Shown here: one piece after another, positions 1 to 28,034 of the stretch
Layout: each line of letters opens with the position of its first letter
How positions within the stretch are numbered: the first letter of the stretch is position 1
Assembly (NCBI GenBank): GCA_016840405.1
Contig: JAEOSK010000034.1
Location: 1 to 28,034, forward strand
Length of the DNA: 28,034 bases
Direction: 5' to 3'
Source of the DNA: Candidatus Hermodarchaeum yapensis
Lineage (GTDB): Archaea; Asgardarchaeota; Hermodarchaeia; Hermodarchaeales; Hermodarchaeaceae
Made by a program: the position numbers and the translations under genes
Notes under the pieces: model-generated
The model's input: only the letters and a program-made list of their open reading frames with translations
What the model was told of the DNA's origin: nothing
Database searches by the model: none

Positions 1-131
1 TAAGTCTGGTCACCCTTTTTGATTGGCTTTTCATTCGGTAGAACGCATCCACGCAGAAGCCAGTATCGCTCTAGCATCTTGAAAAGAAGAAGTGGTGCCG
101 ACGGCGTGATTTGAACACGCGACAACGGGAT

Positions 132-160
132 TTCACACGTTACGCTGGACGCGGCAACGC
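132..160 (-). other. tRNA-Phe intron at canonical position 37/38 (29 nt)
   Basis: GCGTTGCCGCGTCCAGCGTAACGTGTGAA lies between G37 and A38; inner helix CGTTGC/GTAACG. Confidence 0.88.
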
Positions 161-175
161 CTTCAGTCCCGCGCT

Positions 176-210
176 TTCGGTAAGCAACACCCAACCCACA
201 GGTTGAGCTA
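176..210 (-). other. tRNA-Phe intron in the D arm (22/23; could be 21/22), 35 nt
   Basis: Insert TAGCTCAACCTGTGGGTTGGGTGTTGCTTACCGAA has internal hairpin CTCAACC/GGTTGGG and pairs with exon TCGG via CCGA. Removal restores D stem GCTT/GAGC. Confidence 0.8.
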
Positions 211-238
211 CTCCCGAGCTAAGCTACGTCGGCATCTG

Positions 239-315
239 TGGTGGGCCGGCCGTGATTTGAACACGGGACCTCCGCCGTGTCAGGACGGCGTCATAGCCAA
301 CTAGACCACCGGCCC
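239..315 (-). tRNA. tRNA-Val(GAC), CCA encoded, tandem with tRNA-Phe (5-nt spacer)
   Basis: GGGCCGG TG GTCT AGTTGGCTAT GAC G CCGTC CT GAC AC GGCGG AGGTC CCGTG TTCAAAT CACGG CCGGCCC A CCA. Confidence 0.97.
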
Positions 316-360
316 AAAGCCTGTCAATTCTGACGGCGGTCTGTTTTTCACGACACACGC

Positions 361-374
361 CTTAATAAGTTTCC
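361..374 (-). promoter_or_regulatory. BRE/TATA-like promoter of the tRNA-Val/tRNA-Phe operon
   Basis: GGAAAC-TTATTAAG on the minus strand about 45 nt upstream of tRNA-Val; the same TTATTAAG core precedes secE. Confidence 0.5.
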
Positions 375-598
375 GTTCTCCGAAACCTACGAAAACCTAG
401 ACCGGTTTCTGTTTGGTTCCTGCATGGAAGGAAACCACCGTCAAGACCGACAACGCAGTGCTGATGAGGTTAATGATGGCGTATACTCGGTAATTGGGGT
501 CGATGAGGCTGGGGTCGATGAGGAAGAACATAGTGATAGGTAATACTCCAGATTTTCTCTCTCTGCAAACAAACCCCATATGCCCGTTCTCGTCTATG

Positions 599-994
599 TT
601 ACCGAAGTGTTCGAATCCATTCATCATGCAACGATGGTCGCTCTGGGGCACCAGGAACTGCATGAAACTCCGTTTCAAGCTCTTGTACGATCTCTGTTAA
701 CTGGCCTTCTGCCGCGACGCAATCCAGAATGCCTTCTTCAAAATCCAAATTGATGGGTGGGAAGTTGATGCGGTGCATCAAAGTGATGAGTATGCCATTC
801 AATTCGACGCCAATGGCATACAGACGGAGTGCGCGTAGCCATTGGGCAGGATTTCCCATAACGTCGCCTTCAAAGGGCGTAACATAGTAGATGGGTTCAA
901 ACGTCACGATTGCGGCTCTACGTGCGTAATCAAGGAACTGTTGGTAATTTTCGACTTCTACGGGGGGAACATATTCCATTTGATCATTCTCCAT
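599..994 (-). CDS. hypothetical protein (131 aa, acidic)
   Basis: ATG preceded by a GGAGG Shine-Dalgarno; globular-looking sequence; no family recognised. Confidence 0.7.
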   Translation of the reverse strand: MENDQMEYVPPVEVENYQQFLDYARRAAIVTFEPIYYVTPFEGDVMGNPAQWLRALRLYAIGVELNGILITLMHRINFPPINLDFEEGILDCVAAEGQLTEIVQELETEFHAVPGAPERPSLHDEWIRTLR

Positions 995-1267
995 TAGGCT
1001 CTACCTCCACTTAGGCGAGCTCTCCCACCCCATTGTTTCCAGTGGAGCCAACACGGCTCTCGCGTGCATGGGGTGAACAGGAAACATTTGTTTACAAACT
1101 ATACATATCACTACTTACTTATAAGTATTGTTATTACCTTATAAAAATAGATAAAAATTGAAAACTTTCGATTAAAACCATAGTAAACGGAGTTTCCACT
1201 CAACAAAAGCAATTCCCAAGCCCTCAGGCTAGTCGCTCCAATGAAAGGACTGATCGCAAAAAAGAAA

Positions 1268-1373
1268 TGGTGCGGTCGCCGGGAGTTTCGGACTCACACG
1301 AAGCTCGTGTCAGCATTCGAACCCGGGTATTCGGCGTGGAAGGCCGAAATCATAACCACTAGACCACGACCGC
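1268..1373 (-). tRNA. tRNA-Gly(TCC) with 31-nt intron in the T loop (59/60), CCA encoded
   Basis: GCGGTCG TG GTCT AGTGGTTA TGAT T TCGGC CT TCC AC GCCGA ATAC CCGGG TTCGAA [31 nt] T CCCGG CGACCGC A CCA; mature length 75 nt. Confidence 0.95.
1285..1315 (-). other. tRNA-Gly(TCC) intron at 59/60 with bulge-helix-bulge
   Basis: Central helix TTCG/CGAA with 3-nt bulges AA|T and AC|T; outer helix is the T stem; intron hairpin ACACGA/TCGTGT. Confidence 0.9.
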
Positions 1374-1409
1374 CTTGGTACTCAAACCCTTACATATCCT
1401 TTAAGAATC

Positions 1410-2747
1410 TTACTTGTGGGGTTCTTTCACACCATCGATAGATGATGGACCGCTACCAAGAATAACGATCTTCCCGCCGGATGCATCGTCTTCACCCGAC
1501 CTCATTGTTGGATAATTTTTTCCCTGATTTTCCACCCCAATCGTTTCAGGGGATTGACCAGGGTTGATACTATCCGTCCCATTACGGGAAGGTAGATTTC
1601 CAAGACGCCGCCAGAGGCTCCATGCATGCACACGACGATTGTGTGTCAGCTCGTTGATCTTTCTTCCTTCAATTGGTTCAAGAACCAACGATTTTAGCTC
1701 CCGAAGGTGCTCGTGGAAACCCTGTCCACGGCGAGCAACAACAAGCGCTGCCGCTTGGTGAACTGTGACATGATAAAAAGGGGCGTACTTCCATTTTCCA
1801 ATGATGGATGTAAAAGCTGGATTAACAAATCGAACCTGTAGTTTGTCTCGAAATGCACGACGTTGAACCGCAGTGAGAAATTTTTGATGTGCGAATTTGT
1901 GTTGATTGGCTCGTCCACGGGCTACATCCCTTAATCGTTCAAGAACTAGACCTCATCTCCAATATTTAGCAAATCGGACTACTTCTTTGGCGAGATTTCC
2001 AATTAACCACTCTCTCTTACCTTTGCGTGCTGAAGTCAATGAAGCGCAAAGAATTGTGTGGGTTGCCTTCAATTGACCTTGGGAATTAGTCACACTCAAG
2101 TCAATTGTTGAGTGGTTGAAATCTATACCAACCGCTCCTTTTTCAAATCCTACACATTCATTATTAGTTTCTTCACAATTTACTCGTAGCTCGTAGGTTT
2201 TACCTCTTCGTAGTATTCTTACTCCATAAGCTCTGTCCCCAAAAAGAATATCAAGTGTATGAGGAAGATAAGCTGGAATTCTTATCCAACTTCTAAATCC
2301 GTTATTCACACGCAAGTGATGTTTTCCTTCTTGCTACTCAAATCGTAAATTTAGATTTCCTTTTTTAGCTTTTTCACCACGAGAATATAGCGGGTTGTTT
2401 CGAATTGCACGCCACTCAGACTTGGATAGTTGACCTTTTTTAAGGCTAATTAGATTTCTTCGACCTCCAAAGATTACCTTTGATGGTGTTTCTAATTGTC
2501 CTGATTTGACACGAAATATTGCTGCCTTAAAGGCATCTATTGCCCTGAAGTATCCGCATCGTCGGTAAAGCGAATTCAATTGTGGAAAAAAGGATTTTAG
2601 AGATGCTTCTATTTCAGATTGAGTTTTTTCATCACAGATTCGCTTGTATGCAAAACGGATACATGCTGATTGGTGGCGCATAAGTTCATCTAGTATCCTA
2701 GCTTGTCTAGAATTTGGGAAAAGCTTACCACAAATTGTGGTTTGCAT
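1410..2747 (-). pseudogene. tnpB: IS200/IS605-family TnpB-related RNA-guided nuclease, interrupted by two in-frame stops (TAG 2334-2336, TGA 1953-1955)
   Basis: ORFs 2334..2747, 1953..2315 and 1410..1688 are in one frame (446 codons in total). Motifs: MQTTICGKL, LYSRGEKAKKGNLNLRF, RuvC-I GAVGIDFN, RuvC-II LVLERL, VNPAFTSIIGKWKY, VHQAAALVVARRGQG. Confidence 0.9.
1420..1591 (-). ncRNA. putative omega-RNA (reRNA) scaffold overlapping the tnpB 3' end
   Basis: Nested minus-strand stems with G-U pairs: CTTCCCG/CGGGAAG, GGATAGT/ATTATCC, CCCTGGT/ATCAGGG, CCCC/GGGG, then CCATC/GATGG. This is the position expected for a TnpB guide RNA. Confidence 0.55.
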
Positions 2748-2977
2748 CGATCAAGCACTTCCTCCGTCACCATTCTCTTTTGGTGAAGTGCTTTAAACTA
2801 AAAATTTAATTCATTGACGAGATCCTAGTTTTTGATTCAGTTCATTCGGAGTTAAAAAAAACCGTTGGGGTAACCTAGATTCGCTTAAGTGTTTCCATTC
2901 TTCGGAGGAACAGAAACCGGTGGGGAAAAGCGATAGCCAAAACCAATAAAAAGGGGTGGCGGGTTGAATTGCTCCGT

Positions 2978-3052
2978 GCGCTGTTGGTCTAGTGGCTAGG
3001 ACTCCAGCCTGCCACGCTGGGTGCCCGGGTTCAAATCCCGGACAGCGCACCA
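2978..3052 (+). tRNA. tRNA-Gly(GCC), intronless, CCA encoded
   Basis: GCGCTGT TG GTCT AGTGGCTA GGAC T CCAGC CT GCC AC GCTGG GTGC CCGGG TTCAAAT CCCGG ACAGCGC A CCA. Confidence 0.97.
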
Positions 3053-3086
3053 TTCCATCCAATTTTTTCCTGTGTCGGTGTTGCAG

Positions 3087-3476
3087 GTGCGAAGTCGAGG
3101 GAGTAGTCGATGGCGGACAACGGTAATGAATCACCTCCAGACTTTATTCCGACAGGCTGAAGACGTGGCTCCACAAGATCCTGCACTTGCTCAGCGATAT
3201 GTTCAGATGGCACGACGGATAGTCATGCGGACACGTATCCGACTCCCATCAGATCTTCGACACCGATACTGCCATCGTTGCGAGCACTACTTACGCCCTG
3301 GCGTTAATTCTCGTATCAGATTACGCACGACAGGTCGCAATGGGTCGACTGTAATCACGTGTTTATCCTGTGGGTATCGACGGAAAATCATATGGAAACG
3401 ACCGAAAAAAGAAACGCAAAAAGAAAAATCCAATCACGTGTCAAAACGAGGAAAGAAAATTGCCGTCAAAAGATGA
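3087..3476 (+). CDS. rnp4: ribonuclease P protein component 4 (Rpp21/Rpr2)
   Basis: LAQRYVQMARRIVMRTRIRLP, zinc ribbon YCHRC...PG...CLSCG. Start is GTG 3087 (GGTG SD) or ATG 3126. Confidence 0.92.
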   Translation: MRSRGSSRWRTTVMNHLQTLFRQAEDVAPQDPALAQRYVQMARRIVMRTRIRLPSDLRHRYCHRCEHYLRPGVNSRIRLRTTGRNGSTVITCLSCGYRRKIIWKRPKKETQKEKSNHVSKRGKKIAVKR

Positions 3477-3717
3477 TATCGCCCGAATCTGGGCGGATGA
3501 AAAACCTGCAGTTCGAATTGGGAAGGAAGGTTTAGATGCAGGTATCATTGAAGAGGTTAAACGTCAATTGAAGCGACAGAAGGTCATCAAAGTGAAGTTC
3601 CTTCGATCCATGACCCTCTCTAAGAATATTGATGAACTGGCTGCTGAACTGGCAGCGAAGACTTCCAGCGAAGTATGGGGACGCCGGGGATTCGTTGTTG
3701 TGTTGGCACGCCGCTGA
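3460..3717 (+). CDS. yhbY: YhbY/CRM-domain RNA-binding protein
   Basis: PAVRIGKEGL...IIEEVKRQLK..KVIKVKFL...RGFVVVL; conserved position between rnp4 and rps19e; TTG start inferred from GAGG SD. Confidence 0.9.
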   Translation: MPSKDDIARIWADEKPAVRIGKEGLDAGIIEEVKRQLKRQKVIKVKFLRSMTLSKNIDELAAELAAKTSSEVWGRRGFVVVLARR

Positions 3718-3764
3718 CAATGAAAAAGCCGAATAGTACTAAAATTGACAGTTTAAATGCCTAA

Positions 3765-4043
3765 GATCGATATTCTTTTCCTAATCAAAAATGTGCTCAA
3801 ATTGTGGTTTCATCAAATCGGAGTTACCATTATCAACACGGACGTATCGCTGCGAACAATGCGGATTCACTGCTAATCGGGATTTAAACGCCAGTTATAA
3901 CTTATACACTGTCGCCGTGAGTCTCCCGGAGACACAAAACGCCTGTTTTGAGGCAGGAGGTTGCAGACCCCTTGGGTCAGTGCCTGTCAGTGATGCAGGA
4001 ACCGAACGGAAAACCATAAGGGTGTCATAAGTTTCGGATGACG
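3765..4043 (+). mobile_element. tnpB: truncated tnpB remnant (C-terminal zinc ribbon, RuvC-III and right end) of an IS200/IS605- or IS607-type element
   Basis: ORF 3791..4030: CSNCG...LPLSTRTYRCEQCGFTANRDLNASYNL, preceded by degenerate DR-x-FP codons; the rest of the gene is absent. Confidence 0.85.
3911..4043 (+). ncRNA. putative TnpB omega-RNA scaffold with K-turn
   Basis: Stems GTCTC/GAGAC, CCTGT/GCAGG, GGCAGG/CCTGTC, GACCC/GGGTC, CCGAA/TTCGG. TTGA (3948-3951) opposite AGTGATG (3989-3995) forms a C/D-type kink-turn. Confidence 0.6.
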
Positions 4044-4051
4044 ATAAGTAC

Positions 4052-4066
4052 GAAGGATTTTTATAG
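4052..4066 (+). promoter_or_regulatory. BRE/TATA-like promoter of the rps19e operon
   Basis: GAAGGA-TTTTTATAG about 70 nt upstream of the rps19e start. Confidence 0.5.
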
Positions 4067-4133
4067 CTTTCATCGAGTACTTCTGCCGACTCGTCGGCGA
4101 GTCGATTTTTGCGTACGCCGTGGGGTCTTTATC

Positions 4134-4562
4134 GTGTCTACTGTATTTGACGTTCCGGCAGAGCAGCTCATCCCGCGCATCGTGGAGGAGCTCAAGAAGG
4201 CGAAAGAAGTCACGCCACCCGAATGGGCTAGCTTTGCCAAGACAGGCACCCACAAAGAAAAACCCCCTACCGATCCGGATTGGTGGTACACCCGTTGCGC
4301 CTCGATTCTTAGGCGTCTATACGTTAAGGGGCCATCTGGAGTATCACGGCTTCGAACCGCTTATGGTGGTCGCAAGCGTCGTGGTGTCCGTCCGAATCAC
4401 TACGCAAAAGGGAGCGGCTCCATTATCCGAACCGCGCTGCAACAATTAGAAGCCGCTGGACTCGTCGAACACGAAAAGGGTACGGGACGACGCCTGTCAA
4501 GTCAAGGGCGTTCATTTCTTGACAAGTTAGCACACATGATGCGAACAAAAGGAGCAGGATAA
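4134..4562 (+). CDS. rps19e: 30S ribosomal protein S19e (eS19)
   Basis: STVFDVP..., PEWASFAKTGTHKEKPP, DWWYTRCASILRRLY, YGGRKRRG, GSGSIIRTALQQLE; GTG start at 4134. Confidence 0.98.
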   Translation: MSTVFDVPAEQLIPRIVEELKKAKEVTPPEWASFAKTGTHKEKPPTDPDWWYTRCASILRRLYVKGPSGVSRLRTAYGGRKRRGVRPNHYAKGSGSIIRTALQQLEAAGLVEHEKGTGRRLSSQGRSFLDKLAHMMRTKGAG

Positions 4563-4584
4563 TCAATTAGTGAGGTTGACTCTC

Positions 4585-4914
4585 ATGAGCGATGAAGAGT
4601 TAGATGAGCTACGACGGCGAAAAATGGCGGAATTACAACAACAAGCCATGGCAGAACAACAGGTAGCTCAAGAAGAAGCAATTCGAGCCCAACGGGCGGC
4701 AGTGCTTCGTCAAATTCTCAGTCCTGAAGCCCGTGATCGGATGAATAACCTTCGCATGGTCAAACCCGAATTCGCAGAGCAATTGGAAAATGAACTCATT
4801 CGTCTCGCTCAAGCAAAACGATTACCCGAAGTTCCAATTTCTGATAAAACCCTGAAAACCATGCTTGCACAAGTACAGTCTCGCAAGCGTGATACGAAAA
4901 TTGAATTTAGGTGA
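4585..4914 (+). CDS. PDCD5/TFAR19-like DNA-binding protein
   Basis: SDEELDELRRRKMAELQ, LRQILSPEARDRMNNLRMVKPEFA; conserved position after rps19e. Confidence 0.95.
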   Translation: MSDEELDELRRRKMAELQQQAMAEQQVAQEEAIRAQRAAVLRQILSPEARDRMNNLRMVKPEFAEQLENELIRLAQAKRLPEVPISDKTLKTMLAQVQSRKRDTKIEFR

Positions 4915-4937
4915 ATTAGTGAAGGTTGTGGCTCAAA

Positions 4938-5093
4938 ATGGCTCGAAACAAACCCTTAGGAAAAAAGCTCCGGATGGCACGTCAACTCAAATCAAATGTA
5001 AGCGTTCCCGCGTGGATAATGGTCAAGACCAATGGAAAAGTTCGGACGCATCCTAAACGCCGAAATTGGCGGCAATCAAAACTTAAACCATAG
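4938..5093 (+). CDS. rpl39e: 50S ribosomal protein L39e (eL39), 51 aa; absent from the ORF track
   Basis: Own translation: [51 protein letters not shown]. Confidence 0.97.
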
Positions 5094-5116
5094 AAGATAG
5101 TGGAGTGTGCTCAGGT

Positions 5117-5443
5117 ATGGCTGAAGAAGACGATGCAGTAACAGAAGCTCTTGAAGCTCCCGAAGTTACCGAAGAAATTGTAGTTGAACGACTCTATACT
5201 ATCCCCCTGGGCAAAGCCTATAATGCTGTCCGAAAGAAACGAGCCAAACGAGCAGTGAATATGGTAAAAGCTTTCATTATCCGTCACATGAAAGTCGAAG
5301 AGGAAGAAGACCTCTCCCTCGACCCAGTCCTTAATGAGTATCTTTGGACGCGTGGAATTGAAAAACCACCACGCCGTGTTCGTGTACGTGCAACGAAAGA
5401 CCGGGATGGCTTCGTCAAAGTCTTTTTAATCGAAGGACAATGA
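5117..5443 (+). CDS. rpl31e: 50S ribosomal protein L31e (eL31)
   Basis: ERLYTIPL, KRAKRAV, LNEYLWTRGIEKPPRRVRVR. Confidence 0.97.
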   Translation: MAEEDDAVTEALEAPEVTEEIVVERLYTIPLGKAYNAVRKKRAKRAVNMVKAFIIRHMKVEEEEDLSLDPVLNEYLWTRGIEKPPRRVRVRATKDRDGFVKVFLIEGQ

Positions 5444-5489
5444 ATAGGTCCTCCAACCCCCGGACTAATCAATAAACGTGGCTACCCTA

Positions 5490-6155
5490 ATGAGTGGAAA
5501 AATTGAACGATTTGAGTTTGACGGCAGCTCAAATATTGGTGCCTTTAGCCGCGTTACTGATCACTGGGTTCTTCAATCACCTAGTAATGAACCTACTACA
5601 CGGGGTCTTGCTGCCCTCTTTGAAAAACAACCTCTTAGAACAACAATTGGGCAAAGCACTCTCGTAGGATTTCTTACTGCAGGAAACAAAAATGGAATTC
5701 TGGTTCCTCATATCATACTTGATGAAGAGATAGACTTACTCACACAAACACTGGATTCTCAGATTTTGTCATTAGACTCAAAACTTACAGCACTTGGTAA
5801 CCTAATCCTTGCCAATGATCACGCAGCACTCGTCAGCCCAGATTTTTCCAAATCTGACCTCCAAACCATCCGCGACACATTAGCTGTTGAAGTTGAAGTT
5901 CGAACTCTTGCTGACTCTGGTCTAGTTGGATCCTACTGTGTAGTCACTAACAAAGGATTATTGGCTCACACAGACATATCTGAAGATGAACTGGAGTGGT
6001 TAGGCTCCTTCTTTTCAGTAGAAACTGAAGTGGGAACCATCAACTGTGGTGTGCCCTACGTTTCCATCGGTTTGTTAGCAACGAGCCATGCTGCCGCTGC
6101 TGGGTTTGAAACAACCGGTCCAGAATTAATGCGGATAACAGAAGCCTTCTTTTAA
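5490..6155 (+). CDS. eif6: translation initiation factor 6 (aIF6/eIF6)
   Basis: GSSNIGAF, GNKNGILVP, ALGNLILANDHAALVSP, GTINCG, TTGPELMRI; start ATG 5490 or GTG 5478. Confidence 0.96.
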   Translation: MSGKIERFEFDGSSNIGAFSRVTDHWVLQSPSNEPTTRGLAALFEKQPLRTTIGQSTLVGFLTAGNKNGILVPHIILDEEIDLLTQTLDSQILSLDSKLTALGNLILANDHAALVSPDFSKSDLQTIRDTLAVEVEVRTLADSGLVGSYCVVTNKGLLAHTDISEDELEWLGSFFSVETEVGTINCGVPYVSIGLLATSHAAAAGFETTGPELMRITEAFF

Positions 6156-6248
6156 TCAAATCCCTCAAGTTAGGATAAGTCTAGGAAAGAGTTAAAATAG
6201 AACTCACTATTCGATGGATGGCTACACACACAAAAGAGGCTGATTAGA

Positions 6249-6482
6249 ATGTCTGTCCAAATATTTCGGCTTCAAGGAACCTATCGCCGCACGAAACGAA
6301 ATTACCGGTTTTCTAAAGAAATTCGAGCTAGCAGTGAAAATGATGCCCGTGAGCAGCTCTATTCTATTCTAGGATCCTGTCACCGAGTTCAACGAAAAGC
6401 TATCAATATTGAACAGATAAACATCATCACACCTCAACAGGCAGAAAAGCCACTGATTCGAAAGCTTAGTGGTATAGAATAG
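6249..6482 (+). CDS. rpl18a: 50S ribosomal protein L18Ae/LX (eL20)
   Basis: FSKEIRA...AREQLYSILGSCHRVQRKAI; conserved order eIF6-LX-pfdA. Confidence 0.93.
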   Translation: MSVQIFRLQGTYRRTKRNYRFSKEIRASSENDAREQLYSILGSCHRVQRKAINIEQINIITPQQAEKPLIRKLSGIE

Positions 6483-6526
6483 CCAATTGTGTAAGCCTTC
6501 GACCCACTCTTTGGGGATTACGAATT

Positions 6527-6979
6527 ATGGCAAAAACCCCTCCCAACCCAGAAGAAATGGCTCAGTCATTAATTGTTCATATTCAAAACTTAGAGGAAGA
6601 AATCATTCGCGGGCAACAAAACCTCCAAATGATTGAACTCCAACTTCAACGGCTACTGGAAACTGGATCGGCCGTCCGTGAACTAAAGAATCACAAAGTC
6701 GGGGATGAAATCCTAATCAACATCGGGTCTGGGGTTCACCTTCATGTCCAACTTACAGATGTAAAGCGCGTTATTACTTCACTCGGGGCTGCATTTGCCA
6801 CTGAAAGAACTATCGATCAAGCTTTAGCTCGATTTGAAGAACAACAAAAACAACTCACCGATATCGCCCAACGTCAACAAGAACAAATCCAGAATACGCA
6901 GGCTCGAATTGAAGAACACCGAGCACAACTCAATCAACTTATCGCATCAGTTCAACAGCAACAACAGAAACAACAATGA
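6527..6979 (+). CDS. pfdA: prefoldin subunit alpha
   Basis: Coiled coils flanking EILINIGSGV...VITSLGAAFATERT beta hairpins; conserved synteny. Confidence 0.93.
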   Translation: MAKTPPNPEEMAQSLIVHIQNLEEEIIRGQQNLQMIELQLQRLLETGSAVRELKNHKVGDEILINIGSGVHLHVQLTDVKRVITSLGAAFATERTIDQALARFEEQQKQLTDIAQRQQEQIQNTQARIEEHRAQLNQLIASVQQQQQKQQ

Positions 6980-7005
6980 ACTGTAAACTAGTCGGGGATT
7001 TTTAG

Positions 7006-7917
7006 GTGTTTGAGAAAATTCGTAAAGCGGTCGACGGATTTGTGCAGAAAGTAACCCACAAGTCCATCAGTGAACAAAACCTGGATGATGCGCTATCAGA
7101 TCTGCAAATGGCCCTTCTCGAAAATGATGTGGCATATGAGGCCACCGAACGCATCAACGATCGCGTTAAAAAGACACTCGAAGGAGAGCAAATCGGTCTC
7201 CTACAAAGTAAGAAAGACCTCATCAAAACTGCGCTCTACGATGCCATACTAGCTGCATTAACTCCTGAAAATCCGGTAGATTTGTTCGCCCTCCTTGAGC
7301 AGCGAAAGAAAGCTGGGGAACCACTTACACTCATGTTCTTGGGGGTAAATGGCACGGGGAAAACCACGACAATAGCAAAGATTACTCAGATGCTCCAGAA
7401 AAAGGGCTACTCGGTCGTTTTAGCCTGTGCAGATACCTTTCGTGCGGGAAGTGCTGAGCAAATCCAAATTCATGCGGATCGGCTGAATGTCCGCGTGTTA
7501 AGTCGACCTTATGGTTCTGATCCAGCATCCGTTGCTTTTGATGCAATCAATCATGCACGCGCTCGGGGAATCAATGTAGTTTTGATTGACACTGCGGGTC
7601 GTATGCAAACTGATAAGAACCTCATGGCAGAGCTTTCAAAAATTCACCGGGTCGCCGAACCCGACTTGGTAATCTTTGTTGGCGATGCCCTCGCAGGTAA
7701 CGATGCCATTGAACAGGCAAAGACCTTCAATGAAAAAATTGGCATCGATGCGGCTGTGCTCACGAAAGTTGATGCTGATGCAAAAGGAGGCGCTGCACTC
7801 TCCATCGCGATTGCAACAGGAAAACCCATTATCTTTATCGGTGTGGGGCAAGAATATTCGGACATTGAAGTCTTCAATCCCGAATGGTTTGCTCAAAAAA
7901 TCGTGGCGGCAGGCTAG
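7006..7917 (+). CDS. ftsY: signal recognition particle receptor FtsY (NG domain only)
   Basis: GVNGTGKTTTIAK, DTFRAG, DTAGR, TKVDADAKGG, GVGQ. Confidence 0.98.
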   Translation: MFEKIRKAVDGFVQKVTHKSISEQNLDDALSDLQMALLENDVAYEATERINDRVKKTLEGEQIGLLQSKKDLIKTALYDAILAALTPENPVDLFALLEQRKKAGEPLTLMFLGVNGTGKTTTIAKITQMLQKKGYSVVLACADTFRAGSAEQIQIHADRLNVRVLSRPYGSDPASVAFDAINHARARGINVVLIDTAGRMQTDKNLMAELSKIHRVAEPDLVIFVGDALAGNDAIEQAKTFNEKIGIDAAVLTKVDADAKGGAALSIAIATGKPIIFIGVGQEYSDIEVFNPEWFAQKIVAAG

Positions 7918-8003
7918 TTTTTAACCCGACCGTGTTTGACGCAAAGGCTAAAAGGCGTCAGTACTTGCTTCTTCATTCGTAGGTTTCATTGTGTGTGATG
8001 ACG

Positions 8004-8933
8004 ATGGAATTGAAAGGGCGCCATTTGTTAAGTTTGAAGGATTACACTCGTGAAGAAATCCAACTTCTTCTTGATACCGCAGCGGATTTGAAACGTCAGC
8101 GTTATCGTAACGAATTGGGGACCAGCCTCCTCGGAAAATCCGTGGGTCTGGTATTTGAACGTCCCTCAACGCGGACCCGCGTAAGTTTTGAAGTCGCAAT
8201 AAACGAATTATCTGGCGATGCCTTATTTCTCAGTTCACAAGAGCTTCAACTTAGTCGCGGCGAACCCATAGCTGATACGTCTCGCGTACTCAGCCGGTAT
8301 CTCCACGGCATTGTTATCAGAGCAACCAATCACGACCATGTTGTAGAACTCGCTGAATACAGCACAGTACCAGTAATCAACGCACTTACTCCCATGTATC
8401 ACCCCTGTCAAGCATTAGCAGATCTTCTCACAATTCGGGAAAAATTACATGAATTAGAAGGATTGAAACTCGTCTATATTGGTGATGGGAATAACGTAAG
8501 CCACTCCCTCATGCTTGGTGGAGCCATAATGGGGCTAGAAATCACAATAGCGACCCCGTCTGGTTATGAACCAAATCCCGAAGTCACCCAAATCGCCCGG
8601 GCACACGCTGAAGCAAACATGGCGAGCCTTGAAATAACTAATGATCCAAAAGCCGCTGTCGAAGATGCAGATGTCCTTTATACTGATGTCTTTGTATCCA
8701 TGGGGCAAGACAAGGAACGCAAAAAACGTCTTGCAGCATTTCTCCCCGATTTTCAACTCAATGAATCCTTAGTCGAATTAGCAGCCCCGCATAATATCGT
8801 AATGCATTGTCTTCCCGCTCATCGAGATGAAGAAATTACCGACGGTGTAATTGAAGGACCCCATAGTGTTGTGTGGGATCAGGCGGAAAACCGTCTCCAC
8901 ACAGAAAAAGCCGTGTTGGCCTTACTCCTCTAA
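8004..8933 (+). CDS. argF: ornithine carbamoyltransferase
   Basis: FERPSTRTR, HPCQALAD, GDGNNV, DVFVSMGQ, MHCLPAHR, QAENRLH; start is one of 7989/7998/8004. Confidence 0.96.
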   Translation: MELKGRHLLSLKDYTREEIQLLLDTAADLKRQRYRNELGTSLLGKSVGLVFERPSTRTRVSFEVAINELSGDALFLSSQELQLSRGEPIADTSRVLSRYLHGIVIRATNHDHVVELAEYSTVPVINALTPMYHPCQALADLLTIREKLHELEGLKLVYIGDGNNVSHSLMLGGAIMGLEITIATPSGYEPNPEVTQIARAHAEANMASLEITNDPKAAVEDADVLYTDVFVSMGQDKERKKRLAAFLPDFQLNESLVELAAPHNIVMHCLPAHRDEEITDGVIEGPHSVVWDQAENRLHTEKAVLALLL

Positions 8934-8957
8934 CAGCTCAGAGATAGGAGAATCACA

Positions 8958-9800
8958 GTGTCTGTTGTCTGCTTCTGTTCGCTCAAAGATCTCGCCGCAC
9001 AAAATATCAAAGAACACCTTCTCCAACACTATCCCTTTGTTGACACAGGAAAAACCTACGATTCGACTCCTATCTACAAATTCAACGAACTATCCTTGGT
9101 TACACTAGAGCAAGATAGCATTTATGCCGATGACTTAGACCAGCAGTTCACAGCGGATTTGTTTATCTTTGCTTCTCGACACAAATCGGCTGCTTTCAAA
9201 CCTGCACTCCTTACCCATATCCCGGGAAATTGGGGGCCCGCTGAGCTGGGCGGAAAGGCTTCTACTCTGTGCATTGCTCATCCAACTGCCCTGAAAGTGG
9301 CATTGCAGACATTACTTACGGAACGTCAACGACTAGAACTCACCGATTGGGCGTGTGGATTGGAAGTCACTCATCATGGTCCATTTATCAGTGATATTCC
9401 CGTTTTGTACATCGAAATTGGGAGTACAGAAGAGGAATGGCAAAATCCTAAGGGCGCTGAGGCGGTTTCTCAAGCCGTTGTTTCGGTCGCTCAACGCTAT
9501 CAAGAGTCTAACCCAGTTGTATTCGGCGTTGGTGGTCCACATTATTGTCCCGCCTTTACACGACTATGTGCTGAGACGCCCTATGCCGTTTCACACATTC
9601 TACCAAAATACTACCTTGACCAAGTAACCCCCACCCTCATCCAGCATGCAATCGAGCGTACTAGCACTCCCCCCACCTATACTGCCTTGGATTGGAAAGG
9701 CATGAAGGGTCCACAACGTGATCAAATAATTCAAATCGTGAGTGCGCTAGGGCTTGAAACGAAAAGAGTTCGAGCTCTTCTCCATCAATCAGAAAACTGA
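8958..9800 (+). CDS. dtdA: D-aminoacyl-tRNA deacylase (archaeal DTD2/GEK1 family)
   Basis: FASRHKS, LTHIPGN, LEVTHHGP, IEIGSTEEEW, GGPHYCP, DWKG. Confidence 0.95.
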   Translation: MSVVCFCSLKDLAAQNIKEHLLQHYPFVDTGKTYDSTPIYKFNELSLVTLEQDSIYADDLDQQFTADLFIFASRHKSAAFKPALLTHIPGNWGPAELGGKASTLCIAHPTALKVALQTLLTERQRLELTDWACGLEVTHHGPFISDIPVLYIEIGSTEEEWQNPKGAEAVSQAVVSVAQRYQESNPVVFGVGGPHYCPAFTRLCAETPYAVSHILPKYYLDQVTPTLIQHAIERTSTPPTYTALDWKGMKGPQRDQIIQIVSALGLETKRVRALLHQSEN

Positions 9801-9822
9801 TTGCTATTGAGAGTGCTAATGC

Positions 9823-9838
9823 GAAAAGACTTATTAAG
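9823..9838 (+). promoter_or_regulatory. BRE/TATA-like promoter of secE-spt5
   Basis: GAAAAGAC-TTATTAAG about 50 nt upstream of secE. Confidence 0.5.
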
Positions 9839-9889
9839 AGAGGGGCGGTGACTCTGCCCAAGACCTCTAGGTAACGTCAGGTGAATACT

Positions 9890-10084
9890 ATGTCAAGTCG
9901 AGTTAGCGAGTTTTGGGAAAACACAAAACGCATCGTAAAACTTGCACAGCAACCTACACGTCAAGAAATCTGGATGCAACTCAAAATTACTTTACTTGGC
10001 CTTTTCGTTGTTGGCGGCACCGGCTTCATCATCACTTTGATTATGTCAGTTATTACAGGTTTATTCCCAATACCAGCAACCTAG
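9890..10084 (+). CDS. secE: protein translocase SecE/Sec61-gamma subunit
   Basis: KRIVKLAQQPTRQE...KITLLGLFVVGGTGFII; immediately upstream of spt5. Confidence 0.93.
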   Translation: MSSRVSEFWENTKRIVKLAQQPTRQEIWMQLKITLLGLFVVGGTGFIITLIMSVITGLFPIPAT

Positions 10085-10121
10085 GACGCATTTCGCAATT
10101 AATACTGAGGAGGCACATCGA

Positions 10122-10619
10122 ATGGCAACCGAACCTACTAATATTTACATTGTGCGAACCACGATTGGCCAAGAGAAGGGTATCGCTCATGTCATCTCCG
10201 GTCGTGTTACTAAGCGCCAGGTAGACCTGAAAGCCATACTCGTGCCTGAACCCTTGAAGGGCTATATTTTCATTGAGGCTCGCAGTCCACGCGAAGTAGA
10301 ACTCGCCATTGCAGGTATTCCCCATATTAAAGGCATCATTCCGGGAAAGATCCTCATCAATGAAATCGAACATATCCTTGTCCCCCGACCCCCTACTGAG
10401 GACCTCGTAATAGGTGATATTGTTGAGATTACTGGTGGACCATTCAAAGGAGAACGCGCTCGAGTGATGCGAATCGACACTTCGAAGGATGAAATCACCC
10501 TCGAACTCTTCGAAGCACCCTCACCCATTCCGGTTACTGTTCACGCTGACTTCCTCCGCATCGTCGAACGCCAGGAACGTGAAGAGACCGAAGAAGAGGA
10601 GGAACTCCTTGAACTATAA
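10122..10619 (+). CDS. spt5: transcription elongation factor Spt5 (NusG family)
   Basis: NGN domain VRTTIGQE...LKGYIFIE; KOW GDIVEITGGPFKGERARV. Confidence 0.98.
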   Translation: MATEPTNIYIVRTTIGQEKGIAHVISGRVTKRQVDLKAILVPEPLKGYIFIEARSPREVELAIAGIPHIKGIIPGKILINEIEHILVPRPPTEDLVIGDIVEITGGPFKGERARVMRIDTSKDEITLELFEAPSPIPVTVHADFLRIVERQEREETEEEEELLEL

Positions 10620-10761
10620 CCCTGACCAAGATACTTGGCCTAAGTAGAGGCAGAACATTTTCTGCATCCGTCATGAACTTCTCAGCAATCTTTTTTGCCT
10701 AAATCTAGCCTTAACCTAATTAGAGGGAAACCATATTTCACGAGTTTATTTCATTGAGAAA

Positions 10762-11151
10762 ATGAGCCAAACGAAGTTTTTCGTAATTATCAGTGTTCTA
10801 ATTGTGATATTGATTCTTTTTGTCGCATCTACCTTTATTACAAACACTACATGGATTATCGGCGCGGTTATCGTAGTTGCATTGTGGATACCTATTGGCT
10901 ATTTAATGCAAGTCCGAATAAAGCACAAAGGGGCTAAAATTTGTGTGTATCTTCTTTTTTTATTTATCTTCAATTGGATCGTTCTTGTTAACGGTGGAAG
11001 ATTAATTCCCTTCCCGCTTCTTATGATTATTACATACCAACTCTTGTATGCGTTATCTTCTACATTCCTAATCAGTGTCTTCTTCATACTACGATATCTA
11101 GTGCCAAAATATGAACCTCATCACCCCATTCCCTTCGAGGATAAAAAATGA
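10762..11151 (+). CDS. hypothetical membrane protein (about 4 TM helices)
   Basis: 129 aa, strongly hydrophobic, visibly AT-richer than flanking core genes. Confidence 0.65.
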   Translation: MSQTKFFVIISVLIVILILFVASTFITNTTWIIGAVIVVALWIPIGYLMQVRIKHKGAKICVYLLFLFIFNWIVLVNGGRLIPFPLLMIITYQLLYALSSTFLISVFFILRYLVPKYEPHHPIPFEDKK

Positions 11152-11417
11152 TTGAAGGGGGGGGGGCTTTAGTTGTGTACATTTTAACTGATTTTCCTGA
11201 GAACCATAATGTATAAAACGCAACCAAAAACCGCGCCTAAGCCCACATTGAAAGTAGATACAAACCAGTACCCAAAGAAATCGAAGATGAAATTTTCTCC
11301 TTACGCAAAGAGGGAAAATCATGCGGCGAAATCACTGAACTCATCTACAAGAAATATACTCTCTCATACAACCATGGTAAAATACTCTATATCATCAAAA
11401 AACGTAAACAAGGATAA
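11148..11417 (+). pseudogene. degraded helix-turn-helix protein (two in-frame TAA at 11214 and 11238)
   Basis: Frame absent from the ORF track reads MIEGGGALVVYILTDFPENHNV*NATKNRA*AHIESRYKPVPKEIEDEIFSLRKEGKSCGEITELIYKKYTLSYNHGKILYIIKKRKQG*; the C-terminal part has an HTH pattern. Confidence 0.5.
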
Positions 11418-11482
11418 ACTAACTTTACCAATCTAATCGCACTACATCAATCGTGCTCAACCTAGAATCTGCCCGCGTAGCA

Positions 11483-11498
11483 GCAGAACATTTAAAAA
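11483..11498 (+). promoter_or_regulatory. BRE/TATA-like promoter of rpl11-rpl1-rpl10
   Basis: GCAGAACA-TTTAAAAA about 50 nt upstream of the rpl11 ATG. Confidence 0.55.
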
Positions 11499-11544
11499 CT
11501 GCCTCAAGTTCTTGGAGCTGAACTCAACCCAGGAACCACCCACT

Positions 11545-12027
11545 ATGGCCAAAGTCACATGCGAAGCCCTCGTCGAAGGCGGCAAAGCAAGCGCTGGACC
11601 CCCTATCGCCCCAGTCTTGGGACCCACGGGAGTCAACTTGTATTCCGTGGTGACCAGAATCAACGAGTTGACTGAGGATTTGAAGGGGTTGAAGGTGCCG
11701 GTGACCATCGTTGTGGATGATGATACCAAGGAGTTTGAGATTACTGTGGGGCTTCCTCCCACCTCTGCTCTTATCATCAAAGAAGTTGGTGTTGAGAAAG
11801 GCACTGGTGCCACTGGAACCGAGATCACGGGTGATATCACCTTTGACCAGGTTCTCACCGTGGTCCGTGCGAAGGAAGCCGATCTTCTGGGAAGTTCACG
11901 TAGAAACCAAGTGAAATCTGTACTCGGTACTTGTGTGAGTATGGGCGTCACCATTGATGGGAAAGACGCTCGTACAGTGCAACAAGAAATTGATCAAGGT
12001 CTTCATGACGAAAAATTACAGGCCTAA
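11545..12027 (+). CDS. rpl11: 50S ribosomal protein L11 (uL11)
   Basis: LVEGGKASAGPPIAPVLGPTGVN, GLKVPV, PPTSALI, GTCVSMGV. Confidence 0.98.
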   Translation: MAKVTCEALVEGGKASAGPPIAPVLGPTGVNLYSVVTRINELTEDLKGLKVPVTIVVDDDTKEFEITVGLPPTSALIIKEVGVEKGTGATGTEITGDITFDQVLTVVRAKEADLLGSSRRNQVKSVLGTCVSMGVTIDGKDARTVQQEIDQGLHDEKLQA

Positions 12028-12046
12028 TCAATGGTGAGTAATGACC

Positions 12047-12697
12047 ATGTCAATAAAATTGGATAACATCCTTTCTGCCGTCAATGAAGCGCAGAAAAAT
12101 TCGAAGAAACGTAAATTCGAAGAGTCAATGGAAGTAATTGTCAACCTGAAGGGAATCGATCTCAAGAAAGGCGGCAAGCAACTTAACGTAGATGTCACCC
12201 TTCCCCATGCTTTTGGTGAAGGCGTCAAAGTTGCCATCATCGCTTCAGGGAACTTTGCATTTCGCGCAAGAGATGCTGGTGCCGCTCAGGTGCTCGAACC
12301 AGCTGATGTCGAACGCTATGAAACTGATAAGGATGGCGCAAAAGCATTGGCTGAAGAAATGAACTTTTTCATCGCCCAAGCCGATTTAATGCCCCTAGTA
12401 GGACGTGTTCTCGGACCCTTCCTTGGACCCCGTGGAAAAATGCCACGACCCGTTCCCCCCAATACAGATCTTAAGAAACTCCTTTCAGAATTCTCAACCT
12501 CTGTCAAGTTACGCATGCGGAAAACCCTAGTAATCCAAGCTAAGATTGGAAAACGGTCCATGGAGTCAAAAAAGGTCGCTGAAAACATTCAAGCGGTCGT
12601 TAATATCCTCGAACGGAATCTTGAGAAAGGCATGCAAAATATTGATGAAATCTATACTAAAACCACCATGGGTCCGGCAATCAAAATCACAATATAA
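12047..12697 (+). CDS. rpl1: 50S ribosomal protein L1 (uL1)
   Basis: KRKFEESMEVIVNLKGIDLK, LGPRGKMP, KTTMGP. Confidence 0.98.
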   Translation: MSIKLDNILSAVNEAQKNSKKRKFEESMEVIVNLKGIDLKKGGKQLNVDVTLPHAFGEGVKVAIIASGNFAFRARDAGAAQVLEPADVERYETDKDGAKALAEEMNFFIAQADLMPLVGRVLGPFLGPRGKMPRPVPPNTDLKKLLSEFSTSVKLRMRKTLVIQAKIGKRSMESKKVAENIQAVVNILERNLEKGMQNIDEIYTKTTMGPAIKITI

Positions 12698-12714
12698 TGC
12701 GATGGTGTAATACG

Positions 12715-13641
12715 ATGAGTTCAGGTCAACAACCACAAACAGAAAAAGACGTTCCCCGCACAACAAGAGGACGTCCTGTGCCACAAACCAAACTAGCTGA
12801 AGTAGGCCATCTCATTTCACTCCTCGAGAAATATGACTACATCTCACTACTTCGCACCGAGCAAATAGGATCAAAACAATTACAGGCGATTAAGAAAGCC
12901 CTTCGCAATAAAGCCATTATCAGCATGGCTCGTAACTCTCTCATGATTCGAGCTCTTCAAAACGCCTCACAAAAGAAAAAGAATCTCGACAAACTCATTC
13001 CATTCGTGGAAGGCTCCTCTGCCTTTGCCTTCACTGATATCAGCCCATTCGAACTCAGCGACCTCTTATTACAAAACAAAGCTAAAGCCCCAGCGAAAGC
13101 AGGAACCGTCACACCGGATGATATCATAATCGAGGCAGGAAACACCGGATTCCCACCTGGACCGCTCATCTCAGAACTGGGTCAAGTGGGACTAAAAACC
13201 CGAATTCAGGGCGGCTCCATTTGGATAACCCAGGACCATGTCATTGTAAAAGCAGGAGAAACCGTAACTCGTGCACAGGCACTGGTCATGTCACGTCTGG
13301 GCATGGAACCCTATGAAATCTTTCTCAAACTGACAGTCGCATATGATAACGGCATACTCCTTTCACCAGATGTCTTCGAAATCCGGAGAAGCGATGTCGT
13401 AGATCAACTGGCACTTGCAGGCCAAGAGGGATTTGCTCTCGCAATAGCCATGAGCTATATAACTGCAGAGATCACTCCCCTGCTTCTACAAGAAGCCGCA
13501 ACTGCCGCTCGTAGCCTTTCACTCTTCGCAGGCATCCTAACCGATGAAACAAGCGATCAGATCCTAGCGCAGGCTGATCAAGGCGCAACAGCCCTCGCCC
13601 AAGCTGTACGCAGCAAGGACCCTAAGGCAATGCCTAACTAA
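12715..13641 (+). CDS. rpl10: 50S ribosomal protein L10 (uL10/P0)
   Basis: QLQAIKKALR, MARNSL, APAKAG...GNTGFPPGP, GLKTRIQGGSIWI. Confidence 0.97.
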   Translation: MSSGQQPQTEKDVPRTTRGRPVPQTKLAEVGHLISLLEKYDYISLLRTEQIGSKQLQAIKKALRNKAIISMARNSLMIRALQNASQKKKNLDKLIPFVEGSSAFAFTDISPFELSDLLLQNKAKAPAKAGTVTPDDIIIEAGNTGFPPGPLISELGQVGLKTRIQGGSIWITQDHVIVKAGETVTRAQALVMSRLGMEPYEIFLKLTVAYDNGILLSPDVFEIRRSDVVDQLALAGQEGFALAIAMSYITAEITPLLLQEAATAARSLSLFAGILTDETSDQILAQADQGATALAQAVRSKDPKAMPN

Positions 13642-13659
13642 ATTGGGCGTAATTAAGAC

Positions 13660-13673
13660 AAAAGATTAAAATA
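13660..13673 (+). promoter_or_regulatory. internal BRE/TATA-like promoter for rpl12
   Basis: AAAAGA-TTAAAATA upstream of rpl12; similar to GAAAGAG-TTAAAATA (6185-6199) before rpl18a. Confidence 0.45.
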
Positions 13674-13744
13674 CGGCTCAACGGAAGCGTTCCCCCTCAC
13701 AGGTAATGCTCCTGTCTTCCACAAAAAAGGAGGACGATAACAAA

Positions 13745-14056
13745 ATGGAATACATTTACAGTGCAATGCTCCTTCACAAAGCAGGTAAAAAAGTCAACGC
13801 TGCAGGTCTAACTAAGGTGCTTGAAGCCGCAGGCGTCACACCGGACGAAGGTCGCATCAAAGCCCTTGTTGCGACACTAAAAGATATCAATATTGATGAA
13901 GCAGTCAAAGCGGTTCCCGTTGCTGCAGCTCCAGCTGCGGCACCAGCTGCTGCCGCTGCGCCAGCTGACAAGCCCAAGAAGGAGAAGCCAAAGAAAGAAG
14001 AAGAAGAAGAAGAAAAGCCAGAAGAAGTTGCTGGGCTCGGCGCACTCTTTGGCTAG
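13745..14056 (+). CDS. rpl12: 50S ribosomal stalk protein P1 (aL12)
   Basis: [11 protein letters not shown], Ala-rich hinge, acidic tail ending GLGALFG. Confidence 0.98.
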
Positions 14057-14143
14057 ATCCTCCCAGGAGCACTCACTCCTTTCTTATATTTTCACTACAA
14101 CCTTGGTTAGTTATGGATAGGTTACTTTCGGTCGATTCACCAA

Positions 14144-14689
14144 TTAGCGACCTCGCCGGAGGTACCAACCTAAATCGCGTTGGTTCTTGATGCTGTGTTC
14201 TCCTGTTTGAGTGGTCTTCAACTGACCATATCCCAGGCCTTCATGGTGTTCATTTACGACCAGGAGTTTGGTCATTTTATTCACTTTCGATGGCAACTGG
14301 GTGATGTGTTGGGGTTTTAGTTGGTGGCTGTAGAGAAATCGTTGTTCTCCAGCTTGATTAGTAACCGCTCTTGCAGAATCTTTCACTGACTCAGCTAGGT
14401 GAGCGAGTACATGTAAACTAGGCTGTAATGCGCCTTGACTAAGTTCACCGAGAAAAAGCCCAAGGAAGTAAGGGTGACGGTATGAATGAATCTGCTGGTA
14501 CAAATCCCATACTGCTGAAGTTAACAGATAGACTTCCACTCGACGACCTTTCGCTAGCAGCAGGTGATATTTTTTGAGAAATTGCTTGACTGCTTTCTCA
14601 GGAACATATTCTGCTAGTCCCTGCCGTATTTGCTCTTTTTCCGCGGCTGATGGAGGAGTGAAAATTAGGCGAATTTTACCATTTTGCAA
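14144..14689 (-). CDS. Nip7-like PUA-domain ribosome biogenesis protein
   Basis: PYFLGLFLG, GEQRFLY, LVVNE..EGLGYG, C-terminal DLGWYLRRG; adjacent to a NOP2-family gene; start uncertain. Confidence 0.85.
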   Translation of the reverse strand: MQNGKIRLIFTPPSAAEKEQIRQGLAEYVPEKAVKQFLKKYHLLLAKGRRVEVYLLTSAVWDLYQQIHSYRHPYFLGLFLGELSQGALQPSLHVLAHLAESVKDSARAVTNQAGEQRFLYSHQLKPQHITQLPSKVNKMTKLLVVNEHHEGLGYGQLKTTQTGEHSIKNQRDLGWYLRRGR

Positions 14690-15627
14690 ATGAAAAAGCC
14701 CTCCATATGATGTTTATAGGGATAAAACCGTCGAGTTCGATGCAGCGAGTTATCAAACTGATGACCAAACGCCTCTATGAGTCCTGAATCTCCGAAAGGC
14801 AACTCGGTATCGACAATTCGAACTGGGCACTGGCGTAAGGCAAAGTCAATAATTTCTTCATTTTCTTCCGGCGCAAAGGAACAGGTAGAATAAACAAGAA
14901 CGCCTCCTACACGCAATAATTGAGAGGCTGCAAGAATGAGCTTTTGCTGAACCTTCGCTAAGATTGTAATATCATCTGCATTTCGACTTTGCTTGCGCGA
15001 CGGATCCACGGGTATCAATCCCTCTCCAGTGCAAGGTGCATCCAACAATACAGCATCCGCTTGGATTCCAATCCCTGATAATCGGGCTGCATCCATGCGA
15101 ATCGCAAGCGTGTTCTCAACGCGTAAACGGGAGAGGTTTGACCGAAGACTGCGGATTCGATCTCGACTGATATCGGTGGCTAACAGAGCACCCTGGTTTT
15201 CCATTAACTGAGCAATTAATGTAGTTTTACCACCCGGTGCTGCACACATATCAATGACTAGTTGCCCTGGCTGAGGATCCAATACCTCAATTGCCCACAT
15301 GGAAGCAGGACTTTGAAGCATATAATATCCCAATAGGTACTCAGTGGTGGCCCCGACTGGCACGGGTGAATCGAGGACATGAAAAGCGTACGGCAGGCCA
15401 CTCACCGACTCTAAATTCATACCCTTCGCCTGAAGTCGTGAAGCCACATCCTGCGGAGAAGCTGCTAACGTGTTGACCCGAATAGTCTTCGGAATGGCCA
15501 CGTCATTTCCTTTCAGGAATTGTTCGGTTTCTGCCCCAAATAGCGCCAGATACCGTTCTACCATGAATTCACGGTAACCATACTTCTGGGCTAACTGCTC
15601 AGCTTCCCGATTCTTCACCATGATCAC
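14665..15627 (-). CDS. RsmB/NOL1/NOP2/Sun family RNA m5C methyltransferase
   Basis: TIRVNTL, EYLLGYYMLQ, DMCAAPGGKT, LLDAPCTGEG, LVYSTCS, EGFFICK. Confidence 0.96.
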   Translation of the reverse strand: MIMVKNREAEQLAQKYGYREFMVERYLALFGAETEQFLKGNDVAIPKTIRVNTLAASPQDVASRLQAKGMNLESVSGLPYAFHVLDSPVPVGATTEYLLGYYMLQSPASMWAIEVLDPQPGQLVIDMCAAPGGKTTLIAQLMENQGALLATDISRDRIRSLRSNLSRLRVENTLAIRMDAARLSGIGIQADAVLLDAPCTGEGLIPVDPSRKQSRNADDITILAKVQQKLILAASQLLRVGGVLVYSTCSFAPEENEEIIDFALRQCPVRIVDTELPFGDSGLIEAFGHQFDNSLHRTRRFYPYKHHMEGFFICKMVKFA

Positions 15628-15704
15628 AGGGTTCTAGCAATGCGGTAACGCTTAAGAAGCATCCGCCTCCTCACATTATTCGATTGAACACTCGGTGAAA
15701 TGAA

Positions 15705-15938
15705 ATGTGCCTCGCAATTCCAGCTCAGGTTGTCAGCATTGACGGCAACACCGCAATCGTCGACTTTGGCGGTGTCAAGCGAACTGTATCCATTGCTTTA
15801 CTCGAAAAAATCAGCCCTGGCGATTATGTCATTGTACACACTGGTTACGCTATTCAGAAAATGGACCAAAAAGAAGCCGAAGAGAGCTTGGAATTATGGG
15901 CTGAAGTCCTTGCAGGGGATCAGCCACCTGAAACCTAA
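15705..15938 (+). CDS. hypC: [NiFe]-hydrogenase maturation chaperone HypC/HupF
   Basis: MCLAIPAQV, VDFGGVKR, GDYVIVHTGYAI. Confidence 0.96.
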   Translation: MCLAIPAQVVSIDGNTAIVDFGGVKRTVSIALLEKISPGDYVIVHTGYAIQKMDQKEAEESLELWAEVLAGDQPPET

Positions 15939-15970
15939 CTTCTTCTACTAACTGAATTTTTCGAGATCAA

Positions 15971-16009
15971 CAAAAGAAAGAAAGGCAGTCTCCCAGAACG
16001 GGAGACGCC
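15971..16009 (-). terminator. hairpin plus U-rich tract downstream of the DPM2-like gene
   Basis: Stem GTCTCCC/GGGAGAC (15988-16006) followed on the minus strand by TTTCTTTCTTTTG. Confidence 0.5.
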
Positions 16010-16048
16010 CGATGTTCTGACTAACACGTCATGATGACGGTTTGCTGT

Positions 16049-16375
16049 TTACTCTTCTTTTGCTTCCTCTTCTTCCTCGATTTCTTCAAGGGGAATCGGG
16101 GGTGGAGTCGTCAGCATCGTCCAGCCAATCCAAGCCACAATGAAGAGCACCAGCATAATCGCCAGCCACATCGGAATCGCAACGGCGAAATAGGGCTCAA
16201 CCAGAACTGGAATCCAGAAGAAGAATTGCCACCACGGATGAGCGGTTGGATATGCACCAGTTGGATTGACAGAGTAGAACATGAACGGGTAAACAAGAGC
16301 CCAATAGGTGTAATAAAGTACGACTAGAATCGAAAAGAGGAGAATGAGGAAACCATAGATTTTATCTCGTGCCAT
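16049..16375 (-). CDS. two-TM DPM2/PIG-P-like glycosyltransferase accessory protein
   Basis: DKIYGF...YYTYWALVYPF...HPWWQFF...YFAVAIP...GWTMLTTPPP plus acidic tail; motif order matches eukaryotic DPM2 and PIG-P as recalled. Confidence 0.75.
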   Translation of the reverse strand: MARDKIYGFLILLFSILVVLYYTYWALVYPFMFYSVNPTGAYPTAHPWWQFFFWIPVLVEPYFAVAIPMWLAIMLVLFIVAWIGWTMLTTPPPIPLEEIEEEEEAKEE

Positions 16376-16540
16376 AGTAAGTAACCCCTTCTATGAGGGA
16401 ATCTGCGACTGCCTTGCTAATGTCTTGTTATTAAGTCTTACCCACAAGCAGCCCAGATATAACAAAGACAGCCTAACTTTCAAATAAATACTTATGGCCA
16501 CTTTGTTACATTGAGGCTGTGAACGTTGGAACGGTCTAAA

Positions 16541-16705
16541 GTCAACTACCACTGATTGAAATCGGTGGTTTGTACATCACATCCTGCGGTGGTTGGACGC
16601 GGTACGTCTGGGTGGTTGACCGCACCCCGGATCCGCTGCGATCTACGTCAACGGGTCACGGTCACGCCTGCGCGAGAGATGGGCAGGAACCGGGTTGGTG
16701 TGGCT
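16541..16705. ncRNA. stand-alone structured RNA with IS200/IS605 terminal hairpin (HEARO/omega-RNA-like); strand unresolved
   Basis: GC-rich intergenic island. GTCAACTA-CCACTGAT-TGAA-ATCGGTGG-TTTG; GTCAACTACC/GGTGGTTGAC 10-bp closing stem; long hairpin CCGCAC-CCCGG...CCGGG-TTG-GTGTGG; K-loop on the minus strand. Confidence 0.6.
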
Positions 16706-16806
16706 AGAGGTTCTTTTCGCCAGAGCGTATTTAAACTCATAGAGTAAGTTGGGAGTGGTCAATTCCTCCACTGTCTGAAGGTAGTGGTCTCCTTGACCTG
16801 GTTCTC

Positions 16807-17874
16807 ATGAAGGCACTCATTCTAGCTGGAGGCTCTGGTACGCGCTTACGTCCCTTAACGTGTACTCGGTCCAAACAACTCCTTCCGCTCGCCTCCTCCA
16901 CCCTCATTGGATATATGCTCGACCGCCTTCATGATGCTGGCATCTCTGAAGTGATCCTTGCGATAGGACCTGGACTTGACGATCTTCAAGAATCGCTGGG
17001 TGATGGCTCCAATTATAGCATCACTCTGCACTATTCCCTTGAAACACAACCCCTTGGAACAGCAGGGGCAATCAAACATGCAGAACAGCATTTTCGCAAG
17101 GACCAGTCGTTTTTAGCCCTCAACGGTGACATCGTATCCAACATCAACTATACTCAACTCATACAATTCCATGAACAACAACAAGCCATTGCAACAATAG
17201 CCCTTTATCGAGTGGAAGACCCCAGCCGATTTGGCGTCGTTGAAATCGATTCAGAAAGGCGCATCCACAACTTCGTCGAAAAACCCGACCCTCGACACGC
17301 TCCTAGTAATCTAATTAACGCAGGGTGTTACGTCCTCGAGAACACAGTGCTAGAGCATATTCCTGCAAGTCAAGAAGTTTCAATCGAACGGGAAGTTTTT
17401 CCAGCTCTGTGTAAATCTACCAAAGTCTTTGGATGGGAACATCATGGAATTTGGGTCGATACAGGCACACCCGAATCTTTTCTCAAAGCCCAACAAGCAC
17501 TGGTAACAGAAACGGCTCAAATTCCATTAATAGGTGCAAAAACAAAGATTGCCCCATCTGCCATTATTGGGAAAAATGTCACTATCGGTAAACGAGCCAG
17601 AATAGGTCCTAACGCCCATATCAATGATGCAGTGCTGTTTGATGACGTAATCATTGGGGCCGGCGTCACCATCGAGCAATCAATCATTGGACAAGGCGCA
17701 GTGATAGGAAAAGACCTCCAACTCAAAAAACACGTCATCGTCGGGGATGGGGCAATCATTGACTCCGGCGCCAATATTCCTCCGGGCGCGCTCATCTGTC
17801 CTCAATACCATGTGAAAAAAGGTGAAACCCCACCACCCTGCTTTGTGAAGAATTACAAGTCACTCACTGTCTGA
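16807..17874 (+). CDS. NDP-sugar pyrophosphorylase (mannose-1-phosphate guanylyltransferase-like) with left-handed beta-helix domain
   Basis: MKALILAGGSGTRLRPLT, PLGTAGAI, LNGD, FVEKP, INAGCYVL, SIEREVFP, WVDTGTP, hexapeptide repeats. Confidence 0.9.
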   Translation: MKALILAGGSGTRLRPLTCTRSKQLLPLASSTLIGYMLDRLHDAGISEVILAIGPGLDDLQESLGDGSNYSITLHYSLETQPLGTAGAIKHAEQHFRKDQSFLALNGDIVSNINYTQLIQFHEQQQAIATIALYRVEDPSRFGVVEIDSERRIHNFVEKPDPRHAPSNLINAGCYVLENTVLEHIPASQEVSIEREVFPALCKSTKVFGWEHHGIWVDTGTPESFLKAQQALVTETAQIPLIGAKTKIAPSAIIGKNVTIGKRARIGPNAHINDAVLFDDVIIGAGVTIEQSIIGQGAVIGKDLQLKKHVIVGDGAIIDSGANIPPGALICPQYHVKKGETPPPCFVKNYKSLTV

Positions 17875-18540
17875 TGAACTGGAGGGAACCGATGGCGAAA
17901 TCAGGATTCGTACTCGACGATAAGTGGCTATTAGAATACTCGCGAGAGTAATTCCCGTCAGGACAATCGCTGTTGGAACCAACGTAATCCCCCATGGCGT
18001 AAAATTCAATCCAAAGCCAACCAACACCGCCAAAGCAACACTCAACCCACAAGAGAGGGCGAGACGTTCCCAACGATCAATAAATCGTTCAAAGGGAAAC
18101 AAAGCCCGAACAAAAGCAAAACCCGGAACCAAGACCAACAACAATCCACCAAAAATCCAACGTAACACCACTATCGGCCACAGGTCTACAGGAATTAGTA
18201 ACGTAGTAACAAGACCCAAAATCAACAGAACCAGCGTCAACCACAAATCCAAAGCTAGTGTGCTCCCCAGATATTCACACCAGCCCGAAACAGGTGTCAT
18301 CACCGTCTCTTCTGAAGACCCTGGCAGATTAAGAAGCACATACCCCTCTTGGGCTAAGTCTTTGATCATCCGCATCGTGACGCTTTCTGGTACGCCATTT
18401 GTCTTCAACTCCGTGACAACACCTTGAACGGTAGAAAACCGTCGGCTTCGTAGAGCCTCCAGAATTAACTCCCGAACGGTTTCAGGAACATAGGTGTCCT
18501 TTTCACGGAGTAACATAACCGAACCGACCTGACCGACCAT
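17860..18540 (-). CDS. DUF1616-type membrane protein (TM part) with N-terminal winged-helix-like region
   Basis: LRWIFG..LVLVPGFAFVRALFP...ERLALSCGLSVAL...GLNFTPWGI. Confidence 0.85.
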   Translation of the reverse strand: MVGQVGSVMLLREKDTYVPETVRELILEALRSRRFSTVQGVVTELKTNGVPESVTMRMIKDLAQEGYVLLNLPGSSEETVMTPVSGWCEYLGSTLALDLWLTLVLLILGLVTTLLIPVDLWPIVVLRWIFGGLLLVLVPGFAFVRALFPFERFIDRWERLALSCGLSVALAVLVGFGLNFTPWGITLVPTAIVLTGITLASILIATYRRVRILISPSVPSSSSDSE

Positions 18541-18588
18541 TAAGCAAAGATTCTTTTAACCTTTCACTTACCTATTGTTCTGGCGCTT

Positions 18589-19140
18589 ATGCAACGACAT
18601 CCTGCGAACCTAATATTGGCTCTCTTTCTTTTCATGGTCGCTCTAAGCTCGCCTGTGATTGCCTTAACCACTGTCTACTCTTTCAGATATGAACATGTAT
18701 CTTACCAACCCGAAGCGCAAGCACAGCAGGCAATCGATGATGCCCAAAGTGCCATCAACTCTGCCTACACTGACCTGATGCTAGCCGATTCCACAGGGGC
18801 TAGCATTACCGATCTCCTAAGTTCATTGAATGGGGCTATAACCGAGCTTAACCAAGCCCGCTCTGCGTTTAATACCACCGATTACCCCTCCGCAATAACT
18901 CTTGCTGAAAGTGCTCAGGCCACAGCAGATTCAGTCAGCACAGAAGCTTCCGCTCGTCGTTCCGCCACGTTAGTCCAACAACAAGCGCAACTCATCATCA
19001 TTATTGGTGTAGTCATCATCACGGTTTTCATCACCTATTTTGCTCTTACCCGTATTATTCGCTATCAACGAGAGAAAAAGCGGGAGTTCCTACGGATGGA
19101 AATCCGCCTATCCGACGAGGAGGACGGTGAGGATACATGA
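18589..19140 (+). CDS. hypothetical secreted, membrane-anchored helical protein
   Basis: N-terminal signal/TM, Ala-rich helical ectodomain, C-terminal TM and charged tail; stop overlaps the next start (ATGA). Confidence 0.8.
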   Translation: MQRHPANLILALFLFMVALSSPVIALTTVYSFRYEHVSYQPEAQAQQAIDDAQSAINSAYTDLMLADSTGASITDLLSSLNGAITELNQARSAFNTTDYPSAITLAESAQATADSVSTEASARRSATLVQQQAQLIIIIGVVIITVFITYFALTRIIRYQREKKREFLRMEIRLSDEEDGEDT

Positions 19141-19640
19141 AGAAGTACACCCAAACGATTCTCACACTTCTCATGATTGGTCTTGCCGTTGCCACAGGAA
19201 CCTTGCTAGTTTCGGTATGGCTGTTACCACCACCAGAACACACAGCGGTCATTGCGATGTTAAACGAAGACATGGAAGCGGGTCCCTATCCCACCAACGT
19301 CACACAATATTCGAACATCTCGCTCAATATCGAAGTCTACAACTACTTGGGTGTCGTCCAATACTTCTATGTCCGCACCAAACTCGCAAACCAGACCACA
19401 ATGGCAAATGCAACTACACCGTCATCCGCATCAATTATTTTGCAATCTGACAGAATTCTAGCCCATGGTGAAAGATGGGTAATTCCAATTGAACTAAACA
19501 TGACAACCACTGGTACGAATTTCCGTCTCACCTTTGAATTATGGCACTACAACCCGTCCCAAGATGACATAATTTGGGTTCGGAACCAACGTGGCGAAGG
19601 ATTATGGGTTCACCTCCCCCTAAATGTGACCGGACCTTAA
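19137..19640 (+). CDS. DUF1616-type extracellular beta-domain protein
   Basis: N-terminal TM, AGPYPTNVT, VYNYLG..QYFYVRTKL, RLTFELW; several N-x-S/T sequons. Confidence 0.75.
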   Translation: MKKYTQTILTLLMIGLAVATGTLLVSVWLLPPPEHTAVIAMLNEDMEAGPYPTNVTQYSNISLNIEVYNYLGVVQYFYVRTKLANQTTMANATTPSSASIILQSDRILAHGERWVIPIELNMTTTGTNFRLTFELWHYNPSQDDIIWVRNQRGEGLWVHLPLNVTGP

Positions 19641-19683
19641 CCTTACACCAATACCATCTCTAACTCTTGTAGGTGACTGGGTT

Positions 19684-20853
19684 TTGAAACGACGGCTACG
19701 AATTACACAGGTCGTCCATAACTTTCACCCCGTTGTTGGGGGCATTGAAACCTACGCCTACAACCTCGCCAAAGGATTAGTCGATGCTGGACACGAAGTG
19801 AAAGTCTACACGGCACACATCCCTGGGTTCCCCGCATATGAAAACTTGGAAGGTATTCACATTCACCGATTCCATGCAATCGCCCGACCCTTTGGCTATC
19901 CCTTCATCCCTGGGCTCATCCCTGCCCTCACTCGAGATCGCTGTGATGTCCTCCACGCCCACATCAATTCTCCCATGACAGTTGATTTTACCGCTTTTTC
20001 CAGCCGCCTTGTTAACATACCACTCGTCATCACCTATCACGCTGATGCAATCATAAGTGACCTCGCATTGAAAACTCCCGGCTTCCGCCGAATACTCAGC
20101 CAAGTCTATTGGCTCTCCCGACACACCGCCGCAAATATCGCCAAATACCTTATTGTCACCTCCCCCACCTACCTAGAAATATCGCCGTTCTTGCAACGTT
20201 TTCGAGAAAAAACGTCGATAATACCTGCACCCGTAAATCCCTACTATCTAACTCCCATTGAAGACACCCACCAAGCCAAGGCAAACTTGGGCTTCAACAC
20301 CAAAGATCCCTTAATCCTCTTTGTTGGTCGATTAGTTCCATACAAAGGACTGGATACACTTCTTCATGCATTCAAACAAATCCTCTCCCACATACCCACA
20401 ACACAACTAGCCATCGTCGGCTCAGGTCCTCAATTACCAAAGTTGCAAGAAACCTGTCAACAACTGGGAATTAGTAATTCAGTGCATTTTCTTGGCATAC
20501 TCCCTCGGAAAAAACTACGGGATGCCTACACCGCCTGTGATGTTTTTGTTTTACCATCTCGCTCCCGCTCAGAAGCATTCGGCATTGTTCTACTAGAAGC
20601 GATGGCCCGAGCTAAACCTGTTGTCGCCACCAATGTCGGCGGTATCCCCTACGTGGTCAACAATGGAAAAACTGGTCTCCTTGTCCCTCCCTCTGATCAA
20701 ACACACCTCGCTGAAGCTATCACACAACTCCTCTCAAATCCGCAAACCCGTCAGCGCTTAGGTCAAGCAGGTCATCAACGAGTCATCGAACACTTCACTC
20801 GTCCACCTATCACTCGAAAACTCGAAGAACTGTATCTTACCCTCCTCCGGTAA
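19684..20853 (+). CDS. glycosyltransferase family 4 (GT-B, PIG-A-like N terminus)
   Basis: FHPVVGGIETY, GHEVKV, ILFVGRLVPYKG, DVFVLPSRSRSEAFGIVLLEAMA..PVVATNVGG. Confidence 0.93.
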   Translation: MKRRLRITQVVHNFHPVVGGIETYAYNLAKGLVDAGHEVKVYTAHIPGFPAYENLEGIHIHRFHAIARPFGYPFIPGLIPALTRDRCDVLHAHINSPMTVDFTAFSSRLVNIPLVITYHADAIISDLALKTPGFRRILSQVYWLSRHTAANIAKYLIVTSPTYLEISPFLQRFREKTSIIPAPVNPYYLTPIEDTHQAKANLGFNTKDPLILFVGRLVPYKGLDTLLHAFKQILSHIPTTQLAIVGSGPQLPKLQETCQQLGISNSVHFLGILPRKKLRDAYTACDVFVLPSRSRSEAFGIVLLEAMARAKPVVATNVGGIPYVVNNGKTGLLVPPSDQTHLAEAITQLLSNPQTRQRLGQAGHQRVIEHFTRPPITRKLEELYLTLLR

Positions 20854-20881
20854 CACAAATTTTCGATTCACTTCTCTTCGG

Positions 20882-22495
20882 TCAGTCCATCCGTTCAATG
20901 AGCCACGACACAGGTTTCGATAAGGGGTGAAGCACCTCGCTCATGCGAAGCAATGCCGTAACATCTACCGGCTCTAACACACGGGTTTTCCTGAGGCTCC
21001 AAAGATAGAAGATGGAAAGAGGACCGAGTGTAAGAATCATGACCACTTGGAATACCCAGGCTAGCATTCCCACAAGATTCCACAACGTGAGGACAAACCA
21101 TCCGAACATTATCACAATGAGAAAAAGTAGCGCGATCACTACTAACACTCCAATTGTTCGAGGGATGAACCGACCCGTAACCTGGATACCTGTTCGACGC
21201 TGAAACAATAACAGAAAAATCAACAAAAACGGAATACCTGCTAACCAAATCAATGCAACTACGATTTCATGAGCAACAGGACAAAATAACCACAGGAGAA
21301 GAATAATCGACCCAGTCCATGCGGCATACGTCACCAAGACCGCACGGATACTTCCCACACCAATTAGCGTATCCATCATCAAAGCCGTAAGAGGATATAT
21401 CAGAAAACTTCCCGCCATCAACACAAGAAAGGGTGTAGCCACCAAACCTTCAACCGCAAAAAACACAACGAGAACAGGAGCAGCATAAAAGACCACACCA
21501 ACAGCAATGAACGCACTAAACAACAACCCAAGCTTCCACGCCCGATCCATGTATCCCCTAATAGCCGACGATCCTTCCTGTGCCATATCTCCTGACGTCC
21601 GAGGCATTAACACCCGAAACGGCGCCGCTTGTCCTCGTTGTATGTAAACGGCAACACTCATCGCTAAACCTAACCCAGCCAGCATCAAATTGGATGTACG
21701 AAACACATTCGCAATCAAGAGCGGAATATACAGAAACACTGCCCCAAGCAATGCCAACAAAAAAGCTTGTGACGCCGTCGAAATAAACGATCGACGAGTC
21801 GAAGACCAGGACCCAACCGTGAGATTCCTTGGCGGTCTCCTTAATACTACAAAAAGCACGACCACCTCAAAGATAATCGTCACAACAGAAACAACAATGT
21901 TGAACACAATCACTCCCAACAGAGTCATAATTCCCAAAACAAAAATCGTAGTCAACGCGACAAAATACAACCCATGATACAAAGCCATCGCATAAGTAAC
22001 ATACCGCATCCGCTGCAAACCCCGAAAAATACCCTGCAGAACCGTACTTACTGCCGTTAAAGGAACGGTCAACAACGCCAATTGCAAAAACGGCAACACA
22101 CCCACCGGAATTAACACACCTGGTGGAAACCAAGCAAGAACCAAATTAACAAGCACAACAATTCCAAGACTCGCTAACAATGACGCAACCACCGACCAAC
22201 CTATCAACCGATAAAAAGACAAAGATCGACGGTTCACCACCTCGGGTACATGTTTCATTAAAGCGACATCAATACCCATAATCCCAACCGGGATAAGCAC
22301 ACTCACCCACGCAAATACAAGAATGTAAATATAAAATTCGTAAACTGGTACGGTAGGTAATCCACGGACGACTAAAATCGAAGATACCACACCAAAGACA
22401 ATCGCCACAAAGATGGTTACGGCTTCTGCTACAATATTTTGAACAAAAAGCTGTTCCGAATCACTGCGAGCTCGCTTCACTGGTTCTCCAGACAC
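20882..22495 (-). CDS. polysaccharide/oligosaccharide flippase (MOP superfamily, Wzx-like)
   Basis: 537 aa with about 12-14 hydrophobic segments; GIDVALMKHV, LQGIFRGLQRM; between two GT4 genes. Confidence 0.8.
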   Translation of the reverse strand: MSGEPVKRARSDSEQLFVQNIVAEAVTIFVAIVFGVVSSILVVRGLPTVPVYEFYIYILVFAWVSVLIPVGIMGIDVALMKHVPEVVNRRSLSFYRLIGWSVVASLLASLGIVVLVNLVLAWFPPGVLIPVGVLPFLQLALLTVPLTAVSTVLQGIFRGLQRMRYVTYAMALYHGLYFVALTTIFVLGIMTLLGVIVFNIVVSVVTIIFEVVVLFVVLRRPPRNLTVGSWSSTRRSFISTASQAFLLALLGAVFLYIPLLIANVFRTSNLMLAGLGLAMSVAVYIQRGQAAPFRVLMPRTSGDMAQEGSSAIRGYMDRAWKLGLLFSAFIAVGVVFYAAPVLVVFFAVEGLVATPFLVLMAGSFLIYPLTALMMDTLIGVGSIRAVLVTYAAWTGSIILLLWLFCPVAHEIVVALIWLAGIPFLLIFLLLFQRRTGIQVTGRFIPRTIGVLVVIALLFLIVIMFGWFVLTLWNLVGMLAWVFQVVMILTLGPLSIFYLWSLRKTRVLEPVDVTALLRMSEVLHPLSKPVSWLIERMD

Positions 22496-23640
22496 GCTTG
22501 ATACACTCCTTCGGTGAGCTCACTAGTACGCTCCCAGTTATGATGGTCTCTCACATACTGCTGACCGAATTTACCCATCTGCTCAAGTTCCGAACGACGA
22601 GCCTGCCACTCATCCAATGCTTGGGTAATGCAATCCGCTTCAGGTGATTCCAATGTAATACCCCATTGGCTCTGAAGAAACTCCGTGACCCCACCCACAC
22701 CTGTCGCCAACACCGGAGTACCCGCAGCAAGAGCCTCAAGAAGCGTAGTGGGAAGCGTTTCAGCAAAAGACGGAATCACATACAAATCCAACGACGCCAT
22801 AAAACCAGGCATATTCTGGTGGTCCAACTGCCCAAGAAAATGTACATGGCTGAGCCCCGCTTCTTTTACAAACTCTTCCCATTTGTGTTGGGACAAGGCT
22901 CCGCCAGCAACAAGTAGATGCAAGTGTTTAACCGATTTCAGCCGGGTCATCGCTTCCAGTAACTGGTCAAACCCTTTATCCTGCGTTAAAGCTCCCGCAT
23001 ACCCAACAACAAACGCATCCACTGACAACTTCAGTTGATGGCGGAACCGCGCCTCCACCTTAGAATGAAATCGCGTAACATCAACGGCATGCGGCACATA
23101 CACAATACGCTCTACAGGTACCCCCTCTCCAACAAGAATCTCCTCCGATCGGCGCGTCAGACAAATAATACGCGAAAAAGGTCGTCGATACCCCCGTGAT
23201 TCCAAGTAGCGAAATAGCCGAGAACGACCAGGCCCCGGCTCTAAATGTGTCCATTGTTCTTCCACATGCGACAATACTGACGCAATGACAGGCACCCCTA
23301 ATTCAGAACCTGCACGTAGAGCTGCCTCTGAGGCTATCGGCGGCACGGTATGAATAACATTAGGACGCCACTCTCGAGCAAAAGCCCGAACACCAGGCAC
23401 AAAACGTCGTCGAAAAACGTACCGGCTGAGTAATGTGGATAACGAACGGCTCCGAAGATTCAATCGGACAGGTAGAAGCCCCACTGTATTTGGTGAAGCA
23501 AATTCTCCATTCTTAGGAGTGCCACTAAGAATTACCACCTCATGCCCACGTTGAATCAGCCCCTTGCTAAGCTGAGCCCAATACATAGGGCCACCCCCTG
23601 CCTGCTTAGCATGTGATTCAACAACCATCAGAACCTTCAC
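22477..23640 (-). CDS. glycosyltransferase family 4 (GT-B)
   Basis: VKVLMV..GGG, RGHEVVIL, VGYAGAL..DKG, DLYVIPSFAETLPTTLLEALAAGTPVLATGVGG; GTG start at 23640 inferred. Confidence 0.92.
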   Translation of the reverse strand: MKVLMVVESHAKQAGGGPMYWAQLSKGLIQRGHEVVILSGTPKNGEFASPNTVGLLPVRLNLRSRSLSTLLSRYVFRRRFVPGVRAFAREWRPNVIHTVPPIASEAALRAGSELGVPVIASVLSHVEEQWTHLEPGPGRSRLFRYLESRGYRRPFSRIICLTRRSEEILVGEGVPVERIVYVPHAVDVTRFHSKVEARFRHQLKLSVDAFVVGYAGALTQDKGFDQLLEAMTRLKSVKHLHLLVAGGALSQHKWEEFVKEAGLSHVHFLGQLDHQNMPGFMASLDLYVIPSFAETLPTTLLEALAAGTPVLATGVGGVTEFLQSQWGITLESPEADCITQALDEWQARRSELEQMGKFGQQYVRDHHNWERTSELTEGVYQACLENQ

Positions 23641-23775
23641 GAATGCTTCCACCACAAGATTCAACGCACAAGTCAATGCAGAGAATGACAGATACCAGGT
23701 TACGCTATTATTCGGAATTATTATAAAACCTTGGACAAGCCAGTACACCTATAGAATACGATTAGGTGAACAATT

Positions 23776-24594
23776 GTGTCCAAGCCCCGAACCACCAAGA
23801 AATCAACCAAGGTCAAGAAAACCACAAGAAAGCCCAAGGCCAAACCTAAGGCAAAACCCAAGAAGAAACCTCCAACCGTAGCTGTACTCAAAGAAGGCGA
23901 TTTCATCTTGGCTGATTTCGTTGGGTACACACACGACGATCACCGGCTTTTTGACACCACCAAAGAAGATGTCGCCAAAGCTGAGAACGTGTTCGACGAA
24001 CAAGAAATCTATCAACCACGCCTCGTAATCGTCGGACAAGGCTGGATCGTACCCGGCGTCGATGAAGCACTCATCGGCATGAAAGTGGGAGACACCAAAA
24101 AAATCGTATTAGAACCCGAGAAAGCCTTTGGTGTTCGCGATGCTAGCCAAGTTCGCATTATACCACGGGCCCGCATCAAAAGCGATCAAAAACTCGCCCG
24201 CGGAATGCGTGTTCGCATCGGCAATCAAAGTGGAACTGTGCGCCACGTCGGTGGAGGTCGCGTCACCGTCGACTTCAACCCCATTCTCGCTGGCCACACG
24301 GTGGATTACAAAATATCGGTCGTCAAAAAACTCAGTAAATCGAAAGAGAAGCTGGAAGCCTTCGTTTTCCGTCGATTTACTGGGGTTGAAGCTGGTTCCA
24401 TTACAATTACGACAAAAGGCAAAACGGTAACCATTGGCATCAGTGCGGACCCTCGAATTCTTCTCAATCAATCCCTCCAGATATGGAAACTGGGGCTCAC
24501 CCACGATATCGAGACCTACCTGAAAGACAAATACACCAAGGTCTTTTTCACCGAGGAATGGGAAGTCAGCTCGCCACCAACTCCCGAAAGCTAA
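23776..24594 (+). CDS. long-type archaeal FKBP peptidyl-prolyl isomerase (SlyD/FKBP26-like) with Lys-rich N-terminal extension
   Basis: GDFI..DFVG...FDTT, VGQGWIVPGVDEAL, PEKAFG.RD, GRVTVDFNPILAG. Confidence 0.93.
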   Translation: MSKPRTTKKSTKVKKTTRKPKAKPKAKPKKKPPTVAVLKEGDFILADFVGYTHDDHRLFDTTKEDVAKAENVFDEQEIYQPRLVIVGQGWIVPGVDEALIGMKVGDTKKIVLEPEKAFGVRDASQVRIIPRARIKSDQKLARGMRVRIGNQSGTVRHVGGGRVTVDFNPILAGHTVDYKISVVKKLSKSKEKLEAFVFRRFTGVEAGSITITTKGKTVTIGISADPRILLNQSLQIWKLGLTHDIETYLKDKYTKVFFTEEWEVSSPPTPES

Positions 24595-24603
24595 AGCAAC
24601 ACC

Positions 24604-25056
24604 TTAGGAAACTCGAGTCACATCTGCAAGCCCTAACATTCGACGACGGGAACACTTCAACCCTGCTCGCTGATGCACCTTTTCAACCCGACACCGATCC
24701 CCATCCTTAATTCCTGTAGGATTACAGGCTTGATGGTACTCGCAATCCCATTTATCACAGGGTCGGACATGCACAGTAAACACCGCCCCTTCAAACAATT
24801 GGTGAGTAGGCAAAGTAACCTGCGCCCCCGCTTCTTCCACTTCAACGAGTTGAACACCATCCTCATGGATGGGGCAATCATGCTCACGATCCCGCACACT
24901 AATCACAGTATACACACGGTCGGGCTCAAGCTTATCACAACAGACTTTACGCAGGGGGCACTCAATGCACTTCGTGGTTCGCCCCATATAGACAAACTCA
25001 TTCCCCGCCCGTGCCTGTCGTTTCCCAACTAGTGTAATCACTGTCACAGAATCCAC
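24604..25056 (-). CDS. UPF0179 family protein
   Basis: ITLVG...G.EFVY.G...C..C.L...C..LEP...Y....VR...H.CP.HE.GV..VEVE. Confidence 0.9.
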   Translation of the reverse strand: MDSVTVITLVGKRQARAGNEFVYMGRTTKCIECPLRKVCCDKLEPDRVYTVISVRDREHDCPIHEDGVQLVEVEEAGAQVTLPTHQLFEGAVFTVHVRPCDKWDCEYHQACNPTGIKDGDRCRVEKVHQRAGLKCSRRRMLGLADVTRVS

Positions 25057-25144
25057 TCAACAAAACAAACTGCTATTCGTGTGTCCAGCTGGAACAAGAG
25101 AACAAGAAGTTTTTCCTTTTCCGGTTTCTCTCCATAGGTCCCTT

Positions 25145-25159
25145 AAAAAAGTTTAAATA
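25145..25159 (+). promoter_or_regulatory. BRE/TATA promoter upstream of the aCPSF1 leader
   Basis: AAAAAAG-TTTAAATA, about 225 nt upstream of the ATG. Confidence 0.55.
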
Positions 25160-25382
25160 CCGCGCCCCGACTCCTCAAATCGGCGAATCGGGTATGCGCC
25201 TACTTCTCGCACCGATTTGTCATTTTCCCTTAATTCAATAATTATTGTCAAGGCGTAGTACTTGGACATCTGTAGGGAAGTACCTTGAACATTCCATTAG
25301 TTCCTACGGCTTCACTTAAGCCGCAACCATTACTTCTACCCACCTATGCCTTACTCCATTAAAGCCCACGAGGAAAAAAACC

Positions 25383-28034
25383 ATGGCACTCGAAGACCCA
25401 TTGGAGGACTTTCGTCAAAAACTTCGAAAAAAACTGCCCAACGCAGCCGAAGTGACCCACATCGAATTTGAAGGTCCCGAAATTGCTATTTACGTACGAA
25501 AGCCCCGCGAAATCGGTGAACAGACCGCTATCAAAGAACTAGCCAAACAATTCCGCAAACGAATTGTCATCCGCTCAGATCCCGAGGTACGACGCCCACA
25601 TGATATTACAGAAGAAGAGATCCGAAAAATCGTTCCCGAAGAAGCCGAAATCACCGGCATCACCTTCAACGAAACCATCGGCGAAGTTATCATCGAAGCC
25701 AAAAAACCGGGACTCGTCATTGGGCGAACCGGCAACACGATGGAAGAAATCCGGCTCAAAACCCTCTGGCGCCCTTCCGTCATCCGAACCCCTCCCCTCC
25801 GCTCCGACACCATTCTCAAAATCCGAAACGCCATCCACAACTCTAGTGAAGAACGCAAAGCCATCCTCCGAACCATCGGCCGCCGCATTCACCGCCCACC
25901 CCTCCTCCGCAACGGCTACATTCGAATAACGCCACTTGGCGGCTTCCGCGAAGTGGGCCGCATGAGCCTGCTCGTCCAAACCCCCGAATCCAATATCATG
26001 CTTGACTGTGGCGTCAACGTCGGCGCCACCGAACAAGCCTTCCCCCGCTTCGACCTTCCCGAATTCGACATCTCCAAACTCGACGCCGCCATCATCACCC
26101 ATGCCCACCTTGACCACTGCCTTCCTCCAGAAACTCCAATACGAATGGCAAGCAATAGTTGGAAGCCAATCAGTGACATTAAGCCTGGCGATTTCGTAAC
26201 CAGCTACAATTGGGAACTTGGCACGTTCGAACCCGCTGAATGCGTTGGGAAAACAATAACCCACGGACATAACGAACGACTTGAAATCAGTACGCCATAC
26301 CATACCATCTCTGCCTCACCCAACCACCGCTTCTTCATCTATAAGGGATTAGAACTCCGTGAAATTGAAGCTCAAGATTTACGCAAAAACATGCTGCTCC
26401 CCATACAATCACCTGAACCCGTTAACACTGGACCCCCAATCCAACTAAACACCCAAATCCCTTTCTCCGGTAGATTCCCACTCAACCATGAAATACGAAG
26501 CGCACTAAGAAAACACAGGACAAAACGAAGCTTAACACAAAAGGAATTGGCTCAAGCTGTTGGTGTCCATCAGAATGCTATCTCAAAAATCGAAACCAAT
26601 CAGCAATTTGTAACCTTACCCTTATTGAAGGCATTAATTGAGTTCTTTGACATCGATTGGAATGAATTTGTTGAGAAATATCGTCTACCAAAACTTCCCG
26701 CTACTCTCTCTCCAGAGCTGGCACAAATTGTAGGCTATATTCAAGGTGATGGCCACAAGGCATCTGAATATTCATTCCGTATGACTGAGGTCGATCAATC
26801 AACTATTCAATCATACTGTTCTCTCTTTCACCAAGTTTTCAGGATTAATCCTGCTGTTAATCCACGCCTAGGTACAGAAGAACCCACATATTCAATTGAT
26901 GTCAATAACGCCTACATTTTACGGTTCCTCGAATCCAATTTTCCAAATATCTTTGCAAAAAGTCGCGAACTCCATGTACCTACTATTTTGTTAGCTGCTT
27001 CAAATAGCATCAAACAAGCCTATCTACGAGGGCTCTTTGATGCTGAAGGAACTGTCGTCAATTCTGTTCGGTTCTGCAGTTATAGCTCACGACTTCGCAG
27101 AGAGATTCAATTTCTCCTCTATCAGCTCAATATACCTGCTAGCAAACATCAAAAGACTCACACAGTGAGTATTAGCAGTGCTAATGCGATACTTCAATAC
27201 GCACAGCAGATAGGCTTTTCATCACAAACGAAAACACAGAAACTCCAACAACTGTGTAAATCGAAGAAAACCATCAACAGTGCCCAACACTTTGAACTCA
27301 TCCCGATTTCGTCATCAGATTTAGCACAAATTTTAGATGGAGTTGGTATTCTAGGGCGAATTCATCACAGCCCCCGCATCATTGATCTACCCTTTGCTAT
27401 CCTCGACTGGTACCGACGCAAATCAGGTTATGCAACACGAACAACTGCGAACCAACTTATTGAAGTGTTAAATGAACGATACAATACCCTTGAGGTTTTG
27501 AAAGATACAGCCCACGATGATCTCCTAGCAGCACGACGACAACTCACTATCCCCAGAACTCTTGTTGCAGAAGCTACGGGTCTCTCTTTGATGCAAATAC
27601 AATATCGCGAAGAAGCTCACCTTCATGACGAATTGACTCATCAGCTAGAAACTTTCATTCTCAACGAAATCGAGCGCATCCAAGAACGAATCCAACTTAC
27701 CATCCAAAAAATCAACCACCTCCTCTCACTGAACCTTGAATGGTACCCAATAAAGAGCATCCGACGAGTGACTAACACCGAACCGCTCATCGATATTGAA
27801 GTCCTACCCAACCGTAGTTTTGTAGCAAAAGGCATCATCGTTCACAACTGTGGGTTTGCCCCATTTCTGTACAAATATGGCTACGAAGGACCGGTCTATT
27901 GCACTTCTCCCACCCAAGACCTCATGACCATGCTCCAAATCGACTACCTCGAAGTTGCCCACCGCGAAGGCAAAATCGCCCCCTACGGACTCCGTGACGT
28001 CCGCAAACTCATCATGCACACCATACCCCTCAAC
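25383..28034 (+). CDS. fttA: beta-CASP ribonuclease aCPSF1/FttA (KH-KH-MBL), intein-containing, truncated by the window end; absent from the ORF track
   Basis: Own translation: MALEDPL...IEFEGPEIAIY...KRIVIRSDP...GEVIIEAKKPGLVIGRTG...LGGFREVGRM...LDCG...IITHAHLDH[intein]CGFAPFLYKYGYEGPVYCTSPTQDLM. Confidence 0.96.
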   Translation, partial: MALEDPLEDFRQKLRKKLPNAAEVTHIEFEGPEIAIYVRKPREIGEQTAIKELAKQFRKRIVIRSDPEVRRPHDITEEEIRKIVPEEAEITGITFNETIGEVIIEAKKPGLVIGRTGNTMEEIRLKTLWRPSVIRTPPLRSDTILKIRNAIHNSSEERKAILRTIGRRIHRPPLLRNGYIRITPLGGFREVGRMSLLVQTPESNIMLDCGVNVGATEQAFPRFDLPEFDISKLDAAIITHAHLDHCLPPETPIRMASNSWKPISDIKPGDFVTSYNWELGTFEPAECVGKTITHGHNERLEISTPYHTISASPNHRFFIYKGLELREIEAQDLRKNMLLPIQSPEPVNTGPPIQLNTQIPFSGRFPLNHEIRSALRKHRTKRSLTQKELAQAVGVHQNAISKIETNQQFVTLPLLKALIEFFDIDWNEFVEKYRLPKLPATLSPELAQIVGYIQGDGHKASEYSFRMTEVDQSTIQSYCSLFHQVFRINPAVNPRLGTEEPTYSIDVNNAYILRFLESNFPNIFAKSRELHVPTILLAASNSIKQAYLRGLFDAEGTVVNSVRFCSYSSRLRREIQFLLYQLNIPASKHQKTHTVSISSANAILQYAQQIGFSSQTKTQKLQQLCKSKKTINSAQHFELIPISSSDLAQILDGVGILGRIHHSPRIIDLPFAILDWYRRKSGYATRTTANQLIEVLNERYNTLEVLKDTAHDDLLAARRQLTIPRTLVAEATGLSLMQIQYREEAHLHDELTHQLETFILNEIERIQERIQLTIQKINHLLSLNLEWYPIKSIRRVTNTEPLIDIEVLPNRSFVAKGIIVHNCGFAPFLYKYGYEGPVYCTSPTQDLMTMLQIDYLEVAHREGKIAPYGLRDVRKLIMHTIPLN
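26118..27848 (+). mobile_element. intein (577 aa) with LAGLIDADG homing endonuclease and HTH insertions
   Basis: Block A CLPPETPI, block B SASPNHRFF, block C LAQIVGYIQGDG, block E AYLRGLFDAEG, blocks F/G LIDIEV..NRSFVAKGIIVHN followed by Cys+1; frame open throughout. Confidence 0.96.

Follow-up and report, generated by a model that had tools for sequence, protein, structure and literature searches.

A small archaeal membrane protein with DPM2 and PIG-P signatures and its possible place beside lipid-sugar transferases

In the eukaryotic endoplasmic reticulum (ER), DPM2 and PIG-P assist sugar-lipid enzymes as small subunits. DPM2 is the regulatory subunit of the type-II dolichol-phosphate-mannose (Dol-P-Man) synthase and an accessory of the GPI-GlcNAc transferase (GPI-GnT). 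It works with DPM1, which lacks transmembrane (TM) segments, and with DPM3, which supplies the tether in the eukaryotic complex; it raises the activity of both the Dol-P-Man synthase and GPI-GnT, and stabilises its partner subunits. PIG-P (Gpi19) is an essential subunit of the GPI-GlcNAc transferase. Both are poorly understood, the two ER enzymes that they assist are essential, and human disease results from mutations in PIGP (PMC7125958).

The stretch of DNA analysed here, 28,034 nucleotides from the archaeon Candidatus Hermodarchaeum yapensis and called ‘the window’ below, contains a short gene whose product appeared, in an earlier note, to carry the signatures of both subunits. Is this protein a relative of DPM2 and PIG-P, and if so, what might such a protein do in an archaeon? 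A simpler, single-copy and near-universal Asgard relative could reveal what a hairpin of this kind does, and could throw light on the assembly, during eukaryogenesis, of the Dol-P-Man synthase and the GPI-GlcNAc transferase as multi-subunit enzymes. The organism’s assembly comprises 2.7 Mb in 77 contigs, and is 86% complete.

The gene and its predicted hairpin

The gene and its product, here P0001, are read from the minus strand, from an ATG start codon to a TAA stop (Table 1). The open reading frame (ORF) named in the earlier note, and every string quoted there—DKIYGFLILLFSILVVLYYTYWALVYPF, HPWWQFF, YFAVAIPMWL and GWTMLTTPPP, and the tail EEIEEEEEAKEE—are present in this translation. An overlapping plus-strand ORF of 98 amino acids (aa; 16031–16327) we reject as an antisense shadow, the homologues (57 clusters) lying solely in the minus-strand frame. 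The labels on their metagenome-assembled genomes, Hermodarchaeota or Promethearchaeota, mark the organism as an Asgard archaeon. In blastn comparisons with loci of Hermod relatives (L011–L024), the intergenic region is 75–94% identical, and this similarity is confined to the segment listed in Table 1 as the probable promoter and 5' leader. Searched with Rfam, the window and the intergenic region yielded nothing but one distant tRNA.

P0001 is predicted to be a hairpin whose two TM helices leave both ends in the cytoplasm. By hydropathy, residues ~1–31 and 51–91 stand out as hydrophobic stretches, and AlphaFold2 (AF2), given an alignment of 104 sequences, models helices at residues 2–34 and 61–89 and a tail helix at 96–107, with a mean pLDDT of 85.9; the loop between the two long helices is poorly modelled. 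The N-in/C-in topology is predicted from the density of lysine and arginine (K/R) across the 104 members: the N terminus has 0.22, the tail 0.14 and the loop 0.04. The ends of the eukaryotic DPM2 hairpin are likewise cytoplasmic, and DPM1 and PIG-A act on the cytoplasmic side. Residue D4 stands just upstream of TM helix 1, and the loop of the Hermod clade is ~15 residues longer than that of the short-loop relatives in alignment A1.

Conservation within the family peaks not in the helices but where TM2 is predicted to reach the cytoplasm, and in the residues directly after it. W82, I83, G84, T86, T89, T90, P91–P93, P95, E97 and E98 are invariant or nearly so in alignments A1, A2 and A3, and residues 88–108 include nine that are acidic and one that is basic. 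Because this is the most conserved part of the family, we infer that the TM2-end motif and the acidic tail, WIGWTMLTTPPPIPLEE and the residues that follow, may serve as a docking surface for a partner protein.

Table 1. Coordinates in the window of the P0001 gene, its predicted parts and its neighbours
Feature	Position	Strand	Basis
Coding sequence with stop codon, P0001 (108 aa, two TM segments, DPM2/PIG-P-like)	16049..16375	-	ORF list and translation; Pfam; 57 homologous clusters
Probable promoter and 5' leader, kept in Hermod relatives	16381..16540	-	blastn of intergenic region
Predicted TM helix 1, residues ~6–31; invariant G8, YYTYW motif (Y22, T23 invariant)	16283..16360	-	Alignment A1; hydropathy; AF2
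Predicted extracytoplasmic loop, residues ~32–60, aromatic-rich	16196..16282	-	Alignment A1; pLDDT 58–69; K/R density
Predicted TM helix 2, residues ~61–89, PYFAVAIP at start; P68 invariant	16109..16195	-	AF2 helix 61–89; alignment A1
Near-invariant family motif WIGWTMLTTPPPIPLEE, residues 82–98, predicted cytoplasmic end of TM2	16082..16132	-	Alignments A1, A2, A3
Predicted acidic cytoplasmic tail helix, residues 96–108	16052..16090	-	AF2 helix 96–107, pLDDT about 90
GMPPB-like mannose-1-phosphate guanylyltransferase (NTP_transferase and LbH), divergent neighbour	16807..17874	+	Pfam; NCBIfam; solved relative
Glycan-assembly cluster: two DUF1616 genes, unknown 183-aa gene, GT4s, Polysacc_synt flippase-like gene	17860..23748	.	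Pfam
First GT4	19684–20853		Pfam; syntenic in Hermod relatives
Polysacc_synt flippase-like gene	20882–22495		Pfam
Second GT4	22477–23748		Pfam

Kinship with DPM2 and PIG-P

Two Pfam families are matched by P0001 in hmmscan, each over most of the protein. The better E-value is that of PIG-P (PF08510), 1.1e-7 at 32.2 bits for residues 5–104 against profile positions 3–85, a score below the curated cut-off of 39.3 bits. DPM2 (PF07297) is matched at 3.6e-6 and 27.6 bits by residues 4–89, nearly the full length of the profile (positions 2–71 of 75), and here P0001 marginally passes the cut-off of 27.3 bits. Of the two families that the earlier note had proposed to look for with Pfam profiles, DPM2 was thus found above its cut-off and PIG-P below. 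A scan of P0001 against NCBIfam gave no match. In a six-frame search of the organism’s own genome, the P0001 gene was the sole PIG-P match (E = 6.2e-9, 36.6 bits) and the top DPM2 match. The matches fit the impression of a protein with a DPM2-like front and a PIG-P-like back: the DPM2 profile stops after TM2, whereas the PIG-P match continues through the tail, so that the tail takes after PIG-P and not DPM2.

Could the likeness be an accident of two-TM composition? The scores of P0001 itself are marginal, and small hairpins resemble each other: 55 of the 104 members of the wider family weakly match Phage_holin_3_6, an unrelated two-TM family, the best at 2.4e-6. E-values of about 1e-5 are therefore unsafe for two-TM hairpins, and we treat these cross-matches as an artefact of composition or shape. 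Nor can fold comparison tell the two-helix hairpin of P0001 from others. Foldseek, a check that the earlier note had proposed, found nothing in the PDB for the P0001 model at E up to 0.001, and a search of the ESM Atlas by shape returned the protein’s own archaeal clusters together with a mixture of unrelated hairpins. When the family profile was run against the sequences of solved structures, only nucleoside transporters at chance level (E ≥0.37), and no DPM2 or PIG-P chain, came back. Searches of the Atlas by feature returned archaeal clusters only, one of them automatically named DPM regulatory protein. Among 7,757 candidates retrieved with a profile restricted to the N-terminal 80 residues, none had a eukaryotic source name.

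The close relatives speak against accident. DPM2 is matched by 28 of 33 (E up to 0.01) and PIG-P by 25 of the same 33, with best E-values of 2.2e-14 and 5.2e-11. Two relatives, P0047 and P0049, are 39–40% identical to P0001 in phmmer (E = 2.5e-14 and 1.1e-12, respectively), and score 52.0 and 53.9 bits on DPM2 in alignments that run end to end (positions 2–71 of 75). That relatives ~40% identical to P0001 score 52–54 bits, up to twice the cut-off, argues that the DPM2 homology is real. The PIG-P cut-off is reached by no family member scanned individually, the highest score being 36.5 bits. P0001 itself does not match Phage_holin_3_6 at E up to 10, it is the only PIG-P match in its genome, and an independent tree places the family in the same company (PMC12872463). 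We regard chance similarity as largely excluded, an extremely improbable account of what is seen. On these profile matches we accept P0001 as a member, by homology, of the DPM2/PIG-P superfamily, and the kinship proposed in the earlier note holds: both profiles match over nearly the full length of P0001, and consistently among its relatives.

This kinship is not new. Archaeal homologues in a large protein collection are already labelled PF07297 and PF08510, and Atlas clusters from Thorarchaeota and Bathyarchaeota carry the automatic name ‘Dolichol phosphate-mannose biosynthesis regulatory protein’. The PF07297 family also appears, with Asgard as its sister lineage, in a Nature paper of 2025 that dates gene duplications; the one that yielded DPM2 and PIGP is placed before LECA, at 2.88–2.06 Ga (PMC12872463). 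Since a single copy matches both profiles, P0001 fits the state before that duplication, and the family may accordingly be close to the unduplicated DPM2/PIG-P ancestor. The same suggestion in the earlier note agrees with the copy number (mostly one per Asgard genome), with the match to both profiles and with the published PF07297 tree. A search of the literature found no functional study of the archaeal family. The automatic names of its members range from ‘hypothetical’ through ‘DPM regulatory protein’ to ‘predicted transcriptional regulator’; we set aside the IMG name ‘predicted DNA-binding transcriptional regulator’, given to some of them, as having no sequence support.

Distribution, neighbours and possible partners

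How far does the family reach? A profile of the close relatives, run against 1.84 billion representatives, puts the family at no fewer than 472 clusters (50% identity) with E-values up to 1e-3. Those listed, 150 in number, are mostly of 60–160 aa, and carry a near-invariant WIGWTM(A/L)TTPPPxPxEExE after TM2. P0001 is a full member of this family, with the N-terminal M-x-[KR]-D-[KQ]-x2-G, two TM helices and the same motif, and the profile search confirms that its tail resembles that of a small archaeal membrane family, as had been noticed. A scan in which each prokaryotic species was represented by a single genome showed the gene in at least 545 of them. Among the best 80 of these are metagenome-assembled genomes (MAGs) labelled Hermod, Thor, Odin, Hel and Baldr, and also many MAGs from Bathyarchaeia, Bathycorpusculum, Nitrososphaerota and Thermoproteota. 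In Asgard archaea the gene occurs, mostly in one copy, in 85 of 101 sampled genomes and in 39 of the 41 of high quality. The family is a core small membrane protein of archaea. Its likeness to DPM2 and PIG-P is uneven: among individually scanned members, above-cut-off DPM2 scores are confined to the Asgard-type set A1, and at ten non-Hermod loci PIG-P, DPM2 or Phage_holin_3_6 was matched, in every case below cut-off. Most of the ten weakly match PIG-P or DPM2, and two match Phage_holin_3_6 only. The earlier note had gone further, and offered the protein as a candidate eukaryotic signature protein, a term that usually means present in Asgard archaea and eukaryotes only, and absent from other archaea and from bacteria. 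In that usual sense it is not one, because it is present in Bathyarchaeia and Nitrososphaerota.

We consider it slightly better than an even bet, with a probability of about 0.55, that P0001 is a small, non-catalytic accessory subunit of a cytoplasm-facing lipid-sugar transferase. We propose this role because of the analogy with its eukaryotic relatives, DPM2 and PIG-P. The helical hairpin would sit in the cytoplasmic membrane, with its N and C ends both in the cytoplasm, and would stabilise or activate a transferase that faces the same compartment. This enzyme would move a sugar from a nucleotide sugar, of the GDP-mannose or UDP-GlcNAc type, to a lipid of the membrane, for example dolichyl phosphate. 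The TM2-end motif and the acidic tail would dock the enzyme.

Which enzyme might that be? Searches of the organism’s own genome, 86% complete, found no DPM3 (PF08285; best E 0.34), and no significant match to the PIG-A signature, PIG-C, PIG-Q or PIG-H (PF08288, PF06432, PF05024 and PF10181). The GT4 genes near P0001 lack the PIGA domain, and the first of them has generic relatives, BshA, PimA/B and MshA. On these grounds a GPI-GlcNAc transferase module finds no support in the 86%-complete genome.

A more specific candidate is P0242, a family-2 glycosyltransferase (GT2) of 229 aa and one of only two GT2 genes in this genome, both of which encode about 230 aa. P0242 has no hydrophobic or predicted TM segment. 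Its best solved relative is the Dol-P-Man synthase of Pyrococcus furiosus (5mlz), matched with an E-value of 9e-21 over residues 23–240 of 374; the alignment covers the catalytic part without the C-terminal third of that enzyme, which reportedly holds four TM helices. The nearest NCBIfam models are PpgS, AglJ and dolichyl-phosphate hexose transferase, and the length of the protein is constant, at 221–230 aa, in Hermod and in MAGs labelled Thor, Odin, Hod, Baldr and Jord. Because it lacks TM segments and resembles eukaryotic DPM1, P0242 is a natural candidate partner. Eukaryotic DPM1 needs membrane subunits, and yeast Dpm2 binds Dpm1 directly (PMC7728079). P0001 might then supply the membrane half of a dolichyl-phosphate hexose synthase made of two parts, an archaeal forerunner of DPM1–DPM2/DPM3 in which the tail acts as the tether; in favour of such a pairing, the gene for a GDP-mannose enzyme adjoins that of P0001. 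Against this, the two genes are on separate contigs (C20 and C3), and their distributions do not coincide. GT2s like P0242 are present in 56 of the 101 Asgard genomes at E = 1e-30, ~31 of them with at least 48% identity, whereas the small protein is present in 85. Five families (f6, f9, f16, f3 and f23) have the small protein and no P0242-like gene at E = 1e-30, some of them with a single GT2 in all, and Thor-like genomes have it together with only one weak or different GT2. P0242 cannot be a universal partner, since whole families do without it, and we reject it in that capacity; as the specific partner of P0001, it strikes us as quite unlikely.

The neighbourhood of the gene points to a pathway more readily than to a partner. 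Genes for L10, P1, NIP7, a NOP2/Sun methyltransferase and HypC flank it on one side in the window. The divergently transcribed gene on its other side encodes the GMPPB-like guanylyltransferase, which among solved structures is most closely related, over the full length, to human GMPPB (7d72_K, E = 4.9e-48), and which scores 293 bits, below cut-off, on the NCBIfam model man1P_GTase; its adjacency to P0001 is retained in about 14 Hermod loci. Beyond it lies the glycan-assembly cluster of Table 1, of which the DUF1616 genes, the unknown gene and the first GT4 (clusters c15, c12, c16 and c17) are syntenic in Hermod relatives. We take this cluster as the genomic context of the small protein only.

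For a wider view, ORFs were called and clustered at 72 loci, and nine more contexts were read. In Thor, an archaeal GlmM equivalog (TIGR03990, 562 bits) is found at positions +1 to +3, along with an Acyl_transf_3 gene, and GlmS is a neighbour in two further lineages. In Loki, PfkB and mannose-6-phosphate isomerase are at +2 and +3, and at one Loki locus OST3/6 is 4 kb upstream. In Bathyarchaeia, AdoHcyase is upstream and an NTP_transferase adjoins the gene in three loci. In the lineage of P0068, DegT is upstream of the gene, and an NTP_transferase in the same orientation lies 19 bp downstream of it; another has an NDP-sugar epimerase/dehydratase 68 bp downstream, and yet another an island of GT2, GT4 and DUF1616 within 8 kb. 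In several lineages, then, enzymes for GDP-mannose or UDP-GlcNAc precursors recur within one to three genes, ‘sugar activation’ being a category that was set after the loci had been inspected. Across all of these loci and contexts, no conserved immediate glycosyltransferase neighbour was seen. The uS19 ribosomal operon is near the gene in Thor, Loki and others, and because this position may be ancestral, the lineages are not fully independent of one another.

Two other readings start from these neighbours. P0001 might anchor or organise an enzyme that makes nucleotide sugars, the GMPPB-like protein or another NTP_transferase, at the membrane, so that sugar is activated beside the transferases. 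An NTP_transferase is indeed the commonest immediate neighbour in three lineages, namely Hermod (where it is divergent), Bathyarchaeia (the three loci) and that of P0068, but in other lineages GlmM, GlmS, mannose-6-phosphate isomerase or an epimerase stands in its place. Since the neighbours vary by lineage, a shared pathway fits better than one fixed binding partner. We know of no precedent for such anchoring among the eukaryotic relatives, and think it very unlikely. Alternatively, P0001 could be a housekeeping membrane protein outside glycosylation, for example an accessory of a translocon, an insertase or some other membrane complex, that shares ancestry with DPM2 and PIG-P and whose relatives acquired their function later, in eukaryotes. 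Its near-universal and mostly single-copy presence in Asgard would suit such a protein, as would the ribosomal and ribosome-biogenesis genes beside it here and the uS19 operon elsewhere, the want of a conserved glycosyltransferase neighbour, and the failure to find DPM3 and PIG-A, -C, -H and -Q in the 86%-complete genome. Yet sugar-activation genes recur where the other neighbours differ, and no translocon or insertase model in Pfam or NCBIfam matched P0001 at a meaningful score. We hold this explanation to be fairly improbable.

The accessory-subunit reading can be carried a step further. The DPM2/PIG-P ancestor may have been a pan-archaeal membrane protein whose TTPPPxPxEExE tail recruits soluble, TM-less synthases of sugar-lipids, or nucleotide-sugar enzymes. 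This is tentative, and on balance unlikely. If it were true, a multi-subunit Dol-P-sugar synthase would already have existed in archaea; of the tail, PIG-P would have retained a part and DPM2 nothing, and DPM3 would have taken the place of the tether later, in eukaryotes.

Contribution and comparison with known systems

No new principle emerges from this window, the kinship having been recorded already, and what it adds is modest. The family reaches well beyond Asgard, and its most conserved part is the predicted cytoplasmic tail, past the end of the DPM2 profile. Searches of the 86%-complete genome for eukaryotic partner subunits (DPM3, the PIG-A signature, PIG-C, PIG-H and PIG-Q) found none, and the gene keeps company with genes for sugar activation. 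A TM-less GT2 resembling Dol-P-Man synthase provides a testable candidate partner in the Hermod lineage, though not a universal one.

Three known families invite comparison. Phage_holin_3_6 (PF07332) is, like P0001, a two-TM hairpin of similar size, and draws weak cross-matches from about half of the wider family. It differs in that the scores of the members are below its cut-off of 28.4 bits, and, in most of those scanned individually, below their scores for PIG-P or DPM2. PIG-P provides the best Pfam E-value of P0001 and a match that continues through the post-TM2 motif and the tail, and in Thor and other lineages the neighbours GlmM and GlmS, of the UDP-GlcNAc pathway, supply a further link to it. 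In contrast, the score of P0001 falls short of the PIG-P cut-off (32.2–36.6 against 39.3 bits), the PIG-P profile goes unmatched over its last third, and the other subunits of the PIG-P system, PIG-C, PIG-Q, PIG-H and the PIG-A signature, were not found in its 86%-complete genome.

With DPM2, P0001 shares a small two-TM hairpin, a match to positions 2–71 of the 75 in the profile, ends predicted to be cytoplasmic and, in its genomic setting, a gene next door for an enzyme that forms GDP-mannose. Unlike DPM2, it is 108 aa long, with a longer, aromatic loop and an acidic TTPPPxPxEExE tail past the end of the profile, and unlike the DPM2 system it has no DPM3 that could be found in its own, 86%-complete genome. 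For function without DPM3 there is a precedent in yeast. Yil102c-A, the yeast Dpm2 homologue, is a two-TM protein of 75 aa whose direct binding partners within the membrane are a Dol-P-Man synthase and the homologue of PIG-A (PMC7728079). The comparison differs in one respect: yeast Dpm1 has a TM helix of its own, whereas P0242, the candidate archaeal GT2, has none.

Intergenic region and tRNA gene

In the divergent intergenic region between the family gene and the GMPPB-like gene, Hermod relatives match by blastn over positions 16381-16540 only, a stretch that ends at the edge of a GC-rich island and that is 89-94% identical in L011 and L012, the nearest of these relatives. The island itself has no blastn counterpart in the Hermod relatives, these two included, and looks like a genome-specific insertion. 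Rfam returned no family for it at E <= 1; with the whole window searched, the sole match at gathering threshold was a tRNA gene.

Features in the window and at other loci
Feature	Location	Description
tRNA gene	window 2978-3049	Rfam RF00005, 64.8 bits
GC-rich island	window 16541-16705	165 nt, divergent intergenic region
GT2 gene 1	L092:1483-2178 (contig C3)	TM-less, Dol-P-Man-synthase-like
GT2 gene 2	L093:1471-2178 (contig C28)
Zinc-ribbon ORF	L092:1145-1423	92 aa, CPKC...CGNC
OST3/OST6 homologue	L107:835-1371	single Loki-type contig

Names, copy number and fusion of family members

Several members of the family, P0083, P0100 and P0102 among them, carry the JGI/IMG name 'predicted DNA-binding transcriptional regulator', and an Atlas cluster is called 'Transcriptional regulator family protein'. 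Nothing in these two-TM proteins supports this name, and the naming is probably a misannotation. The family gene is usually present in single copy in Asgard genomes; lineage-specific duplications exist, since a few genomes (G009, G015, G036, G038, G048, G054 and G086) have two to three copies. One member, P0094 (289 aa), carries an additional soluble domain at its C terminus, ~190 residues long and containing helix-hairpin-helix-like repeats; as a fusion partner, this domain might hint at the binding target of the family tail.

Neighbourhood in other lineages

In Thor, Loki and other lineages (L106, L107, L108 and the Thor loci L037-L089), the uS19-uL22-uS3 ribosomal operon lies a few genes away from the family gene, and between the two stands a sugar-phosphate or nucleotide-sugar gene that differs by lineage. 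On one Loki-type contig, the family gene has the OST3/OST6 homologue ~4 kb upstream.

GT2 genes of the same genome

The genome has only two GT2 genes, each encoding ~230 aa. Immediately upstream of the first lies the zinc-ribbon ORF, which, by eye, we take to resemble an Elf1-type transcription elongation factor. The first GT2 is of constant length (221-230 aa) in many Asgard lineages, and its likeness to Dol-P-Man synthase is seen in a match to 5mlz at E 9e-21.

Follow-up and report, generated by a model that had tools for sequence, protein, structure and literature searches.

DPM2 and PIG-P are small two-helix ER subunits, the former of the dolichol-phosphate-mannose (Dol-P-Man) synthase and the latter of the GPI-GlcNAc transferase (GPI-GnT), and they have been traced to a pre-LECA duplication and an archaeal origin (PMC12872463; Nature 2025). 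The kinship to DPM2/PIG-P of the archaeal small protein considered here is already published and annotated. Human DPM1 has no membrane helices and requires both DPM2 and DPM3 (PMC5526996), and a Dpm1 lacking a membrane helix has been assigned proteoarchaeal ancestry (PMC4973528). PIG-A, the catalytic subunit of GPI-GnT, carries the motif CM1a, D-[FTW]-[FHY]-[YFCP]-[PS]-x-x-[GD]-G-[VI] (PMC2446393). In archaea, the Agl N-glycosylation clusters combine the Wzx-like flippase AglR, nucleotidyltransferases (AglF, for example), glycosyltransferases and AglB, and a DUF1616 protein of Haloferax is an AglB-dependent glycoprotein (PMC8241124).

The window analysed here, 28,034 nucleotides of a contig from Candidatus Hermodarchaeum yapensis, had been interpreted in a sequence-only reading as encoding a forerunner of GPI-GnT or an ER-type glycolipid pathway. 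All the genes that this reading listed were found, at or near the positions it gave. Its GPI component was not borne out, whereas a lipid-linked sugar pathway is plausible in broad terms, as sugar-nucleotide and GT2 genes neighbour the small gene in several lineages. We lean towards the view that the locus is a glycan-assembly cluster of ordinary archaeal make-up, serving N-glycosylation or surface glycans, which in Hermodarchaeota-like Asgard archaea adjoins a single-copy gene of the DPM2/PIG-P family.

The small protein (16049..16375, minus strand) has 108 residues and two hydrophobic transmembrane helices by hydropathy and AlphaFold2, the model (pLDDT 84) placing helices at residues 2-36 and 61-89 and a C-terminal helix at 96-107. 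It falls under the cut-off of Pfam PIG-P (PF08510; E 1.1e-7, 32.2 bits against 39.3) and passes that of DPM2 only marginally (PF07297; E 3.6e-6, 27.6 bits against 27.3). At the level of the family, 21 of 26 members match DPM2 and 18 of 26 match PIG-P at E <= 0.001 (best values 2.2e-14 and 5.2e-11, respectively), and the tail WIGWTMLTTPPPIPLEEIEEEE is invariant in 26 diverse relatives. The family occurs in 132 of 151 sampled Asgard and 126 of 151 sampled Thermoproteota genomes, the gene being single-copy in the Hermodarchaeota-like lineage; it is not specific to the glycan cluster.

As had been described, this gene is divergent from a guanylyltransferase-like gene (16049-16375 on the minus strand, 16807-17874 on the plus strand). 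The latter encodes a GMPPB-like sugar-1-phosphate nucleotidyltransferase with a Pfam NTP_transferase domain and a left-handed beta-helix; its best solved relative is human GMPPB (7d72), matched over the full length (residues 1-341, E 4.9e-48), and it scores 293.5 bits against the NCBIfam man1P_GTase model, under the cut-off of 440. Judged by these matches, the product is probably a GDP-mannose pyrophosphorylase. Upstream of the small gene lie a promoter-like ATAAGTATTTAT box and a leader of ~85 nt (16376..16500, minus strand) that are conserved within the genus in alignments of 4 and 16 upstream regions; RNAalifold predicted only a 3-bp CCC/GGG hairpin, with no covariation. A 265-bp insertion (16542..16806) sits immediately before the start codon of the GMPPB-like gene. 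It matched no Rfam family at threshold and is missing from all the relatives aligned, the closest (L002) as well as L003 and L006, in which the two divergent genes share just ~150-190 bp.

The small membrane-anchored proteins of the earlier reading correspond to three genes. A 226-aa membrane protein (17860..18540, minus strand) begins with a soluble part and continues into the N-terminal transmembrane region of DUF1616 (E 2.9e-22, profile positions 4-120); in a Bathyarchaeota locus (L066) a relative lies on the same strand as the small gene and overlaps its start. A 183-aa membrane protein, which by hydropathy is hydrophobic at the N terminus and has a transmembrane helix at the C terminus (18589..19140, plus strand), and a 167-aa protein that combines a single N-terminal transmembrane helix with the outer, C-terminal part of DUF1616 (19137..19640, plus strand; E 3.5e-9, profile positions 151-287) form a conserved pair that recurs in Hermod loci and in Bathyarchaeota (L044, L053, L054 and L114). 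In L044, L053 and L114 the pair adjoins a GT2 that has no membrane helices. The 167-aa protein contains six N-X-S/T sequons and is a likely N-glycoprotein.

The N terminus quoted for the first GT4 glycosyltransferase, NFHPVVGGIETYAYNLAKGLVDAGHEV, agrees exactly with that of GT4a (19684-20853, plus strand), a soluble enzyme of the GT-B fold family (Pfam Glycos_transf_1, E 1.7e-53). The second, GT4b, is present as a divergent GT4 with a long branch in a quick tree (22477-23748, minus strand; Glycos_transf_1, E 4.2e-28); since relatives span only ~93% of the open reading frame, its true start is probably near 23640. Together with BshA, these are the three Glycos_transf_1 genes in the genome, whose sparse glycosyltransferase set further includes two GT2 genes, one AglH-like gene and one STT3. 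Between GT4a and GT4b, the reported MOP-type gene was also identified (20882..22495, minus strand). Its 537-aa polytopic product has seven long hydrophobic blocks, with room for ~12-14 helices, and scores 26.7 bits against Polysacc_synt, slightly below the cut-off of 28.2; the Rft1 profile gave no match at E < 0.1. This Wzx-like protein is probably a flippase for lipid-linked glycans.

Based on these assignments, we propose the following model. The GMPPB-like enzyme, whose family and architecture are clear, would supply a nucleotide sugar, most likely GDP-mannose, and the soluble GT4a and GT4b may lengthen, from the cytoplasmic side of the membrane, a glycan carried on dolichol. The MOP-type protein would then flip the lipid-linked glycan, and AglB/STT3, encoded on another contig, could attach it to surface proteins, one example being the cluster's own DUF1616-type protein with its many sequons. 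The small two-helix protein would not be a partner of a PIG-A; it would most likely assist a polyprenol-phosphate sugar transferase as an accessory subunit in the membrane.

The best candidate for that transferase would be a DPM1-like GT2 of 231 aa on contig C3 (C3:79943-80635), one of the 2 GT2 genes of the genome. No DPM1-like GT2 or PIG-L occurs in the window, as the sequence-only reading had cautioned, and both kinds are encoded elsewhere in the genome. The best solved match of the C3 enzyme is the Dol-P-Man synthase of P. furiosus (5mlz; E 9e-21), over the catalytic domain only, and its best NCBIfam matches, PpgS and AglJ, are both under cut-off. Hydropathy reveals no hydrophobic segment or membrane helix, and the open frames of its 36 Asgard orthologues with at least 48% identity measure 221-263 aa, with one exception. 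Since the C3 enzyme is free of membrane helices, it and the small protein together would look like the split Dol-P-Man synthase of human type. It is conceivable, and we put it forward only tentatively, that the small protein is the membrane partner of this helix-less GT2 and that the human-type design was already present in the common ancestor of Asgard and TACK archaea, from which eukaryotes inherited it. Neither in this genome nor in most Asgard genomes are the small gene and the GT2 linked, and a GT2 lies next to the small gene in only ~5 of 80 loci, near what chance might give. Furthermore, where a GT2 shares a gene run with the small gene, it in some cases bears membrane helices of its own, and therefore anchoring cannot be the whole role of the small protein. 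In the genome, which is 86% complete, no match to DPM3 (PF08285) was found at E <= 0.1, and the PMT_2, GT22 and PIG-M models, to which the GT-C search was limited, revealed no separate GT-C enzyme as a user of Dol-P-Man.

Could the small gene be a housekeeping gene that stands beside the cluster by chance, its product working with another partner such as AglH/ALG7 or AglB or having no role in glycan synthesis at all? The full gene order of small gene, GT4s and flippase is conserved only in the Hermodarchaeota-like family, and there the synteny takes in unrelated flanks as well (a NOL1/NOP2-type methyltransferase, the ribosomal stalk protein P1, an FKBP and UPF0179, with a gene that by eye is HypC-like between the small gene and the methyltransferase). 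In most Bathyarchaeia the small gene adjoins S-adenosylhomocysteine hydrolase and in Methanomethylicota NAD synthetase or triose-phosphate isomerase; these non-glycan neighbours, like the synteny of housekeeping flanks and the lack of linkage to the GT2 in most genomes, favour coincidence. Against it, genes related to sugars recur beside the small gene in no fewer than five distinct lineages or arrangements. The recurrent neighbours include PMM/PGM in Thorarchaeota, NTP_transferase and also GT2 with DUF1616 pieces in Bathyarchaeia, GT4 in Helarchaeota, and a CE4 deacetylase in Jordarchaeia. Given further that a Thermoproteota genome (G210) has two same-strand runs in which the small gene is followed by NTP_transferases and/or epimerases and then a GT2, that the small and GMPPB-like genes are so closely spaced in the aligned relatives, and that the small protein is homologous to DPM2 and PIG-P, each a subunit of a eukaryotic lipid-linked sugar transferase, we consider a chance association unlikely, if still a serious contender.

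Exopolysaccharide and O-antigen loci classically contain a GT4, a MOP (Polysacc_synt-like) protein and a nucleotidyltransferase. The cluster shares this content, and the top NCBIfam matches of both GT4a and GT4b are enzymes of EPS and PEP-CTERM systems, every one of them under its cut-off; it might accordingly follow a Wzx-type pathway to a polysaccharide, secreted or capsular, or to a glycolipid, in place of an N-glycan precursor. However, the window shows no evident Wzy-like polymerase or regulator of chain length, the genome, which encodes AglB and an AglH-like primer, has no non-BshA GT4s besides these two, and a gene for a sequon-rich surface protein lies within the cluster. We therefore regard a product of this Wzx-type kind as rather improbable and retain the glycan-assembly cluster proposed above as our preferred explanation.

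The remaining proposal held that the small protein and GT4a form a complex like that of PIG-A and PIG-P which adds GlcNAc to archaetidylinositol, the cluster as a whole building a GPI-like glycolipid. In its favour, the small protein matches the PIG-P profile with its tail included (E 1.1e-7), GT4a is the genome's nearest relative of the Asgard GT4s with a PIGA domain (28-31% identity; these form two well-separated groups with 33-35% identity between them), the N terminus of GT4a bears a partial likeness to the CM1 motif of PIG-A (PMC2446393), and the genome has two matches to inositol-1-phosphate synthase. Like PIG-A, GT4a is a GT4 of GT-B fold with a C-terminal domain of the EX7E type and a glycine-rich P-x-x-G-G-I-E loop near its N terminus. 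Unlike PIG-A, it lacks the PIGA domain (PF08288): at E < 0.1 the profile hit neither GT4a nor GT4b, it had no match in the 86%-complete genome, and the 120 best homologues of GT4a are all without the domain. Of the 151 sampled Asgard genomes, 10 have a PIGA-domain match, whereas 132 have the small protein; in the Hermodarchaeota-like family none of 18 genomes has such a match. Compared by eye, GT4a reads H-N-F-H-P-V-V-G-G-I at CM1a and differs at positions 1, 2 and 4, three of the eight that the motif specifies; a PIGA-domain GT4 from another Asgard locus (L090) reads D-W-Y-Y-P-K-I-G-G-I and fits. In a quick tree whose backbone is unresolved and which includes no eukaryotic PIG-A, GT4a falls in a clade of non-PIGA GT4s with 99% support, outside both clades that hold PF08288-positive archaeal GT4s. 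Among the pathway components searched for (PIG-C/GPI2, PIG-L, PIG-M and GT22), PIG-C/GPI2, PIG-M and GT22 were not found in the 86%-complete genome, the PIG-M and GT22 models matching no control genome either, and the two PIG-L-family genes are BshB-like, one of them adjoining a true BshA (388.9 bits against a cut-off of 273.7). With the linkage to GT4 genes also confined to one family of general synteny, the GPI-forerunner reading is largely refuted by the tests of membership (PIGA domain, CM1a and pathway components), and we judge it very improbable.

The main value of this analysis is negative, in that it removes a GPI forerunner from consideration; it also names, on contig C3, a candidate partner enzyme for the small protein. 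If the small protein does partner a helix-less GT2, the split design of the eukaryotic Dol-P-Man synthase would predate eukaryotes, and there would be a concrete and testable link between archaeal and ER glycosylation. In this lineage the small gene would then also be co-regulated with the supply of GDP-mannose through the short, shared divergent promoter region and the conserved ~85-nt leader.

How, then, does the locus compare with the systems described so far? Its general content fits that of the archaeal Agl clusters, with a nucleotidyltransferase, soluble glycosyltransferases, a MOP-type flippase and genes for surface glycoproteins, while AglB and an AglH-like gene lie elsewhere in the genome; it differs from them in that no Agl equivalog model was matched at cut-off and in that AglB is outside the cluster. 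The small protein resembles DPM2 and PIG-P in size and in its two transmembrane helices; significant matches to both profiles span the two helices, the PIG-P match extending into the tail past helix 2. What sets the archaeal family apart is its invariant tail, WIGWTM(L/A)TTPPPxPxEE, together with a C-terminal helix of acidic character, and its occurrence without PIG-A, PIG-C or DPM3. As for Dol-P-Man synthases, the fused, type III enzyme of P. furiosus (PDB 5mlz) has a membrane domain that the archaeal small-protein profile misses. In contrast to human DPM1/DPM2/DPM3, DPM3 was not found in the genome, and the GT2 and the small gene are on separate contigs. What the genome shares with the human-type (type II) synthase is the set of a helix-less GT2, a separate DPM2-like two-helix protein and a GMPPB-like enzyme.

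All the genes listed by the sequence-only reading were found in the window. Our source is a metagenome-assembled genome of 2.7 Mb in 77 contigs that is 86% complete, and genome-wide absences are bounded by that figure. The window is its contig C20, and protein identities of 92-95% to entries labelled Hermodarchaeota or Promethearchaeota place the organism among the Asgard archaea. The small gene (16049-16375, -) encodes the 108-aa DPM2/PIG-P-like protein and is divergent from a GMPPB-like gene (16807-17874, +), whose product combines an NTP_transferase with a beta-helix part and has human GMPPB as its best solved relative, over the full length (E 4.9e-48). These are followed by a membrane protein matching the N-terminal part of DUF1616 (17860-18540, -), a membrane protein of 183 aa that has helices at both ends (18589-19140, +), a membrane protein matching the C-terminal part of DUF1616 (19137-19640, +), the GT4 glycosyltransferase GT4a (19684-20853, +), whose N terminus is as previously quoted, a 537-aa polytopic MOP-type protein with a Polysacc_synt match near threshold (20882-22495, -), and a second GT4, GT4b (22477-23748, -). 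On both sides the cluster is bordered by housekeeping genes: FKBP, UPF0179, a NOL1/NOP2-type methyltransferase, stalk protein P1, an aCPSF1 gene carrying an intein and a HypC-like gene assigned by eye from its sequence.

The simplest reading is that the cluster serves a normal archaeal dolichol-linked glycan pathway, as its gene content suggests. Since the genome has only three Glycos_transf_1 genes, GT4a, GT4b and BshA, the window contains all the non-BshA GT4s of the assembly. Genome-wide there are also two GT2 genes, five NTP_transferases, one AglH/ALG7-like gene and one STT3/AglB gene. In the DUF1616 C-part protein we counted six sequons, and a Haloferax DUF1616 protein is an AglB-dependent glycoprotein (PMC8241124). 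In such a pathway the AglH-like enzyme would prime the lipid, the GT4s would lengthen the glycan using nucleotide sugars, the MOP protein would flip the lipid-linked glycan, and AglB would move it onto protein. The ER pathway descended from the archaeal one. The earlier proposal of an ER-type lipid-linked sugar pathway is therefore plausible as an ordinary archaeal pathway, and "ER-type" applies only by descent. Elsewhere in the genome, on contig C28 (C28:37478-40150; L089 7479-10151), the second GT2 (235 aa) converges with an NTP_transferase of 249 aa, and next comes a member of the flippase-like LPG_synthase_TM family; these genes are a candidate compact unit that would both make a lipid-linked sugar and flip it.

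The small protein is barely over the cut-off for Pfam DPM2 (E 3.6e-6, 27.6 bits) and under that for PIG-P (E 1.1e-7, 32.2 bits). Of its diverse relatives, 21 of 26 match DPM2 (best E 2.2e-14) and 18 of 26 match PIG-P (best E 5.2e-11); the only other families at E <= 0.001 were MARVEL and one holin family, in four of the 26 each. The DPM2 model has no second match in the genome and none in 14 control genomes. AlphaFold2, run with the family alignment, predicts, at a mean pLDDT of 84, two long helices (residues 2-36 and 61-89) and a further, acidic one at the C terminus, and the segment after helix 2, WIGWTM(L/A)TTPPPxPxEE, is near-invariant between phyla. A profile search of solved structures with the family did not match DPM2, PIG-P or the P. 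furiosus structure 5mlz at E <= 10, and Foldseek against the PDB, which is uninformative for a helical hairpin, gave no E under 2.7. The family occurs in at least 364 species representatives: in 132 of 151 sampled Asgard genomes (69 of the 72 of high quality; 49 of 52 genera) and in 126 of 151 sampled Thermoproteota genomes, with up to five paralogues per genome. In a representative-library profile search, the best 150 of 470 matches were all of archaeal-type length. Literature and annotation already record this kinship with DPM2 and PIG-P, which makes the small protein the sole eukaryote-like element of the window: a Thorarchaeota cluster of the family carries the automatic name "Dolichol phosphate-mannose biosynthesis regulatory protein", and Kay et al. 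(Nature 2025, PMC12872463) assign the DPM2/PIGP split to a duplication that predates LECA and has an archaeal origin.

Upstream of the small gene, at 16376-16500 (-), lies a promoter-like box, ATAAGTATTTAT, and then a leader of about 85 nt that is more conserved in nucleotide sequence than the coding start among 13 aligned genomes of the genus, and partially so in the sister genus. A CCC...GGG hairpin in the leader adjoins a GGGG Shine-Dalgarno-like run. The consensus fold of the leader consists only of a 3-bp hairpin, with no covariation and no Rfam match; over the window, the sole Rfam family above threshold was tRNA, elsewhere. Immediately 5' of the GMPPB-like start codon, a 265-bp GC-rich insertion (16542-16806) overlaps a stretch that had separately been called 'omega-RNA-like'. 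Given that it is missing in the related loci L003 and L006 and in L002, the closest relative (whose small protein is 98% identical), the insertion separates the GMPPB-like gene from a shared divergent promoter region.

Among 80 loci carrying the small gene, the order GMPPB-like gene, DUF1616 pieces, GT4, MOP, GT4 is confined to the five closest (L002-L006). Because their unrelated housekeeping flanks are likewise in identical order, this reflects lineage synteny and is not functional evidence; the GT4/flippase linkage does not extend beyond the Hermodarchaeota-like family. Most Bathyarchaeia have S-adenosylhomocysteine hydrolase upstream of the small gene, and in Methanomethylicota it neighbours NAD synthetase and triose-phosphate isomerase. 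A phosphoglucomutase/phosphomannomutase gene is convergent with it in 10 Thorarchaeota loci, a short NTP_transferase lies directly downstream in four Bathyarchaeia loci, a GT4 is divergent from it in one Helarchaeota locus, and a CE4 deacetylase stands beside it in one Jordarchaeia locus. At the Bathyarchaeia paralogue loci L044, L053, L056, L066 and L114 there is a GT2 of 240-277 aa without membrane helices, joined at all but L056 by three DUF1616-type proteins like those of the window; at L066 there is overlap between the small-gene start and the DUF1616 N-part gene. G210, a Thermoproteota genome, has two paralogues that stand first in same-strand gene runs, one run continuing with epimerases, a DPMS-like GT2 and UDP-GlcNAc 2-epimerase, the other with two NTP_transferases, an epimerase and a GT2. 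The link of the small gene to sugar activation and GT2 enzymes is thus recurrent and far from universal; GT2 adjacency alone occurs at about five of the 80 loci, which may be near chance level.

The pairing of the genes for the 183-aa protein and the DUF1616 C-part protein is conserved in Asgard archaea (window 18589-19640) and Bathyarchaeia (L114, L044, L053 and L054); at L114, L044 and L053 the pair directly follows the GT2 without membrane helices. Four to five paralogues of the DPM2/PIG-P-like family, some heading glycan gene runs, were seen in G151 (Bathyarchaeota) and G210; by analogy with eukaryotic DPM2 and PIG-P, this expansion suggests that there may be one helper per transferase.

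The proposal that the cluster is proto-GPI, a forerunner of GPI-GnT, is not supported. The PIGA domain (PF08288) is in neither GT4a nor GT4b, nor elsewhere in the 86%-complete genome, in which GPI2/PIG-C was also not detected; PIG-M and GT22 were not detected either, with both models silent in every control genome as well; and the two PIG-L-family genes are BshB-like. Matches to PF08288 occur in 10 of 151 Asgard genomes, exceeding the cut-off in four, and in none of 18 of the organism's own family. Since PF08288 is so much rarer than the small protein, the latter exists without PIG-A almost everywhere. Within the genome, GT4a comes nearest to the Asgard GT4s that have a match to the PIGA-domain model (28-31% identity); none of its best 120 homologues has PF08288, and these carry unspecific source names ("family 4", "rhamnosyl/mannosyltransferase"). 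In a quick maximum-likelihood tree, without eukaryotic PIG-A and with an unresolved backbone, GT4a falls within a 99%-supported clade of GT4s that have no PIGA domain and outside the two clades with PF08288-positive proteins, and GT4b forms an isolated long branch. By eye, we compared CM1a alone of twelve published PIG-A motifs (PMC2446393): GT4a, with H-N-F-H-P-V-V-G-G-I, mismatches at three of eight specified positions, and the Asgard GT4 of locus L090 satisfies it. Matches to inositol-1-phosphate synthase are present, so inositol lipids are possible in this organism, and nothing ties these genes to the window cluster.

In a few Asgard lineages, the GT4s of L090, L092 and L093 (genomes G048, G029 and G021) match the PIGA-domain model, exceeding the cut-off in L090 and L092 and narrowly missing it in L093. 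Their N termini closely approach the PIG-A CM1 motif (e.g. DWYYPKIGGI, TDFFLPEYGGIQTHVY), and they are a better place to seek an archaeal GlcNAc-inositol-lipid transferase. A protein search seeded with the L093 enzyme, the most PIG-A-like Asgard GT4, returned archaeal and bacterial GT4s only.

On contig C67 (C67:59178-61075; L087 5176-7075), a BshA-type GT4 and a BshB-like deacetylase of the PIG-L family are divergently oriented. A GlcN-inositol pathway for this pair was ruled out, as the GT4 is a BshA equivalog (388.9 bits against a cut-off of 273.7). Given the BshA equivalog beside a BshB-like gene, these genes and the second BshB-like gene, after an MFS transporter on C58, suggest that this Asgard archaeon has a bacillithiol-type (GlcN-malate) pathway.

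For the small protein itself, the best-supported mechanism, by analogy, is that it may provide the DPM2-like hairpin of a split Dol-P-Man synthase with a soluble GT2. The 231-aa GT2 on contig C3 has no membrane helix; its best solved match is to the catalytic domain of the Dol-P-Man synthase from P. furiosus (5mlz, E 9e-21), and 35 of 36 open frames among its Asgard orthologues (>=48% identity) are 221-263 aa long. We infer such a synthase rather than assert it, because the C3 GT2 and the small gene are unlinked in their own genome, DPM3 was not found in the 86%-complete genome, some GT2s sharing gene runs with the small gene possess their own helices, and no Dol-P-Man-using enzyme was detected in the genome with a few GT-C models. 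Lombard (PMC4973528) inferred that Dpm1 without a membrane helix is proteoarchaeal in origin. Whereas the Pyrococcus synthase has four fused helices of its own (PMC5526996), the C3 GT2 resembles human DPM1, which has no membrane helices and needs DPM2 and DPM3 (PMC5526996).

Follow-up and report, generated by a model that had tools for sequence, protein, structure and literature searches.

Is a GC-rich, structured stretch of DNA that adjoins no transposase or nuclease gene a guide RNA gene in its own right, or is it a part of a mobile element? This question is raised by a locus in a 28,034-nt archaeal DNA sequence (the whole stretch that was analysed, hereafter the window). The window belongs to a genome of 77 contigs with a completeness of 86% (G000). 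An initial annotation, made from the sequence alone, had proposed a HEARO/IscB-like RNA at 16541-16705, stand-alone and possibly domesticated, and had left its strand open. The motifs on which this proposal was based were located where it had placed them, namely GTCAAC-TA-CCACTGAT-TGAA-ATCGGTGG-TTTG at 16541-16574, GGTGGTTGAC at 16611-16620 and a CGCGTCC/GGATGTG stem within the GC-rich stretch. They are also beyond chance: in a structure conserved across 26 related sequences, the hairpin is helix 4, the GTCAAC/GTTGAC closing helix is helix 2 and the CGCGTCC stem is helix 3. Likewise, the GC-rich island (GC up to 0.63 at 16575-16724 versus approximately 0.39-0.45 in the flanks), the TATA-like elements on both sides (16482-16498 and 16728-16738) and the lack of an adjoining tnpA, tnpB or iscB gene were borne out, and the IS200/IS605-type end architecture had been recognised correctly.

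It is highly probable that window positions 16541-16806 constitute a gene-less, non-autonomous derivative of the IS200/IS605 family (IS605-type, with tnpA and tnpB), i.e. a PATE or, more loosely, a MITE. PATEs are gene-less derivatives of IS605-type transposons (PMC3119063), and the 266-nt element is an ordinary member of this already described class. The features of the locus are summarized in Table 1.

Table 1. Features of the element and its surroundings, in window coordinates.
Feature	Position	Strand	Basis or remark
DPM2/PIG-P-like small membrane protein gene	16049-16375	-	divergent neighbour of the nucleotidyltransferase gene
TATA-like element native to the spacer of the DPM2-like and nucleotidyltransferase genes, split from the ATG by the insertion	16482-16498	+	ATAAATACTTATGGC kept at orthologous loci
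Guide position, if the module were transcribed as omega-RNA	16521-16540	-	ordinary flank older than the insertion, same at the G002 and G005 empty sites
Whole non-autonomous IS200/IS605 derivative (PATE/MITE), 266 nt, without target duplication (highly probable)	16541-16806	-	empty sites; full-length copies at other loci with 74-86% identity
Right end / predicted TnpB-type omega-RNA scaffold module, 135 nt, ends GTTGAC	16541-16675	-	common to gene-less copies and tnpB-bearing ISs; covariation; matches of model R1 3' of tnpB homologues
Helix 2, long-range, 3' strand GUUGAC pairing with GUCAAC at 16615-16620	16541-16546	-	96% of cells paired; GUUGAC also right-end cleavage motif
Helix 4, near-terminal right-end hairpin CCACCGAT-TTCA-ATCAGTGG	16548-16569	-	compensatory change in 7 of 8 pairs
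Helix 3 (CGCGTCC/GGATGTG stem)	16572-16605	-	compensatory change in 9 of 10 pairs
Helix 1, hairpin of 17 bp	16622-16667	-	4 pairs switch both sides between two subgroups; compensatory change in 14 of 17 pairs (26 sequences)
TATA box GAGTTTAAATA (TATTTAAACTC on the plus strand)	16728-16738	-	invariant in all four gene-less copies (alignment)
Left end with near-terminal hairpin (GGTCAA/TTGACC outer stem, CCACT/AGTGG inner stem)	16756-16806	-	76% identity over 55 nt (TCAT flank counted) to the left end of the G013:C208 IS; DNA fold
Target/TAM TTCAT, directly 5' of the left end; ATGAA on the plus strand is the nucleotidyltransferase start codon plus two bases	16807-16811	-	5' flank TTCAT in four copies, ATCAT in the full IS
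Intact sugar-phosphate nucleotidyltransferase gene, 355 aa, start codon abutting the left end of the element	16807-17874	+	Pfam NTP_transferase 1.9e-56 plus hexapeptide repeats

The insertion site and the boundaries of the element

The element sits in the 431-nt spacer that separates two divergent genes. In relatives this spacer splits at about 16539/16540. The part from 16381 to about 16498 (to 16539/16540 in G002 and G005) is syntenic in most genus members, and in a search of relatives 16540-16806 matched unrelated loci in three other genomes only. At the orthologous locus the element is missing in all six genus members examined, two of which (G002 and G005) have clean empty sites. The empty site of G002 reads GGTCTAAG joined directly to ATGAAGG and that of G005 GGTCTAAA joined directly to ATGAGG, versus GGTCTAAA, positions 16541-16806 and ATGAAGG in G000. 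The flanks are 92-93% identical between G000 and these two genomes, and the junction is intact without the 266 nt. Both sites are scarless and lack a target-site duplication, as for PATEs. Since two relatives have clean empty sites and four further members do not contain the segment, the 266-nt unit represents an insertion without target duplication. Excision of IS200/IS605 elements is scarless as well. Therefore, the empty sites alone cannot tell insertion in G000 from excision in the relatives, but past mobility of the element is implied by them.

The filled form was found at identities of at least 99% in estuary DNA contigs from two runs, which represent two independent samples. A DNA contig from run X7, approximately 89% identical, skips 16533-16807 and has 7 other letters in between; this contig stems from a relative and adds no more than agreement with the empty sites.

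Of the extent originally given for the feature, the left boundary proved to be exact. The right boundary at 16705 is arbitrary, because the conserved RNA/right-end module comprises 16541-16675 and the inserted unit extends to 16806. On the minus strand the order is TTCAT, left end, TATA box, a segment private to gene-less copies and the right end, which closes with GTTGAC. The element has no inverted repeats at its termini (GAGAAC... and ...GTTGAC) and carries a palindrome near each end (hairpins at 16548-16569 and within 16756-16798). The inner hairpin of the left end comprises 5 bp in the window copy versus 8 bp in the G013 copies, which may be a sign of decay. With 266 nt the element is non-coding and too short for a transposase. 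Its open reading frames are interrupted in other copies, and substitutions are distributed as 14/13/15 over the codon positions, i.e. there is no coding signal. A 63-aa frame on the plus strand, with a Trp_halogenase match below the cutoff (E 0.004), and a 42-aa frame on the minus strand were both rejected as small proteins, since they contain stops in other copies and have no codon-position bias. In the lack of terminal inverted repeats, the near-terminal palindromes, the missing target duplication and the transposase-less length, the element resembles PATEs from Haloquadratum walsbyi (PMC3119063) and Geobacillus stearothermophilus (PMC10055086).

Copies of the element and a tnpA/tnpB-bearing relative

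A DNA search of the own genome revealed a 79% identical copy of 16540-16811 on contig C58 of G000, again abutting an ATG. The similarity between the two copies begins at AGTCAAC and ends at the ATG of the downstream gene. Other full-length copies are located on G005:C315 (86%) and G013:C315 (74%), and right-end-only remnants were detected in addition. In G000 the copy number is low (2 copies and 1 fragment). Missing syntenic conservation had been named by the initial annotation itself as a finding against the proposed RNA, and many scattered, near-identical copies as the mark of an ordinary MITE. Syntenic conservation is missing and copies are scattered, and the element is therefore MITE-like, though low-copy and diverged (74-86% identity).

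Two of the remnants deserve a description of their own. G000:C58:54037-54082 is a degenerate right end of approximately 46-75 nt (46-nt match in the search of the own genome), which ends with GTAGTTGAC and has no adjacent tnpB. On G005:C315 (L027) a right-end-only remnant (2598-2732) and the full gene-less copy (3633-3899) share one orientation, with a gene for a small GTPase (Ras/Arf-like; 2858-3604) between them. Directly next to the full copy is the start codon (ATG) of a PcrB (GGGP synthase-like) gene. Positions 2598-3899 of this contig could represent a composite or nested arrangement.

The parent type of the element is found in G013. On contig C208 of this genome, homologues of 16541-16650 and 16756-16806 are located approximately 1.5 kb apart and bracket a complete element of approximately 1.69 kb, which carries divergent genes for tnpA (Y1_Tnp, 7e-38) and a 379-aa TnpB (Cas12f1-like_TNB, 1e-18; OrfB_IS605). 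The nearest solved relatives of this TnpB are TnpB/Cas12f chains. Identity to the window element is 82% over 112 nt for the right end and 76% over 55 nt for the left end. Homology of the ends to a tnpA/tnpB element is another property shared with PATEs. In the complete element the same 112 nt overlap the 3' end of tnpB, so that the hairpin-TAGTTGAC on the minus strand had rightly been read as a TnpB-type right end. A second tnpB with the same right end downstream is present on G013:C47.

A cognate TnpA that could mobilise the element in trans, as expected for a PATE, was not found in the 86% complete assembly of G000. Searches with PF01797 and with the G013 TnpA protein revealed no Y1 transposase there, while control genomes matched. 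A search for a nuclease elsewhere in G000 had been suggested by the initial annotation. With the G013 TnpB protein no close TnpB was found, but nine distant TnpB-like loci were. The closest of these genes share about 30-36% identity with the parent-type TnpB over roughly the C-terminal half. On the window contig neither this protein search nor the covariance model R1 (see below) reported anything outside 16541-16675. Repeats are often lost from such assemblies, which has to be considered for the missing tnpA and tnpB. Present mobility and RNA use of the element in G000 are unsupported.

The best TnpB-like loci of G000 are C42:57984-58719 (L061) and C9:14182-14925 (L063), with open frames of 295 and 265 aa. 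Each is followed by a weak R1 match (27 bits) on the same strand. Both loci look like shortened representatives of a related TnpB/omega-RNA clade.

The right-end module and its predicted structure

The last 135 nt of eight copies (four gene-less, two tnpB-linked and two right-end-only remnants) were aligned with MAFFT. Four helices with 41 pairs emerged, in which 93% of the cells are paired, and four pairs in helix 1 are fully switched. On neither strand did the single sequence fold better than its shuffled versions (z +0.65 and -0.64); hence, the structure emerged from the comparison of copies only. A covariance model, R1, was built from these eight sequences, including the window copy, and was used to search 151 genomes of the phylum. 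Matches were found in 14 of them. The window copy has the top score of all copies (153 bits), as an input sequence of R1. Ten of the 18 distant matches coincide with the 3' end of a tnpB homologue encoded in the same orientation; two of these ten follow the TnpB-like genes on C42 and C9 of G000. This linkage to tnpB is independent of any bias from model fitting. In the resulting alignment of 26 sequences, 92% of the cells are paired versus 28-49% in slid controls, and compensatory changes occur in 32 of 41 pairs; this alignment was fitted to the model, so that the counts are somewhat inflated. A conserved structure backed by covariation, as expected for an omega-RNA, is thus visible in the fitted alignment as well as in the independent MAFFT alignment.

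The strand of the module is the minus strand, as indicated by the tnpB linkage and by 87 G-U versus 30 A-C cells in the 26-sequence alignment, which was fitted to the model. In the parent-type ISs on G013:C208 and C47 it has the orientation of tnpB and extends over the 3' end of this gene and the right end of the IS, and the ten distant matches mentioned above are located likewise; in the window tnpB is deleted. From this comparative evidence, the module is predicted to be the omega-RNA/right-end region of one archaeal TnpB clade. Helix 4 probably doubles as the hairpin that TnpA recognizes in single-stranded DNA, and the helices could in part reflect such constraints on ssDNA rather than on RNA. 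A read-length contig (157 nt) from a wetland metatranscriptome, 90% identical, covers 16534-16676. Neither strand nor ends can be read from it, and it may stem from DNA carry-over. Run X16 covers the neighbouring gene only; the RNA runs were searched in small shares.

Comparable RNAs are the archaeal 'sotRNAs' at the 3' end of IS1341-type tnpB genes (PMC4615843). As in these and in the ISDra2 TnpB RNA, the module of the parent IS overlaps the tnpB 3' end and the right end on the same strand. As in TnpB reRNAs, a multi-helix scaffold stops at the transposon boundary, so that a guide would be copied from the flank. Unlike at TnpB reRNA loci, tnpB is deleted in the window element, and no curated Rfam model matches the predicted scaffold. 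By analogy to the known TnpB mechanism (PMC10055086), the guide would correspond to 16521-16540. The sequence ACGGTCTAAA at 16531-16540 belongs to the native flank, and the empty sites of G002 and G005 contain it in almost the same form. It predates the insertion, was not selected as a guide and lies on the strand opposite to the guide on a TnpB-type reading.

With HEARO RNA (IscB omega-RNA) the module shares the character of an IS200/IS605-associated guide-RNA scaffold. HEARO is located upstream of iscB and has its guide at the 5' end. In contrast, a module of the type seen in the window lies downstream of tnpB and carries its guide position at the 3' end. IscB was noticed neither at the copies nor in the parent IS, the loci inspected for it. 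Rfam searches of 16350-16850, at the gathering threshold and at E<=10, gave no match to HEARO or any other family; the search at E<=10 returned a meaningless 22-nt match to psRNA14 (E 8.9), and a tRNA elsewhere. The assignment to HEARO was therefore rejected, since no covariance model matches and the parent element encodes TnpB with the module 3' of its gene. The K-loop (GGCGTGACCGTGACC) described earlier falls into the 5' strand of helix 1, where copies read GCATGGCTGTGGCT without the GA dinucleotides. These are replaced in four to five of the eight copies, and, with no Rfam match either, a K-turn or H/ACA-type sRNA with an L7Ae site was discarded.

Two other functions have to be weighed against a transposon end. 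A stand-alone, domesticated HEARO/omega-type guide RNA gene that acts in trans with a nuclease encoded elsewhere would fit the structurally intact scaffold with its top score against R1, the TATA box upstream of the module on the minus strand and the nine distant TnpB-like loci of G000, two of them followed by weak R1 matches. Moreover, PATEs often encode omega-RNAs that are thought to require TnpB in trans (Meers et al., PMC10055086), and the window element shares such a scaffold. Nevertheless, a domesticated RNA is very improbable: syntenic conservation is missing, copies are scattered, and left end, right end and TAM are intact as in a mobile unit. The guide position is pre-existing flank rather than a selected target, the TnpB-like genes of the own genome are at most 36% identical to the parent type with RNA regions of 27 bits against R1, and neither HEARO nor any other Rfam family matches. 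On the plus strand, a riboswitch or cis-regulatory 5' leader of the nucleotidyltransferase gene could be suspected, since the GC-rich, structured sequence immediately precedes the ATG and G000 has a similar sequence in front of another gene. Such a leader is effectively refuted by the empty orthologous sites: none of the six relatives examined has the sequence upstream of the orthologous gene. It also occurs upstream of unrelated genes and inside an IS, the G-U versus A-C counts and the tnpB linkage point to the opposite strand, and no Rfam riboswitch or other family matches. Consequently, we retain the non-autonomous transposon, with the module as its right end.

Target, start codons and TATA boxes

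A conserved short target precedes the left end, as in PATEs (TTCAT in four copies and ATCAT in one, the full IS), and the right end of every copy has GTTGAC or GTTGAT as its last six bases. On the opposite strand TTCAT reads ATGAA. Therefore, gene-less copies are found at start codons in three of four cases, namely at the genes for the nucleotidyltransferase, an octopine-DH-like protein and the PcrB protein; the fourth abuts a 6-codon frame only. According to a rough count, G000 contains 10,565 TTCAT sites, of which 176 (about 1.7%) coincide with the first start of an ORF of at least 100 aa and 1,331 lie outside such ORFs. Sites at start codons thus make up about 12% of those that are not inside long ORFs, again as a rough count. 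Since the left-end flank is known for only five insertions (the full IS plus the four gene-less copies), an enrichment at start codons is suggestive at best.

All genus members examined retain the motif ATAAATACTTATGGC in the orthologous spacer between the divergent genes; at 16482-16498 it probably represents the native TATA region that the DPM2-like and the nucleotidyltransferase genes have in common. The insertion moves it to a distance of approximately 310 nt from the ATG and places the nearly palindromic TATA box of the element approximately 70 nt upstream of the ATG. An identical 11-mer is present in the full IS between tnpA and tnpB, 22 nt before the ATG of tnpB. Since the exact word shared with the IS promoter region is only 11-13 nt long (E ~0.3) and could not be extended, a shared origin of both is only suggestive. 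The TATA box at 16728-16738 may serve as a promoter for the RNA module on its left and for the host gene on its right. A putative donation of a promoter to the nucleotidyltransferase gene would be a reasonable side effect of the insertion.

These findings allow an extension of the transposon explanation, in which the element is an exapted relic, kept because its TATA box is now the putative promoter of the nucleotidyltransferase gene and of other abutted genes, with the RNA module as a passenger. The separated native TATA region, the invariant TATA box at about the same distance from the ATG in all gene-less copies, the start codons abutted by three of these four copies in spite of the rarity of such TTCAT sites, and the filled allele in two independent estuary samples are in agreement with it. 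However, the sample comprises five insertions, purifying selection against intragenic insertions already enriches sites at gene boundaries, and read-through from the native promoter could equally maintain expression of the gene. We regard exaptation as possible but rather unlikely. Clearly less probable still is a family of start-codon-seeking, promoter-delivering PATEs, which the TAM would direct exactly to Met-Lys start codons. The TATA box would then drive the host gene in one direction and an omega-RNA in the other, with what used to be the 5' region of the gene as the guide. One of the distant TnpB-like proteins of G000 could use this RNA in trans to guard or regulate the promoter region.

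For the non-autonomous transposon itself, we propose the following course. A Y1 TnpA supplied in trans, now missing or unassembled, would have moved the element as single-stranded DNA and inserted it immediately 3' of TTCAT against the nucleotidyltransferase start codon, without target duplication. Insertion 3' of the target without duplication is the behaviour of the single-strand 'peel-and-paste' Y1 transposase TnpA. The internal TATA box would drive the module leftward and yield the scaffold plus a 3' guide taken from the flanking bases (from 16540 downward), and the same box would probably provide a rightward promoter for the nucleotidyltransferase gene. A cognate TnpB loaded with the module RNA would cut the donor joint that excision leaves behind (TTCAT plus flank). 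Donor-joint cleavage is the way in which TnpB assists transposon retention in IS200/IS605 elements (PMC10055086).

The element resembles the systems of the IS608/ISDra2-type TnpA (Y1 HUH) in its insertion 3' of a target of 4-5 nt, the missing duplication, the scarless empty site and the imperfect hairpins near both ends; in addition, the right-end motif TTGAC resembles the target TTCAT. The known targets are TTAC for IS608 and TTGAT for ISDra2, and TTCAT differs from both. Unlike in IS608 and ISDra2, a transposase was not found in the incomplete genome. In contrast to the PATEs of H. walsbyi and G. stearothermophilus, the host is an uncultured sediment archaeon from another lineage. For a methyltransferase encoded nearby, the nearest atlas cluster is most frequent in Thermoproteota, which is a weak hint to a possible placement there. 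The family also differs from known PATEs by its low copy number, the divergence of its copies, the retained internal TATA box and its TAM, TTCAT, by which copies tend toward start codons.

The main value of this analysis is a correction: a seemingly orphan, "domesticated" guide RNA belongs to a small non-autonomous transposon, of which it forms the right end. The PATE class has already been described in haloarchaea and Geobacillus. Here, an archaeal PATE family is documented with exact boundaries, TAM, empty sites and parent IS, and a covariance model is gained for the predicted omega-RNA of one archaeal TnpB clade outside Rfam. The coincidence of TAM and ATGAA together with the retained TATA box provides a small, testable idea on how insertions at gene starts may be tolerated.
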